From positions 10,243 through 74,242 of the forward strand of contig PFCD01000019.1 of NCBI GenBank assembly GCA_002778455.1: 64,000 nucleotides of DNA, given 5' to 3'. This document shows positions 1-64,000 of this stretch, in pieces (position 1 is the first letter of the stretch; every line of letters starts with the position of its first letter). The translations under genes were made by a program, and so were the position numbers. The stretch is from Candidatus Micrarchaeota archaeon CG10_big_fil_rev_8_21_14_0_10_45_29 (GTDB lineage: Archaea; Micrarchaeota; Micrarchaeia; Anstonellales; Anstonellaceae). Under the pieces are notes generated by a model, which worked only from the letters and a program-made list of their open reading frames with translations, did no database searches and was not told the origin of the DNA.

Positions 1-473
1 GCCGTCTTGAAGCCAAGGTTGTCAAGCATAAACGCCATTGCATTATGAAGTGTGTAGCTGCTCTCCCAAGTCTGCCCATAAGAATCAAGAAGTGAGTTTG
101 TAATTTGTTTCTTTTGAGCAGAATCAACATCCGCTGCAAGCTGTAGATAAATTGCCCTTCCGGCTGCAAGGGTAACTGCTTCAAGCACATCCAGAAAAAC
201 AGGGCTTAGTGAGGGGTATTCCCCGTCTTTTAAGAGGGAATAGGAATAATTGACCTGCCCCACAAAATGCCTGTCTTTTAGAAACAACTTAAGCCCTTCT
301 TCAAAATAAGCGTTTGCCTTGTTGGCGCTTTGCGGGAGGGAGGGATCATAGGTAACGGTGCCTTGTTTTCTAATATTACTTGTAAGAGGAGAGCAAGAAT
401 ATAGAGTGAGTGGAACTATTACTGCCACAATTGCTTTTGCGGCTTTGCCCCCAAAGTTTGATAAAAATGCCAT
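1..473 (-). CDS. Hypothetical secreted or lipoprotein-like protein, partial (continues past the left edge)
   Basis: My own minus-strand translation starts at ATG 473..471: MAFLSNFGGKAAKAIVAVIVPLTLYSCSPL..., a hydrophobic signal-like segment followed by Cys (lipobox-like LYSC). The frame stays open to position 1. It is absent from the ORF track because it is truncated. Confidence 0.5.
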   Translation of the reverse strand, partial: MAFLSNFGGKAAKAIVAVIVPLTLYSCSPLTSNIRKQGTVTYDPSLPQSANKANAYFEEGLKLFLKDRHFVGQVNYSYSLLKDGEYPSLSPVFLDVLEAVTLAAGRAIYLQLAADVDSAQKKQITNSLLDSYGQTWESSYTLHNAMAFMLDNLGFKT

Positions 474-517
474 AGTAACCATAATATTATACTTAGAGCA
501 ATAATATAAATATTTGG

Positions 518-1240
518 TTATTTTATAGGGCGCACAAAATGCATTTTTTTATTGCTTTGCCACACTTCCAGAGTGCACCGCCTTTTCACAGGCAATTCAA
601 ACTGCCCGTCCACGACGGCACCGGCATCGCAGGTGGAATCCACGATTACTTTTGAGCGCACCCCATCCTTTACTATTAGTGGGGAAAAGGTGCGCCTGAA
701 AGGGGCTATTGCGACTATCTGGCAATTGGAAGAGAGAGGGTCCATCTCCGCCCCTCCGCAGGAATAGGCATATGCGCGAGAGCCGGTTGCGGTGGAAAAC
801 ATCAGCCCGTCTGCCTGAAAAGAGAATTTCTTTTTTCCCACAAAAAGGCGCAAATCAACTATGCGGTGCAACCTGTTTCTCACTACCACTTCGTTGAGCG
901 CATCCGGCAGGCGCTTGCCATCCAGTGAGGAGGAGAGCATTGTGCGCCCTTCCAAATAAAATCCGTTTTTTATTATTGGCTCAAGCGCCTGCTTCCATTT
1001 TTCATGGCGCGTGTTGCATATATGGCTGGTTTTTGAGCCGATTGCAAATATGGGCTTGTCATAAAGCCCGTTGTGGTATAGCACTGTGCCGTCCCCGCCT
1101 ATTGTAATTAAAATTTGCGCATTTTGCGGGGGAAGAATTTTTACTCCTGCATGCAAAAGCAATTTTTTTGCTTCTTTCTCAAGCTTGCGCGCCCATGCCT
1201 TTTTTTTATTTAGCAAAATCGCGGCAGAAATTAATTTCAT
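518..1240 (-). CDS. nadK: NAD kinase
   Basis: GGDGT motif (ILITIGGDGTVL) and overall NAD kinase architecture. ATG start at 1240. Confidence 0.85.
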   Translation of the reverse strand: MKLISAAILLNKKKAWARKLEKEAKKLLLHAGVKILPPQNAQILITIGGDGTVLYHNGLYDKPIFAIGSKTSHICNTRHEKWKQALEPIIKNGFYLEGRTMLSSSLDGKRLPDALNEVVVRNRLHRIVDLRLFVGKKKFSFQADGLMFSTATGSRAYAYSCGGAEMDPLSSNCQIVAIAPFRRTFSPLIVKDGVRSKVIVDSTCDAGAVVDGQFELPVKRRCTLEVWQSNKKMHFVRPIK

Positions 1241-1247
1241 AAAAACA

Positions 1248-2093
1248 CTAATTCCATGAAGTTGTTACAGGAAATATTAGCACCTCATCGGTTAAATTTG
1301 ATTCTGGGGATGAGGGCGTGGCGCTTATTTGCACATATCCGGTGCATTCCTGGTTTGCTGCCAAAGAGCGGGCGGTTATTTCCCAATCCTGCGAGCCGCC
1401 GGAAGCCAGAGTAACCGAGGCGGGGGAGGAGATGTCAAAGCCCGTGCATGTGTTGTGCGCGTATGTGCGCACAAAATCATAAGATTCGTTTGCGTCGTTT
1501 TTTATTGTAAGGGTGTCGCCTATTCCTGCATCAAAGTAAAAGCCCCTCTTGTTTGCCCATATTCCGTTGTCTGGGCGTATTATTACGTGCGTGCCGTTGC
1601 TTGAGACATGCATTACGTGGCTTCCGGCGCTTTGCGGCCACCAGCCGCTTAAATTAAAGCCTACCGTGGTAAACGCATCCCCGAAGCCGCGCACATAAAG
1701 GCGGATGGTTCCCCCGGAAATGCTGCTGTTTGAGAGCAGAGTTGCTTCCGGAATGTCTATAAAATAAGTTGCCTGCGCGCCTGCTCCTTGCGCCCATACG
1801 TTTTTTGCGCCGTATGCGAGTGTGGAAATAACAGAGTTTGCCTGCACCTGCTGTGCGTATGTTGCCTGCTGGCTGTAAATTGAACCGAATATTATTACAA
1901 CAAGCACAAGCATTGCAAACATTATTGCCAATACTATGGAATATTCGGAGGAAATCTGCCCTTTTTTCCCGAATCCCGCAAATCCAAAAACATTCCCGCT
2001 TTCTTGAGTTTTTTTGAAAATAGCCGCTTTCCCCGATTGCACTGCCAAGCCAAAGCAATTCCTGTTTTTTTGAAAATTTTCCAAAAAGCCCAT
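1248..2093 (-). CDS. Archaeal type IV pilin-like protein (class III signal peptide)
   Basis: FGKKGQ/ISSEYSIVLAIMFAMLVLVVIIFGSIY resembles a prepilin-peptidase cleavage site followed by a hydrophobic helix. The remainder is beta-rich with N-x-S/T sites. The leader is unusually long if the start at 2093 is correct. Confidence 0.6.
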   Translation of the reverse strand: MGFLENFQKNRNCFGLAVQSGKAAIFKKTQESGNVFGFAGFGKKGQISSEYSIVLAIMFAMLVLVVIIFGSIYSQQATYAQQVQANSVISTLAYGAKNVWAQGAGAQATYFIDIPEATLLSNSSISGGTIRLYVRGFGDAFTTVGFNLSGWWPQSAGSHVMHVSSNGTHVIIRPDNGIWANKRGFYFDAGIGDTLTIKNDANESYDFVRTYAHNTCTGFDISSPASVTLASGGSQDWEITARSLAANQECTGYVQISATPSSPESNLTDEVLIFPVTTSWN

Positions 2094-2144
2094 AGATAGA
2101 TGTAAAACTTGCGCTTTTTAAGCAGTTCTGCCCAAAAAAGATTT

Positions 2145-2750
2145 ATGCAAATTGTTGCAATACCACCTCACGGCAAGGCGCTCTCTCTTGCAAACGCTCT
2201 GCTTGGCATGGGAGAGGTTATTTGCTATCCCACAGACACTATTTACGGGCTTGGGGCTGATGCCACAAATGCTCAGGCAGTGCAAAAAGTGCTTGAAATA
2301 AAGGGCTCGTCCGCACAAAAACCGCTTTCCGCGATATTTTCAGGCTGGGAAATGGCTTCAAAATATGTGAAAATTGACGAGGGGGCGCGCCAAATGCTTG
2401 AGAAAATTACGCCCGGCCCTTTTACTTTTATTTTGCCGCTGAAAAAAAAGCTTGCTGCAAGCAAAAACAAATATTTGGGATGTAGGGTGCCTGATAATAA
2501 GTTTTGCCTGCAAATTTGCGAAAAATTCGGCAAGCCAATAATAAGCACAAGCGCGAATTTATCCGGGCAGTCGCCTGTTTCCAATTTGGCTTTGCTGGAT
2601 GAGGAAATTTCCCAAAAAATTTCCCTTGCGATTGACGGGGGGGAATGCGAATTTTCGCAAGGCTCTACCATAATAGATGTTGAAAATAAAAAAATTATTA
2701 GAAAAGGCGCGGGGCTGCAAATTGCCCAAAAATGGCTTGAGAAGTTGTAG
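2145..2750 (+). CDS. tsaC: L-threonylcarbamoyladenylate synthase, YrdC/TsaC/Sua5 domain
   Basis: VICYPTDTIYGLGADATN and PIISTSANLSGQ motifs typical of YrdC/Sua5. The track start at 2109 is TTG, so I moved the start to the first ATG at 2145. Confidence 0.85.
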   Translation: MQIVAIPPHGKALSLANALLGMGEVICYPTDTIYGLGADATNAQAVQKVLEIKGSSAQKPLSAIFSGWEMASKYVKIDEGARQMLEKITPGPFTFILPLKKKLAASKNKYLGCRVPDNKFCLQICEKFGKPIISTSANLSGQSPVSNLALLDEEISQKISLAIDGGECEFSQGSTIIDVENKKIIRKGAGLQIAQKWLEKL

Positions 2751-2824
2751 GGCGGCAAAAATTGGCTTGAAAGCTTGGATGAGAAAACGCTTGAAGGGAA
2801 ATATGCTTGTGAAGGTTTGTTTTT

Positions 2825-3415
2825 ATGCAAGAGATTAAGATTAGCGTTCCTGACTCTGTTTATGCGCCTATGGAGGATTCGCGCCTTCTTGCAAAGGCTG
2901 CCGCGCAAAAATGCTTTGGAAAAATCCTTGAAATAGGATGCGGCAGCGGGTTTGTGTGCATCAGCTTGGCAAAAATCAAGCCAGGCGCAAAAGTGATTGC
3001 CTGCGACATAAATAAGGCGGCGGTTGCTGCATGCAAGAAAAATGCAAAAACAAATGGGGTGAGAATAGGGGTTTTTGAATCAGATTTATTTTCCAGTATA
3101 GAAAAAGGGGAAAAATTTGATTTTATTTTATTCAACCCGCCTTATTTGCCAACAGAAGAAAAAGAAAAAGTTAAGGGAAATTTGAATTTTGCCTTTGACG
3201 GCGGGAAAAGCGGGCTTGAGGCGGTGTTTAGGTTTTTGGAGGAAGCGGGGAAATACTTGAAAAAAGGCGGAAAAATTTTGCTTGTTGCCTCAGATGCCGC
3301 AAATTTGAAGAAATTGCGCTCAAAAATAAAAAAATGCAAATTTTCTTATAAAATAATAGGGAAGGAAAGCTTTTTCTTTGAGAGAATATATGTATACATG
3401 CTAAAGAGAGATTAA
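2825..3415 (+). CDS. HemK/Mtq2-type N5-glutamine (release factor) methyltransferase
   Basis: SAM-binding motif ILEIGCGSG and catalytic NPPY (ILFNPPYLPTEE). The N-terminus (VYAPMEDSRLL) is typical of the archaeal Mtq2-like group. Confidence 0.8.
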   Translation: MQEIKISVPDSVYAPMEDSRLLAKAAAQKCFGKILEIGCGSGFVCISLAKIKPGAKVIACDINKAAVAACKKNAKTNGVRIGVFESDLFSSIEKGEKFDFILFNPPYLPTEEKEKVKGNLNFAFDGGKSGLEAVFRFLEEAGKYLKKGGKILLVASDAANLKKLRSKIKKCKFSYKIIGKESFFFERIYVYMLKRD

Positions 3416-3416
3416 T

Positions 3417-4121
3417 ATGCCAAAGTTTCGTTTTGTGTTAATTGAGCCCGAGTATGAGATGAATCTGGGCGCGGCGGCGCGGCTTATGAAAAATTTTTCG
3501 CAAAAGCCGCTTTATTTGGTAAATCCGGACTGCCATATCGGCTTTACCGCGAGAATGCACTCAAAACACGCGTTTGATATTTTGAAAAAGGCAAAAATTT
3601 GCAAAAATATTGAGGAGGCAGTTAAGGGCTGCGAGATGGTTGTTGGCACAAGCGGCATTTTGCACAGGCATAAGCAAGTATTGCGCCACCCAATAACTAT
3701 ACGGGAATTTAAGGAAAAAGCAACTTCTGTTAAAGGAGAGGTTGCAATTTTGTTTGGGAGGGAAGGAATTGGCTTACGCAAGGAGGAAATTGAAAAATGC
3801 GACTTGCTTATAACAATTCCGACAAGCAAAAAATACCCTATAATGAATTTGAGCCATGCAATGGCAATAGTGCTTTACGAATTGTGCGCAAGCAGAAAAA
3901 GGGCCGCAACTGCGGGGGAGAGGGAAAATGAGGGGGAAAGGCGGCATTTGCTGAAAATATTTGACTCCCTTGTAGAGGGGGCAGAAAAGATGAAAAAGCC
4001 TAAAAAGGCAAAAATTGCATTCAGAAGAATTTTGGCAAGGGCGATGGCGGATGAGCTGGAAGTGAGGGCACTGCTGGCGGCTTTTTCAAGGATAGAAAAA
4101 ATAAAGGGGCATCAAGCCTGA
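3417..4121 (+). CDS. SpoU/TrmH-family RNA 2'-O-methyltransferase (TrmJ-like)
   Basis: N-terminus FRFVLIEPEYEMNLGAAARLMKNF and LLITIPT...PIMNLSHAMAIVLYEL match SPOUT knot motifs. The ATG is 1 nt after the preceding stop. Confidence 0.75.
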   Translation: MPKFRFVLIEPEYEMNLGAAARLMKNFSQKPLYLVNPDCHIGFTARMHSKHAFDILKKAKICKNIEEAVKGCEMVVGTSGILHRHKQVLRHPITIREFKEKATSVKGEVAILFGREGIGLRKEEIEKCDLLITIPTSKKYPIMNLSHAMAIVLYELCASRKRAATAGERENEGERRHLLKIFDSLVEGAEKMKKPKKAKIAFRRILARAMADELEVRALLAAFSRIEKIKGHQA

Positions 4122-5542
4122 TTTTTATCCACCTCTGCCATCAGCTGATGCACCATCCCCATCACCTGCTTCTGGGATGAACCCCCGAAAGATTCTCGGA
4201 GAAGCGCGGTTTTTCCTGTGCAGAAGTTTGCAAGGCTTGGCATGTTTTCAAATGAAATTTTCTTGCCAAGCAGGTCTTGGGCGCAGGAGGAGAGCATTTT
4301 GGAGTCAATTTCGCGGAGGGAATTTTTTATCATCTTGTTTTTGATGATATGCTTCACTATTTTGTAGCTTTCGCGAAAAGATAGCCCGGAAGAGATTGCA
4401 AGCTCTATAGTGTAATCCGGCGCGGATGAGAAATTTATTTCTGCGGTATTTTGCATTTTTTCCGTGTCAAATTCACATGTCTTTATGATGCCCTCAAGCA
4501 AAATGAGCGTAGGCCCCACTAACTCCAGCGCGTCAAATATTACTCCTTTTGTCTCCTGCGTATCCCGGTTGAAGCCGGAGGGCAGGCAGCCCATCATCAT
4601 AAAAAGCGTTTGCTGGGCCCCCATTATTTTCGCGCAGTTGGCGCGCATCACCTCCAAAGTATCCGGATTCTCAAGGTTTGGCTGGGCGGTGCCTCCTGTG
4701 GTGTATTTGGATGAAATTTTCAAAAATCCGAACTCATGCGTCGAGAAAAGTATAAGCTCTCCCACAAAGCGCTTTATGTGCAAAGCCATCAGAGAGAGGT
4801 CTGAGAGGATTTTTATCTCAATTTCCCCCCGCTGGTTTGCGGTGTAAAGTGCATTCTCGGTAGGCTTTGAGAAGCCGAGCGCATTGGCAGTATAATGCCT
4901 GTCGATGTTTGCACAGGTGCCAGACATCTCAAATATTCCAAGCGGGCATTTATTTATTTGCGCTAAATCATATTCCAAATTGTGCAAATCATCAAGGAAA
5001 TGGTATGCCTTTGAGCATAGGAAAAAACCCAAAGTTATGGGCTGAGATATGCGCAGGTGAGTGTAGCCAGGCATTATTGTCTGGGTGTGTCCTTCTGAAA
5101 TTTGCGCAAGCGTAAGTATAAGCTTTTTTAGCAATTGGCAGTTTTTATTCAGCTCATCCTTGTAAAAAAGGCGCAGGTCGGTGTAAACCTGGTCGTTTCT
5201 TGCGATTGCAAGGCGCACGTTTCCGCCTATTTCCATCCCAAGCTTTGAGATTATGTATTGCTCCACGTTGGAATGCACGTCCTCAAGCTCGACTTTCATT
5301 TGGAATTTTCCCAGTGTGTCAAGCTCTTTTATTTCCTCAAGCACGGCGGTTATTTTTGAGTTGTCCTCGTTTTTTAGAAGCCCCCTTTTTGAGAGCATGT
5401 CTATGTGCACCTTTATCACCTTAAGCTCATAAGGGACAAGCTTTTTGTCAAGGATAATATCTTTTCCTGCAGTATAGTTTAACGCAGGCGCGCTTATGCC
5501 CTTCCCTTCCCAAAGAGGATTAGATGCTGTATTCATTTTCAT
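4112..5542 (-). CDS. argH: Fumarate-lyase superfamily protein, argininosuccinate lyase-like with a degenerate signature loop
   Basis: ARNDQVYTDLRL (C1) and GYTHLRISQPIT (C2) match ASL. The superfamily signature GSSxMPxKxN is replaced by GGTAQPNLENPD. A GAGGTGA Shine-Dalgarno motif lies immediately upstream of ATG 5542. The gene overlaps the end of argG. Confidence 0.7.
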   Translation of the reverse strand: MKMNTASNPLWEGKGISAPALNYTAGKDIILDKKLVPYELKVIKVHIDMLSKRGLLKNEDNSKITAVLEEIKELDTLGKFQMKVELEDVHSNVEQYIISKLGMEIGGNVRLAIARNDQVYTDLRLFYKDELNKNCQLLKKLILTLAQISEGHTQTIMPGYTHLRISQPITLGFFLCSKAYHFLDDLHNLEYDLAQINKCPLGIFEMSGTCANIDRHYTANALGFSKPTENALYTANQRGEIEIKILSDLSLMALHIKRFVGELILFSTHEFGFLKISSKYTTGGTAQPNLENPDTLEVMRANCAKIMGAQQTLFMMMGCLPSGFNRDTQETKGVIFDALELVGPTLILLEGIIKTCEFDTEKMQNTAEINFSSAPDYTIELAISSGLSFRESYKIVKHIIKNKMIKNSLREIDSKMLSSCAQDLLGKKISFENMPSLANFCTGKTALLRESFGGSSQKQVMGMVHQLMAEVDKNQA

Positions 5543-6674
5543 TCACCTCGCTAAATTTCACGCATTCGTACCCGTTTATCAAGTCTATTTTTTTGCCGCT
5601 TGTGTTATACATGGAATTTTTGGATTTTACCCCTACTGCCTCTATTTTTCCAGCAGAGAGCTTTATTTTCACCTCGCCATTCACATGCTTTTGGGTTTTG
5701 AGGATAAATGCCTCAACGGCGTCCTTTGCGGGGGAATAGAAAAACACGTCATAGCACAGCTCCGCCCATTTTGCGTTCATTTGCTGCTTTAGCAAAAGAG
5801 TTGACTTGGGCAAAGTGAGGCTCTCAAGCTTTTTGTGCGCCTCTATGAGGATGTGCGCCGCCGGCGCCTCGTATATGTAGCGCCCTTTCCCGCCGTGTAT
5901 CTGGTCTTCCACCAAATCAGTTATTCCCACGGCATATTTTTTCCCTATTTTATTCAGCTCATCTATTATTTGCTGCAGCCCCTTTTTCTCCCCGTTGAGG
6001 GAAACCGCCTCTCCCCCCTCAAAGCCGATTTGAATTATTTCCTCCCCTCCCTGAGCAGGATGCTGGCTCCATGTAAGGCAGTCTTGAGGATATTGCTCCC
6101 ATGCATCCTCTATCGCGCCGTAGTTTGCAGAGTTGCCCCACATGTTGTCATCATAGCTGTAAGGCTTTGAGGAGGAGATGGGAATCGGGATATTGTGCTC
6201 TTCCGCAAAAATTGTCTCCTCTGCCCGCGAGGGGTTCCATTTTGCTATTGGGCAGACTATCTGGCATTGGGGGTAAAGCTGGGAAAAATAAAGCATAAAG
6301 CGCGATGCGTCGCTTCCCTTTCCTTTGCACCCGTTTGCAATCAGCGTTATTTCTTTCTCTTTTGCAAGCTTTGCAAGCTTTTTTACCATAATGGCGCGCG
6401 CAAGAGAAGTGGAAAGCGCGTATTTTCCCTCATAAAGCGCGTTGGCGCAAATAGCAGGTTTTAGGCATTGATGCACAAAGTCCTCTTTTGCGTCCAATAC
6501 AAGCGCCTCTTTTGCGCCAAGCTTTAGCGCCTTTTGGCGCATTGCCTGCAAATCCTCCATCTGCCCCAAATCCACGCTTGCGGCTATTACATCATAGCCT
6601 TCTTCCACAAGCTTGTAGACGCAGACAGAAGTATCAAGCCCTCCGCTGTATGCCAATAATATTTTTTCTGCCAT
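5520..6674 (-). CDS. argG: Argininosuccinate synthase
   Basis: N-terminal AYSGGLDTS ATP-pyrophosphatase motif and full-length similarity pattern. The track start at 6683 is GTG; the first ATG at 6674 gives MAEKILLAYSGGLDTS. Confidence 0.9.
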   Translation of the reverse strand: MAEKILLAYSGGLDTSVCVYKLVEEGYDVIAASVDLGQMEDLQAMRQKALKLGAKEALVLDAKEDFVHQCLKPAICANALYEGKYALSTSLARAIMVKKLAKLAKEKEITLIANGCKGKGSDASRFMLYFSQLYPQCQIVCPIAKWNPSRAEETIFAEEHNIPIPISSSKPYSYDDNMWGNSANYGAIEDAWEQYPQDCLTWSQHPAQGGEEIIQIGFEGGEAVSLNGEKKGLQQIIDELNKIGKKYAVGITDLVEDQIHGGKGRYIYEAPAAHILIEAHKKLESLTLPKSTLLLKQQMNAKWAELCYDVFFYSPAKDAVEAFILKTQKHVNGEVKIKLSAGKIEAVGVKSKNSMYNTSGKKIDLINGYECVKFSEVNENEYSI

Positions 6675-6700
6675 AATAATCACAGAAATTAAATGCTGCC

Positions 6701-6840
6701 GGCTCTATTTAAATAATTTTGCAAAAATTACAAAAAAATATAAATTAGTTGTAAGAAATTTTACAAAGGAAAAATTAGGGAAATAAGCTAAAGGCAAATA
6801 AAAAATTTAGGAAAACAGGCTAAATGTTAAGAAAATAAAA
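6701..6840. other. AT-rich intergenic tract, candidate duplex-unwinding or origin-associated region
   Basis: The tract is visibly much more A/T-rich than its flanks. It contains an imperfect direct repeat of about 25 bp (6768..6793 and 6798..6826, core AAAAATT(T)AGG(G)AAA..GCTAAA). It lies about 0.5 kb upstream of orc1/cdc6, with only sepF between them. Confidence 0.3.
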
Positions 6841-6888
6841 AGCGCGCCCGAAGAGGTGGAAAACACGGGCGGCAGGAAAAAAGAAAAA

Positions 6889-7263
6889 TTAATGCCTCTT
6901 TGTTTTTATGATTTTCACTTTTGAGGGGGTAAGCAATATCTTGTCCTCGTCAATTCGCGCTATGTCCCCGTTTATTTTGTGCATGTGCGTCTTTATGTTA
7001 TCTACAACCATTTTCAGCTTCGCCGTGTTTTTCTTCATGCCAGACACGTTGAGAAGCACAAGGTTTTTTGCCTTAAGCTCGTCAAGCACCACTGTGACGT
7101 CGCTCTCTGAATGAAGCGATATCGGCTTTACATAAAAGTCCGCCGCTTCATGAAGCACGTCAACGCTGTCCATCTCCACAGAGTCGATTACCTCGTCTAT
7201 GTTGTCCACTTCCTCGCTCTGGGTTATCCCCAAAGATTTTGAGACACTGTCAAAAAAGCCCAT
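6889..7263 (-). CDS. sepF: Cell division protein SepF (archaeal)
   Basis: C-terminal domain VKPISLHSESDVTVVLDELKAKNLVLLNVSGM...INGDIARIDEDKILLTPSKV matches the SepF/DUF552 pattern. A GAGGTGGA Shine-Dalgarno motif precedes ATG 7263; the track start at 7272 is GTG. Confidence 0.7.
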   Translation of the reverse strand: MGFFDSVSKSLGITQSEEVDNIDEVIDSVEMDSVDVLHEAADFYVKPISLHSESDVTVVLDELKAKNLVLLNVSGMKKNTAKLKMVVDNIKTHMHKINGDIARIDEDKILLTPSKVKIIKTKRH

Positions 7264-7394
7264 CCAATCCACCTCATAGCTTTCGCGCTATAGATGTTAA
7301 ACTATGTATAGGATTATTAATAAGCATTCTCCTTTTTGCGCATATGTGTGGTTGCAAGTAAAAAAATAAGAAAAAATAAGGGTTTTGAAGCATT

Positions 7395-8690
7395 ATGCAA
7401 AAGCTTTTTCAAATCCAGCATGCCAAATTAGAAAATATGACTACATTTGAGGACATACTCTCCGCGCCTAGCGTTTTTGAGAACAGGAATGTGCTCTCTC
7501 CCCACTTTGTGCCAAAAGAACTCCCATTTAGGGATAATGAGATAAAGCGGGTGATGGTTGCTGTGGCGCCGGCGCTGGCGGGGGAGAGGCCCAGAAACCT
7601 TTTTATTTACGGAAAAACCGGCACAGGAAAAACATGCACAGTGCGCAGGGTGATGAAAGAGTTTGAAGAGCAGAAAACAAGCGCGCAAAATGTTTACATA
7701 AATTGCAGAATGTACAATTCGCGCTATAGGGTGGTGCAGAGAATAGCCAAGCAGTTTATTCCCGAGCTTGACAAGTCCGGGTTCGGGCTTTCGCATTTTT
7801 ATGAAAAGCTTATAGAATACATAAAAACAGGGGAGCAGAGGAGGCTTCTTATCATAATGGATGAGGTGGATATGGTAAAGGATTTGGATGAGCTTATTTA
7901 CACCATAACCCGCATGAATGACGAGCTTGATGTCGGCTCTATTTCCATAATAGGAATAACAAATCGGCTTAATTTCAAAGATGTGCTGGACCCGCGAAGC
8001 AAATCCTCCCTTTGCGAGACAGAGATGGTTTTTACCCCGTATACCCCTACGCAATTGCGCGCAATTTTAGAGCAGAGGGGAAAAGAAGGGTTTAAGGAAG
8101 GGGCTGTGCACGAATCTGCGGTGAATTTGGCGGCGGCAATTGCTGCCCAGGAAACGGGGGATGCGCGCTATGCGCTCAAGCTTTTGCTAAAGGCAGGTGA
8201 ATTTGCGGATGAGAGAAAAATTTCAATGGTAACAGATAAGGAAGTGGAGGAGGCAAGAAGAAACGTTGATATTGATTTGGCAACAGAGACTATTGCCACT
8301 TTGCCTGCGCACCAGCAGCTTGTGCTTCTCTCTGTTTGCAGCCTTTCATTAAAAGGGGCAAGCTATGCAAAGCTTGGAAATTCGGATGCAGAGAGAAACC
8401 TTATGTCAGGGGAAGTGTATGAGGAGTATTCAAAAATGTGCAGAAAATACAAAAAACCAAAGCGCTCCGCGCGCTGGTATAGGGAATACCTCAATGACTT
8501 GGAAATGCTTGGGCTTATTACAACCATAGAATCAGGAAGGGGAATGCGGGGGCACACCCGCCTCATAAAGCCGGGCTATGATGCTGAGCAGATGAGAAAA
8601 ATAATTATGGAGCAGTCATTTGCAAAAGACGTGCAGTTTGCCTCGCCAAAGCAGAGCACCCTCTCGCTTGATGGTGAGGAGGGGCAATAG
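7395..8690 (+). CDS. cdc6: Orc1/Cdc6 replication initiator (copy 1)
   Basis: Walker A (IYGKTGTGKT), Walker B (LLIIMDEVD) and a C-terminal winged-helix region (YLNDLEMLGLITT). Confidence 0.9.
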   Translation: MQKLFQIQHAKLENMTTFEDILSAPSVFENRNVLSPHFVPKELPFRDNEIKRVMVAVAPALAGERPRNLFIYGKTGTGKTCTVRRVMKEFEEQKTSAQNVYINCRMYNSRYRVVQRIAKQFIPELDKSGFGLSHFYEKLIEYIKTGEQRRLLIIMDEVDMVKDLDELIYTITRMNDELDVGSISIIGITNRLNFKDVLDPRSKSSLCETEMVFTPYTPTQLRAILEQRGKEGFKEGAVHESAVNLAAAIAAQETGDARYALKLLLKAGEFADERKISMVTDKEVEEARRNVDIDLATETIATLPAHQQLVLLSVCSLSLKGASYAKLGNSDAERNLMSGEVYEEYSKMCRKYKKPKRSARWYREYLNDLEMLGLITTIESGRGMRGHTRLIKPGYDAEQMRKIIMEQSFAKDVQFASPKQSTLSLDGEEGQ

Positions 8691-8753
8691 AATTTGAAAT
8701 ACGGGCAGGAGAAAGGTTCAATCCCGCCAAATTGGCGAATTGGAAATGGTTTT

Positions 8754-9308
8754 ATGAAAAAAGAAATTTCAAGGCTTTTGTTTGAGGCAGGGCTTCTAAA
8801 GACAGTAAGGAGAAGCGGATGGGATATTGCAAGGGCTCCGCGCGAGAGCGTTGCAGAGCATGTGTATCGCACCTGCATAGTGGGGATGGTGCTTGCAAAA
8901 ATGGCAAAATTAAATGAAAAGGAAGAGCTTCTTTTGCTAAAAGCATGTGCATTGCATGATTTGCATGAGGCAAGGGTTGGGGATTTGCATAAATTGGCGC
9001 AAAAATACGTGAAAGTAAATTCAAAAGAGGTGGAAGAGAGTATGCTTGAGGGCGCGGGTGAGCCGATAAAGAAGAGCTTTGAGGGGGCGCTATATGGCTT
9101 GCCGCAAAAAATAAAAAATTATTTAGAGGATGCTGATAAAATAGAGTGCGCAATTACTGCAAAAGAGTATGTTGATTTGGGATATCGCACAAATACATGG
9201 ATTGAGAATGTGAAAAAAAGAGTTAAAACAAAAGAGGGAAAAGAGCTTCTTGTAAATATTTTGAAATTTGATTCGCAGTCTCTCTTGTATGATATACGAA
9301 AAAAATAG
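8754..9308 (+). CDS. HD-domain phosphohydrolase (YfbR-like 5'-nucleotidase family)
   Basis: RSGW...ESVAEHVYRT...ALHDLHEARVGD carries the H...HD...D metal-binding pattern. The track start at 8694 is TTG; the first ATG is at 8754. Confidence 0.75.
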   Translation: MKKEISRLLFEAGLLKTVRRSGWDIARAPRESVAEHVYRTCIVGMVLAKMAKLNEKEELLLLKACALHDLHEARVGDLHKLAQKYVKVNSKEVEESMLEGAGEPIKKSFEGALYGLPQKIKNYLEDADKIECAITAKEYVDLGYRTNTWIENVKKRVKTKEGKELLVNILKFDSQSLLYDIRKK

Positions 9309-9354
9309 GAAAACATTGTATAAAAATAGAAAAATATAAAAAATAAAAAAGAAG

Positions 9355-9648
9355 TTACATCTTGTCCATTATCTCAAGCGCCTTTTTCACAGACATCCCC
9401 TCACGGATGCCCATCTCCTCTGCCCATGCCGTCATATCCCTTATTTTGGAGAGGTAAAGCTCATCAAATGATTTTACCCCTGGCACAAAGCCTGCGATAT
9501 CCCCAAGATGCTCGGCTGACTGCTTGTTCACATACGAGCAGGCGACATATCCCTTTTTTGCTTTTAGTATAAGCAACGGCATGTTGCCAAGCTCGAAGGA
9601 AAGGCCCTTGTATTCCCTTCCGTCAAAAATAATGCTCTGCTCCGACAA
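9355..9648 (-). CDS. DUF1805/YunC-like small protein
   Basis: Size and pattern (LLILKAKKGYVACSYVN...AEHLGDIA) match the DUF1805 family. The TTG start is supported by a GGGGGTGAT Shine-Dalgarno motif 4 nt upstream. Confidence 0.6.
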   Translation of the reverse strand: MSEQSIIFDGREYKGLSFELGNMPLLILKAKKGYVACSYVNKQSAEHLGDIAGFVPGVKSFDELYLSKIRDMTAWAEEMGIREGMSVKKALEIMDKM

Positions 9649-9717
9649 CAGATCACCCCCAACTGATCGGAAAAATTGCAGCCCGCATCATTTTTTGGCT
9701 GCAAAAGCAAACACCAT

Positions 9718-10047
9718 CTAAAACCTCTCATCCCTCCCCCATCTTTGCTGCCCCCGGCCGGAACCGGCTTCTCTGTCTTGCTGGCCCCATCTGTCTTTTT
9801 GAGCCTGCCTTATAACCTGCCTTTTCTTTTTGTCAAAAAGGCGCCTGTGCTTGCCGCAGGAGATGCAAAAATGCTGCTCGCGCCTCAACGAGGTGCGGGT
9901 GTCATTTAGCTTCTCCTCTTCGGTGTCGCCTTTGAATTCTGTTGAATATGTTGTAAACGTGTCAAGCGAGAGCGCCTTGTCTCTTGGCACCCGCCTTCCG
10001 CACGAATCACAGGTTATAAGCTTGTCTCGCCCTCTGGGTTTTCCCAT
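9718..10047 (-). CDS. rps26e: Ribosomal protein eS26
   Basis: CDSCGRRVPRDKA and the distal C-x-x-C (FCISCGKH) match the eS26 zinc-ribbon pattern. An AAGGTGAA Shine-Dalgarno motif lies upstream. The C-terminal R/Q/G-rich tail is extra. Confidence 0.75.
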   Translation of the reverse strand: MGKPRGRDKLITCDSCGRRVPRDKALSLDTFTTYSTEFKGDTEEEKLNDTRTSLRREQHFCISCGKHRRLFDKKKRQVIRQAQKDRWGQQDREAGSGRGQQRWGRDERF

Positions 10048-10052
10048 TTAAT

Positions 10053-10244
10053 TCACCTTACCTTTATTGCATACATCCCCGCTGTCTTGAAGCCGAGTTT
10101 TTTTGCAATCTGCGACTTCTCAGGGTCAAGCACCAATGCAGAAGAGTTGAACCGCTCGCTAAAATCCGAATTCTTCCCGTCCGGGCATTGGGGGCAGACG
10201 CCGGCGCTCTCATAAATTCTGTGGCAGTTTTTGCAAACTTTCAT
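10053..10244 (-). CDS. spt4: Transcription elongation factor Spt4 (RpoE'')
   Basis: Zinc ribbon (C-x2-C...C-x2-C) and C-terminus LVLDPEKSQIAKKLG...GMYAIKV are typical of Spt4. It sits immediately downstream of rpo7. Confidence 0.85.
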   Translation of the reverse strand: MKVCKNCHRIYESAGVCPQCPDGKNSDFSERFNSSALVLDPEKSQIAKKLGFKTAGMYAIKVR

Positions 10245-10250
10245 AAAAAC

Positions 10251-10853
10251 CTACTCTTTTTCCTCTTTTTTCTCCTTCTTCTCTTTCTTTGCCTCTTTTG
10301 CTGCCGGAGGCGCCTTCTCAGCCTTTGCAATCCATTCCTCTTTTCCAAGCCCCAAAGGCCTCATGCTAAGCCCTATTTTTGTGTCTGCCAAAGTGGGCTT
10401 TAAAGAGACGGTTGTTATTTTTGCAAAAACCGTTTCCCCCTTTTTTAGGGATTTTTTGCTCTCTTTCCCCACAAAAGATGCTGTCTTTTTATTGTAATTT
10501 AGAAAATCATTTGTTATTTGCGAGAGGTGAATAAGCCCCTCCACAGGGCCGATGCCTACAAATGCCCCAAAGTCCACAATTTCCGATACTGCCGCCTCTA
10601 CTACTTCGTTTATTTGCGGCTTGTATGCAAGTACGTCGAATTTAACATCATAATATGCCGCGCCGTCCGCCGGGATTACCATGCCGTCCCCCTGCGGCTC
10701 AACATTCCATACAGAGAGCACTATTCCGGCAACCTTGTCTATGCGCCTCTCATATTTTTCACGCAATATTTGCGTCAAGCCTGTCTTTAATTCCATCGAA
10801 AAGCTTTGCGCCGGCAGGCGCACGCGGTCATTGATTGTGATAATATTGTACAT
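10251..10853 (-). CDS. rpoE: DNA-directed RNA polymerase subunit Rpo7 (E')
   Basis: The N-terminal Rpo7 fold pattern and S1 domain (VVEAAVSEIVDFGAFVGIGPVEGLIHLSQI) are present. A K/E-rich C-terminal tail (AKEAKKEKKEKKEEKE) is appended. Confidence 0.85.
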   Translation of the reverse strand: MYNIITINDRVRLPAQSFSMELKTGLTQILREKYERRIDKVAGIVLSVWNVEPQGDGMVIPADGAAYYDVKFDVLAYKPQINEVVEAAVSEIVDFGAFVGIGPVEGLIHLSQITNDFLNYNKKTASFVGKESKKSLKKGETVFAKITTVSLKPTLADTKIGLSMRPLGLGKEEWIAKAEKAPPAAKEAKKEKKEKKEEKE

Positions 10854-11011
10854 TAAAATTCCCCTGCACGCATCGCAATTAAGATAAGCAGATGTGTATG
10901 CATGTATATTTTTATGCCACTAAATGTTTAAAAGCCTAAACTCTTGGGCACGAGGAAAAGGGATATGCCATATTCAAATTTTCGCCTTATTCCTCGGAAG
11001 CATTTTTTCAA

Positions 11012-11785
11012 TTATATTTCAAATTCTTCCCCGTCTGTGGCAGCAAATGCGTTTGGAAATATTTTCCTTGCCTCTGCCTGCGCGTTTTCGCGCATTTTCA
11101 CATCCAAATATTTGTGGGGCGCAAAATGGGTGAAAATAAGCTTTTTCACATTTGCCTCTTTTGCCAATTTTGCGCCATCTTCCGGATTCATGTGGGGCCA
11201 TGAGACAGGTATCGGCTCGCCGGGCAAAAGCCCGCACTCTGTAATAAGCGCATCCGCGTTTTTTGAAAGCTTCACAATATTTTCGCACGGGCCGGTGTCT
11301 GTGCAATATGAAATTATTTTTTTCTCTTTTTCGCACATTATCTCAAAGCGAAAGCCCCAGCACGGGTCCGCGTGAACAAGGGGCGCAGTATGCACGGTGT
11401 ATTCATCAATTTTATTTTCCCCTTCCCTCAATTCGTGGATAGAAACATCAAATCCCTGTTTTTTCAAGAGAGCGTATGAGGCGGTAAAAGGGTTGTTTAC
11501 AAGAATATTAAGCCACTTTTTTGTGCCCGGCTGCCCGAAAATGCGAAATTTGTTTTTCATAAACCGAAATTTTGGCTGGATGTGAAGCCCTATCACATGG
11601 TCAAGGTGAAAGTGTGAGAGAAAGATGTCTATTGGCTTATTGTCTTTTACATATTTATCAAGGTGCTGTATTCCGTCCCCTGCATCCAAAACAATATAAC
11701 GCTCCGGGGCGGTTATTAGCGCCGAGACAGTATTTCCCGTGCTTGTGGAATACCAGCCGTTTGTTCCAAGAAAGATTAATTTCAT
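11012..11785 (-). CDS. MBL-fold metallo-hydrolase (RNase Z/ElaC-like)
   Basis: SHFHLDHVIGL (HxHxDH) motif plus downstream His/Asp ligands. Confidence 0.75.
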   Translation of the reverse strand: MKLIFLGTNGWYSTSTGNTVSALITAPERYIVLDAGDGIQHLDKYVKDNKPIDIFLSHFHLDHVIGLHIQPKFRFMKNKFRIFGQPGTKKWLNILVNNPFTASYALLKKQGFDVSIHELREGENKIDEYTVHTAPLVHADPCWGFRFEIMCEKEKKIISYCTDTGPCENIVKLSKNADALITECGLLPGEPIPVSWPHMNPEDGAKLAKEANVKKLIFTHFAPHKYLDVKMRENAQAEARKIFPNAFAATDGEEFEI

Positions 11786-11802
11786 GCAAATATAATAAGG
11801 GG

Positions 11803-12693
11803 CTAACTAATTAAAACAACCCCCGCAAATGCCAAAATTGCGCCCAGAATCTTGAGAATCCACTGCGTTTTTTCCCTGAGAAGCAGTATTCCCCCCAAGG
11901 ATATGAGCACCACGCGCGTCCCGTATATTGGCACTGCTACCGACGCCTCAAGCATGTTTAGGGCAAGCAGGAGGGAAGTGTAAGAGATTGCCAAAAGAAT
12001 CCCGAAAGCCAAAAATTCTTTCGGGAATGCAAGCACTGCCTTTTTTGCATTTTGCAATGCAGTTCTGTCCCACAGGAAAATTCCGAGCATCACGGGAATG
12101 CTTGACGCGATTGCAAATATGAGTATTGGCACGTGCGCTATTGCCATTTTGTCAAGCACATAGGCGGCTGCAGAGAAAGCAGCCCCGAAAACTGCATACA
12201 ATACCCCGGAGAATTGCAATTTTAGCTTATGGTATTTGTATGAGCAGAGGGCGGTTCCGGCAAAAATCAAAAATGCTGCAAACAATTTTTCAATAGTGAG
12301 AATTTCAGATAATAGAGTCCATGAAATGAATAATACGAAAATTATCCTTGCCTGCGATATTACCATGGAATCCGAGACGTCTATGTGCTTTAGCGACTTG
12401 TAATTGAAAAGCATGCTTGCTGCCCATATAAGCCCGGAAATAATGGCTATCGCAAACCCGGGGTTTTGCCATTGCAGCCAATTACCCCCAGAAAAGCCGA
12501 AGTCGGCGCCAAGAAGAAACACTGCCGGAATGAAAAACAATGTTGAGAGAAGAGGGTTTAGAAATGAAATTGCAGTGTCATTTACTTTTTTTGTTATAAG
12601 ATTTTTTGCCAAAAGCCAGTGAAGCGAAACCGCGGCTATTGCAACAAAAAGCCATCCGAATGGCGGAAGAATTGAGTAAGGGTCAAATGCCAT
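11803..12693 (-). CDS. EamA/DMT-family transporter
   Basis: About 10 hydrophobic segments arranged as two EamA-like halves. Confidence 0.7.
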   Translation of the reverse strand: MAFDPYSILPPFGWLFVAIAAVSLHWLLAKNLITKKVNDTAISFLNPLLSTLFFIPAVFLLGADFGFSGGNWLQWQNPGFAIAIISGLIWAASMLFNYKSLKHIDVSDSMVISQARIIFVLFISWTLLSEILTIEKLFAAFLIFAGTALCSYKYHKLKLQFSGVLYAVFGAAFSAAAYVLDKMAIAHVPILIFAIASSIPVMLGIFLWDRTALQNAKKAVLAFPKEFLAFGILLAISYTSLLLALNMLEASVAVPIYGTRVVLISLGGILLLREKTQWILKILGAILAFAGVVLIS

Positions 12694-12732
12694 TGAAAAA
12701 TAAAAGAGAGAAAGAATAAAAGAAGGGCTTAT

Positions 12733-13320
12733 TCAATCCACTTTATTGAGCAGCCCATGCTTGGGTGCGACTCTGCCGGCTTTTTCCCCCCCCAATATGG
12801 AATCAAGCGCGCCTGCCAAATCATTTGTTTCAGGCGCGTCCTGGGAAGGGTAATGCGCGTCATCTATCCTGCCGTGGTATGAGAGGTTGAGATTCTCGTC
12901 AAACACAAACGGGTCAGGGGTGCATACGGCGCCATATGCTTTTGCAATTTGCTGGGATTCGTCAAACAGGTAAGGGAATTTTATGCTGTTTTTCACAACA
13001 AAATCCTTCATTTTTAAATAAGAGTCATCCGGGTAATCCGGGTTGTTGTTGGAATTTATGCCTATGAATGCCACCCCTTGCGGAAAGTATTTGGCATAAA
13101 GCGAGTTCATTACCCCCAATTTTGCAAGCACATACGGGCAGTGGTTGCACATGAAAAATATTACAACCGCCTTTTTTCCCTTAAAGTCGTTTAATGAATA
13201 TATTTTGCCGTCCGCCCCGTTTAGGGAAAAGGCAGGGGCTTTTTCGCCCTCTTTTAAATGCGAGGAGGATTTCATCAATGCCATATAAACACCCGCAGAT
13301 AGCAGGGTGCTAAAATTCAT
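12733..13320 (-). CDS. Thioredoxin-fold redoxin (AhpC/TSA-like) with signal or anchor segment
   Basis: APAFSL...GKKAVVIFFMCNHCPYV has a CxxC in a redoxin context. I trimmed the 302-aa track ORF to ATG 13320 (MNFSTLLSAGVY...). The upstream 107 codons look non-coding and overlap the cdc6-2 start. Confidence 0.7.
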   Translation of the reverse strand: MNFSTLLSAGVYMALMKSSSHLKEGEKAPAFSLNGADGKIYSLNDFKGKKAVVIFFMCNHCPYVLAKLGVMNSLYAKYFPQGVAFIGINSNNNPDYPDDSYLKMKDFVVKNSIKFPYLFDESQQIAKAYGAVCTPDPFVFDENLNLSYHGRIDDAHYPSQDAPETNDLAGALDSILGGEKAGRVAPKHGLLNKVD

Positions 13321-13533
13321 AAAACCCTCCTGCCAAAGCATAAAAATTCGGCGCAAAAGCCCCCGCCAGAGGCAAAAAACATAATCCCTAAAATGGCGCA
13401 TGCAAAAAGCTGCCCGCCTAAAAATAATCGGAAGAAGCATGGCAAAAAAATACCTCTGCGGCGGGTTTGCGATATTTGAGTTGGTTTGGGCAGGCGAATT
13501 GGTTATTAATGATTTCACCCCCAAAATTAGCTT

Positions 13534-14625
13534 ATGGCAAACATATTCCGCCAAATGGAGGGGCAGGAGAGCATATTTAAGGACGAGAAATTCCTTCGCC
13601 CAGACTATTTGCCGGATGAGATGCCCGGGCGTGAGGCGCAACTCAAAGAGATTGCCTCTTATTTGCAGGGGGCGGCGAAAGGAAAGGTGCCTCCCTCTAT
13701 TTTGCTTGTGGGAAAGCCGGGCACAGGCAAAACAAGCATGGCAAAGCTTTTGCTAAAGCAATTGGCAGAAGTTTCCTCAAAGCCAAAGCCGATTTATATA
13801 AATTGCTGGGAAAACACCTCGCGCTTTGGAATATTGAGCCGCCTTATCACCGAATTGGGAGACATGATGCCAAGGAGAGGAATTGCGTCTGATGAGGTGG
13901 TGGAGCGCTTGGCAGAAATTGGAAGGCGGGGACAGGTTATGCCGATAATAATTTTGGATGAAGTTGACAGGCTTTTGGCACAGGGCTCGCGCGAGGATGA
14001 AATTTTGTATGACTTGTCGCGCGCGCAGGAGGCGCTGGGCTTGCGCGCAAGCGTAATAGCGATTACAAATGATGAGGAATTGCCTGTGAAATTGGATGCG
14101 CGGGTGCGCTCCTCCCTTACAAACCATACGGTGCATTTTGCACAATATTCCCCCTCCCAGCTCAAAAGCATATTAAAAGAGAGGGTAAAGCATGCATTTT
14201 GGGCGGATGCGGTTGATGATGATGCGCTAGGGCTTTGCGCCGCAGTTGGCGCAAAGGCGGGGGGAGATGCGCGCCTCACTATTCATTTGCTTTGGGCCGC
14301 GGCAAAAAGGGCAGAAGTTGAGGGAAAGAAAAAGCTTTGCGTAGAGCATGTGCAGGCGGTAAAAGAGCGCTCTTTGATGCACGCGAAAACGCCTCTTGAG
14401 AGAAAGGAGGGGGCTTTGGATGAGCTTGAGAAAAAAATAATTGATGCGATAAAAGAGGTTGGACAAGGGGTTAGCACAGAGAAAATTTATGAAAAATTAA
14501 ATGTTGATTCAAATTCGCAAAGAAATATCCGCCACCGCCTCTCAAAGCTTGAAAAAGCAGGGCTTATTGAGATGGTTGAAGCAGAGGGAAAAAACAAGGT
14601 GTTTAAGGTAAGCGTGAAAAAATAG
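13534..14625 (+). CDS. cdc6: Orc1/Cdc6 replication initiator (copy 2)
   Basis: Walker A (LVGKPGTGKTS), Walker B (IIILDEVD) and a C-terminal winged helix (RLSKLEKAGLIEMV). Confidence 0.9.
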   Translation: MANIFRQMEGQESIFKDEKFLRPDYLPDEMPGREAQLKEIASYLQGAAKGKVPPSILLVGKPGTGKTSMAKLLLKQLAEVSSKPKPIYINCWENTSRFGILSRLITELGDMMPRRGIASDEVVERLAEIGRRGQVMPIIILDEVDRLLAQGSREDEILYDLSRAQEALGLRASVIAITNDEELPVKLDARVRSSLTNHTVHFAQYSPSQLKSILKERVKHAFWADAVDDDALGLCAAVGAKAGGDARLTIHLLWAAAKRAEVEGKKKLCVEHVQAVKERSLMHAKTPLERKEGALDELEKKIIDAIKEVGQGVSTEKIYEKLNVDSNSQRNIRHRLSKLEKAGLIEMVEAEGKNKVFKVSVKK

Positions 14626-14697
14626 GTATAGCTTATTCTTGGATGAAGATAGGCAGACTGATGCTCAACTGCGAAGCAGATGGAAGCTGATGCCTTC

Positions 14698-15594
14698 TCA
14701 TGCCTTTTCAAATTCTTTTTGCAATAAAAGCGCGTCTTTTTCCAATAAGGGCGATTCGCAAACTACTGTGCCTGCATAGCCCCTCTCTTTTAGCAATTTT
14801 AGCAATGGCTTGTAGGGAGGGGAATTTGAGGAAAGAGGGAGATGGTTTCTCTCCCCCTTTTCTGAAAAGTTTATTCCGGAAACGTGGCAATGCAAATTCT
14901 TTGCAAACGCGCTTCCAAGCTTTTTTTCACAATAGTCAAATATTTTGGCGTAGTCGGAAGCGGTTTTCAGGGGAGAGGTTCTTGCGTGAAAATGCGCAAA
15001 ATCTATTGTGGGAATGCATTTTTTCAAGCCAAAGTGGTGTGAGAGGGAAACTATTTCCTCCAAATTTCCAAATGCTGATTTTTTGCCTGTTAATTCAGGG
15101 CTTAAGTTTACGTTATTCCATTTGTTTTTTTGCATTTCAGAAAATATTTTCTCCATTTGGAATATTGTTTTTTTCATGCATTCCTCGGATGCTCGCCCCT
15201 GATAAAAGCCTGGATGAAACACTATAGGAGATGCATTAAGAAAATGCCCTGCCTGCGCGGATTCTAATATATGCCGGCGAGAATTTGCTAATTTTGCATC
15301 CTCATCAGAGCACAAATTTATGTAATATGGGGCATGTATTGAGAGGGAAATTCCTTTTTCCTTTGCAAGCGCGCCGCATTTTTTAGCCATATCCTCTTTC
15401 ATTCTCACTCCGTGCACAAATTCCACTTCCATTGCAAAGAGCCCGAGTTTCGCGCACTGGGCTATTCCATTATAAGTGCTTGCAGGGGAAGGGGTGGAAA
15501 AAGGGATTCCTGCGGGTGCGAAATTTAGTTTGTGTTTTGCGAAATAGGCGTTTCTTTGCTTTTTATTAAAGCCCGCAAAGCCCAATTTTAACAT
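14698..15594 (-). CDS. nfo: AP endonuclease family 2 / endonuclease IV-like TIM-barrel protein
   Basis: GISLSIHAPYYINLCS, FHPGFY and IDFAHFHA fit the Nfo/xylose-isomerase-like metal-ligand pattern. Confidence 0.7.
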   Translation of the reverse strand: MLKLGFAGFNKKQRNAYFAKHKLNFAPAGIPFSTPSPASTYNGIAQCAKLGLFAMEVEFVHGVRMKEDMAKKCGALAKEKGISLSIHAPYYINLCSDEDAKLANSRRHILESAQAGHFLNASPIVFHPGFYQGRASEECMKKTIFQMEKIFSEMQKNKWNNVNLSPELTGKKSAFGNLEEIVSLSHHFGLKKCIPTIDFAHFHARTSPLKTASDYAKIFDYCEKKLGSAFAKNLHCHVSGINFSEKGERNHLPLSSNSPPYKPLLKLLKERGYAGTVVCESPLLEKDALLLQKEFEKA

Positions 15595-15598
15595 AAAA

Positions 15599-17095
15599 TC
15601 ACTTTACATCCTCGAGATATATCCTTCTTTTTCCGGGAGCATAATTTTCGGCAAAGCCGGTTTTTGCATAAAGGGTTCCGTGAGAAGTGTCAGAGCCCTT
15701 CGGCACCCCAAGCATGGGAACCCCGTCCCGGGTAACTGTGAATTCTGTTGAAAAGTTATATGCTCCCTCTTTCCCGCTCAAATATTGCCCTGAGGAGGCG
15801 TCGCGGCGCAATAATGCTTTTATTGCGCCGTTTTTGCGCAAATATCCGACCATATCAGGGCTGTTCTCATGTGAGAGTGTTGAGATATAAAATTCCAGCT
15901 TTGCATCCGGGAATTTTTCTTTTATATGCTCAACAATGTCGCGCACATGGTACTGCGAGGGAGGGGAGAGGTGCGCCAGGGCGGAGACAAGCACTTTTCC
16001 TGCCTTGTCTTTTGCCACGGCAATTATTCCTGTGCACTGTTGCATTCCAAAAGTGTAAAGGCACTCGGTTTTTGCGGAAGGGGTGATAAAGCTCGCACAG
16101 CTTACGCTCACCGGAGAGCGGGACACCTCATAATCGGACGCGGGGGCGAATTTATTCAAATCCGGCTTTGTGTTAAGAAAGAATTTTATGTCCTTTCCTG
16201 ACTCAGCAACTTCCTTGCCGGCTTCTTTTTCTTGGGAATTTGCTGCCCCCAGTGCCCTTAAGCCGCCGGGGCGAAATATTTTTCTGCCGAATTTTTTAAG
16301 CTCAAATAAAAACAAATGTTCCGGGTTTGTGGCGTCCCCCCTATCCCGCATGACTTTCCATCTTGAGCCGGAATTTATATCTGAAAAAAAGTGCATGGAT
16401 TTGTCGTTGCTATTATATGAGAAGGAGAAGCCGGGAACCTGCTTGTCAAGGCCTACCCCTATAGGAACAAAAAAGCACACATACTCGCCCTCAGAGCTTT
16501 CCTGTACGCATATTGAGGAGTTTTTATCTATCGGTATTGCGTGAAACCCTTGCTCGTTTTCATATTTTTCAGGGTTTTTTATCAAAAGCTCTATTTTTTT
16601 CAGGAGAGAGGAATCAAGCACCTTTTTGGCGGAGACAGGGGTTTTAAGCTCAAGGGAAAGCTCGCCGTCGTCCGAGAGATGGTATGTGCCCATGTTTGCC
16701 TGGAAAGTGCGCACTTCTTTCACCTCTGCCTGCATTGCCTGGCTCTCCTTCATTATAGGAAATTCTGTGAATTCCTCCTTTTTTGCCGGCGGGGCGGTTT
16801 TGCCGCCTTTCATCCCGAGAGCTTGGGCGGCAAGAAAAACATGCGCTATTTCCCCCATTATTTTATTTTGCTTTGAAGTGTTTTTTGCAAACCTGCCTGA
16901 GAGCATTTCAAATACAGTATGCAGGGAAGCATCAGGATGAATCTCCCCCTCAATTCCTAACGAGTCCATTATGGAGCCGATTTTCCCTATGCTGCTATGG
17001 TCAAGATCCGCTACTTTAAGCGGCAGGATTTCTTTTTTTCCCTCGCCCATAATAATAGCCAGGAAGAGGGGTTTTATATGCCTATATTTTCTCAC
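15599..17095 (-). CDS. Hypothetical protein; C-terminal domain has a CheD/deamidase-like Cys...His pattern
   Basis: No N-terminal signal or TM segment. The C-terminus has QQCTGIIAVAKDKAGKVLVSALAHLSP. The stop/start overlaps the upstream membrane gene by 4 nt, suggesting an operon. Confidence 0.45.
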   Translation of the reverse strand: MRKYRHIKPLFLAIIMGEGKKEILPLKVADLDHSSIGKIGSIMDSLGIEGEIHPDASLHTVFEMLSGRFAKNTSKQNKIMGEIAHVFLAAQALGMKGGKTAPPAKKEEFTEFPIMKESQAMQAEVKEVRTFQANMGTYHLSDDGELSLELKTPVSAKKVLDSSLLKKIELLIKNPEKYENEQGFHAIPIDKNSSICVQESSEGEYVCFFVPIGVGLDKQVPGFSFSYNSNDKSMHFFSDINSGSRWKVMRDRGDATNPEHLFLFELKKFGRKIFRPGGLRALGAANSQEKEAGKEVAESGKDIKFFLNTKPDLNKFAPASDYEVSRSPVSVSCASFITPSAKTECLYTFGMQQCTGIIAVAKDKAGKVLVSALAHLSPPSQYHVRDIVEHIKEKFPDAKLEFYISTLSHENSPDMVGYLRKNGAIKALLRRDASSGQYLSGKEGAYNFSTEFTVTRDGVPMLGVPKGSDTSHGTLYAKTGFAENYAPGKRRIYLEDVK

Positions 17096-18105
17096 ACCAT
17101 CTCAAATAAGTCCAGCTTAAATTCACTTCCTAAAATAGAGGAAAGCTCTTTTGCGCATACAAGGGAAATTGCGATGCATATTAGCGGGAAAATAAGCGCC
17201 TGCATTGCTAAAGCCCCTAAAAATGCAGAAGTGGAGCTGTAGGGAAGATAAACTTTTGAGGAAATTTCCTGCCCCCATAAATTATACATTAAATTTGAGA
17301 TTGCGCCCTCTTTTTCCCAGTCAATTAAAGGAATGGGAGAGAGGGCGGCAGAGAGGGAATCCAAATCAGATGAGGCGGACAGATAGGTTTCCTCAAGAAA
17401 AGAGGCGTCTGCCGCAAATGCGCTATAGGCAAGAGGATAAATAAGGAAAAATGCTATTGCCCCTCCCATTATCGCGCCGCCCATTTTGCGGGTTGCGAAA
17501 AACAGGCGCAAAATAAGCCCTGCAGGCAGGAAAAGGGAGAAGGCGAATGAGGCGATGAAAAATAGAAATTGCTTTTGCAATTCCAGAGAGGTGAGAAGCA
17601 GATATATTTGCCATGCAAGGGAAGAGTAATTTTGGGCTGAATATTGCAAAGAGAGAAACGGCTGGGCGCTAATTACATTTGCGTTTATTTGCAAAGAGGA
17701 GAGGGTGCCAAGCAGAAATGAATTTTTCTCTAAAATTTGGGCTGTGGAGGCGCCTTTTTCTATTGCAGAATCAATTGAGCAAAGTGAAAAAGAGAGGGGC
17801 GTGGGAGAAGCATTATCAAGGGATGAATATGATGGGCAGGTGGAGGAAAGCTCGGATGGAATGAGAGAGGATGCAAGAGAGGCGGAAATGGAGGCGCCTG
17901 CCATAAGGGCGCCCAAAAGAGCCGCGTTTATTATGGATTGTGATAATTCCTCAACTCCCCAGCCCCACAATTTTTTGCTTCTTATTGCGCGCGATATACC
18001 CAAAGCAAAGCCTGAGAGAAGCAAGCTTATTACAACTAAGTTTATTGCCATAAAATAGGCTGGCGATGTCGGAGAGAGGTCTATTATATACTGAAAATCT
18101 GCCAT
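17092..18105 (-). CDS. Polytopic membrane protein, unknown function
   Basis: Multiple hydrophobic helices with a Ser/Leu-rich extracytoplasmic loop between helices 2 and 3. No recognisable family from sequence alone. Confidence 0.5.
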   Translation of the reverse strand: MADFQYIIDLSPTSPAYFMAINLVVISLLLSGFALGISRAIRSKKLWGWGVEELSQSIINAALLGALMAGASISASLASSLIPSELSSTCPSYSSLDNASPTPLSFSLCSIDSAIEKGASTAQILEKNSFLLGTLSSLQINANVISAQPFLSLQYSAQNYSSLAWQIYLLLTSLELQKQFLFFIASFAFSLFLPAGLILRLFFATRKMGGAIMGGAIAFFLIYPLAYSAFAADASFLEETYLSASSDLDSLSAALSPIPLIDWEKEGAISNLMYNLWGQEISSKVYLPYSSTSAFLGALAMQALIFPLICIAISLVCAKELSSILGSEFKLDLFEMV

Positions 18106-18158
18106 AAGTAGAATATGGGAAACAGGCGCAATATATTAAATTTTCCAAAATAATTAAG

Positions 18159-18166
18159 TTTATAAG
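18159..18166 (+). promoter_or_regulatory. Candidate TATA box for a leaderless transcript of the 18189 gene
   Basis: TTTATAAG is centred about 27 nt upstream of ATG 18189, and no Shine-Dalgarno motif lies between them. Confidence 0.3.
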
Positions 18167-18188
18167 TATGTAAAAGCATGTATATAGC

Positions 18189-19283
18189 ATGGTAAATATA
18201 ATAAATGACGCTAGAATGAGGACTGAGAAATCCGCAGGCATAGTCATACCCACCGCGATGAGGCACAATTTTACCCCCATGCTTGAGAAGCTCTCCAAAA
18301 GCATGGTTGAGAATAAAATTTACCCGTATTATTTTGTGCAGTCCGCGCCTTTGCCTGAAGGAAAAGCCGGGGAAAAATTGGCAACTGCTGCAAAAAATAT
18401 GCAAAATGATTTTGAGGGGCTTGAGGTAAATTTTGCAAAAGAGGAGAAATATCCGCAGATGGGAAAGCGGCTTCAGGAGGGCTTTATGCGCTCATATAAT
18501 GGGAAAACCGACTGCACCATGTTTATTTGCGACGATTTTGACAATTTGGCGGGGCAGGTGCCCGGCTTTGTGAATTCTATAAATGAGAAGAATTTGGTTT
18601 CTGTGCCTTGCTGGGCGCGGGGCTCGGAGCAGTATTTTCCGTATTCAATGCTGCTTAATGAGAAGGCGATTTCCATAATGATTACTTATGCAAACAAGAA
18701 GCATGATAAGAAAATTGGGCTTCCGGATGTGAGCCCCATTATGTTCGGGCGGGTGCGCGAGAATATAGGAAAAGAGGCAGCATACAAAGAAGTATCCCAA
18801 AAATTTGAAGCGTTTATAGCAGATGCCAAAGAGAATGGCACGTGGGGACAGGCATATTTTGGAATAATGGGATTTCACACCCAAATATACGGCGAGCTTG
18901 ATGCAAAAATGAAGGAGACGTTTGTTAAGGCAGGCAAGCAATTGCACGGAGTAGGCACAGAGGTTGGATTGCCGCTGGCGGCGTATTCGCTTGGCATAAA
19001 AATTTCATCTTACCCGATGCTCAAATATTATGAACACTCCATTGATGCTAAAAACGGCTCGCAGGAGGCAGAAAAGTTTGCTTCAAGCAGAAAAGCGCAG
19101 TTTGAGGACGGGGCGGCAGTAATACTTGAGTATGCGTGGAAGAATTTGAGTGAGAGGTTTATTGCGCTTGATGAATTTGCTTTTGCAATGAAACACCTTA
19201 TAGAGAAGGCGCCGTTTCATTTTCCGCAAAAAACAGAGAAAAGTGAGTGGAATTCACAGGTAAAGGCATATATGATGTGGTAG
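18189..19283 (+). CDS. Hypothetical protein, possibly a GT-A-like glycosyltransferase fold
   Basis: GIVIPTAMRHN and FICDDFDN loosely resemble GT-A N-terminal and DxD motifs. This is weak. The gene is divergent from the membrane-protein operon. Confidence 0.35.
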   Translation: MVNIINDARMRTEKSAGIVIPTAMRHNFTPMLEKLSKSMVENKIYPYYFVQSAPLPEGKAGEKLATAAKNMQNDFEGLEVNFAKEEKYPQMGKRLQEGFMRSYNGKTDCTMFICDDFDNLAGQVPGFVNSINEKNLVSVPCWARGSEQYFPYSMLLNEKAISIMITYANKKHDKKIGLPDVSPIMFGRVRENIGKEAAYKEVSQKFEAFIADAKENGTWGQAYFGIMGFHTQIYGELDAKMKETFVKAGKQLHGVGTEVGLPLAAYSLGIKISSYPMLKYYEHSIDAKNGSQEAEKFASSRKAQFEDGAAVILEYAWKNLSERFIALDEFAFAMKHLIEKAPFHFPQKTEKSEWNSQVKAYMMW

Positions 19284-19341
19284 CCGAAAATCCCCGGCTG
19301 CCTTTAGGGGATTTTATGAGTGCAACTGAGATTTTCTTTTT

Positions 19342-19587
19342 TTATGTAAGAAGGGTTGTTGAGGAAAGTGCTATCATTTCCGCCGCGCCTGTTACTGCGG
19401 CAACTATTATACCCCCTATTATTATGCCTATTGCCAATGACTGCCATTTTCCGCGCGTGTGCGCCGGCTGGGTTTGCGCAAGCCCGTAGGTGAGCCCGCC
19501 TAATACGATAAGTATTACTGACACGTTTGGGCCTAAGGAAAGAAGGGTTGATTTTATGGATTCCACAAGGGATACTATGGATGCCAT
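19342..19587 (-). CDS. Small two-helix membrane protein (VirB2/TrbC/TedC-like hairpin architecture)
   Basis: 81 aa. Helix 1 is VSVILIVLGGLTYGL, followed by a short polar loop (QTQPAHTRGKW) and the Gly-rich helix 2 LAIGIIIGGIIVAAVTGAAEMI. Confidence 0.45.
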   Translation of the reverse strand: MASIVSLVESIKSTLLSLGPNVSVILIVLGGLTYGLAQTQPAHTRGKWQSLAIGIIIGGIIVAAVTGAAEMIALSSTTLLT

Positions 19588-19668
19588 GCTAAAGGGAGGA
19601 AAATAGCATATAATAACCTATCGCAAAGAAAAAGCCTGAGGCGGCAAGCCAGAGAAGGCGCAGGAAAT

Positions 19669-20190
19669 TTATTTTTCGGCCCTGCCCAAAACAACTACGA
19701 TTATTGCGCCCCCTATTATTGAGAGAATGGTGCATGCCACAACAAGCACTAAAAATGCTGCTCCGAGACCCGGAAGCTGCCCCAAATTATCAAGGATTGC
19801 GCCGCCAAACGGCTTGAATTCAGGGCTTGCGATGCCTGTTATTACAAGCACCAGCGAGCTGATCCCTGAGCCAAGAAGCGCGGATAAAAATGACACAAGG
19901 ATGCTTCCGCGCATTGAAAGGCGGGTTTCATCACGCACCTTCTCAAGTATAAGAGGCCCCACAATGCCTACAACTACGGGAAGAAGGCAAATTATAGGGA
20001 TATAGGATGCTGCAAACACGTCGTTTGTCTCCGAGAGGTTTGAATAAATGTTAAGCACTCCCGTGCCAAGCAAAAATACAAAGAGCACCACCGCGCCCGG
20101 AATTGAGGAAAATAAAACTTCGAGCGCCTTGCGCAGCATAGGGTGTTTCACAAATTTGAAAAGCCCTTTTTGCGAATTCTCAATATCCAT
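19669..20190 (-). CDS. Four-TM membrane protein, unknown function
   Basis: Four long hydrophobic segments, co-directional with the 81-aa gene. Confidence 0.5.
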   Translation of the reverse strand: MDIENSQKGLFKFVKHPMLRKALEVLFSSIPGAVVLFVFLLGTGVLNIYSNLSETNDVFAASYIPIICLLPVVVGIVGPLILEKVRDETRLSMRGSILVSFLSALLGSGISSLVLVITGIASPEFKPFGGAILDNLGQLPGLGAAFLVLVVACTILSIIGGAIIVVVLGRAEK

Positions 20191-20220
20191 AACATAACCT
20201 TTTTCTTAGCATTTAATAAA

Positions 20221-20934
20221 TTACCCTCTTTCCACGCTTAAAAAGCGGTCAAAATGTAGCTGGTAATCCTCCCCTTTTCTATCAATTCCTTTTTGGTAAT
20301 TCTCGCGAGAGTCTCGCATCACATGATAGCATGCCTCCCCGTATGCGACTTTTAGCTTAAGCAAATCCTCGCCCCCCACTTTTCCCACAGAGATGAGGCT
20401 GTAAAGGTCATCAAGTTGGGAGAGGGCGGTTTTGCCGGATGCGGTGAGCCTGGATTTGGAAATCCATGCCATCATCCTTCTAATAAAAATCATTACGGTG
20501 CGCCGCAGCGCCTCAAGCCTGCTCTGCTTTCTGCGCCCGGTTTTTCCTATAAGCCCTTGGTTAAAGTTATGGAGGGAGATGCGCTGGCTCATCTGCTCGC
20601 GCTTTTTTGCGCTTACAAAGCTCTGAGACGCTTTTGCAATGTCGGCTGAAACAAGGTGCGCCGAGAGAGCCTGCCTTGCGGCCTTTCTTTTTAAGGCGGA
20701 TTTTCGGCTGATGCGCGCATTTCTCCTCCTTGCGGCAAGCCTTATTTTTTTTGTTTGCGCAAGCGCCTTTTTTATAGAGGTTGAAACCCTTAGGCGCGCT
20801 TTCTTCGCATGCCTTGCGTCAGAGCGCACTGTTTTTCTCAGGCTTGAGCGCAGAGGCGACTTTGCCTTTATGGCGCGCATGGATTTCTCTGGAGAGAGCG
20901 CATAAGATTTTGAATATTTTCTCTGTGAAGCCAA
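20221..20934 (-). CDS. Highly basic hypothetical protein
   Basis: The N-terminal ~110 aa are K/R/S/A-rich (AKKARLRV...RLAARRRNARISRKSALKRKAARQ). The start is uncertain: TTG at 20934, first ATG at 20880. Confidence 0.4.
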   Translation of the reverse strand: MASQRKYSKSYALSPEKSMRAIKAKSPLRSSLRKTVRSDARHAKKARLRVSTSIKKALAQTKKIRLAARRRNARISRKSALKRKAARQALSAHLVSADIAKASQSFVSAKKREQMSQRISLHNFNQGLIGKTGRRKQSRLEALRRTVMIFIRRMMAWISKSRLTASGKTALSQLDDLYSLISVGKVGGEDLLKLKVAYGEACYHVMRDSRENYQKGIDRKGEDYQLHFDRFLSVERG

Positions 20935-21052
20935 CCCAACACCCCGATGATAAAAAAAGCAAGAGCAGGTATATAAACAAAACGGTTTTGCTAAAAAGCC
21001 GGCGGGGGTGGCGGGCGCTAATTGGAAAAACTCAAATTGGCTTGAAGAAATT

Positions 21053-22678
21053 TTATTGTGAAGTTTTCTCTTTTTGCCGCTTTAGGCATGCCTTTACAAA
21101 CGCAAGAAAGAGCGGAGCCGGCATCTCAAGCCGGCTTTTAAGCTCAGGGTGAGCCTGCGTTGCCACTCCCCAGCCATCTTTCCATTCAACCATCTCAACT
21201 ATTTTCCCGTCGGGGGAGCGCCCGGAAATTATAAGCCCGGCTTCCTCAAGGCGGGAGACAAATTCATCATTTACCTCAAGGCGGTGCCTGTGCCTCTCGC
21301 TTATTTTCTCGCATCCGTATGCATCGTGCGCTTTTGTTCCTTTTACAAGCTGGCAATCCCAGGCGCCAAGGCGCATTGTTGCGCCCTTCTCTTTTATGCT
21401 TTTTTGCTCTGGAAGCAAATCTATTACCGGGAAAGGGGTTGCCTTATCCATCTCGGTTGAGTGCGCGCCTTCCATTTTTGCGACGTTGCGCGCATATTCC
21501 ACAACACATAGCTGCAAGCCCAGGCACAAGCCTAAAAATGGAAGTGAATTTTTTCTTGCATAATTTATTGCCATTATTTTGCCTTCCACTCCGCGGGAGC
21601 CGAAACCGCCGGGCACTATTATGCCATCATATCCTCGCAAAAGCTCGTGCGGCTTTACATCAGTTCTCTCAAGCCTCTCAGTGTCAACAAATTCCGCTTT
21701 TACAAGGGTGTTGCTGGCAGCCGCAGAGTGCACAAGCGCCTCTTCTATGCTTACATACGCGTCTTTTACTGCGGTGTATTTGCCTGTTATTGCAATGCGA
21801 AGCTCGTTTTTTGGGGATTTTATTTTGGAAACAAGGTTTGTCCATGCGCGCATATCCCCGTTGCGCGGCTTTAGCGAGAGGTGGGAGAGAAGCCTGTGCG
21901 AGAAATTCTGCTTCTCAAGCACCAGGGGAAGCTCGTAAATTGTCGGCACAAGAGGGTCGTCAAATACATCCTCTGGCAAAACATTGCAAAACATTGATAT
22001 TTTCTCGCGCGCCTCTTTGCTTAATTTCTCATCCCCTCTGCACACTATCAGTTTAGGAGTTATGCCAAGGCTTGTGATAAGCCTGTTTGCATGCTGTGTT
22101 GGCTTTGTTTTCAGCTCGCCTTTTGAGAGGGATGGCACATAGGTAAGCTGCACAAAAAGCATATTTTCCCTCTCCTCCTGCCCCATCTGCCTCATTGCTT
22201 CTATAAAATAAGAATTTTCCAAATCCCCTACTGTGCCCCCCACCTCTATCATTACAAAATCGGCTTTTGTCTCCTCGCCCACTTTTCTTATCCATGCCTT
22301 TATCTCGTTTGTAAGATGGGGGACAATTTGCACGTCGCGCCCCAAATAGCCGCCACTTCTCTCTTTCTCTATTATTTTTTTGAAAAGCTTTCCCCCTGTT
22401 ATAGAGCTTGTGCCGCTAAGCCCGATGTTAAGAAATCTCTCATAAGTGCCAAAGTCCATGTCGCATTCTGTGCCGTCATCAAGCACAAACACTTCCCCGT
22501 GGCGCAAAGGGTTCATGGTGCCGCAGTCGACATTTAAGTAGCCGTCAAATTTTATGGGCGCCACGCTGTATCCGTCAGATTGCAAAAGCCTGCCAATGGA
22601 TGCGGAGAGGATGCCCTTGCCAAGCCCGGACATCATGGAGCCTAAGATAACAATATAGCGCGCCTTTTTCTCTGGCAT
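21053..22678 (-). CDS. pyrG: CTP synthase
   Basis: N-terminal synthetase domain (GSMMSGLGKGI) and C-terminal class I glutamine amidotransferase with GLCLGLQ. Confidence 0.95.
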   Translation of the reverse strand: MPEKKARYIVILGSMMSGLGKGILSASIGRLLQSDGYSVAPIKFDGYLNVDCGTMNPLRHGEVFVLDDGTECDMDFGTYERFLNIGLSGTSSITGGKLFKKIIEKERSGGYLGRDVQIVPHLTNEIKAWIRKVGEETKADFVMIEVGGTVGDLENSYFIEAMRQMGQEERENMLFVQLTYVPSLSKGELKTKPTQHANRLITSLGITPKLIVCRGDEKLSKEAREKISMFCNVLPEDVFDDPLVPTIYELPLVLEKQNFSHRLLSHLSLKPRNGDMRAWTNLVSKIKSPKNELRIAITGKYTAVKDAYVSIEEALVHSAAASNTLVKAEFVDTERLERTDVKPHELLRGYDGIIVPGGFGSRGVEGKIMAINYARKNSLPFLGLCLGLQLCVVEYARNVAKMEGAHSTEMDKATPFPVIDLLPEQKSIKEKGATMRLGAWDCQLVKGTKAHDAYGCEKISERHRHRLEVNDEFVSRLEEAGLIISGRSPDGKIVEMVEWKDGWGVATQAHPELKSRLEMPAPLFLAFVKACLKRQKEKTSQ

Positions 22679-22801
22679 AAATAAGTATAATGATTAAGGT
22701 TTAAATAGGTTGATTTAAGCCCGTATAAATAGCTTGAAATATTGGGGTTTGCCCCCTTTCGCAGTTTCGGTATTATTAACTTTTTGTTTTATATGTAACA
22801 T

Positions 22802-23476
22802 ATGGCAACTGTTGCGCACCTTGTGCAAAAATATGTAAGAGAGCACCCCAACCTTGAGCTTTTTATGCAAAAGGATTTGGTTTCTTTTCATCGGCTGGCG
22901 CGCTATATAAAGCCGGCAATAGAGGCTGAAAGCGGGGGAGAGGTGCAGGCAAGCTCTATTGTGATGGCGCTCTCGCGAATGCGCGAGAAAATGGGTGTGA
23001 AAGAGGAGGAGGGGCAAAAAAACCCTGGCTACAAATCATTGCAAATTTCTTTGCGCTCGGATGCTATGCAAATAGACATAAGAAAAGGGGCAAATACGCA
23101 AAAAAGGCTTATTGAGTTGCAAAAAATCGCCTCCAGCTCCCCGGAAGACGTGCTTAGCATCACGCAGAGCCAGCATGAGGCAAGCATTGTGCTCTCTCAA
23201 AAGCATGAGACAAAAGCCATTGCGGCGCTAAAGGGGGAGAAAATACTAAATATTGAGAAAAATCTCTCATTGCTTTTTTTGCGCTTTGGAGAGGACATTT
23301 TATACCAGCCCGGCTTTTTTGACAGGGTTATACGCGAGCTCTCATGGGAGGGAATAAATATTTTTCAGGTTATTTCCACCCTCACAGAGCTTATAGTGGT
23401 GCTAAAAGAAGAGCAGGCTTCCAAAGCTTATGAGGTGCTGCGGCGAAAGCTTAAAAAAAGGGCTGAAAAAGTCTAA
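22802..23476 (+). CDS. Hypothetical protein with C-terminal ACT-like domain
   Basis: The C-terminus (FFDRVIRELSWEGINIFQVISTLTELIVVLKEE) resembles an ACT fold. The assignment is weak. Confidence 0.4.
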   Translation: MATVAHLVQKYVREHPNLELFMQKDLVSFHRLARYIKPAIEAESGGEVQASSIVMALSRMREKMGVKEEEGQKNPGYKSLQISLRSDAMQIDIRKGANTQKRLIELQKIASSSPEDVLSITQSQHEASIVLSQKHETKAIAALKGEKILNIEKNLSLLFLRFGEDILYQPGFFDRVIRELSWEGINIFQVISTLTELIVVLKEEQASKAYEVLRRKLKKRAEKV

Positions 23477-23519
23477 AGCCGGCAGCCGCAGCGGAGGAGA
23501 AAATGCGCTTTGGGGCGTT

Positions 23520-24026
23520 ATGCTTAAAAATAACACGGCTAAAAGATTTTTGGTTTCTATGTCTATGCCTGAGAGCTCCCTTATACGCCAGGAGCATGTT
23601 GTGCGCGATATGCAATTGCTTGGAGAAGTAAAGCTTACCCGCAGGGCTCTTGTAAGGTATTTGGCGCTCTCTTTGGGGCTTATTTCGCCTAATGAGACGC
23701 GCACTTTGATGCTTGATATTTTTGAAGGGCTTCTAAAGGCGCATTTTGCGCAGGAAGAGCCGGATATTCACCGCCTCATGAATTTGATAAATTCTGTGAG
23801 AAAAAAAGAAGACCCCGCGCAGGTAAAGGCGGTAAGATACCATTTGCACCAGCTAAAAGAGAGGGGCATTTTAACAAGAAAGGCGGGAAGGTATAAATTT
23901 TCCCTTCCTCCCATGGCAGAGAGCAACGACTTGGGGGAGGCTTTGCAGTATTTGTATTTGACAAACACCAAGAATGCTTTTGAGAAAGTGAAAAAGGCGA
24001 TAAACTCTTTGCAGACGATGTATTAG
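23520..24026 (+). CDS. Winged-helix DNA-binding protein (putative transcriptional regulator)
   Basis: VRYHLHQLKERGILTRKAGRYKF is a wHTH recognition helix plus wing. I trimmed the ORF to ATG 23520 because the track start overlaps the previous gene. Confidence 0.5.
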   Translation: MLKNNTAKRFLVSMSMPESSLIRQEHVVRDMQLLGEVKLTRRALVRYLALSLGLISPNETRTLMLDIFEGLLKAHFAQEEPDIHRLMNLINSVRKKEDPAQVKAVRYHLHQLKERGILTRKAGRYKFSLPPMAESNDLGEALQYLYLTNTKNAFEKVKKAINSLQTMY

Positions 24027-24103
24027 AAACCTTTTTTTAAAAAGATTTTTCTTGTGGCAGGTTAAAATAACTTTATAATGCAAATAGTTTTACAGGTTTT
24101 ATT

Positions 24104-24970
24104 ATGGCATGTTTGAGAAAAAGTTTGCCTGGCTCAGTTTTATTTTCAACTGAAAATGAGGCGTCGCTAAATATTATTTCGCATCTGCAAAAGGATTGGA
24201 AATGGAAAAAAATAAATGAGAAATTATTTTCTTTTTCAGCATGCGGCAAGGAAAAATGCTGCTCAGGGCTTAAGGCATACGGGTTTGAAGCACCCATACT
24301 TGATATTGAGCCTCCTGAAGGAGCTGGTGCGGATTATTTTTTGTATGCAAGCACCCACAAAAGCGAGAAAGGCGAGCCGTCTCTTACAGCGCATTTTTGC
24401 GGCAACTGGGCAAAGGCGGATTTTGGGGGTGAAGAGGGCACCCTCAACGTTGCGTATGCATGCAAATTAAAGCAAATATTAAAATTGCTAAAAGAAGGGG
24501 CGCAAAAAGAGGGGCTTGGGTGGAATGTCTGCATGGAAGTTGACCATCACGGGCCGACGCCGCAGGGAGGGAAATTTTCCCTCATATTTGTTGAAATCGG
24601 CTCAACTCAAAAAGAGTGGACGGATGGGAAGGCGGGCAAAATTGCTGCATCTGCAATAATGAAATCCCTTGTGCGCCCTGCGCCTGCACATAAAACTTAT
24701 TTGGGAATAGGCGGCGGGCATTATGCGCCCAAATTTACGCAATACATGCTTGGGGAGAGAAAATTAAACGGAGAGGAAATTGCGATAGGGCACATACTGC
24801 CAAAATACAGGGTTGATGAAATAGATGAGGGCATGATTTTGCGGGCGATTGAGAAAAGTGTGGAGAGAGTTGAGGGGGCGCTTATTGACTGGAAAGGGCT
24901 GGGAAAGGGGCAGCGGGATAAGATAATTTCTATTTTAGAAAAAAACAAAATAAAGTGGGAAAGGGCTTGA
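24104..24970 (+). CDS. dtdA: D-aminoacyl-tRNA deacylase, archaeal type (DtdA)
   Basis: EVDHHGPT...FVEIGSTQKEW and GIGGGHYAPKF match DtdA family motifs. Confidence 0.8.
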   Translation: MACLRKSLPGSVLFSTENEASLNIISHLQKDWKWKKINEKLFSFSACGKEKCCSGLKAYGFEAPILDIEPPEGAGADYFLYASTHKSEKGEPSLTAHFCGNWAKADFGGEEGTLNVAYACKLKQILKLLKEGAQKEGLGWNVCMEVDHHGPTPQGGKFSLIFVEIGSTQKEWTDGKAGKIAASAIMKSLVRPAPAHKTYLGIGGGHYAPKFTQYMLGERKLNGEEIAIGHILPKYRVDEIDEGMILRAIEKSVERVEGALIDWKGLGKGQRDKIISILEKNKIKWERA

Positions 24971-25044
24971 GAGTTGTTTGCGCTTTTTAGAAAAGATAGC
25001 AAATGAGTATTAGTTCGAAAGAAAAAAATATTTCGCAAGAAAAC

Positions 25045-25260
25045 CTAATCCTCTTTGCCGTTTGTGCTGAATTTGAAAGGATAGTAAAGCAGGCACACTT
25101 TCAAAAACGCGGTAAAGAGCAAAAGCACCCCTATAAATAGGAGAAAATAGGAGTAAGGGGCTTTTACCATTCCCATCGCAAAAGCAAATATTGCAACTAC
25201 CCCCAACGCCGCGCGCACAGCCCTGTCAAGAGAGCCTATGTTTTTTTTAAAGTTCATCAT
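25045..25260 (-). CDS. DUF2892 (YgaP-like) small membrane protein
   Basis: NIGSLDRAVRAALGV followed by two hydrophobic helices. Confidence 0.6.
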   Translation of the reverse strand: MMNFKKNIGSLDRAVRAALGVVAIFAFAMGMVKAPYSYFLLFIGVLLLFTAFLKVCLLYYPFKFSTNGKED

Positions 25261-25370
25261 GCAACACCCAAAACACTATGCAAAACCCACGCATGCGCCG
25301 CTTATAAATTTGCGTGGCTGCAAATAAATTTGAAAAACAGGGGGCGGATGGAAGTTGCTGGCTTTTCTCT

Positions 25371-26168
25371 TTATACTCCTGCAAAAAAGTCAAGGGCAAG
25401 CTTTATTGCAAGCAATATAAGCAAGAATGGGAACGCGCGGGTTATCATCGGGCTGCTTACTTTGCCGCTTGAGAAAAGGTGTGAGCCTGCCAGGGCGCCG
25501 ATAAGCGCCGCGGCGCCAACTGCCCCCAACAGGGGAAAATTTGCCTTGCCGTATGCAAGATGGTTTGAGAGGCTGAAAATAGAGCCGAAGAAGGTGCATG
25601 CGACAGATATTATTGCGGCTCGCCTTGCAAACATTCCATTCATTATAAGTGCAGGCACTATGAATACTCCGCCTCCGATGCCAAGTATGCCGTTTGCAAG
25701 CCCTGCTATTATTCCCACAAGAGCAAGCACAAGTGTTGAGGAGAATTTGCCTGCGTTGATATTCTGCACTTTGGAGGCGCCGCCCTGCGCGTCTTTTGCT
25801 TTTTCCCCCTCTTTTAGCATGAAAAATGAGCATGCAAATAAGGAGAGCGAGAAAAGCCCGACAAGTATTTGTGAGCTTAGCATGTTGGAAATAAAGACGC
25901 CTGCGGGAATTGCAAAAAGCATTCCCAAAAGAATGGAGAGAGCGTCTTTCAAATCCCTGAATTTGAAAAGCCCCCCTTTTGCAAAAATAATAGTTGCCAC
26001 TCCGGTGGAGACGATGTTGATAAACAGCCCGGCAATTATTGCCTCTTTTATGCCTATTCCGAGGGTGGCAAATATGGGGACAAACACGGATGCGCCGCCT
26101 ATGCCAAATACAACAAAAAAGCCTGAGAAAAAAAGAACTATTAATGCAGGGGCGAGAATTTGCTCCAT
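25371..26168 (-). CDS. TauE/SafE (TSUP) family anion exporter
   Basis: About 8 TM helices with Gly-rich repeats (GIGGASVFVP, GIGGGVFIVPAL). Confidence 0.8.
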   Translation of the reverse strand: MEQILAPALIVLFFSGFFVVFGIGGASVFVPIFATLGIGIKEAIIAGLFINIVSTGVATIIFAKGGLFKFRDLKDALSILLGMLFAIPAGVFISNMLSSQILVGLFSLSLFACSFFMLKEGEKAKDAQGGASKVQNINAGKFSSTLVLALVGIIAGLANGILGIGGGVFIVPALIMNGMFARRAAIISVACTFFGSIFSLSNHLAYGKANFPLLGAVGAAALIGALAGSHLFSSGKVSSPMITRAFPFLLILLAIKLALDFFAGV

Positions 26169-27065
26169 TTACATCCCTTTAAGCGCCTTTATTCTCGCAT
26201 CAAGCGGAGGGTGGGTGGAAAAAAGATGGGATACTGACGTGAAAAATGACTTTTTCTCCCCTGCGCCTGAAGGGTCGGATATAAAGAGGGGGGCGGTGGC
26301 GTCATTTGCTTTTTTTAGCGCGGGCGAGCCTTTTAGCTTCTCAAGCGCGGATGCAAGCCCGCCGGGGTTTCGTGTAAGCTGGGCGGCAGAGGCATCTGCC
26401 AAAAATTCCCTTTTTCTTGAAATTGCAAGGCGCACCAGCTGTGCCATGAGAGGCCCGAATATAACAAGAAATATGCCGATAATTAAAAGAAGCCCGTTTT
26501 TGCCTCCCCTATCATTTCCCCTTCCAAACCAAAACATGCGCCCCATCATTTCCGCAATTATGGAAATAAGCCCTACAAGCACCACTACCGCAGTCATGAA
26601 TTTTATGTCAAAGTTTTTTATATGAGACATTTCATGCGCTATTACCCCTTCAATTTCAGAGCGGTTCATTTTTTGCATAAGGCCTGTTGTAACCGCGATT
26701 GAGGCATGCTTTGGGTCCCGCCCGGTTGCAAATGCGTTTGGAGAGGAATCATTCATTACATATAATTTTGGGGTTGGAATTCCTGCCGCCAAAGAAAGCC
26801 CTTCGCACACATTATTTAGATAAGTAAAATCTTTGCCTTCTGCCAGTTTTGCCCCGGATGCTGATAATACTATTTTGTCTCCGTAATAATAGCCCCCTAT
26901 TGAATAAATTAAAGAAAGGGCTATTGCGAAGGGAAATATCCATGAGCCGCCGTCGAAAATATAGCCCGCGAACCAGACAAGCACTATTACTATGGGAATC
27001 ATTGCGCCCACAAGCGCGTATGAATAGAGCTTGTTTTTTCTTTGTATATCCCAAAAGCTTGCCAT
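26169..27065 (-). CDS. htpX: Zinc metalloprotease HtpX (M48)
   Basis: HEMSHIKN (HExxH), TM helices and a C-terminal STHPPLDARI. The start is placed at ATG 27065; the longer track ORF (to 27149) would overlap lemA. Confidence 0.85.
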   Translation of the reverse strand: MASFWDIQRKNKLYSYALVGAMIPIVIVLVWFAGYIFDGGSWIFPFAIALSLIYSIGGYYYGDKIVLSASGAKLAEGKDFTYLNNVCEGLSLAAGIPTPKLYVMNDSSPNAFATGRDPKHASIAVTTGLMQKMNRSEIEGVIAHEMSHIKNFDIKFMTAVVVLVGLISIIAEMMGRMFWFGRGNDRGGKNGLLLIIGIFLVIFGPLMAQLVRLAISRKREFLADASAAQLTRNPGGLASALEKLKGSPALKKANDATAPLFISDPSGAGEKKSFFTSVSHLFSTHPPLDARIKALKGM

Positions 27066-27141
27066 AAATACAACTGCTATGAAATTTTCATTCTCTTTTA
27101 TTGCAATGCCTAAAATGCAAATATAAGCAAAAAAGGCAAGC

Positions 27142-27693
27142 TTAGTCAAATTTTACTTTGACCGCCTCTCTTGCCCCTTTTTCTGCCTTGAAATATTCGG
27201 ACATTTTAAAGCCGAGCATGTTTGCAATTAATACTTCTGGCAGGTGCTGAATTTTTGTATTGTATTCAAGCACAGAGTCGTTGTAAAATTGCCTTGCATA
27301 CGCAACCTTTGATTCTATTCCTTCCAGCTGCTCCTGTAAAAGCTTGAAATTCTCGCTTGCCTGCAATTTTGGGTAATTTTCCGCCACCGCAAAAAGGCTT
27401 TTTAGCGCGCCGGTAAACATGTTATCGGCTTTTGCCTTCTCGCCTACTGTTTGCGCCCCCATGGCGGCGGTTCTTGCCTTTGTGATGTTTGTAAATACGG
27501 TTTTCTCATGCTTTGCATATCCTTTTACGGTTTCCACTAAATTTGGGACAAGCTCGTATCTTTTTGTGAGCTGCACGTCTATTTGCGACCATGCGTTATT
27601 GACGCGCGCTCGCAGGGTTATGAGCCCGTTATACATAAATACAAGCGCTATGACTATGAGAATAATGAGCCCTATTAGCAAGATATCCAGCAT
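27142..27693 (-). CDS. lemA: LemA family protein
   Basis: N-terminal TM helix, then [29 protein letters not shown]. The LemA-HtpX pairing is common. Confidence 0.85.
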
Positions 27694-27749
27694 TTTACCA
27701 CCGTAATAAAAGAAGAGTTTTGCAAGTTAATAAACCTATTATTACATAA

Positions 27750-27818
27750 GCCGCAGGGAGGGATTTCACCCCTCGCCCAAAGTGCTTTGTAGGATTTAAT
27801 CCGGTCCCGCCCCGCGGC
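27750..27818. other. GC-rich imperfect inverted repeat (structured element or terminator-like)
   Basis: Read on the minus strand, GCCGCGGGGCGGG...CCCTCCCTGCGGC gives terminal arms of 13 nt that pair with 2 non-Watson-Crick positions, plus internal short stems. It lies between the 140-aa gene and lemA. Confidence 0.35.
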
Positions 27819-27826
27819 AAAAACGC

Positions 27827-28249
27827 TTATTTTTTAGACGGGTTTTTCCACTCGCCTGTTGTTGGGTTGTAAGAGAGCGTGTCGTTTAGCTGAATAAAGC
27901 CGTTTGAAGTGTCAATTTTGATTATTTGCTCTTGCAGGGGATTGCGGCTTGAGAGAGAGGTGTCAATTCCTTTTATAGCCTCTTTTTTTGGAAGGGGCGG
28001 ATAGTTCTTTGAGTAAAGAGTATCGTGCCTGCGCTTGCTAACTTCCCCCCCTGTTTTTGGCTTGGAATCCTTGGAATATACTGTATCCATTAGGCGCACT
28101 TTAGAATCTGTTTTGAGTGTGTCGGGTGGAAGCTTTGCTAAAGTAAAATTTCCTCCGATAAGCATAGCCGCCCCTACAAATATCCCTGTTGCCTTTTGCA
28201 TTAAATTGCTTTTGTTTTGCATTTTTTGCGCCATAAATATAACCCCCAT
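27827..28249 (-). CDS. Small secreted or anchored hypothetical protein
   Basis: An N-terminal hydrophobic segment (GIFVGAAMLIGGNFTLA) is followed by a polar K/P/T/S-rich region. Confidence 0.4.
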   Translation of the reverse strand: MGVIFMAQKMQNKSNLMQKATGIFVGAAMLIGGNFTLAKLPPDTLKTDSKVRLMDTVYSKDSKPKTGGEVSKRRHDTLYSKNYPPLPKKEAIKGIDTSLSSRNPLQEQIIKIDTSNGFIQLNDTLSYNPTTGEWKNPSKK

Positions 28250-28339
28250 TAATACCCTTATTTATACACTAATATACACATTTAGAGTATATAAAGCTTT
28301 CGCTCAATGAAAAATAAGAAAAAGAGGGGGAAAAGCCCT

Positions 28340-29455
28340 TCAGTAGCCCTCAAAAGAATTTTTGTATATTGTTTCCTGCTGCGCTTTTTTGAGAAGCTCC
28401 CTTTGCGCGTCTATTGTTTTTTTGTGCAAAAGCCAATCTTTGTATGCCTGCATTATTTCCTCGGGCGAGCTTGCGCGAAAATCAAGCAAATAATTGTAGC
28501 ATTCGTTGAAATACATGTTTTTCTCTTCCATTACAAAGCCTTCCAAATTCAGGGCAAGTATTAGAGGCACAACTACAGTGTCTTTTTTTGCCTCTGCGGA
28601 TTCTATTTTGCGCGAAATTTCAGGGGCGGTTGCCTCGTGCTGGCTTTGTGCGGAGGGCTCTTCCTGCCCGCTTGAGTAAGAGTTCGGGTAATTCGCAAGG
28701 CGCACAATTCCAAAATCCCCGTCAAATGGAATTCTTACCTCTCCGTTGGAGCAAAGCCCCAGGCGTTGAGATGTTTTGCTTGAATGCCATTTGTCATAAG
28801 TGCCGTCAAACTGCTCTGTTGAGGCATCTCCAGTGTTTCTTGCGGCGCCTAAAAGGATGTAAAATATGTCACCCTGCTCTGCTTTTGCGACTATAAGCGA
28901 GTCGGTATATGAAAGGGCGTTTTGCTTGTATTTTTTGGAGTGCTCTTTTGCCTCTTTCTCAAATGCCTCATACGCCTCCTTGTTAAGGGGCAGAAGAACG
29001 GAGTGAACCACGCCGCTAAAGCCGAGCTGCCTGCATATTTTCTTTATGTTTGCATTCCAGTAATCAATAAGCAAATAGGTGCTATCCTTGTCGGTGCCGA
29101 TTATCCCAAGCTTCTCCTGGTGTGCGGGGTTGAGCTTTTCAAGCACTTTCTTTTTGTCATAAAAGCCCTTGTTTGAAATTGCTTCTTGGACCGGTTTTGA
29201 AGATTTGGCTGCTTCCAGTTCGCCTTTAATGGCAGAAGAGTCAATTTCGGCGGGAAGCCCTTTTATTGCCCCCTCGCCTGGGTAAATTCTTTTTATTCGC
29301 TTTGAGGTGTCGGGCAGCTCAGTTGCTATGCCCTGCTTGAGTATGGGGTATTGCATTGTTTGCGCAAGGGTTTTATTAGAGGAAAGAATTGCAAGCGTTG
29401 TGAATGCGGCGAGGGTGCCGAATGTTTTTATTGGGCGAATAATTGATGATTTCAT
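28340..29455 (-). CDS. Secreted hypothetical protein
   Basis: Signal peptide MKSSIIRPIKTFGTLAAFTTLAILSSNKTLAQ. No recognisable domain. Confidence 0.5.
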   Translation of the reverse strand: MKSSIIRPIKTFGTLAAFTTLAILSSNKTLAQTMQYPILKQGIATELPDTSKRIKRIYPGEGAIKGLPAEIDSSAIKGELEAAKSSKPVQEAISNKGFYDKKKVLEKLNPAHQEKLGIIGTDKDSTYLLIDYWNANIKKICRQLGFSGVVHSVLLPLNKEAYEAFEKEAKEHSKKYKQNALSYTDSLIVAKAEQGDIFYILLGAARNTGDASTEQFDGTYDKWHSSKTSQRLGLCSNGEVRIPFDGDFGIVRLANYPNSYSSGQEEPSAQSQHEATAPEISRKIESAEAKKDTVVVPLILALNLEGFVMEEKNMYFNECYNYLLDFRASSPEEIMQAYKDWLLHKKTIDAQRELLKKAQQETIYKNSFEGY

Positions 29456-29547
29456 AAATAAACACCAAATATAATACTCAACAAAAAGTTATAAATTCAT
29501 CTAAAATGGGGGAAAAATGCATATTTTAAAAACAGGGGGGCGCTACC

Positions 29548-30495
29548 CTATTTCAAGTAGGATATTGCGAAAAACTTTACCCTTGAGTAATAGCTATAAT
29601 TTCTCACAAGAGAGGGGAATTTTTCTTTTATGCTGTCCATTATTTTTACAAATTCGGCGAAATTTTTGGCCTGTAAATCAAATTCTACCACTGGGGAAAA
29701 AAGCATTTTCTGGAACATTGTTGTGTTTGGAAGGCTTTTTGCATAGTTTGCTACTTTTTGCACCCCGACATAATCATTTACACTAACATCCACCTTAAAA
29801 TATTCGTATCCGAGCGCCTCAGTATCTATGAACGGCCTAAAAGCCACTATCACCTTTTCCTTCACAAGGCGCCTTAGCTTTGCCCTTGCAGTTGCCGGGG
29901 AAATGCCGGCTTTTTTTGCAAGAGATATTATCGGCAGGCGGGCGTCTTGCGAGAGGGCGCCCAATATTTTCATGTCTGCGCCATCAAGGCGCGCCTGTTT
30001 CTGCCTTTCAAAAAGGCAGAATTCCTTTTTTTCCCCGCCATGCAAAAAAGAGCTGGTCAATTCGCAGTATTGGCAAAATATTGAAATTTGGGCGTATTCT
30101 ATTATTTTCCAAAAGTTTTTCCTTATGCTTTCGGCAAATTCTCCCATTTCCCAGGCGTCTTTTGCCTTTATTACCGCAACCATATGATGGGGCCCGCTTG
30201 TTTGGAAAAGGCCCCAGCAATGCGGGTCTTTTAGCATGAATTCTGCCAGCTTTTTCTCGTCACCTTCCCCGAAATCTTTTAGCCTAAAGTAAATTCTCGC
30301 GCTTGCCAGCCCGAGCTTGGAATGGTCCACTATCGCATAAAAGCCGCGCAATATGCCCGCCTTTTGCATTTTTGATATCCTGTATTTTACAGTCTCTTTT
30401 GCAATTCTTGCCCTCTTTCCTACCTCTGAGAGGGGCATCCTTGCGTTGCAGTCAAGCAGGGCAAGTATTTTCTTGTCTGCAGATGTTAGTTCCAT
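29548..30495 (-). CDS. Tandem (duplicated) Lrp/AsnC-family transcriptional regulator
   Basis: There are two HTH_AsnC modules (DKKILALLDCNARMPLSEVGKRARIAKETVKYRISKM and DMKILGALSQDARLPIISLAKKAGISPATARAKLRRL). Each is followed by a RAM-like domain. Confidence 0.8.
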   Translation of the reverse strand: MELTSADKKILALLDCNARMPLSEVGKRARIAKETVKYRISKMQKAGILRGFYAIVDHSKLGLASARIYFRLKDFGEGDEKKLAEFMLKDPHCWGLFQTSGPHHMVAVIKAKDAWEMGEFAESIRKNFWKIIEYAQISIFCQYCELTSSFLHGGEKKEFCLFERQKQARLDGADMKILGALSQDARLPIISLAKKAGISPATARAKLRRLVKEKVIVAFRPFIDTEALGYEYFKVDVSVNDYVGVQKVANYAKSLPNTTMFQKMLFSPVVEFDLQAKNFAEFVKIMDSIKEKFPSLVRNYSYYSRVKFFAISYLK

Positions 30496-30666
30496 TGTAT
30501 GCTATTTGGAATAATAAATATATGAATATTTGCTTTTTTAGCCAAATATTGGCAATAATGCTAAAGAATAAGGAAAAACATTATTAAAACATGAGAATTG
30601 TAAAATTCGGCGAAATTGGCAGGAAGTATGTGCAAAAAAGAGAGAGGCAGGGAGAGCGCTACTGAA

Positions 30667-32244
30667 TTATTCCCCCTCAAATAGGGCTCGCAAAACTTCT
30701 TGTATTGGCTTTAGCACCTTGTCATAAAATTGCTGGTAAAAATTGCTTCTGTCCACGTCCCATGAGGGGTCATGGAGGAAAACAGTTTTTCTATCGTCGC
30801 TGTTTGGATACAGCAATTTAGCTTTATTTCCATGCACAACCAGATAAGGTTTTCTTACATATTCCCTGCGAACCAAATCATATGTTCCGAGAAGAAAATT
30901 CTCAAACACCAGCCTCTTTTTCATTCCGGAATTGCGGTGATAAAGCTCTGCCTTTGCCATTATGTCTTCTGCAGTGTCTGTTATCAGGACACGGTCAAAT
31001 GGATTGGTAATAACGTAAGGTGGCATGGACGATACATTGCTTGAAGAGGGGGCGCCTGGGAGATAATGAAATAATTTTGATGAGATTGCTTCATCAAAAT
31101 CTGAAGAGTGGAACAATAAAAATGAGAAATCGTGTGGGAGAAGACCTTTTTTAAGCACTTTTAGAAAAAGGTCGTCATACGCGCATTCTGAAAGAGGGCC
31201 AAGTTTTGTTGGAGGCAGGAGAACGCCCAATGTTCGCATTCTTGCGCCCGTATGGGATTTGGACTTGGAATAGTTTGGGTTTGAACCTAACTCTGGGGTG
31301 GGATGCAATAAAGCAAAAGAAAGCGCGATCTCATCAAGCGGGTAATCAGCCAGAATTCGTATCTTTTCTTGGTTGTTGCACACATTTTTGTGTTCTTTTA
31401 AGCGCTTTGGGATTGTGCCAAGAACCAATTTCCTAAACTCTTTGTTAGAATCGTACAGGGCCGCCAGTGTGTCCCTGAAATGTTTGAATAAAATGGTTGA
31501 GCCATTATGATATGATGATACGGGGGTTATATTTGTCTCGATATGGCGGCGGCTCGTGTGAGAAGAATATGATAATGCAAGACTGGATATTTTCAGGTTA
31601 GACATGAACATAACTAAGTTTTTTGCCTGTTCTTTAGAAAGATCATAAAAAGCCTGCAGATTATGCGCCTTTGAGACATCATCTACAAGAACATTATGTT
31701 TGTAAGTACTTTCCCACCCAAAATTTTCTATTGCCCCATACATAACAAAGTATAAATTGTCAATGGGCACTAAGCTTTCTAACCACGGGGATAGGCCTAA
31801 GCCAAACACCATATAAGAATCGTGGAAGGGGCGGTATGAATATTCATACTTGTTGGAGCCAACGTAAAAATTTTTCTCTTTTGGGAGGATGCACCCAATG
31901 CGCAACAGTTCTTGATAACAAGAATCAGTTAAGGTATGAAAATAAATAGGGCGCTGCGGAAGCTCATTAAAAAAGCCCCAGCAGACAGAGGAGTTTGTGT
32001 TTGGAAGGCTTTTTTTGTATTTTTCAATCTGCTTCTCAAGCTTTTGCACAGTTACGTTTGGCTGCTTTTTTCTTGCCTTCTCAAGCTTTTCATACAAAAG
32101 TTCTGTGTTTTCGGATTGTGCCTTCAGCCGCTCAAACACCGGGCGCAAATTCTCTTTGTAGGGCTTTAGTGTTTCTACTGCGTTTAACTGCCTTTGATTT
32201 AACACATTATTATTTATATATACACAAATAAAAACATATCGCAA
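30667..32244 (-). CDS. Hypothetical protein (orphan, 525 aa in the track ORF)
   Basis: A long uninterrupted ORF in a visibly more AT-rich stretch. The start is uncertain: the track start is TTG and no in-frame ATG occurs for about 150 codons. Confidence 0.45.
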   Translation of the reverse strand: MRYVFICVYINNNVLNQRQLNAVETLKPYKENLRPVFERLKAQSENTELLYEKLEKARKKQPNVTVQKLEKQIEKYKKSLPNTNSSVCWGFFNELPQRPIYFHTLTDSCYQELLRIGCILPKEKNFYVGSNKYEYSYRPFHDSYMVFGLGLSPWLESLVPIDNLYFVMYGAIENFGWESTYKHNVLVDDVSKAHNLQAFYDLSKEQAKNLVMFMSNLKISSLALSYSSHTSRRHIETNITPVSSYHNGSTILFKHFRDTLAALYDSNKEFRKLVLGTIPKRLKEHKNVCNNQEKIRILADYPLDEIALSFALLHPTPELGSNPNYSKSKSHTGARMRTLGVLLPPTKLGPLSECAYDDLFLKVLKKGLLPHDFSFLLFHSSDFDEAISSKLFHYLPGAPSSSNVSSMPPYVITNPFDRVLITDTAEDIMAKAELYHRNSGMKKRLVFENFLLGTYDLVRREYVRKPYLVVHGNKAKLLYPNSDDRKTVFLHDPSWDVDRSNFYQQFYDKVLKPIQEVLRALFEGE

Positions 32245-32273
32245 GGGATATTTGCAAAGAAAAATTGGATTAT

Positions 32274-33536
32274 TTAAAATTCAGCAAGCCGGCTCTGGCG
32301 CAATATTGCGCTTTGGGAAAATATAGCAGATGAGGGAAGCTTCAAATTCTTTTGCAAATAAGAGAGAATTTCCTCTTTTGAGGAAAATTTTAAGGGAGTA
32401 TTTTTCATGGCATGCCTTACATTTTCGCGAATTTCCCATACCCCCACAGGCAAATCATATTCGGGCAATATTTCCCTTATCACAACAACGCGCGCCTGCC
32501 TGCGCAAAGAGGATGCAAGCGCCTCACATACTCCAAGACGGGCCGCGTAATAGCCGCCTCCCTGCTTGAATGCATATTCACTGCGCCCAAAAAAAGGCTC
32601 ATATTCGCGGTTCAGTGCATAATTTCCCCCCGCGCCCATCCATCCTTCAAAATTTTCATATTCCCACGCGCCCGGCATTAAAAGAATCCAGAACCGGTTT
32701 GCCAAATACTCGTTAAAATAGAGGAGAAACTCATTTGCTTGCGAAAAATTTCTTATTTTTTCAATATGCTCTTTTGCGACCATGTCATCTGTCGCGGTTA
32801 TGCCCCATTTTGTTGGCACAAGCCGCCGCGCATCTTTTTTTCCAAGCACTCCGCAGGTAAGAAGGCGGCATAAATAATTCTCATCATAGCCGGCGGCAGA
32901 GAGCTCTTTTATTGCAAAGGATGCGCGCACCCCCTCATTTACCAGGGAGTCCACTTTTTTTGGAATTTTGGGGTTTTCTGCCAAAGACAATTTCTCAAGT
33001 GGGGCGGATGGGCCCATTGGCTGATGAATTGAGTGAAAGCTTACATTTAACGAGGGCTTTTTTGAAAAATGCGCTTCTATATCAACTTTTTTGCATGACA
33101 TTGCAGCCTCTTGCGAGTCAATTAGCATCCTGTTTTCCCTGCCCTGCCTTGCAAAGCCGGGAGATTTTTGCGCCTGCATCACTTTTGCGTTTGCCTGCCC
33201 TCTTATTTGCATTGAGCGGGCGCGCACTATTTTGTCAAAATCCCAGCCATACCACTCGCGCGGATTGTCGGGGAGAGAGTCGTCGAGGTTTATCATCGGG
33301 CCCCAGTTAACAGACGGATAGCCAAAATGCCCTACAAATAAGTTGGGCGGAGAGGGGCCGAAAAAATTTTGCTTGTCAAATTCTTTTGCCATCTCTGCTT
33401 TTATTGCCAGTATTGGCTTGTGGGGGCAGTATATTCTTGCATTTTTTTTGCATGCAGGGCACAGCTCCGCCGTGTCAGGTGAAGTGCGCTTATGCCCTTT
33501 TTTTAAAGCTTTTTCATTTAGCCCAAGAATATCCAT
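32274..33536 (-). CDS. nreA: DNA repair protein NreA (archaeal Nre family)
   Basis: N-terminal Cys cluster (CPACKKNARIYCPH) followed by FFGPSPPNLFVGHFGYPSVNWGPM, characteristic of Nre N-terminal and C-terminal domains. Confidence 0.75.
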   Translation of the reverse strand: MDILGLNEKALKKGHKRTSPDTAELCPACKKNARIYCPHKPILAIKAEMAKEFDKQNFFGPSPPNLFVGHFGYPSVNWGPMINLDDSLPDNPREWYGWDFDKIVRARSMQIRGQANAKVMQAQKSPGFARQGRENRMLIDSQEAAMSCKKVDIEAHFSKKPSLNVSFHSIHQPMGPSAPLEKLSLAENPKIPKKVDSLVNEGVRASFAIKELSAAGYDENYLCRLLTCGVLGKKDARRLVPTKWGITATDDMVAKEHIEKIRNFSQANEFLLYFNEYLANRFWILLMPGAWEYENFEGWMGAGGNYALNREYEPFFGRSEYAFKQGGGYYAARLGVCEALASSLRRQARVVVIREILPEYDLPVGVWEIRENVRHAMKNTPLKFSSKEEILSYLQKNLKLPSSAIFSQSAILRQSRLAEF

Positions 33537-33738
33537 GCTAAATTATGGGCGCCTAAGAATTATAGGTTTTGCAGAGGGCATTTTTCCGTAAAAAACTAAA
33601 ATTTCAAAAAACCCGTTGCTGTTTTTTATAAATTTTGGCTGGCGGGCTTTGGATTTATGGATAAATAAGAGTTTTGTTGCTTGTTTTTTGTTTGGGCTTA
33701 AAACAGGTGTTTTTATTATTTGGATGAGAAATAAGCAT

Positions 33739-34515
33739 ATGAAAAACACCCTTTATTTAGTGGGATTAGGGCTTTGCGACGAGCAGGATTTGCCTTTGCG
33801 CTCAGTGGAGGCGCTAAAAAAATGCGAAAAAATATTTGCTGAAAATTATACAAATTTTGTGAGGGAAGGGGCATTTGCGCGCCTTGAGAAAATAATAGGG
33901 AAAAAAGTGCAGATTCTCCCAAGAGAGGATGTGGAGGGGGAAAAAATAATTTTGGATGCGTGCGCAAAAGGAAATTCTGCATTAATTGTGCCCGGAGATC
34001 CGATGAGCGCAACAACGCATAATTCATTGCTTGAGGGGGCAAAAAAAAGAGAAATAGAGGTGAGAATATTGCATGCCTCCTCAATATTTTCCGCCGCGCC
34101 TGGGGCATGCGGGTTGCAAAATTACAAATTCGGCAAAACGGCGACAATTACTTATTGGCGTGAGAATTTTGAGCCAACTTCTTTTTTGGATATAATAGCG
34201 CAGAATAAAAAAATAGGGGCGCACACATTATGCTTGCTTGATGTTGATATGGACATGGGCCCTATGAAGCCGTCACAGGCAATTGGGATACTTAGAAAGG
34301 CGCAAAAGAGAATTGCTGAAGAGAGAAAAGATTCCTCTTCTTTGGAAAATGAGGATATTTTTGTTGCCTCAACAATAGGGTGGGAAGAGCAGAAAATTTG
34401 GGCTGGAAAATTAAGGGATTACAAAAAGCAGAATGAGAATTGCCCTGCAATAATTATTTTCTGCGGCAAAATGCATTTTATGGAAAAAGAGGCTTGGGAG
34501 AGGGCTTTGAAGTAA
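33739..34515 (+). CDS. dph5: Diphthine synthase
   Basis: LYLVGLGLCDEQDLPLRSVEALK, LIVPGDPMSATTH and a tetrapyrrole-methylase fold pattern. I trimmed the ORF to ATG 33739. Confidence 0.9.
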   Translation: MKNTLYLVGLGLCDEQDLPLRSVEALKKCEKIFAENYTNFVREGAFARLEKIIGKKVQILPREDVEGEKIILDACAKGNSALIVPGDPMSATTHNSLLEGAKKREIEVRILHASSIFSAAPGACGLQNYKFGKTATITYWRENFEPTSFLDIIAQNKKIGAHTLCLLDVDMDMGPMKPSQAIGILRKAQKRIAEERKDSSSLENEDIFVASTIGWEEQKIWAGKLRDYKKQNENCPAIIIFCGKMHFMEKEAWERALK

Positions 34516-36336
34516 TTATTCTTTTCTTATTTTTGAGAATTTTCCGAATGGATCGTTGATAAGCTGCTTGCTCTGCTCTATAAGAAAGTTTGTGAATGAT
34601 TCTATTCCTTCTCGCTTGTCTGCATAATTACTGCCCAGCAGGTCGTAAAAACTCTGCCCGCTTTCTGGTATTATGCTGACGTTCAGATGGTCATGCCCAG
34701 AATAGCCGCCTATCAGGCTTTTTGTTGATACTGCGATATACGGGCGCCCTGAGAGGATTTCGTTGTAAAAGTCCACTGCCTTGCCGGCATCTATTTCATA
34801 GAAGTTTTGCGGGTCTGCCGGGTCTGCGTTTTCGGAATTTTTGAGAATGTGGCGGGGCATGGAAACGGTTATGCTGTAATCATCTGCTTTGAAAGCGTAT
34901 TTTGCCGAGGGCGCCATAACCACTATCACAGGGGAGCGGGTGTAGGGAAGCTCGGTAAACTGCTCAGAGCTCATGATTTCTCTCGGCCTTGAGCGCACTA
35001 CCCCCACATATTCGGAGAATTTTTGGGATGGGGATTTGTCGTTTGCATGATAATCAAAATGGTAATAAATTGGATAAGGAAATGTCGTGCCTCTGCTGAT
35101 TCTTTGCCCCCAATATTTCTCGGATGCCTCAAAATTTCCCATAAATGCTTTTACCTGCGAATAGCGGGCGATAGCAAGCAGTTCCTTGTATGTTTCGTCC
35201 ACGCCCTTAAGAGTTTCAGCTTCGGCTACGCTGAGGGATTTCGCCCCCCGCATTGTCACTTTCTCATTTGCCCTGCATGCAAGCAGAAGCCGGGAAACCA
35301 GGCTTGCTTTGCGCGCCTCAAGCATAAAGTTCTCTGGGGAAAAAACCCCCTCCGCCTCGGGGTATGCCTTGCTGAGAATCTCAAGTATTTTCCTTATGTT
35401 TTGCAGGGTGTAATATGGCACGATGTAAAACGCCTTCTTGTCAGAGTCATAGTGGAGAAGCTCTTTCCATACTGTTGTGAAATAAAGGTCAAGAAGATTG
35501 TATTTTCTTACCTCTTCGGGGGTAAAGAGCGTTAGCGATTCGGTATTGTCATAGCTATCGTATTTTTTTGCCCTGCGCGTTTCCAAAGACCTGAAAACCC
35601 TTGAGAAGTATTCCCTGTAAGCCGCCTCCTTTGCCTCGGCAAACAAGATGTTTTTCAGTTTGTAAATGTCTTTTGGCTCCTTTATGCGCACATCTTCCAC
35701 CCCAAGCTCTGCGTCGTTTGTAAGGGAGAGGGTGCCGTACATGAGATATGAAGCCATTTGCTGTACCAGCCCGTTGTGGCTTTGAGTATTTCCGTTTATT
35801 GCGCTAAGGTCCCTATAAAGCCCGTGGACAGTGCGGTATCTTTTTCTTATAGGCCTCTTTCCCATGCTATCCTCAAAAAGATCGTGGGTGCCTCCAAAGC
35901 ACACGGTGGATGATGGCGCATGCTCTTTGGTAAGCCGCAGCATTATGCGATACGGGTGGAGGATTTGAGGGGTTCCGTCCCGCCTTATCATTTTAAACGA
36001 ATATTTTTCATCAACAATTCGCATTACATTGTCAACCATTTGTCCCTCGGGATAAGGCGCATTTGAGAAATGCTCGTGAATCTCGTCCTTAAATTCCCCG
36101 TGCTGCCGCATGTAATATTGCATGCCCATGCCCCTCTCGGTAAGGGGCTTTCTCACAAATTTTGCATGCGCGGCAATCTCTTGGGGAGAATAATAGCCCT
36201 TTGCCTTGTGGCTTCTCAAAAAGCTAAATTCGCTTTTATCAAAGTTTTTTAGGGGGTCGTCTCTCCATTTGGGAGGGCGCTCGAATGGCTTGAATGATTT
36301 TGAGGTTTTTAGAACTCCGAATAATGCCATAAACAT
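34516..36336 (-). CDS. SpoT/Mesh1-like HD-domain protein with ~350-aa uncharacterised C-terminal extension
   Basis: RRDGTPQILHPYRIMLRL...GGTHDLFEDS follows the R..G.P...HP....(20-30)..HD..ED pattern. A later KKYDSYDNTESL resembles K..DR..N. Confidence 0.5.
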   Translation of the reverse strand: MFMALFGVLKTSKSFKPFERPPKWRDDPLKNFDKSEFSFLRSHKAKGYYSPQEIAAHAKFVRKPLTERGMGMQYYMRQHGEFKDEIHEHFSNAPYPEGQMVDNVMRIVDEKYSFKMIRRDGTPQILHPYRIMLRLTKEHAPSSTVCFGGTHDLFEDSMGKRPIRKRYRTVHGLYRDLSAINGNTQSHNGLVQQMASYLMYGTLSLTNDAELGVEDVRIKEPKDIYKLKNILFAEAKEAAYREYFSRVFRSLETRRAKKYDSYDNTESLTLFTPEEVRKYNLLDLYFTTVWKELLHYDSDKKAFYIVPYYTLQNIRKILEILSKAYPEAEGVFSPENFMLEARKASLVSRLLLACRANEKVTMRGAKSLSVAEAETLKGVDETYKELLAIARYSQVKAFMGNFEASEKYWGQRISRGTTFPYPIYYHFDYHANDKSPSQKFSEYVGVVRSRPREIMSSEQFTELPYTRSPVIVVMAPSAKYAFKADDYSITVSMPRHILKNSENADPADPQNFYEIDAGKAVDFYNEILSGRPYIAVSTKSLIGGYSGHDHLNVSIIPESGQSFYDLLGSNYADKREGIESFTNFLIEQSKQLINDPFGKFSKIRKE

Positions 36337-36386
36337 CAGTAGAGGTTAGTTTTAATACATAACTTTACACTTTTTACTATAAAAAC

Positions 36387-37334
36387 CTATGGATGCCCCC
36401 GATATTCTTCAAAAAACGAGGAATTCAAAAGAATTATAGATGACTTTTCATATTGCTGAAAAAACAATATTCTCAACTGCTTGTCGATATATAATATTGA
36501 GTGCTGCCCCTCATTTCCCTCATTGCCACCATGCGCAAAAACTGGGGAAAGGGTGCCTGAGCGCATCACTTCAACTTCAAACACATCCCTTCCAGAAATA
36601 GTTTTCTCCCCCATAACCCTTATTTTTATCGGCGCGCGGGCAGTATGGTTGCCCGGAAATATTGTGAGTGTCTGGTTTGCCTCCATTGAGAAATTTTTAT
36701 GCAATGCAAGCATCCATGGCGCATAAAAAGGCCATGTGGAATTTGCAAAACCTAGTGGTGAGCCAAGGGGCCCCCCGGACGGGCTTGCCTCATAGCCGTT
36801 TGCGCCTATGCATACTGCATATACGCCGGGCTCGTTTTGCATTGCGGCCCCTAAAGAGCCGTGAATTAGAATAGAATTTTGCGCATCTGCCAAAAGCACT
36901 CCCGGGCACGAGGGATGGTTGAGGGCGTCTACTCTTAATTTATGCGCCCCCTCTGAAGAGTTTATTTCATATTCAAGAAAATCCCCGGCTATGAGGGAGA
37001 AATTGGCGGTGTTGTGAAGAGGAGGCGCCTCAACGCCCCATTGCCATGAGGGCTTGGGGGCGGTTGAGAGAAAAATAAATGATGCGATTACCCCTATAAC
37101 AAGGAAGATGGCGCAAAAAACAAGAAAAGATTTGAGAAAAGAGTATGCCCCCTCTTTTGCGCCTTCTGTTAATTTTTTTGCCGCCGCCTCTATTTGGGGG
37201 GGAGGGGCGCGGTTTTTAGGGGCTAAATTTGCCTGCGCAGGAGTTTTAGGTTTAGAGGGCTTGCTTTCGGAGGGGTTCTCTTTGTTTTTTTTGTTGGGGG
37301 ATTTTTTTGCGCCCGCGGTTTTTCTTTTTTTCAT
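36387..37334 (-). CDS. Type II membrane-anchored extracytoplasmic hypothetical protein
   Basis: A K/P-rich cytoplasmic N-terminus, a single TM helix (FLVFCAIFLVIGVIASFIFL), then a ~220-aa beta-rich ectodomain with N-x-S/T sites. Confidence 0.5.
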   Translation of the reverse strand: MKKRKTAGAKKSPNKKNKENPSESKPSKPKTPAQANLAPKNRAPPPQIEAAAKKLTEGAKEGAYSFLKSFLVFCAIFLVIGVIASFIFLSTAPKPSWQWGVEAPPLHNTANFSLIAGDFLEYEINSSEGAHKLRVDALNHPSCPGVLLADAQNSILIHGSLGAAMQNEPGVYAVCIGANGYEASPSGGPLGSPLGFANSTWPFYAPWMLALHKNFSMEANQTLTIFPGNHTARAPIKIRVMGEKTISGRDVFEVEVMRSGTLSPVFAHGGNEGNEGQHSILYIDKQLRILFFQQYEKSSIILLNSSFFEEYRGHP

Positions 37335-37474
37335 CGCCTCTCCTCCGCATCGCGCGCATCCCTTGCCTCTTTGCTTATCTCATGCCAGGAGGATTTGCTT
37401 CCCTCCTTATACATAAGCCACACAAGGGCGCACAAAAAGGCGATTGAGCCTCCCAGAATAAGCAAATTTTCCAT
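37331..37474 (-). CDS. Possible 47-aa single-TM mini-protein
   Basis: MENLLILGGSIAFLCALVWLMYKEG... The stop overlaps the start of the 315-aa gene (ATGA). The longer 90-aa track ORF would run into the mvk start region. Confidence 0.3.
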   Translation of the reverse strand: MENLLILGGSIAFLCALVWLMYKEGSKSSWHEISKEARDARDAEERR

Positions 37475-37526
37475 GCTAAAATATGCAGTGGTGAGGTTTA
37501 AAAGATTGCAAATGTGTGAGCATAAT

Positions 37527-45273: not shown

Positions 45274-48200
45274 TTACATTCCCTCTGCGGCTGCTTTTTG
45301 CACCTTTTGCTCGTCGCTAAGATGCAGCAGCGGGCCCCAGAGCGGAGTCCCTACGCCTGGATTGATTATTTCATAATGCACACCTGTTGCAGACAGATTA
45401 TAATAAATTAACGGAACCTCACCTTCCCCCGCGGGCGCGCCGTCCTGCGCGCTTAGCTTTGAGAGGTCAAGAGACAAAATGAATTTTCCAGCCGCCTCGT
45501 CATATTTTGAGCCCATCTTCGGCATGTCTGGAGAGATTATCCCACCGGGCGCAAAATAAAACTGTGATGAAGCATCCTCTATAAGTGAGAGAAACTGTTG
45601 GTACGGGCAATCAGCATCATAAATGCTTATTCTTTGCATAAGGTCGCTGCCGCTGTAAAATTCTTCTGTGCGCAGGCGGAATCGGGTGCCGTCTTTGTCT
45701 TGTATTATCCTGTCTATCCCCCCGCCCTCGTCTGCCTCAAAAGAGCCGGCAGGAAAACTCTGCTCAAAATCATCACCATAAAGCTTTGAGAAAACATTTT
45801 TCAAATCATCGGAGTTTTTTGCCGATTTTATCCTCCCGGCATCAAGAATTGCGGCGGGGGTGGGCTCTGCCATTCCTGCCTGATTGTAAGTTATTGTCTC
45901 GTATTTTGGAGTGCCGTCTTTGTTTGTGCCGTTTCTGAAAATTGCGCCATACTCGTCTGTTTGGGTCCAGAGAACATAAGGGGCGAGGCGATGCTCCCAC
46001 ACATCACTTCCCTGTGCGCTTAATATGTCAAGCTTTCTTTTTGAGATGTTTAATGAGAGCTCAAAAGTATAACCCCCGTCCCTTGCCCCGGTTGCTGTGC
46101 CTACCCACATTTTCTCTTTCCCGTCATTGAATGAGGCATAAAGCTGGATTCTTCCTTCCCCGTCTTCTTTGGCTGTTAAAGCAAGCAAATCGGTGCCCAC
46201 CCTCTCCCCTTTCTTTGCGCATGGAAGAAGGTAGAAATTTCTTTTTCCTCCCGCGCCCTCATCATAGCCGAATACGCAAAATGAGACTGCGGTGTTTTGA
46301 ATCGGCGTCTGCTTTGTTATTTGGGTTTGGCTCTCGTTTACAAACGGTGAATTTGGAAAGTCGGTGTTGTGGGACGTGAGATGAAACATAAAGTCGCCGG
46401 GCGCCTGCCCGTATGGCACAACTATTTTTTTGCCAAGCCACTGCTTCGGGCCCGGAGTTACTTCCCCGAATGCGGACAAGCTTGAAGCCCTTGGAGGCTT
46501 TGAAACCCAGCCGCCCGGCTCAAATTTATCCTCTGGAGGCACTTTTACGACCGCGAATTTTCTGTCCATCACATAAGGCACATCTATTTTTGCAAACGGC
46601 TCGCTCCCAACCATAGTGGATGCATACTTATGCATGAAAAGCCCGCCGCTCCCCGTAACGCCCAGCGAGAGCGCCGGGTTATCCGGGTCTGTTTGCCCCA
46701 TTTTTGCGCCCAAATAATATGTTGCCTTCGAACCGTTTTGGTAAGAGAAGGTTGCCACTTCCCCGTCCGCGCCTACCGGGTCGCTCTCGGTCTGCACTAA
46801 AGAGTGGGAAATTGAAGTGTTGAGGGTGGTTGGCTCAAAAAATTCCTCAAGCCCCTCCGGGCGCTCGGGTGCTGGGAAAGAGAATTTTCCTTTTGCCCCC
46901 TTTAGGCGCTCGTATCCTGCAAGTGCGACTCCCTGCTGATTGTAGAGGGCCGCTATGTAGGAGAATGATTCGTCCTTTAGCGTGACATCCGAATCGTGCC
47001 CGAAAGTTATTTTGAATCCTTCCTCATAGCTCTTATCCGCGGTTATTGTGGGAGTAATGTGGCTTATTCCGGTGTAAGTGAGCTCCAAAGTTTTCGGGTT
47101 TGGGGGAATTTCCTCTGTTTGCAAATTTTTGCCAAGATTCATCAATTCCACAAGGTTGTATGAATTTGTGTGAATTTGCAAGCCCCTCTGCTGTGAGAGG
47201 AAGGGGACAAGGGGGTGGGATGAATTCTCATTCCTGCTATCCCCTGTGCCGGTTTTTCTATCAACTATGAATTTGTTGAAGTTTTCCTCTGCGCTCTCAT
47301 CCTTGAGGTAAAAGTATGGCACATATCCGGCATCAAGCGCTTCTTTTTCGCTTGAAAATTCTCCTTTATTGTCAAAGTCAATTGAGCCGTCCGGCATTTG
47401 CAAATAATAAGAAACAGAAACTATTGCATCCCCTTCAATAATATTGCCTTTTGTATCTGTTGATAAAAGCTTCTGCCCGCCAAAAGAGGCGGAAAGAGAG
47501 CTTTGGGAAATTTTGTTTGCAGGGTCGCGAAGCCAGAGGATTAAATCGTTGATAGATACCATGTTCTGGTCGCTTAGCGCCTCCTCCCCTGGCATTAAAT
47601 TATAAATTACCCTTGTGTTTGCTTTTGAAGTTAATTTCCCGTTTTCAATAAAGGGCTTCAGCGATGATGGAACAACTACATTTTGCCCGGACATTGCATC
47701 AGTTGTTACTTCCCAGCCGTCGGGCACAAAAAATCCGTTTGCGTCATATTGCCCCGGAGTATCTACAGTGTAAACAAGCTTTAGCATATCGTGCTTGAGG
47801 CAAAAAGCGTCAATTATCCTTGCCGCCTGCTCATATTCTTTTTCATATCCTGGAATTGCAAGAAACTCGTGCGATGCTTTTCCCACAGGAAAAGAGAATG
47901 GTGAGAGGGGGTTTGTTGCCTTGTCAAGCAAATCTTTCATTACTTTTTGCCCGTTTGCATTATCCCATTGCACATCAGTTGAATTTCCCTGCGCCGATAG
48001 GATAAGGGAGGAGTAATACCTGAAAGAGACATCGCGCAAAGAGTTTGAGAGCATCTGGTTGAGCGCAAAATTTAGGATATTGTTTTTGTTTGGGTCTGAA
48101 TTTGGAATTTTTGTGTCCTCACTTTCCCCAAATAAGGAGAATAGTTGGGAGAGGGTTCCGTCTGCCTCCATTTCTTTGATAATTCCCCTTACCTGCCAGT

Positions 48201-49122
48201 CAGGGCTTCTCTGGGTTGCCGCCGCGTCTCCCGCGGTAATTTGCGCGTCTGTGAAAGGGGAATTTGCAAAATCAAAGCTTGAGGCGTCTTTTACGTCTTT
48301 TTTGCTTGCTTCTGATTTTTCGCAAAATTCATGCACTGCCATGTGCAAAAGCCCGCCTTTTCCCGCGCCCGCATTATACATAAGCAGCTCATCAAGGTAT
48401 CCCAGGCCCGTTATCCATAGGCGCGCATACGGGCGCGATGCCTTTGATGCCGAGCCGGCAAGAAAGTATGCGGAAATTGCCCTATCCACAAATTCATAAT
48501 CAGCCATGTTTATTTCATGCCCTTCCTGCACGCTTGCGGGAATGTTTGCGTTCTCTATTTGCTCCACTCCCGCCTTAAGGATTGAGATTGCATCCTGCAA
48601 ATTTTTCACGTCTGTGATGGATTCGCATGAGAAGGCGGCGGATGATTTTAAATTTGGGTTAAGGCGGGAGGCGATAAGCAAAATATTTGCGATAGGGCCC
48701 GCAACATCGGATTCTGTTATGGTTCCTGACTTTACTTTTTGCGCAAGAATATCATATGCGTTTGCAAGGTTGTGCAATGTTGCATCCTTTTCATAATATT
48801 TGTTGTATCTCAAATCAGATGCAAGCAAAAGGTATCCGGCGTAATAGATATTTATTTTTCCCGCAACATTGTTGAGCGGGCTCCAAAGTTCCGCAAATGT
48901 GTATTTTGAGCCGGATGCTAGCAGATAATCGCTGAATTGGTTCTGAATTGAGTTTTGGGCATTCCTTACCCGCACATATATCGGAAGCGCCTGCGCCTGG
49001 GGGTTGTTGCATTTGTTTTCCAGAAAACCGAGGTAAAGCCGCTGGGAGCGCTCAAGCTCTGCGCCGACATGCGACCCGCCGCCCTCTTTTTGCGAACGAT
49101 AAACATTAAGCTGGAAAAGCAT
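45274..49122 (-). CDS. Orphan giant protein (1282 aa from ATG 49122) with conserved N-terminal MLFQLNVYRSQKEGGGS peptide
   Basis: Uninterrupted ORF. The track start at 49143 is TTG; the first ATG at 49122 aligns with the start of the paralogous motif in the upstream gene. No signal peptide, TM helix or recognisable domain. Confidence 0.6.
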   Translation of the reverse strand: MLFQLNVYRSQKEGGGSHVGAELERSQRLYLGFLENKCNNPQAQALPIYVRVRNAQNSIQNQFSDYLLASGSKYTFAELWSPLNNVAGKINIYYAGYLLLASDLRYNKYYEKDATLHNLANAYDILAQKVKSGTITESDVAGPIANILLIASRLNPNLKSSAAFSCESITDVKNLQDAISILKAGVEQIENANIPASVQEGHEINMADYEFVDRAISAYFLAGSASKASRPYARLWITGLGYLDELLMYNAGAGKGGLLHMAVHEFCEKSEASKKDVKDASSFDFANSPFTDAQITAGDAAATQRSPDWQVRGIIKEMEADGTLSQLFSLFGESEDTKIPNSDPNKNNILNFALNQMLSNSLRDVSFRYYSSLILSAQGNSTDVQWDNANGQKVMKDLLDKATNPLSPFSFPVGKASHEFLAIPGYEKEYEQAARIIDAFCLKHDMLKLVYTVDTPGQYDANGFFVPDGWEVTTDAMSGQNVVVPSSLKPFIENGKLTSKANTRVIYNLMPGEEALSDQNMVSINDLILWLRDPANKISQSSLSASFGGQKLLSTDTKGNIIEGDAIVSVSYYLQMPDGSIDFDNKGEFSSEKEALDAGYVPYFYLKDESAEENFNKFIVDRKTGTGDSRNENSSHPLVPFLSQQRGLQIHTNSYNLVELMNLGKNLQTEEIPPNPKTLELTYTGISHITPTITADKSYEEGFKITFGHDSDVTLKDESFSYIAALYNQQGVALAGYERLKGAKGKFSFPAPERPEGLEEFFEPTTLNTSISHSLVQTESDPVGADGEVATFSYQNGSKATYYLGAKMGQTDPDNPALSLGVTGSGGLFMHKYASTMVGSEPFAKIDVPYVMDRKFAVVKVPPEDKFEPGGWVSKPPRASSLSAFGEVTPGPKQWLGKKIVVPYGQAPGDFMFHLTSHNTDFPNSPFVNESQTQITKQTPIQNTAVSFCVFGYDEGAGGKRNFYLLPCAKKGERVGTDLLALTAKEDGEGRIQLYASFNDGKEKMWVGTATGARDGGYTFELSLNISKRKLDILSAQGSDVWEHRLAPYVLWTQTDEYGAIFRNGTNKDGTPKYETITYNQAGMAEPTPAAILDAGRIKSAKNSDDLKNVFSKLYGDDFEQSFPAGSFEADEGGGIDRIIQDKDGTRFRLRTEEFYSGSDLMQRISIYDADCPYQQFLSLIEDASSQFYFAPGGIISPDMPKMGSKYDEAAGKFILSLDLSKLSAQDGAPAGEGEVPLIYYNLSATGVHYEIINPGVGTPLWGPLLHLSDEQKVQKAAAEGM

Positions 49123-49201
49123 GAACCGGCACCGATAGCTCAACCCAGAGATTGTTTTTAAGCATTACTGAAAATTACGAGAGAGCCCCTCTTTAAAAAA
49201 A

Positions 49202-52200
49202 TTATTTGGGAGGGGTGCGCCTGCGCCTCCTTCGGGCATTTTGAGGCGGCTCTTTCTCCTTTGCTTCTTTCTCTTCTTGCGGCGGTTTTTCAGGAATTTC
49301 TTCTTGCGCAGGTGGCTCATTTTGCATTGGTTTTTCTTCAGGGGTTCTTTCTTCCGGCTTAATAGTTTCCTGCGGCAATTCTTCTTTCTCTTTTGGCTGC
49401 GCGGGAATTTCCTTTATTTCTGCCTTTTTAGTTTCAGGCAAAACTTCTTCTTGTTTGGGGGGAATTCTTCTCCTTCTTCTGCCTGTTTTCCTCTCAGGGG
49501 TTTCTTCCTGCACAGGGGTTTGGGTTTTGCTTTCCTTTCCGGGGAATGCTTGCGCAGGCGTGCTTTCCTCTTCTGCGGGAATAGTTTGTGTTTGGGCTGG
49601 GGCGCCTGTGCTCTCCATAAGTGTTTTTCTCTCCTGCGGCTCTTCCTCTTTCCAGTAGCCGATTGTTGAGCGGCGCAAATAAGGGTTAAGGCGCGGGTCG
49701 GTTGAATAATCATTAAATGCTGCGGGTGAGGGAGGAAGCTTCTCTGTGCTTCCTGAAATGTCAAAGTTTAGCGCGGCAGTTATTTTGTAATATGATGTGG
49801 AAGCGCCGAAATTTCGTTTTACTTCCCCGGTGTTTATATCAACATATCCCACCGGCTGCGCCTGGTTTGCGTATGATGCGCTCACAACAAGCCCGTTTAG
49901 CACGTTTGGAAGCGCTTGTGTTATATTTATTTCATATCCGCGGGCGGAGGAAAATATTCCGTACTTCCAATCCGACCCGCCGTCAATTGGCTTGCTAAAG
50001 CCGTATTTTAAGGAAATTGTTGTGGGTGAATATGAGCCGAATAAATTTTCTGTTGGCACCCATTGCAATGTGCCGCTGATGCCTGTTGTTACAAGGTGGT
50101 TTGCATTAAACGCCCACTCAATCGCGCCCATAAGGCGGGTGTTAAACCAGGGCTCGCGAAGCTCTTTGCTCAGGCGCAGGTTCAAATCAAGCGTGGGGGT
50201 GCTTGTGTTAAGCATTGGCAGCCCCTCTTTGAGCCCTTTTACATAATCACTTGTTTTCATCTCATCATCAGGGCGGGTCATGCCTATTACGCTGAAGAAT
50301 AGGGATGGTGGGGGGCGGGCGGTGAGCAAATAATCCGCGCTGATTCCTTTGTATACAGGAATATGCCCGAACACTTCCACTGCCATGGTGCCAAGGGGCA
50401 TCCAGCTGCTCATTTCCTGCTCCCCTTTTTGCTGTATCCAGCTTATGTTTCCCCCCGGAATAAGCTCATCATGCGTGCCTTCCCTCTCCCCTGTGGGGTG
50501 GTTGTAGCCGAATACATCCAAATAAGCGTCGCTTCTTTTTGCAAGCGAATATTCTTTTCCTATATGGGAGGAAAGGGCATCATACGCGCTCTTTAGCTGC
50601 AAAAGCGAATGCGTGGTGCTCCATGTTTTGCCTTTCATATCCTGAGCCCAGAAAATCAAATCCTCGCAAAGCTTCTGCCCTTCCTTATCATCTGCAAGGG
50701 CGCGGGAGAAAATATCTGCTTGCGCTATGAGCGCGTCGCACAAGTCAATTCTCTGCTCGGCGGTTATCGGGGTTCCGGTGCTTTGCGAATTTTGAAATGC
50801 ATCCCAGAGGGCATTCCATGCGGCGCTTACTGGCAGAAGGGCGGAATTTATTTGCGGGTTTTCCTTTTGCAGGCGCGAGCCGGCCATATAAGTTGCCCCG
50901 TAATTTGCGCGTATCCTAAAATTAACCTCATCCGCCCAGTGAATTGAATATATGAATGAGCCTAGCATTGCAAAAGAATTTATTGAGCCTGCAAGCCCCA
51001 TTCCCTCAAGCTCGAAATTGGGATGGTAGCTAAATGTTGCGCCAAGCTCCACCCTGTTTTCTGCGCCAAGCCAGTTGAATAAATACCCCACTTTCCCGCT
51101 TACGCCGTTTTTTTGCAAGGATTCAGTGAGCGAGTCCAATGTATTCCAGAAAAATGAATTCCAGAGATGGCAGTTGTATGCAGAGAGCCCGGCGAATTTT
51201 GCCCCGCTTATGAGCATGTTCATTTCCGCCTCTTTCCATTTTCTCCCGTAGCTTTCCCTGTCAATATCCACCAGGCTTGCGCTTGAGTAAACGCGCCTCC
51301 AATAGGCGCACTCAAAATAATTCAGCAAAACGTTTTTGAAATTCCCGTCTCCCGTAACTTCGACTACCGCGTCCGGGCTCATTTTCATGAATTTGCCGTT
51401 TTGCTCGTATGAGAGAAATTTTGAGAACATTCCGGAAACATTATTTTTGAAAAGAGCTTCAAGCAATTGCACATTCATTCCCTGCGCGCCCCCTGCCCCT
51501 TCAAGCAGAAGGTCTATATCAGAATAAATTGATTCAAATTCCGGCAAATTTTCCATTATGCTAAGGTAGGGAAGCGGATTGCCTGCTATGAGGGGGTTTG
51601 CGAATTTTTCCCCCATAAAGTTTGCAAAAAAGGGCGCGGACTTGTCTTTTCGGGTGCCCTGCTCGCCTATTTCATCCTTGTTTGGGGCAAAGTCCCCGAA
51701 TCCGCGGTTTTGGGGGGAGTCGCCCATAAAATTCATGCCCATATTTCCCCCCGCATAAAAGCCGGACGGCAATGGGCGCTCTATTATTGTGCTGCTTGTG
51801 GAAGAGGTTGCGTTTATTGAGAGAATTGGAATCGGCGTTGCGTTCTCATTTAATGTGCTTGGAACAAAAAGCAATAATTTTTCCATATCTTCTCCTGCAA
51901 AATAAAGAGGGGTGTTGTATGTGGATGAGGTGGTGGTGAGGGTGAATTCGCCTTTTTTATCCTCTCCTTTTTCCTCATTTTTATTTTCCCCGGTTTTTTC
52001 CCCTGCGCTTTGCATTGAGTATTGCTCGCTTATTTTAACCGCAAAATGGTTGTTCCCCAAGTGTGTTGCGCTTATTTGCACATCATTGGAATTGACCGCC
52101 TTTACCATATCCTCTAAATTTTTTGCATAAAGGGCGGGGTTTATCGGCGCAAGAGAAGCGCCCCTCTCAAGCTGGACATGCAAAGTTGCGCTTGCCGCCC

Positions 52201-53695
52201 CCTCTTCCCCCTGCCAGTTGGCGGATGATTCTTTTGCATCTACCCAGAATTTTTGCGATGTTTTGTATTCTTTTGAAGTGATTACGGCAAAGCCGCGCCC
52301 TTTTCTGTCAAGTGATTTTTGAAAAATTAAATTTGCAACAAAGTCGGAATTATCCGCATAATTGAATTTGCTTGAAATTTGGTATGAGTTGCGCTTTGAT
52401 TTTCCTTCGGGGTTGATGTAACCTTTTGCGCGACCTTCTTTCACGGTGCTCCACCGGTCATTGGAAATAAGGTTCATGAAATACATAAGCTCGCGCCTTG
52501 CATCATCAAGCTCCGCGTCTGAGAGGTTTGGCTTGAGAAACATGTCGCGAATCGCTAAGAGGCGCGAATTTACAGTTTCGATTGAATTTTGTATATACTC
52601 CTGCTCATTTGGCGGGTTTTGAAGCATTTGCAAACCTTTTCCGGCTTCCTCAACTAATTCTGCGCCGAATTTATCCCTCTCCCATTCCTGCACCCCCAAA
52701 TAAGCATACGCGTCATCAAGGGCTTTGCCGCTCTGCCCGGTGTAAAGTGAGGAAATTATTGTGGAGGCGGCCTTTTGCGCCTTTATCATTACCTCAAGCT
52801 GGGCGGCTAATTCTGCAGGCTCTAAAGTGGGGTCAAGAAATACCAATGGAGAGAGATTTTTCTCGTCTATCCCAGTTATTTTTGAGGCGACGCGCCCGAC
52901 AGATGCTTTATTTTTTGGCCCGTCAACCCCTGCAAAAAGATAGTTGTTTGTAATTGAGATGGGGTTGCCGCGCGCGTCGGCTATTGTGTAATAAGAAACA
53001 TCTGCAACGGTTACAAGGCGGGAGCTTAGTATTCTTCCCGAATAATTTTTTATTATCTCATCTTTTTGCGCCTGCGAGAGAGAGGCGGTTTGCAAAAATT
53101 GCTCTAATACATTTATTGAATTTGGGAGTATTTTCCATTGCTTTGGCTGGTTGAATTTTTCAAGAAGCATTTGCCCGAAATCCTCCGAGAGCCCTTCTGA
53201 GTCGGCTGATGCGCCGGCAGCATCAAAAAGAAATTGGCGAAATATTCCGACGCACATTTCTGTGAGGGGCGCGACCGCGTTTTTTCGCATCTCCTCCTGC
53301 GTCTTCTCATCAAGGGAGAGGTTTCCCCAGCTTCTTGGCACCCAGAAATTGTTAAGGCGGGCAGAGGATTCATCAAAGCCGGCGCCTGAGAGCTTTTTGC
53401 CGTGCAAATCCGTAATATAGCTGTCTGTTGGGTTTGAGAGCAAAAGCTCTCCGCAGGATTCGCTTATAAGAGATGCCGAAGAGATTGCAAATGAGCCGGA
53501 GGCGCCTCCCTCCTGCTCCTCAAAGATGCTTCTTCCTAATGTGATTGCATCCATAAAGCCGGAATTGTTTATTGTTTTCTGCTCTGGAGTTGGGCCTTTT
53601 GCCTTGTTAAAATTTATTTTTGGCTCGGCTGCGCTTGTTGAGCCGCCCGCCTCTTTTTGGGAACGATATACCCGCAGCTGAAATAAGAATGCCAT
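49202..53695 (-). CDS. Orphan giant protein (1497 aa from ATG 53695) with conserved N-terminal MAFLFQLRVYRSQKEAGGS peptide, beta-strand-rich module and E/P/K-rich tail
   Basis: Uninterrupted ORF. The track start at 53704 is TTG and the first ATG is at 53695. The C-terminal third has long runs of amphipathic strands (e.g. VELGATFSYHPNFELEG, NFRIRANYGATYMAGSR, STSYYKITAALNFDISG). The terminal ~150 aa are low complexity. Confidence 0.6.
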   Translation of the reverse strand: MAFLFQLRVYRSQKEAGGSTSAAEPKINFNKAKGPTPEQKTINNSGFMDAITLGRSIFEEQEGGASGSFAISSASLISESCGELLLSNPTDSYITDLHGKKLSGAGFDESSARLNNFWVPRSWGNLSLDEKTQEEMRKNAVAPLTEMCVGIFRQFLFDAAGASADSEGLSEDFGQMLLEKFNQPKQWKILPNSINVLEQFLQTASLSQAQKDEIIKNYSGRILSSRLVTVADVSYYTIADARGNPISITNNYLFAGVDGPKNKASVGRVASKITGIDEKNLSPLVFLDPTLEPAELAAQLEVMIKAQKAASTIISSLYTGQSGKALDDAYAYLGVQEWERDKFGAELVEEAGKGLQMLQNPPNEQEYIQNSIETVNSRLLAIRDMFLKPNLSDAELDDARRELMYFMNLISNDRWSTVKEGRAKGYINPEGKSKRNSYQISSKFNYADNSDFVANLIFQKSLDRKGRGFAVITSKEYKTSQKFWVDAKESSANWQGEEGAASATLHVQLERGASLAPINPALYAKNLEDMVKAVNSNDVQISATHLGNNHFAVKISEQYSMQSAGEKTGENKNEEKGEDKKGEFTLTTTSSTYNTPLYFAGEDMEKLLLFVPSTLNENATPIPILSINATSSTSSTIIERPLPSGFYAGGNMGMNFMGDSPQNRGFGDFAPNKDEIGEQGTRKDKSAPFFANFMGEKFANPLIAGNPLPYLSIMENLPEFESIYSDIDLLLEGAGGAQGMNVQLLEALFKNNVSGMFSKFLSYEQNGKFMKMSPDAVVEVTGDGNFKNVLLNYFECAYWRRVYSSASLVDIDRESYGRKWKEAEMNMLISGAKFAGLSAYNCHLWNSFFWNTLDSLTESLQKNGVSGKVGYLFNWLGAENRVELGATFSYHPNFELEGMGLAGSINSFAMLGSFIYSIHWADEVNFRIRANYGATYMAGSRLQKENPQINSALLPVSAAWNALWDAFQNSQSTGTPITAEQRIDLCDALIAQADIFSRALADDKEGQKLCEDLIFWAQDMKGKTWSTTHSLLQLKSAYDALSSHIGKEYSLAKRSDAYLDVFGYNHPTGEREGTHDELIPGGNISWIQQKGEQEMSSWMPLGTMAVEVFGHIPVYKGISADYLLTARPPPSLFFSVIGMTRPDDEMKTSDYVKGLKEGLPMLNTSTPTLDLNLRLSKELREPWFNTRLMGAIEWAFNANHLVTTGISGTLQWVPTENLFGSYSPTTISLKYGFSKPIDGGSDWKYGIFSSARGYEINITQALPNVLNGLVVSASYANQAQPVGYVDINTGEVKRNFGASTSYYKITAALNFDISGSTEKLPPSPAAFNDYSTDPRLNPYLRRSTIGYWKEEEPQERKTLMESTGAPAQTQTIPAEEESTPAQAFPGKESKTQTPVQEETPERKTGRRRRRIPPKQEEVLPETKKAEIKEIPAQPKEKEELPQETIKPEERTPEEKPMQNEPPAQEEIPEKPPQEEKEAKEKEPPQNARRRRRRTPPK

Positions 53696-53718
53696 CTTAT
53701 GCAAACTAAGAGGAGAAG

Positions 53719-53728
53719 ATTAAAAAAG
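53719..53728 (-). promoter_or_regulatory. Candidate TATA-like element upstream of the giant-gene block
   Basis: The minus strand reads TTTTTTAATC about 25-33 nt upstream of ATG 53695, with no Shine-Dalgarno motif between them (leaderless-type arrangement). A second A/T box (AAATTTTAAGG) lies about 50 nt upstream. Confidence 0.25.
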
Positions 53729-53842
53729 AATCTGCCCACGCCTTAAAATTTGCAGATAATGCACAAAAACATATTAAAGAGGGAAATGCGGTTGTAATGC
53801 GCAAAAATAAAATAAGCAAAAACAAAAAACGCTTGCTGCTGC

Positions 53843-55105
53843 TTATCTTGTTGTGTTTTTGGCAGAATTTTCAAGCAATTTTATTCCGGGCAACTCCTGC
53901 CCGCTTAAAAATTCTATAAGCGCTTTTCCTGAAAGAGAGACGTATGAGAATTTTGAGGCAAGAATATGAAATTTCTCAATTGCGGAGAGAGTGTGCCCGC
54001 CGCCAAGTATAGAGTAGGCGGAAGAGTTTGCTATTGCGCTTAATATGTTTTTTGTGCCTTTGGAAAATTCCTCCTTCTCATATACGCCCATGGGGCCGTT
54101 TAGCACTATTGAGCCTGCTTTTTCTATTATTGAGGAAAAATTCTCTGCTGTTCTCTCGCCTATGTCCATTATTGCAAACTGGGAGGGAAGGGAGAGAACT
54201 GCAATGTTTTGGGCTTTTCCTTTTGCATCAACTATTACGTCTTGGGGAAGGATAAGCTTTTTCTTATATTTTAAAAGCAGTGATTTTGCATCCGAAAGCG
54301 CGTCAAGTGAGCCGCTTTTTTGCAAAAATTCGGTATTCCCTATATCAACTCCGCTTGCAATAAGCATAAGCTGGGAGAGAACCCCCCCGCAAAGCACATA
54401 ATCCACTTTCCCCCTCTCAAGCCATGCGGAGGCTATTGGAAGAGAGTCTGCAGGCTTTGCCCCGCCTAAAGCAAATACTGCCGGGCGCTTTGGGTTCTCA
54501 AAAGATAAGAGCGCCTCAAGCTCGCCTGCCATTACAGGGCCTGCTATGGCAGGGCATTTTGTGAATCCTACTACAGAGGCTTGCGCCCTGTGGGCTACTG
54601 AAAACGCATCCAAAACAAAAATATCGCAAAGAGGAGAGAGATTTCTCACAAGAGCGCTTTTGCCTGTTTTTTCAAATTCTGCCTCATCATCTAAAAACCG
54701 CACATTCTCAAGCAGCAAAGCCTCCCCGCTTGGGAGTTTTTTTATTGCCATTTGCGCCCTCTCCCCCGCAACATCATCAATAAAATTTACCTTTATTTTA
54801 TTTTTTCCCCCTGCCGCAGCTGCGCTTTTGCCTTTTTTTGCCCCGGCAAGCTTGTTTATTTCTGTTTCTAGCAGTTTTGCATGCGGCGCAAGGGAGATAA
54901 AGTCCTCTTTTCCTTTCCTTCCCTGATGCGCCAATATTACTACTTTGGCGCCTTTTTGCATAAGAGAGAGAATTGTTTTTGCATGCGCTATTAGGCGGGC
55001 GCTTGTCTCAGGCTTTTTACCATCCCCTACAGGGCAGTTTAAGTCTGCGCGCACAAAAATTGTTTTGTTTTTAACATCAACATCGTCCAAAGTGAGAAAT
55101 TTCAT
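53843..55105 (-). CDS. pgk: Phosphoglycerate kinase
   Basis: N-terminus (IFVRADLNCPV), HQGRKG and C-terminal GGGHTLSAIEK fit PGK. I trimmed the ORF to ATG 55105 (MKFLTLDD...). Confidence 0.9.
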   Translation of the reverse strand: MKFLTLDDVDVKNKTIFVRADLNCPVGDGKKPETSARLIAHAKTILSLMQKGAKVVILAHQGRKGKEDFISLAPHAKLLETEINKLAGAKKGKSAAAAGGKNKIKVNFIDDVAGERAQMAIKKLPSGEALLLENVRFLDDEAEFEKTGKSALVRNLSPLCDIFVLDAFSVAHRAQASVVGFTKCPAIAGPVMAGELEALLSFENPKRPAVFALGGAKPADSLPIASAWLERGKVDYVLCGGVLSQLMLIASGVDIGNTEFLQKSGSLDALSDAKSLLLKYKKKLILPQDVIVDAKGKAQNIAVLSLPSQFAIMDIGERTAENFSSIIEKAGSIVLNGPMGVYEKEEFSKGTKNILSAIANSSAYSILGGGHTLSAIEKFHILASKFSYVSLSGKALIEFLSGQELPGIKLLENSAKNTTR

Positions 55106-55154
55106 AAAACCACTTGCAAAAATAATGCATATGAAAATAATAAACCCTGCCAAA

Positions 55155-55179
55155 GAAAAGCCCGCCCGCCCCGCTTGGG
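55155..55179. other. GC-rich hairpin in the pgk/gap divergent intergenic region
   Basis: CCCGCCCC(GCTTGGGCA)GGGGCGGG forms an 8-bp perfect G/C stem, extendable by 2 bp with one bulge. It is embedded in otherwise A/T-rich spacer. Confidence 0.4.
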
Positions 55180-55319
55180 CAGGGGCGGGTTTGAATGCTG
55201 GCGCGCGGGCTTGCGCTTTTTGATGCGGAAAATGGCAGGTTAATGAAGATTTGGCTTTTTTGCGGTTTAGGCAGATAGATTTAATTTAATTAATGCAGAA
55301 AGAGGGGGCAGGTGAGATA

Positions 55320-56324
55320 ATGAAAGTTGCCATAAACGGGTTTGGAAGGATTGGAAGGGTAATATTGCGCGCAGCGCTTGCAAACAATACTTTTGGAGAG
55401 AAATTTGAACTTGTTGCAATAAACGACCCCGGAGGGGCGCAGACGGCGGCACAATTGCTAAAATATGATTCAGTGCACGGAAAGCTGAAGGCAGAATTAA
55501 CGCATGGCAAGGACTGGATTTCTATAAATGGAATGAAAATACCTGTCGTGTCCGAGAGAGAGCCGCTAAAGCTCCCCTGGGGCGAGATGGGCGTGGATAC
55601 GGCACTTGAGTGCACAGGGATTTTCCGCGACAGGGAGGGAGCTTCCAAGCATTTGGAGGCAGGGGCAAAGAAAGTGCTTGTTTCTGCGCCCTGCAAGGCA
55701 GGGGGGGCAGACATTACGGTGGTTATAGGGGTAAATGAGAAAGAATACAAAAAAGGCAATCATAAAATTATATCTATGGCATCATGCACCACAAACTGCC
55801 TGGCGCCTGTTGCAAAAGTGGTAAATGACAATTTTGGCATAAAGCAGGGCTTTATGACAACCGTGCATGCATATACAAATGACCAGAATATGCTGGACGT
55901 GTATCACAAAGACCCGCGAAGGGCAAGGGCAGGGGCAATTAACATAATTCCCACCACCACAGGGGCTGCAAAGGCGCTGGGGGAGGTTATTCCTGAGTTA
56001 AAGGGAAAGCTCGATGGAAGCGCGTTGCGGGTGCCTGTGGCATGCGGCTCTGCGACAGACATGGTGTTTGAATTGCAAAAAGAGGCAAAAGCTGAAGATG
56101 TGAATGCTGCCATAAAAAAAGAGGCAAACGGGAAGATGAAAGGCATATTGCAATATTGCGATGAGCCGATAGTATCAAGTGATGTTATAGGAAATTCCCA
56201 TTCTTCGGTGTTTGATTCGCTTAGCAGCATGTCAATAGGCAAGAGTGTGAAGCTTCTCTCATGGTATGATAATGAGTGGGGGTATTCAAACAGAATGGTG
56301 GATATGGTTACTAAGGTGCTCTAA
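55320..56324 (+). CDS. gap: Glyceraldehyde-3-phosphate dehydrogenase, class I (bacterial/eukaryotic type)
   Basis: MKVAINGFGRIGR and the active-site ASCTTNCLAP, with WYDNEWGYS at the C-terminus. A GGTGA Shine-Dalgarno motif precedes ATG 55320. Confidence 0.9.
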   Translation: MKVAINGFGRIGRVILRAALANNTFGEKFELVAINDPGGAQTAAQLLKYDSVHGKLKAELTHGKDWISINGMKIPVVSEREPLKLPWGEMGVDTALECTGIFRDREGASKHLEAGAKKVLVSAPCKAGGADITVVIGVNEKEYKKGNHKIISMASCTTNCLAPVAKVVNDNFGIKQGFMTTVHAYTNDQNMLDVYHKDPRRARAGAINIIPTTTGAAKALGEVIPELKGKLDGSALRVPVACGSATDMVFELQKEAKAEDVNAAIKKEANGKMKGILQYCDEPIVSSDVIGNSHSSVFDSLSSMSIGKSVKLLSWYDNEWGYSNRMVDMVTKVL

Positions 56325-56377
56325 GGAAAAAATCCTGCATATTAACATTTTTATTTAGAGCCCCTGTTTCTCTATTT

Positions 56378-56704
56378 ATGGAAGTATCGGAATTTCTTAA
56401 ATTATTTCGCTTGAAAAAACGTGAAATAATTATAAGTGCACATGCACAGAAGAGGCTCGTAGAGAGAACCATCAGAAAACAGGACATTGTATCTTACCTA
56501 AACAAATCCGAGCCTGTTGCAGTTCAGGAACAGGAGCAGGATGAACCGAATCTGCGCGTATTTAGAATATACTATCGCCAATCTGCGAAATATTTTCACA
56601 CATACATAATATCCATAAACTCCAAAATTCTCCTTAAATCCGCGTGGCGTACAAGCAAGCCGTTGCAAAAAGCATTATCAAAAGGAGCGTTTAAGTTCAA
56701 CTAG
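56378..56704 (+). CDS. DUF4258-like putative toxin
   Basis: IIISAHAQKRLVERTIRKQDIVSYL matches the DUF4258 N-terminal pattern (HA..R...R.I....I). The gene is visibly AT-rich. Confidence 0.55.
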   Translation: MEVSEFLKLFRLKKREIIISAHAQKRLVERTIRKQDIVSYLNKSEPVAVQEQEQDEPNLRVFRIYYRQSAKYFHTYIISINSKILLKSAWRTSKPLQKALSKGAFKFN

Positions 56705-56793
56705 TACCACTACGCATTTTTCCAGCATGAAACATATAAAAGCATGGCAGAACATATATATACGCTCTCTCTGTTGTGTTCATGGGTTTTCTT

Positions 56794-57129
56794 ATGCAAA
56801 AACCGGTTTATGACCTAAAATCTGATTCAATTTATTTCAAAATACGCTCTGGAAAGGTGTATGAGAGTATGGAGCTTAGCTCACACATTCTTGTGGATTT
56901 ATCCCTGAGAAACAATTCTATTATAGGGATAGAGATACTTGGAGCAAGCATTTTTCTCTCTTCCCTTACTTCTAGGAAAATAGATAAGGACACTATAAAA
57001 AATAGGCTCTTGATTTATCTCCCCCCGGAAGATAAGGAGGAAGTAAAGCTCGGCTTCAGTTTAGGCAATGAAAAATACGTCTATGCCATCCCAAAACTTT
57101 ACACCAGCCCGATTGTGGCAGGATGTTAG
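56794..57129 (+). CDS. DUF2283-like putative antitoxin
   Basis: VYDLKSDSIYFKIRSG...ILVDLSLRNNSIIGIEILGAS matches the DUF2283 pattern (YD...D.lyi....vD.d..G.i.GiEil.as). The start is set at the third in-frame initiator, ATG 56794; the track start is GTG 56776. Confidence 0.55.
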   Translation: MQKPVYDLKSDSIYFKIRSGKVYESMELSSHILVDLSLRNNSIIGIEILGASIFLSSLTSRKIDKDTIKNRLLIYLPPEDKEEVKLGFSLGNEKYVYAIPKLYTSPIVAGC

Positions 57130-57192
57130 GGAATTTGGCACAGGCGAAGACATTCTCTTTTTGTGTAGCTTGCGCTAAAGGTTGTAAAAATT

Positions 57193-57297
57193 AGGCCGAC
57201 GTCCTGCGACGCCGGCAAGGCGACCAGTTCTTTTCCGCCCACCACAGGCGAAAACAAAAGACGGATAGGCATATTGAAGAGGGGGGCTGGGTTTATA
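57193..57297. ncRNA. GC-rich structured island, candidate small non-coding RNA (strand and identity unknown)
   Basis: Hairpin GCCGACGTC-CTGC-GACGCCGGC (57195..57216, 1 mismatch) and hairpin CGCC-CACCACA-GGCG (57236..57250) sit in a 241-nt gap. The only ORFs there (71 and 76 aa) look non-coding. No tRNA, C/D-box or RNase P motif recognised. Confidence 0.25.
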
Positions 57298-57370
57298 AAA
57301 ATACCTGCATGAAAAGCCATATACAAAAACAAATATTGCTTTTGCTTTATAAACATTCATAAAAATATAA

Positions 57371-58024
57371 ATGGAACACAAAACTTTCAATTTTTACAAG
57401 GTTAGAAACATGAGTGAGGAACCTGATTTAAACGCGCAGATGGAAGAGAAGTCCAGGCTGAAGAAGGCAAAAATAAGCCGGCTTAGGGAAATAAACGGCA
57501 AAATGTCCCAGCTTCAGCAAGAGCTTCTGAGCGCTTTGCCTGCGCAGGAGAGAAGCGGGCCTAACCCGAGAAAAATACAAGAGAGCATGGATAAGCTTGA
57601 GTTTTATATTGCAACATCCGCATATACGCCGGCGCAGGAGAAAGACCTTATACGAAAGGTGGATGCCCTCAAAAAAGAGCTAAAGGCGGCCACAAAAGAC
57701 AATGAAGGGTGGGAAAAGGCAAGAAAAGTGCGCGCAGAGCTGCGCGATATGCGCGATGAGAGAAGGGCGATAAGAAAGGAGCTTGATGCGCTAAGCGCAG
57801 AGCTTGATTCCCTTTACCAAAAGATAATAGCGCAGGGCACCCAGGAAGTGCACAAAAGGCGGGAGGGGGAGGCAAGGCGCGAGCAGGGGAGGACAATGGC
57901 TCACAAAAGGGAGAGAATAAGAAAAGAGAAAGAGCTTTATAGAAAGGAAATGGAGCCGTATATGAAAGAAGTTGACCCATTTGTCTCGCTTGAGGATATT
58001 GCGGAAGTTAAGAAAAAGAAATAG
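57371..58024 (+). CDS. Archaeal coiled-coil protein (COG1340-like)
   Basis: Heptad-rich K/E/R sequence throughout, with size and composition like conserved archaeal coiled-coil proteins. The family assignment is weak. Confidence 0.5.
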   Translation: MEHKTFNFYKVRNMSEEPDLNAQMEEKSRLKKAKISRLREINGKMSQLQQELLSALPAQERSGPNPRKIQESMDKLEFYIATSAYTPAQEKDLIRKVDALKKELKAATKDNEGWEKARKVRAELRDMRDERRAIRKELDALSAELDSLYQKIIAQGTQEVHKRREGEARREQGRTMAHKRERIRKEKELYRKEMEPYMKEVDPFVSLEDIAEVKKKK

Positions 58025-58062
58025 AACCAACTGTTTTTTAGGTTGATGCGCGAATTAATAGC

Positions 58063-60801
58063 ATGCAGGAAGAAAAAACCCACCCCCACAAAAAAGATAA
58101 TGAAAAACATGCGGGGAAAGCGGCGCAGGCTCACCGGCAAAAAAATGATGAGCCGGAGGCGGATGAAAAGCAGGATAGCGGGCACCTGCATAAAAAAGAG
58201 GAAGCAAATTCTGCCAAAAAAGAAGATGAGAAAGGCGGGGATGAAAAAAAGGCGGCAGATGAGAAAGGCGTGAAAAAAGATGAAAAAGGGCATCTTGCAA
58301 AAGAAAAAAAGCATCTTGAGAAAAAAGTGCGCTCTGCAATATTGATTGATGCGGATTATGTGATAAAAAACGACAAAACATATGTAAGGCTGCAGATGAA
58401 GGCAAAGTCTGTTTTCTATTTATATGATGAATATTTGCCTTATTTTTATGTAGATGCCCCAAAAGCCGAAATTGAGCATATACTAAAGGTGAGCGCCGAA
58501 TTTCGCGGGGAGAGAATACGCCCCCTAAAGGCAGAACAGGTGGAAAAAGAACTGGAAGGCAAAATGCAAAAAGTGCTAAAAGTGTATTTTAAGCACCCGT
58601 TTTATGTGCCAACCATGCGAGAAGCCCTCAAAAAATACAGAAGATGGGAGTATGATATTCTTTTTGGAAGGCGGTATATGATAGATAAGAATATCGGGCC
58701 GCTGATGAAAATAAAGTATGAGAGGCTGGGAAAAACCCTGCTAAAAGTGCTCAAAACAGAGGATGCGATTACCTCTTTTAGGATGCTCTCATTTGATATT
58801 GAGACATATAACCCACTGGGCGCGCCAAGGCCCAAAAAAGACCCTGCAATAATGATTTCTTATGCCACTTCCGAGAAGCTGCATGATGCCCATGTGCTAA
58901 CATACAAGCATATTGAGGGGGAAAAATATGCAAAGGATTGCAAGGATGAAAAAGGGATGATTGAGGCGCTAAGCGCTGCCATAAAGGAGCATGACCCTGA
59001 AATAATTACTGGTTATAATTCTACTAATTTTGACTTGCCATACCTTGGGGAGAGGGCGGCGCAAACAAAGGCAAAGCTTGAATTTGGGCGGGACGGCTCA
59101 TCTTTTGAGATAAAAAGGCGCGGAATACGCGAGGTTGGAAAAATTCAGGGCAGAATTTACATTGACTTGTTTCCTCTTTTGCGGTTTTTGAGCTTTATCG
59201 GCGCGGTAAAGCTTACCCGCTTCACTCTTGAGGCTGCATATCAGGGAGTTGTGGGCAAGGAAACAAAATGGAAAGAGGATATGGACAGGCTTGAGATTTA
59301 CAAAATGTGGGATGATAAGAAGATGCATCCTAAATTGGCGCAATACTCAAGAATTGACGCGCAGGCTACATGGGAGCTGGCAAAAAAAGTTTTGCCGCTT
59401 GAGCTTGAAATGTCAAAGGTGACGCGCGTGCCACCAAGCGATGTGGTGGGAGCCACTTCATCCCAGCTTGTGGAATCCCTTCTTATGCATGAGGCGGCGC
59501 AGAGGGGGGCGATTGTGCCGAATAAGCCGGATGACGCGGCGGCGCAGGCGCGCATGAAAAATCCTATTGAGGGGGCATTTGTAAAGACACCTAATCCGGG
59601 AATTTATGAAAATATAATGGTGTTTGACTTTAGGGGGCTGTACCCCTCTATTATTATTTCGCACAATATTGACCCGTTTACCCTAAACCCCAAAGGAGTT
59701 GCTCAAAAAGACTGCTATGTTTCTCCTACAGGCGCAAAGTTTGCAAAGCACCCTCGCGGGATTATACCGGATGTGCTTGAGAAAGTTATTACAACGCGTG
59801 GAAAGCTAAAAGATGAGCTCAAAAAACTAAAGCCTGATACTGAAGAATACATGGCAGTGTGGGCGCGCCAGCAATCTTTGAAAATATTGGCAAATTCATA
59901 TTATGGGTATTTGGCTTTTGCAAGAAGCAGGTATTATTCGCGCGAGGCGGCTGAATCTGTTACTGCTTGGGGAAGGCATTTTATTACAAAGACAGGAGAA
60001 GATGCCAAAAATGCCGGTTTTGAGCTTCTTTACCAAGACACAGACAGCGCTTTTCTTTTGCTTGGGGATAGGAAAAAAGAGGATGCCATAAAATGGATGA
60101 AAAAAGTAAATGAGGGGCTTCCCGGCACCATGGAGTTGGAATTGGAAGGGTTTTTCCCGCGCGGTGTGTTTGTTTCCAAAAAGGCGGAAGCAAAAGGCGG
60201 GGCAAAGGGCGCGAAAAAGAAATATGCGATGGTTGATGAGAAGGGCAAAATTAAGATAAGGGGCTTTGAGCTTGTAAGGCGGGACTGGAGCCTTGTTGCA
60301 AAAGAGACGCAAAGGGCGGTGCTGGAGGCAATACTGAAGGACGGCTCAAAAGAGAAGGCGGTGAAAATAGTAAAAGATATTGTGGATAAAATACGCGCAG
60401 GAAAAATGCCTCTTGAGAAAATGGTAATGGAAACACAGCTTGTCAAAAAATTTGCGGATTATGAGGCAAAGTCGCCGGAATTGGCGGCTGCGCTAAAATA
60501 CAATTTAAAGGGAAAGGGGGAGAAGCTTGGGCAGGGCTCAATAGTGCGCTTTGTAATCACGCATAGCGGAGGGGCGCCTGCGGATTTGTATAAAGAGTGC
60601 AAAAAGCTAAAGCAAACAAAAGCAACAACTTCCAAAGCAAGCGTATCTGACAAGGCAGAAGTCTTGGAGCTTGCAACAGATTATGATGCTGATTATTATA
60701 TTAATCATCAGATTATTCCTTCGGTTTTGAGAATATTAAAAGAGCTTGGAGTTAGCGAGCATGACTTGAAAATGGAAGGAAAGCAAAGCACGCTGTTCTA
60801 A
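58063..60801 (+). CDS. polB: Family B DNA polymerase with ~90-aa K/E/D-rich N-terminal extension
   Basis: Exo I (FDIETY), Exo II (YNSTNFDLPYL), Exo III (YSRIDAQATWEL), motif A (DFRGLYPSIIISHNI), motif B (KILANSYYGY) and motif C (YQDTDS) are all present. No intein. Confidence 0.9.
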   Translation: MQEEKTHPHKKDNEKHAGKAAQAHRQKNDEPEADEKQDSGHLHKKEEANSAKKEDEKGGDEKKAADEKGVKKDEKGHLAKEKKHLEKKVRSAILIDADYVIKNDKTYVRLQMKAKSVFYLYDEYLPYFYVDAPKAEIEHILKVSAEFRGERIRPLKAEQVEKELEGKMQKVLKVYFKHPFYVPTMREALKKYRRWEYDILFGRRYMIDKNIGPLMKIKYERLGKTLLKVLKTEDAITSFRMLSFDIETYNPLGAPRPKKDPAIMISYATSEKLHDAHVLTYKHIEGEKYAKDCKDEKGMIEALSAAIKEHDPEIITGYNSTNFDLPYLGERAAQTKAKLEFGRDGSSFEIKRRGIREVGKIQGRIYIDLFPLLRFLSFIGAVKLTRFTLEAAYQGVVGKETKWKEDMDRLEIYKMWDDKKMHPKLAQYSRIDAQATWELAKKVLPLELEMSKVTRVPPSDVVGATSSQLVESLLMHEAAQRGAIVPNKPDDAAAQARMKNPIEGAFVKTPNPGIYENIMVFDFRGLYPSIIISHNIDPFTLNPKGVAQKDCYVSPTGAKFAKHPRGIIPDVLEKVITTRGKLKDELKKLKPDTEEYMAVWARQQSLKILANSYYGYLAFARSRYYSREAAESVTAWGRHFITKTGEDAKNAGFELLYQDTDSAFLLLGDRKKEDAIKWMKKVNEGLPGTMELELEGFFPRGVFVSKKAEAKGGAKGAKKKYAMVDEKGKIKIRGFELVRRDWSLVAKETQRAVLEAILKDGSKEKAVKIVKDIVDKIRAGKMPLEKMVMETQLVKKFADYEAKSPELAAALKYNLKGKGEKLGQGSIVRFVITHSGGAPADLYKECKKLKQTKATTSKASVSDKAEVLELATDYDADYYINHQIIPSVLRILKELGVSEHDLKMEGKQSTLF

Positions 60802-61175
60802 CGAGTGTAAGTCACTTCTCCTTGATCAGTCATTATTTTTATTTTACTAAAACCATCTGTTAGTTGCCTATTCTTTTTATCTTTACAAATAAGCACATAG
60901 ACTTGTTCGTCAGGTTCTAGTTTCGTTGGATTAGGAGAAATTTCACAAAGATAATAATCATCAGCAATAATAGAAAGGTTCGTCCAATTATACGTGTTCC
61001 TATTAGTTACTGTGGTGAGTTGGTTCAGTGAGAAGCGCACTTCAGCATTCAAACGCTCTGAACCCACACCATCTTCCGGATTAGAAGAATTAGTGCAACC
61101 AGACATAAACAGAAAAGAGAACACGACTGTTGCGATTATTCCGAGAAGCTTAGGAATAAATAAATTAGACAACAC
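60798..61175 (-). CDS. Small lipoprotein-like hypothetical protein
   Basis: The signal peptide ends in FMSGC (lipobox-like). The gene is AT-rich and is convergent with polB, overlapping its end by 4 nt. Confidence 0.45.
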   Translation of the reverse strand: MLSNLFIPKLLGIIATVVFSFLFMSGCTNSSNPEDGVGSERLNAEVRFSLNQLTTVTNRNTYNWTNLSIIADDYYLCEISPNPTKLEPDEQVYVLICKDKKNRQLTDGFSKIKIMTDQGEVTYTR

Positions 61176-61279
61176 ATCACCTAATTTTATATAAATCTAT
61201 AACTTTTTATGAGTAATGATGGGCCTAGAGCCATAGTTGGAACGCAACTATATAAGGATAAGGTGGAATTGGAATAATA

Positions 61280-62200
61280 TTAAAACCCGCCCAATACAAG
61301 CAAAATGTTTCCAAAGAGAAGGGTTGCTATAAGCCCTATGAGGATGTGAGGCACAAAGGGAGGCAAATGCGAATATACAGGCACTTTTGATTTTAGCTTT
61401 TTTATTTTTGCGAGGGTTTGCGCATCAACTAATTTATTGTACCCTCCGCTTATTGAAAAGCCGGATGAGGAGAAGCCAAGCTTTTGCGCAAGTTTCTTGT
61501 CCATCCTATCTGTTGGAATTATGTCCTCTACTTCCACTTTATTTGAAGAAACATATTCCACCATTGAGTCATTTAGTGCGCTTCTAAATATCGTGAAATA
61601 AAGCGAGAGAAGCACTATCGCGGTTATGAAAATATAATAGTTTGAAGGAATTAGCGGGTTTGATATTGCAAAATAGGAAAATACTGCAAATGCAAACACG
61701 ATTAAAAATGCGCGCGATAGCTCGTTTTTGCCAATTTTTCCCTTTGTGCCAAGCGCTTTTATTGCTACAGGAAATGAGCGCAATAGCATGTAAGCCATAA
61801 AGGAAATTCCGGATGCCAATATTAGGTTTAGCATAAATGGAAGCGAGAGAAGGGATGGCTGCTGGGAAATAAGCAAAAGTGTTGGCTGGGCCGGAAGAAG
61901 CAATGCTATGGATGCCATGATAAATACGTCCGCGCCGCCTATTTGCCCGAATTTGTAAAGCAGATAAAATGCCGCAAAAACAATTGCTCCTGCGCCTATG
62001 CCATACATGGTGGCATTTGCGCCATATGCCACTAAATTTATGAGAAATGCAACCGCTATAAAGGCGTAAAGGAAAGCTTCCGGCACATTTTTTTTATTAA
62101 ACAAGTCAAAATAAGCGCCTATTATTGTGCCTGCCAAAGCCACCGCTATTCTTAATGCCTGCATAGGAAGCTCAACATTGCCAATAAAAAACAAGTCCAA
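61280..62200 (-). CDS. A24-family prepilin/preflagellin peptidase (PibD/FlaK-like)
   Basis: A polytopic protein with the first catalytic Asp context (AYFDLFNKKNVPE) and the second (GGADVFIMA). Confidence 0.75.
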   Translation of the reverse strand: MDLFFIGNVELPMQALRIAVALAGTIIGAYFDLFNKKNVPEAFLYAFIAVAFLINLVAYGANATMYGIGAGAIVFAAFYLLYKFGQIGGADVFIMASIALLLPAQPTLLLISQQPSLLSLPFMLNLILASGISFMAYMLLRSFPVAIKALGTKGKIGKNELSRAFLIVFAFAVFSYFAISNPLIPSNYYIFITAIVLLSLYFTIFRSALNDSMVEYVSSNKVEVEDIIPTDRMDKKLAQKLGFSSSGFSISGGYNKLVDAQTLAKIKKLKSKVPVYSHLPPFVPHILIGLIATLLFGNILLVLGGF

Positions 62201-62320
62201 TAAAACACCAAAAAAAGAATATTCTTAGCATTTATTAACCTACCCTGCCAACACAAGCAAAAAAACCCAACTAGCCAAAAAACACAAGCCCGCTGCCCGC
62301 CGCAAAAAATGCAACCACCT

Positions 62321-63463
62321 TTAGTTTTTTGCAAGGGTTTGGATAAAGGAATCATCAATTTGTAGGACATCAAGCTGGGCGCATCTGCATTTTTTTCCTA
62401 ATATGGATGAGATGCTCGGAAATGTGCGCCCTTCATCCGAGTGGATAAGCTCTTTTATGTATGTGCCGGCTTCTGCGAATATGTCAAGGGTTAATTTTCC
62501 TTCGCTTGCCTTATGCAACTTAATTGAAAAAACGCGCCTTTTTCTTTTCAAATCCGCGCGCCTTCCCAATACGCGGATGGGAGTTAGCTGATTTATTGTG
62601 AGAGGAAGCGCCTCTTTTAGTTTTTCAAAATCGGGGAGTGCGAGGGGCGTGTCTGCTTCCACTATGGCGCGGTAATGCTTATCGAAGTGGGAGGTGCATA
62701 TTGCCTCTATCCAAAAATAAGGGCAATGCTGCAAATCAATTGCCTGCAGAGGATGCGAATTTTGCAAATTTTTTGCCAAAGGCGCAAGAGGCAAATTTCT
62801 TTTTTTTGGGGAAACTAATTCAAGCACAAATGGGCGCCCGCCCAAATTCATTACATCCACGTCCTCTCGCCCTGAGGCGTGCAAGTATGCGGTTTTTGCG
62901 CCAAAGGCGGGGGCAAATGCGTTGCGCATGGCGGATTCTATTGACGGGTAATTTTGCGCATGAAAATCGCATTTTTTGCATCCTTTTCCCGCGCAAAAGG
63001 AGCAAGCCCAGTCGTGCTGGCAATAGTTTCTTGCGTTTTTTATATAATGGCCGAAAATGCAGAGGCTGGCTGAAATTGCTTTTGCACGCATTTCCTTGAA
63101 ATTTAGGGAAAAGCGCATTTGCGCATGCGTGTTTGGGGCGCTTTGTTTTTTTGTTTTCTTTTTTATATATGCAATTGCGATATTGTTTGCCTGGTTTTTT
63201 ATGTCAAGGGTAAGAGCCAAATTTTCCCCGTCGCGCGCCTGCTCCTCGCGCAAGAGGAGGGATTTTTCAAACGTTGTTGAAACGCTAAAGGCAGAATATT
63301 CATAGTCTTGCGCAAGGGATATTGCCTCATCGCATAATTTTTCTATGCTTTGCATTTTTCCCGCGCATACAAGGCACTTGCTGCTTGTTTTTGCTTTTTT
63401 TGCATAAGGGTGGCGAGAATGCCTTTTGATGCATAAAGAGCAGAGAGAAAATGGCTTATTCAT
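62321..63463 (-). CDS. pus10: tRNA pseudouridine synthase Pus10
   Basis: N-terminal Zn-binding Cys pairs, a THUMP-like region and the catalytic GREDVDVMNLGGRPFVLE. I trimmed the ORF to ATG 63463. Confidence 0.85.
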   Translation of the reverse strand: MNKPFSLCSLCIKRHSRHPYAKKAKTSSKCLVCAGKMQSIEKLCDEAISLAQDYEYSAFSVSTTFEKSLLLREEQARDGENLALTLDIKNQANNIAIAYIKKKTKKQSAPNTHAQMRFSLNFKEMRAKAISASLCIFGHYIKNARNYCQHDWACSFCAGKGCKKCDFHAQNYPSIESAMRNAFAPAFGAKTAYLHASGREDVDVMNLGGRPFVLELVSPKKRNLPLAPLAKNLQNSHPLQAIDLQHCPYFWIEAICTSHFDKHYRAIVEADTPLALPDFEKLKEALPLTINQLTPIRVLGRRADLKRKRRVFSIKLHKASEGKLTLDIFAEAGTYIKELIHSDEGRTFPSISSILGKKCRCAQLDVLQIDDSFIQTLAKN

Positions 63464-63514
63464 GAATAAGTATGTGCACAAGCGGTTTTAATATTTCATG
63501 CCCCAAATAAGTGC

Positions 63515-64000
63515 ATGGCATACCCATTTATTGTAATTGAGGGAATAGACGGCAGCGGCAAGGCGGGGCAGGCGCAGATGGTTATTAATTTCATAAAGCG
63601 GCTGAGGGTGCGCCATTTTTTGCATAAATACCCTACCGAGGAGGCGAAGCGGGTGTTTGCGCATCTTGAAGGGAAAAAAAATGTGCCGCAGGATGAGCTT
63701 TTTGAAGAATTTTTAAATGACATAAAAAATTCGCAGGAAAAATTAAATGCGGATTTGCTAAAAGGATGGGTTGTCTCCGACAGGTATTGCCATTCAACTG
63801 CCGCGTATCAGGGAGTTGGGGGAAAGCTTGGGGAGAGAATGCGTGAGATTGAGAGGGAGGGGCTGCTAAAGCCGAATATGGTTTTTTGGCTTGATTTAAG
63901 TGTTGAGGAAGCGATGAAAAGAAAGGCGGGGCAGAAAAGCTTGGATAAGCATGAGGCGGATGCAAAACTTTTGCTTGAAGTTAGGGAGAATTATGAGAAG
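63515..64000 (+). CDS. tmk: Thymidylate kinase, partial (runs off the right edge)
   Basis: My own translation gives MAYPFIVIEGIDGSGKAGQAQ... (P-loop) and VVSDRYCHSTAAYQG (DR motif). The frame stays open to position 64000. Confidence 0.85.
   Translation, partial: MAYPFIVIEGIDGSGKAGQAQMVINFIKRLRVRHFLHKYPTEEAKRVFAHLEGKKNVPQDELFEEFLNDIKNSQEKLNADLLKGWVVSDRYCHSTAAYQGVGGKLGERMREIEREGLLKPNMVFWLDLSVEEAMKRKAGQKSLDKHEADAKLLLEVRENYEK

Follow-up and report, generated by a model that had tools for sequence, protein, structure and literature searches.

The locus considered here, carried by a groundwater Candidatus Micrarchaeota MAG, raises the question of why two neighbouring giant orphan proteins should open with almost the same short peptide. 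DPANN archaea encode many giant orphan proteins without recognisable signal peptides, and a peptide common to two of them and kept by selection offers a concrete handle on such proteins, since its 16 residues could serve as bait in pull-downs, in reporter fusions, and in N-terminomics. The window, to which all positions refer, is a stretch of 64,000 nucleotides, and the locus within it belongs to the housekeeping chromosome and is non-viral. The two genes, designated A and B, and their N-terminal segments, referred to as tags, are as follows.

45274..49122, minus strand: gene A, 1282 aa orphan (NCBI PIT84077.1)
49202..53695, minus strand: gene B, 1497 aa orphan (NCBI PIT84078.1)
49072..49122, minus strand: tag of A, MLFQLNVYRSQKEGGGS
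53639..53695, minus strand: tag of B, MAFLFQLRVYRSQKEAGGS

A and B are adjacent on the same strand, with 79 bp between them, and their ATG starts are identical in independent ENA, JGI, and NCBI gene calls (1282 and 1497 aa). A begins M-LFQLNVYRSQKEGGGS and B begins MAF-LFQLRVYRSQKEAGGS, a near-identical 16-residue peptide in which a beta-prone aromatic/hydrophobic core (LFQLxVY) is followed by a charged polar stretch (RSQKE) and a glycine hinge (xGGS); the tags of B and A end in KEAGG and KEGGG, each followed by S, at residues 18-19 and 16-17, respectively. The coordinates and sequences given in a preliminary description of the window proved exact, and the tag is part of the translated protein: no in-frame ATG, GTG, or TTG lies between the motif and the region shared with distant orthologs (from about residue 26 in A and from residue 8 in B), and therefore translation cannot begin downstream of the motif, an objection that the same description had considered. 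The product of gene A has no match in Pfam, NCBIfam, PHROG, or PDB and possesses neither a signal peptide nor a TM segment, while that of gene B likewise lacks a signal peptide and matches no family. The AlphaFold model of A has a pLDDT of 31, which makes it uninformative on the position of the tag.

The similarity of the two N-termini is real and non-random. Full-length BLASTP of A against B aligned the N-terminal segment only, with 16 of 22 residues identical at 35 bits and E=5e-5 in a search space of 1282 x 1497, and all remaining alignments had E>0.3, in agreement with the earlier claim that the proteins are unrelated after GGS. The observed score was reached by none of the shuffles of the N-terminal 24-mers (p<=0.0003), which, together with BLASTP, disposes of a match expected by chance. 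Among 133 ORF N-termini taken from the window and related loci, the best matches to A were its 79%-identical ortholog, here A79 (score 87), and B (75), whereas background scores did not exceed 27.

This similarity is maintained at the protein level. All of the codon differences listed earlier (CTT/TTA, TTC/TTT, CTT/CTG, GTT/GTA, TCG/TCC, and TCG/TCA) are present, together with GGG/GGC. According to the Nei-Gojobori method, the 16 shared codons comprise 11.8 synonymous sites with 8.7 differences and 36.2 non-synonymous sites with 4.3 differences, giving a pS of 0.73 against a pN of 0.12 (Fisher p=7e-5). Since synonymous sites are saturated while pN is low, this is a peptide under selection rather than the product of recent DNA copying, as the preliminary description had proposed. 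Of the 48 motif nucleotides, A differs from A79 at 9, from B at 13, and A79 differs from B at 14; differences between A and A79 are fewer than those of either from B, and there has thus been no recent conversion.

The DNA around the two starts contains the following elements.

53720..53727, minus strand: TATA-box-like TTTTTTAA, 25-32 nt upstream of the B start codon
49123..49201, minus strand: B-A intergenic region, with TATA-like CTTAAAAA at 49155-49162
49130-49133, minus strand: GGTG Shine-Dalgarno-like element within the B-A intergenic region

With the first element in this position, the B mRNA would have no leader or almost none. The intergenic region is about 90% identical to that of the 79% relative, exceeding conservation at the synonymous sites of the gene. 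The conserved unit could in principle lie in the nucleic acid itself, with an operator, a target for an sRNA, or a structured mRNA segment occupying the first 50 nt of each gene, and the 3' half of the motif DNA is indeed fairly alike between A and B (GTNTATCGTTCNCAAAAAGAGG, with 2 mismatches in 22 nt). This explanation is nevertheless most improbable, given the overwhelmingly synonymous differences reported above and the behaviour of A79, where 9 of 48 motif nucleotides are altered, 7 of them synonymously and two with conservative effect (V->I and E->D). In addition, 5' RNA folds were no better than shuffles (z +0.42, +0.32, and -0.64), the Rfam search gave no match, the upstream DNA of A and B is unrelated, and the 5' contexts differ, B having its TATA-like box at -25 to -32 and A a longer leader with GGTG.

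Immediately behind the tags, conservation gives way to short variable linkers.

49057..49071, minus strand: variable linker HVGAE after the A tag, from the alignment with the 79% ortholog
53624..53638, minus strand: variable linker TSAAE after the B tag, from the alignment with the 38% ortholog

The 79% ortholog has ISTS and an indel at this place, right after GGS, before conservation resumes, and a 6-residue indel relative to the 38% ortholog, B', follows the B linker. Two distant A orthologs, A' and A'', have M(F)ARAAF in common, followed by S/G/Q-rich linkers of differing sequence and then the conserved body. As judged from these alignments, a tag-linker-body architecture is present in every lineage compared.

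The tag itself is confined to two proteins of one lineage. A79 (P0014 / L007:2338) retains it as MLFQLNIYRSQKDGGGS, with 14 of 16 residues kept. Orthologs at 30-38% identity have different N-termini, B' (P0001) retaining just R-V-x-x-S-x-K-x-A-x-G-S, and they have either lost the tag or lacked it from the outset. No third tag-bearing protein was found in about 84 kb of this genome or among 1.84 billion representative proteins, and searches of the GTDB species genomes, of a JGI metagenome collection, and of IMG/VR likewise gave no further carrier. The recurrence in relatives that the preliminary description had made a test of its proposal was therefore found in part, in the 79% ortholog of A, and failed for any third protein in the searched databases. 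Since there is no third protein and distant orthologs are without the motif, a widespread targeting signal is not supported.

The genes downstream of B and A, which bear on what the tag might serve, complete a conserved cluster in the order B-A-C-D-E-bPH that adjoins PGK and whose synteny is kept across three lineages.

42504..45263, minus strand: gene C, 919 aa orphan, in the operon shared with A and B
40388..42493, minus strand: gene D, 701 aa, with an N-terminal signal/TM segment, 24 Cys, and a C-terminal CARDB domain
39668..40333, minus strand: gene E, 221 aa, with a coiled coil and a weak CEP76/transglutaminase-like core
38878..39495, minus strand: bPH gene, a membrane protein with a bacterial PH domain (bPH_2)

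The N-terminus of C, MFKEEKQPKTFQYYKNE, is without the tag. D is the sole cluster member that is clearly extracytoplasmic, and the bPH gene is the last syntenic member before rpoK. The only match of E is to the CEP76 peptidase-like family, at sub-threshold scores in Pfam (24 and 22.5 bits against 27.8); Cys148 is conserved and Asp183 present, with Thr168 where the catalytic His is expected, an arrangement repeated in the L008 ortholog, and a fold search with E returned no significant match.

The tag corresponds to no known signal type. Having no hydrophobic stretch, no RR, and no Cys, with a best 19-mer Kyte-Doolittle mean of 1.1-1.2 anywhere in A or B and with polar residues after GGS in place of a class III-type hydrophobic helix, it bears out the earlier statement that excluded Sec, Tat, lipobox, and class III signals. 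It might instead be a leader that a peptidase cuts after Gly-Gly, sending A and B to the cell surface by non-classical export, and it does resemble the double-glycine leaders of PCAT systems in its N-terminal place, its 17-19 residues (such leaders have 15-30 aa and end in GG, GA, or GS), and its Gly-Gly followed by Ser, the GGS end being found in all three motif-bearing proteins. In their operon, A and B, which have no Sec signal, are accompanied by a CARDB protein that is secreted and by a membrane protein, and a papain/transglutaminase-like gene belongs to the conserved cluster. This export reading is nonetheless quite unlikely. The hydrophobic residues at -4 and -7 are missing, as had been stated before (E and S in B; K or E and R or S in A), although B has Leu at -12 and -15, among the leader positions expected to be hydrophobic, and searches of NCBIfam/TIGRFAM and Pfam with the N-terminal 40 aa of A, B, and A79 gave no leader family at E<=10. 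Neither a C39 peptidase nor an ABC exporter was detected within about 84 kb (Pfam on selected ORFs of the 64 kb window; gene calls in flanks of about 20 kb), the host is an archaeon, and the known cargo of such leaders consists of small peptides rather than proteins of 1300-1500 aa. E, for its part, has a sub-threshold match, Thr in place of the catalytic His in both orthologs, and a non-significant fold search. The earlier suggestion of a double-glycine leader cut by a papain-like neighbour fails, and the assignment of 39668..40333 as a transglutaminase/papain-like gene is not supported. The same defects tell against SQKE as a Gln/Lys cross-linking site, which requires an active Cys-His-Asp transglutaminase.

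The tag might act as a homotypic beta-zipper or amyloid-like motif through which the A and B segments pair by sequence-specific cross-beta contacts, in which case the copies would stay alike while their sequence drifts between lineages, because pairing needs identity. A short motif common to the termini of adjacent, otherwise unrelated genes characterises BASS/HET-s pairs (10.1101/2020.01.06.895854), and, like the amyloid signalling motifs of fungi (HET-s, PP, and sigma) and of bacteria and archaea (BASS1-10), the tag has at least 15 aa, occupies the termini of adjacent genes, is beta-prone, and is lineage-specific. Its Chou-Fasman beta propensity is 1.22-1.28 against 1.06 for helix, charged 'gatekeepers' and a Gly hinge border its aromatic/hydrophobic core, and within one genome the tags seem to change together. 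By definition, however, such pairs place the motif at the N-terminus of an NLR (NB-ARC/NACHT plus TPR/WD) and the C-terminus of a Bell/HeLo-type effector (10.1101/2020.01.06.895854), whereas neither NB-ARC/NACHT nor Bell or HeLo domains occur in A, B, or C and both copies here are N-terminal; moreover, about 9 beta-prone residues compare with 20-25 aa in amyloid motifs, and the G/N/Q-hydrophobic repeat pattern is absent, which makes homotypic pairing very unlikely. Nor is the tag an amphipathic helix (muH at 100 degrees 0.22-0.38, and a helix propensity below that for beta). With the donor strands of chaperone-usher pilins, archaeal threads, and bundling pili it shares a beta-prone N-terminal segment before a structural-protein body; it differs in having no Sec/class III signal, no detectable pilin-like fold, subunits 10 times larger, and an alternation at chance level, and the earlier donor-strand proposal (alternating hydrophobics F-L-F-x-L-x-V-Y) does not survive a hydrophobic moment at 170 degrees that is no better than shuffles (p 0.37-0.63). 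BMC encapsulation peptides, encapsulin cargo-loading peptides, and the T4 capsid-targeting sequence are likewise short terminal tags on unrelated cluster proteins, with a poorly conserved flexible linker and a tag sequence that differs between lineages, but no shell, encapsulin, or capsid genes were found among the ORFs scanned with Pfam/PHROGs, and the proteins here are giant. It is also possible, although unlikely, that the tag has no specific address function and is a relic of ancient conversion between the 5' ends of the neighbouring genes, conserved only for generic reasons: it might stabilise the N-terminus, make initiation efficient, or help very long proteins to fold during translation. 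The restriction of the motif to two genes in one narrow lineage, the other N-termini of distant orthologs, and a tag identity between A and A79 (14/16, 88%) not clearly above the gene-wide 79% are consistent with such a relic. The A-B comparison argues against it, since two non-homologous proteins here show a dN/dS of about 0.05-0.16 while dS is saturated, as do the contrast between the hypervariable linker and the conserved tag right before it and the apparently independent origin of similar sharing in another lineage.

The explanation that we prefer, and hold tentatively, is a lineage-specific, selected tag on a flexible linker, which would serve as a common recognition or docking peptide, letting A and B either attach to one another or occupy a single site on a partner, for building or localising a large multi-protein assembly. 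It would have originated in an old 5'-end exchange between the neighbouring genes, predating the split from the 79% relative, after which purifying selection would hold its sequence. The docking function, the partner, and the fate of the tag, kept or cleaved, are what we infer here. Distant orthologs function with quite different N-termini, an observation counted against docking, as is the lack of significant beta-strand amphipathicity.

A bolder and improbable extension of the docking explanation is that Micrarchaeota of this clade use short, lineage-specific N-terminal address tags, swapped between neighbours and afterwards retained by selection, which would direct signal-less giants (A and B here, and A and C in another lineage) to one assembly or to a route of non-classical export. 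The product would perhaps be an apparatus at the cell surface or for host contact, built together with the secreted CARDB protein D, the pseudo-transglutaminase E, and the bPH membrane protein. If true, DPANN archaea would possess a new code for protein targeting or assembly. The tag, whose function is putative, is so far recorded on two proteins of a single narrow lineage, which leaves its general importance unproven and gives no breadth to a general 'address code'.

The other lineage is represented by one distant genome (L005), in which the A and C orthologs appear to share another tag, a suggestive case that full-length BLASTP does not report. If it holds, tags evolving in concert within an operon would be a genomic signature of co-working proteins. 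The two N-termini are reciprocal best matches among the 133 N-termini, and MFARAAFSESEQ..NNTR against MAFRAAYEQEDNNTR scores 35, compared with 34 for the true ortholog and a background of at most 26 (shuffle p=0.002; 45 pairs tested).

Two giant orphan proteins, B and A, are encoded side by side in a groundwater MAG of Candidatus Micrarchaeota (DPANN archaea; CG10_big_fil_rev_8_21_14_0_10) and begin with a near-identical 16-residue peptide ending in GGS, here called the tag (tag peptide, FLFQLRVYRSQKE). The protein accessions for the pair are PIT84077.1 and PIT84078.1, and the genes are arranged as follows:

49202-53695, minus strand, gene B, 1497 aa, PIT84078.1
45274-49122, minus strand, gene A, 1282 aa, PIT84077.1, 79 bp after gene B

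The products of B and A start with MAFLFQLRVYRSQKEAGGS and MLFQLNVYRSQKEGGGS, respectively, from ATG codons that are the same in three public gene-call sources. Their neighbours in the window are archaeal housekeeping genes, including PGK, GAPDH, PolB, Pus10, two Cdc6/Orc1, RpoE, RpoK, SepF and CTP synthase. The tag coordinates and every codon difference listed in the preliminary description were correct.

The similarity of the two N-termini is real. Full-length BLASTP of A against B returned a match at the N-terminus alone (16/22 identical, E=5e-5), far from a chance expectation, and all remaining segments had E>0.3, which bears out the claim that the proteins are unrelated after GGS. A PSSM of the tag, run over six frames of the window, about 20 kb of same-genome flanks and related loci, gave A, B and the A ortholog scores of 71.7-76.7, with the runner-up at 29.3. 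Among 133 ORF N-termini, the top scores against A's were 87 for its ortholog and 75 for B, with the background at 27 or lower. The DNA 5' of the A and B start codons showed no relatedness.

Selection at the protein level on the tag is likewise real. Across the 16 shared codons, synonymous positions are saturated (8.7 differences at 11.8 sites, pS 0.73), whereas non-synonymous positions carry 4.3 differences at 36.2 sites (pN 0.12; Fisher p=7e-5). A 79%-identical ortholog of A, termed A79 (P0014, L007), comes from the same ENA sample as the window on a different contig and begins with MLFQLNIYRSQKDGGGS; the tag comparison with this relative covers the A ortholog, as contig L007 is cut before the N-terminus of the B ortholog. 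Relative to A, seven of the changes in the A79 tag are synonymous and the other two replace residues conservatively (V->I, E->D), and gene-wide dS between the two A lineages is about 1.0. Right after GGS the sequences diverge, with an indel, into HVGAE in A and ISTS in A79, and conservation picks up again beyond. Counted from the codon table, the tags differ at 9 of 48 nucleotides between A and A79, 13 between A and B, and 14 between A79 and B. The sharing therefore predates the split of the A lineages, with no recent homogenisation, and the preliminary proposal, that the peptide was selected and the DNA not recently duplicated, is borne out.

Translation from downstream of the tag finds no footing, since in-frame start codons are absent from the stretch that separates the tag from the part shared with distant orthologs. 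The alignment of B to its 38% ortholog starts at residue 8, that of A to its 30% ortholog near residue 26. Judged by sequence and position, the following are putative promoter or Shine-Dalgarno elements:

25-32 nt 5' of the B start codon, TATA-like TTTTTTAA
B-A intergenic region, window 49123-49201, upstream of the A ATG, TATA-like CTTAAAAA and GGTG

The 79-bp intergenic region (49123-49201) is about 90% identical to L007, where synonymous sites of the gene differ at 56%; a promoter or 5' UTR under constraint is the probable explanation.

Judging by what was searched, a single narrow Micrarchaeota lineage carries the tag, on two of its proteins only. The back-translated pattern FQLxVYRSQKE, a strict form blind to the two replacements seen in A79 (V->I, E->D), gave no match in GTDB genomes (one per species) and one in the JGI/ENA metagenome collection; the latter was rejected as chance, lying antisense to an 823-aa ORF that resembles a helicase by eye. 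A looser pattern had no match in IMG/VR. Searching 1.84 billion representatives with a profile built from residues 1-30 returned only A and two eukaryote-like repeat proteins, which were set aside as irrelevant because they match only post-tag columns. This search missed the known positive B, and tagged proteins behind cluster representatives that lack the N-terminus escape it; at 90% identity B is represented by a C-terminal fragment of 96 aa, and the miss would be explained if the 50% library also represents it by a sequence lacking the tag. A 40-aa concatenation of both tags yielded one candidate and nothing scored in a 5.8-billion-protein index, whose word index is ill-suited to short queries. 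Both families are very rare: 5.8 billion clusters contained one relative of B (38%) and two of A (79%, 30%), and GTDB species genomes held none of either family. Of the scan for further carriers suggested in the preliminary description, the recurrence in A79 stands, while no further tagged protein was found in the window, its roughly 20-kb flanks or the databases.

In distant lineages, the B ortholog B' (L004/L005) begins with MTGPRVLLSPKGASGSSGEQ and has R-V-x-x-S-x-K-x-A-x-G-S in common with B (7/12), while the A orthologs A' (L005) and A'' (L008) begin with MFARAAFSESEQGQGNNTRY and MARAAFAYSGQDYSSSS. In an alignment of A, A79 and A'', made without A', the only tag positions unchanged throughout are M1, Y8, Q11 and S17. 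The architecture is kept in all of these orthologs: a short hydrophobic or aromatic N-terminus, a G/S/Q-rich linker of variable length, and then the conserved body. Additionally, the C ortholog C' (L005) begins with MAFRAAYEQEDNNTRQT, and among the 133 N-termini A' and C' are reciprocal best matches (score 35, against 34 for the true ortholog A'' and at most 26 for background; shuffle p=0.002, 45 pairs tested). The two N-termini are located in Logan SRR28370466 as follows:

L005:6501-6560, A' N-terminus
L005:10737-10790, C' N-terminus

Because full-length BLASTP did not report this match and 45 pairs were tested, the likeness is suggestive only. It may represent a second, independent case of tag sharing in the operon; if real, such sharing would have arisen twice, with different sequences and different member pairs.

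A and B belong to a cluster ordered B-A-C-D-E-bPH. The order A-C-D-E-bPH-rpoK is kept in the window and L008, PGK-B is kept in the window and L004, and the B-A-C part is covered by L005 and L007. Searches of Pfam, NCBIfam, PHROGs and PDB sequences gave nothing for A, B and C (919 aa), which have no predicted transmembrane segment or signal peptide. D (701 aa) combines a CARDB domain and 24 Cys with a signal or transmembrane segment at its N-terminus, and a bPH_2 membrane protein closes the cluster. The S-layer protein known from Micrarchaeota has PF05123 and a signal or transmembrane segment (10.1101/2021.04.28.441871); an S-layer identity for A and B, which have neither, was rejected. An AlphaFold2 model of A (residues 1-1200, 3 sequences) was uninformative (pLDDT 31).

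The tag falls outside every known signal class; the preliminary description had already set it apart from Sec, Tat, lipobox and class III pilin signals. The best-supported reading, a tentative one, is that tag and linker form a module through which both co-expressed giant proteins would dock or assemble by a shared handle; an old swap of 5' ends probably carried it from one neighbouring gene to the other. Amyloid signalling motifs offer a parallel in that a terminal motif is common to adjacent genes; A and B differ from them in having no NLR or Bell/HeLo architecture. The view that the tag is a functionally unspecific relic appears somewhat unlikely.

A cleaved export leader is clearly unlikely. 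The length and GG end fit the suggested double-glycine leader, but charged or polar residues occupy -4 and -7, leader-peptide models do not match the tag, and no C39/ABC transporter occurs in the window or is listed in the flanks (about 84 kb in all). Nor does E (window 39668-40333, minus strand), put forward as a papain-like leader peptidase, suit that role: it matches only the CEP76 peptidase-like family, below threshold (24 and 22.5 bits against 27.8 in Pfam), and retains Cys148 and Asp183, with Thr168 replacing the catalytic His in both orthologs. Its single-sequence model (pLDDT 49) found nothing in the PDB at E<0.4 by Foldseek, with several papain-like folds in the noise. E is the best-conserved cluster protein (60% identity where A has about 30%); it resembles a transglutaminase/papain-like core and, with a coiled coil at its N-terminus, probably serves as a binding module or pseudo-enzyme. 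A homotypic beta-zipper is very unlikely. As to the proposed donor strand, beta propensity in the tag is high and exceeds helix propensity (1.22-1.28 vs 1.06), but the amphipathic alternation is at shuffle level (p 0.37-0.63). The proposed Gln/Lys cross-link lacks an active transglutaminase. That the tag region acts as a nucleic-acid element is extremely improbable: Rfam gave no match, and RNA-structure and DNA-operator ideas were dropped given the synonymous-site changes and 5' regions that fold no better than shuffles (z +0.42, +0.32, -0.64).

Several further features were observed. C ends in VITLGLDFKF-COOH (window 42507-42545, minus strand) and its ortholog in VRLGLNWKF-COOH (L008:10120-10159), both recalling the C-terminal beta-signal found in bacterial outer-membrane proteins, a surprising feature for an archaeon. 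A comparable sequence, ITAALNFDI, makes up the final ordered strand of B, though hhalign found no homology between B and C. The C-terminal ~150 residues of B (window 49205-49663, minus strand) make up a disordered tail rich in E, P, K and Q that contains two RRRRR(R)-x-PPK motifs and ends in RRRRRRTPPK, and the 38% ortholog has a tail of this kind with four Arg-run/PP motifs; this composition suggests nucleic-acid or polyanion binding. In the two distant lineages, a coiled-coil-like gene of 299-303 aa lies on the opposite strand between B and A:

L005:5529-6428, minus strand, extra gene
L008:2193-3104, minus strand, extra gene

The whole window contains no homolog of it; there, the tag-sharing B and A adjoin directly.

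A 211-aa F/L/C-rich ORF (37830-38465, minus strand), antisense within a GHMP-kinase gene (37371-38696, plus strand), is almost certainly spurious. Two Cdc6/Orc1 paralogs lie 5 kb apart (7395-8690 and 13534-14625, both plus strand), near Pfam matches to SepF (6889-7272) and Rpb7/RpoE domains (10251-10853). The ~0.9-kb gap at 9308-10251 has no long ORF by window scan, ENA gene calls place three 63-109 aa genes there, and a repeat scan found short two-copy repeats only; this stretch is a possible replication-origin neighbourhood. Phage-type integrases lie just beyond both window ends (L009:18086-20723, L011:1-8285; ENA contig k141_670024), one flank also carrying a Transglut_core protein and the other a type III-like restriction-modification pair (N6_N4_Mtase and ResIII/RE_endonuc) and a third Cdc6-like ATPase; the housekeeping block is probably flanked by integrated elements.
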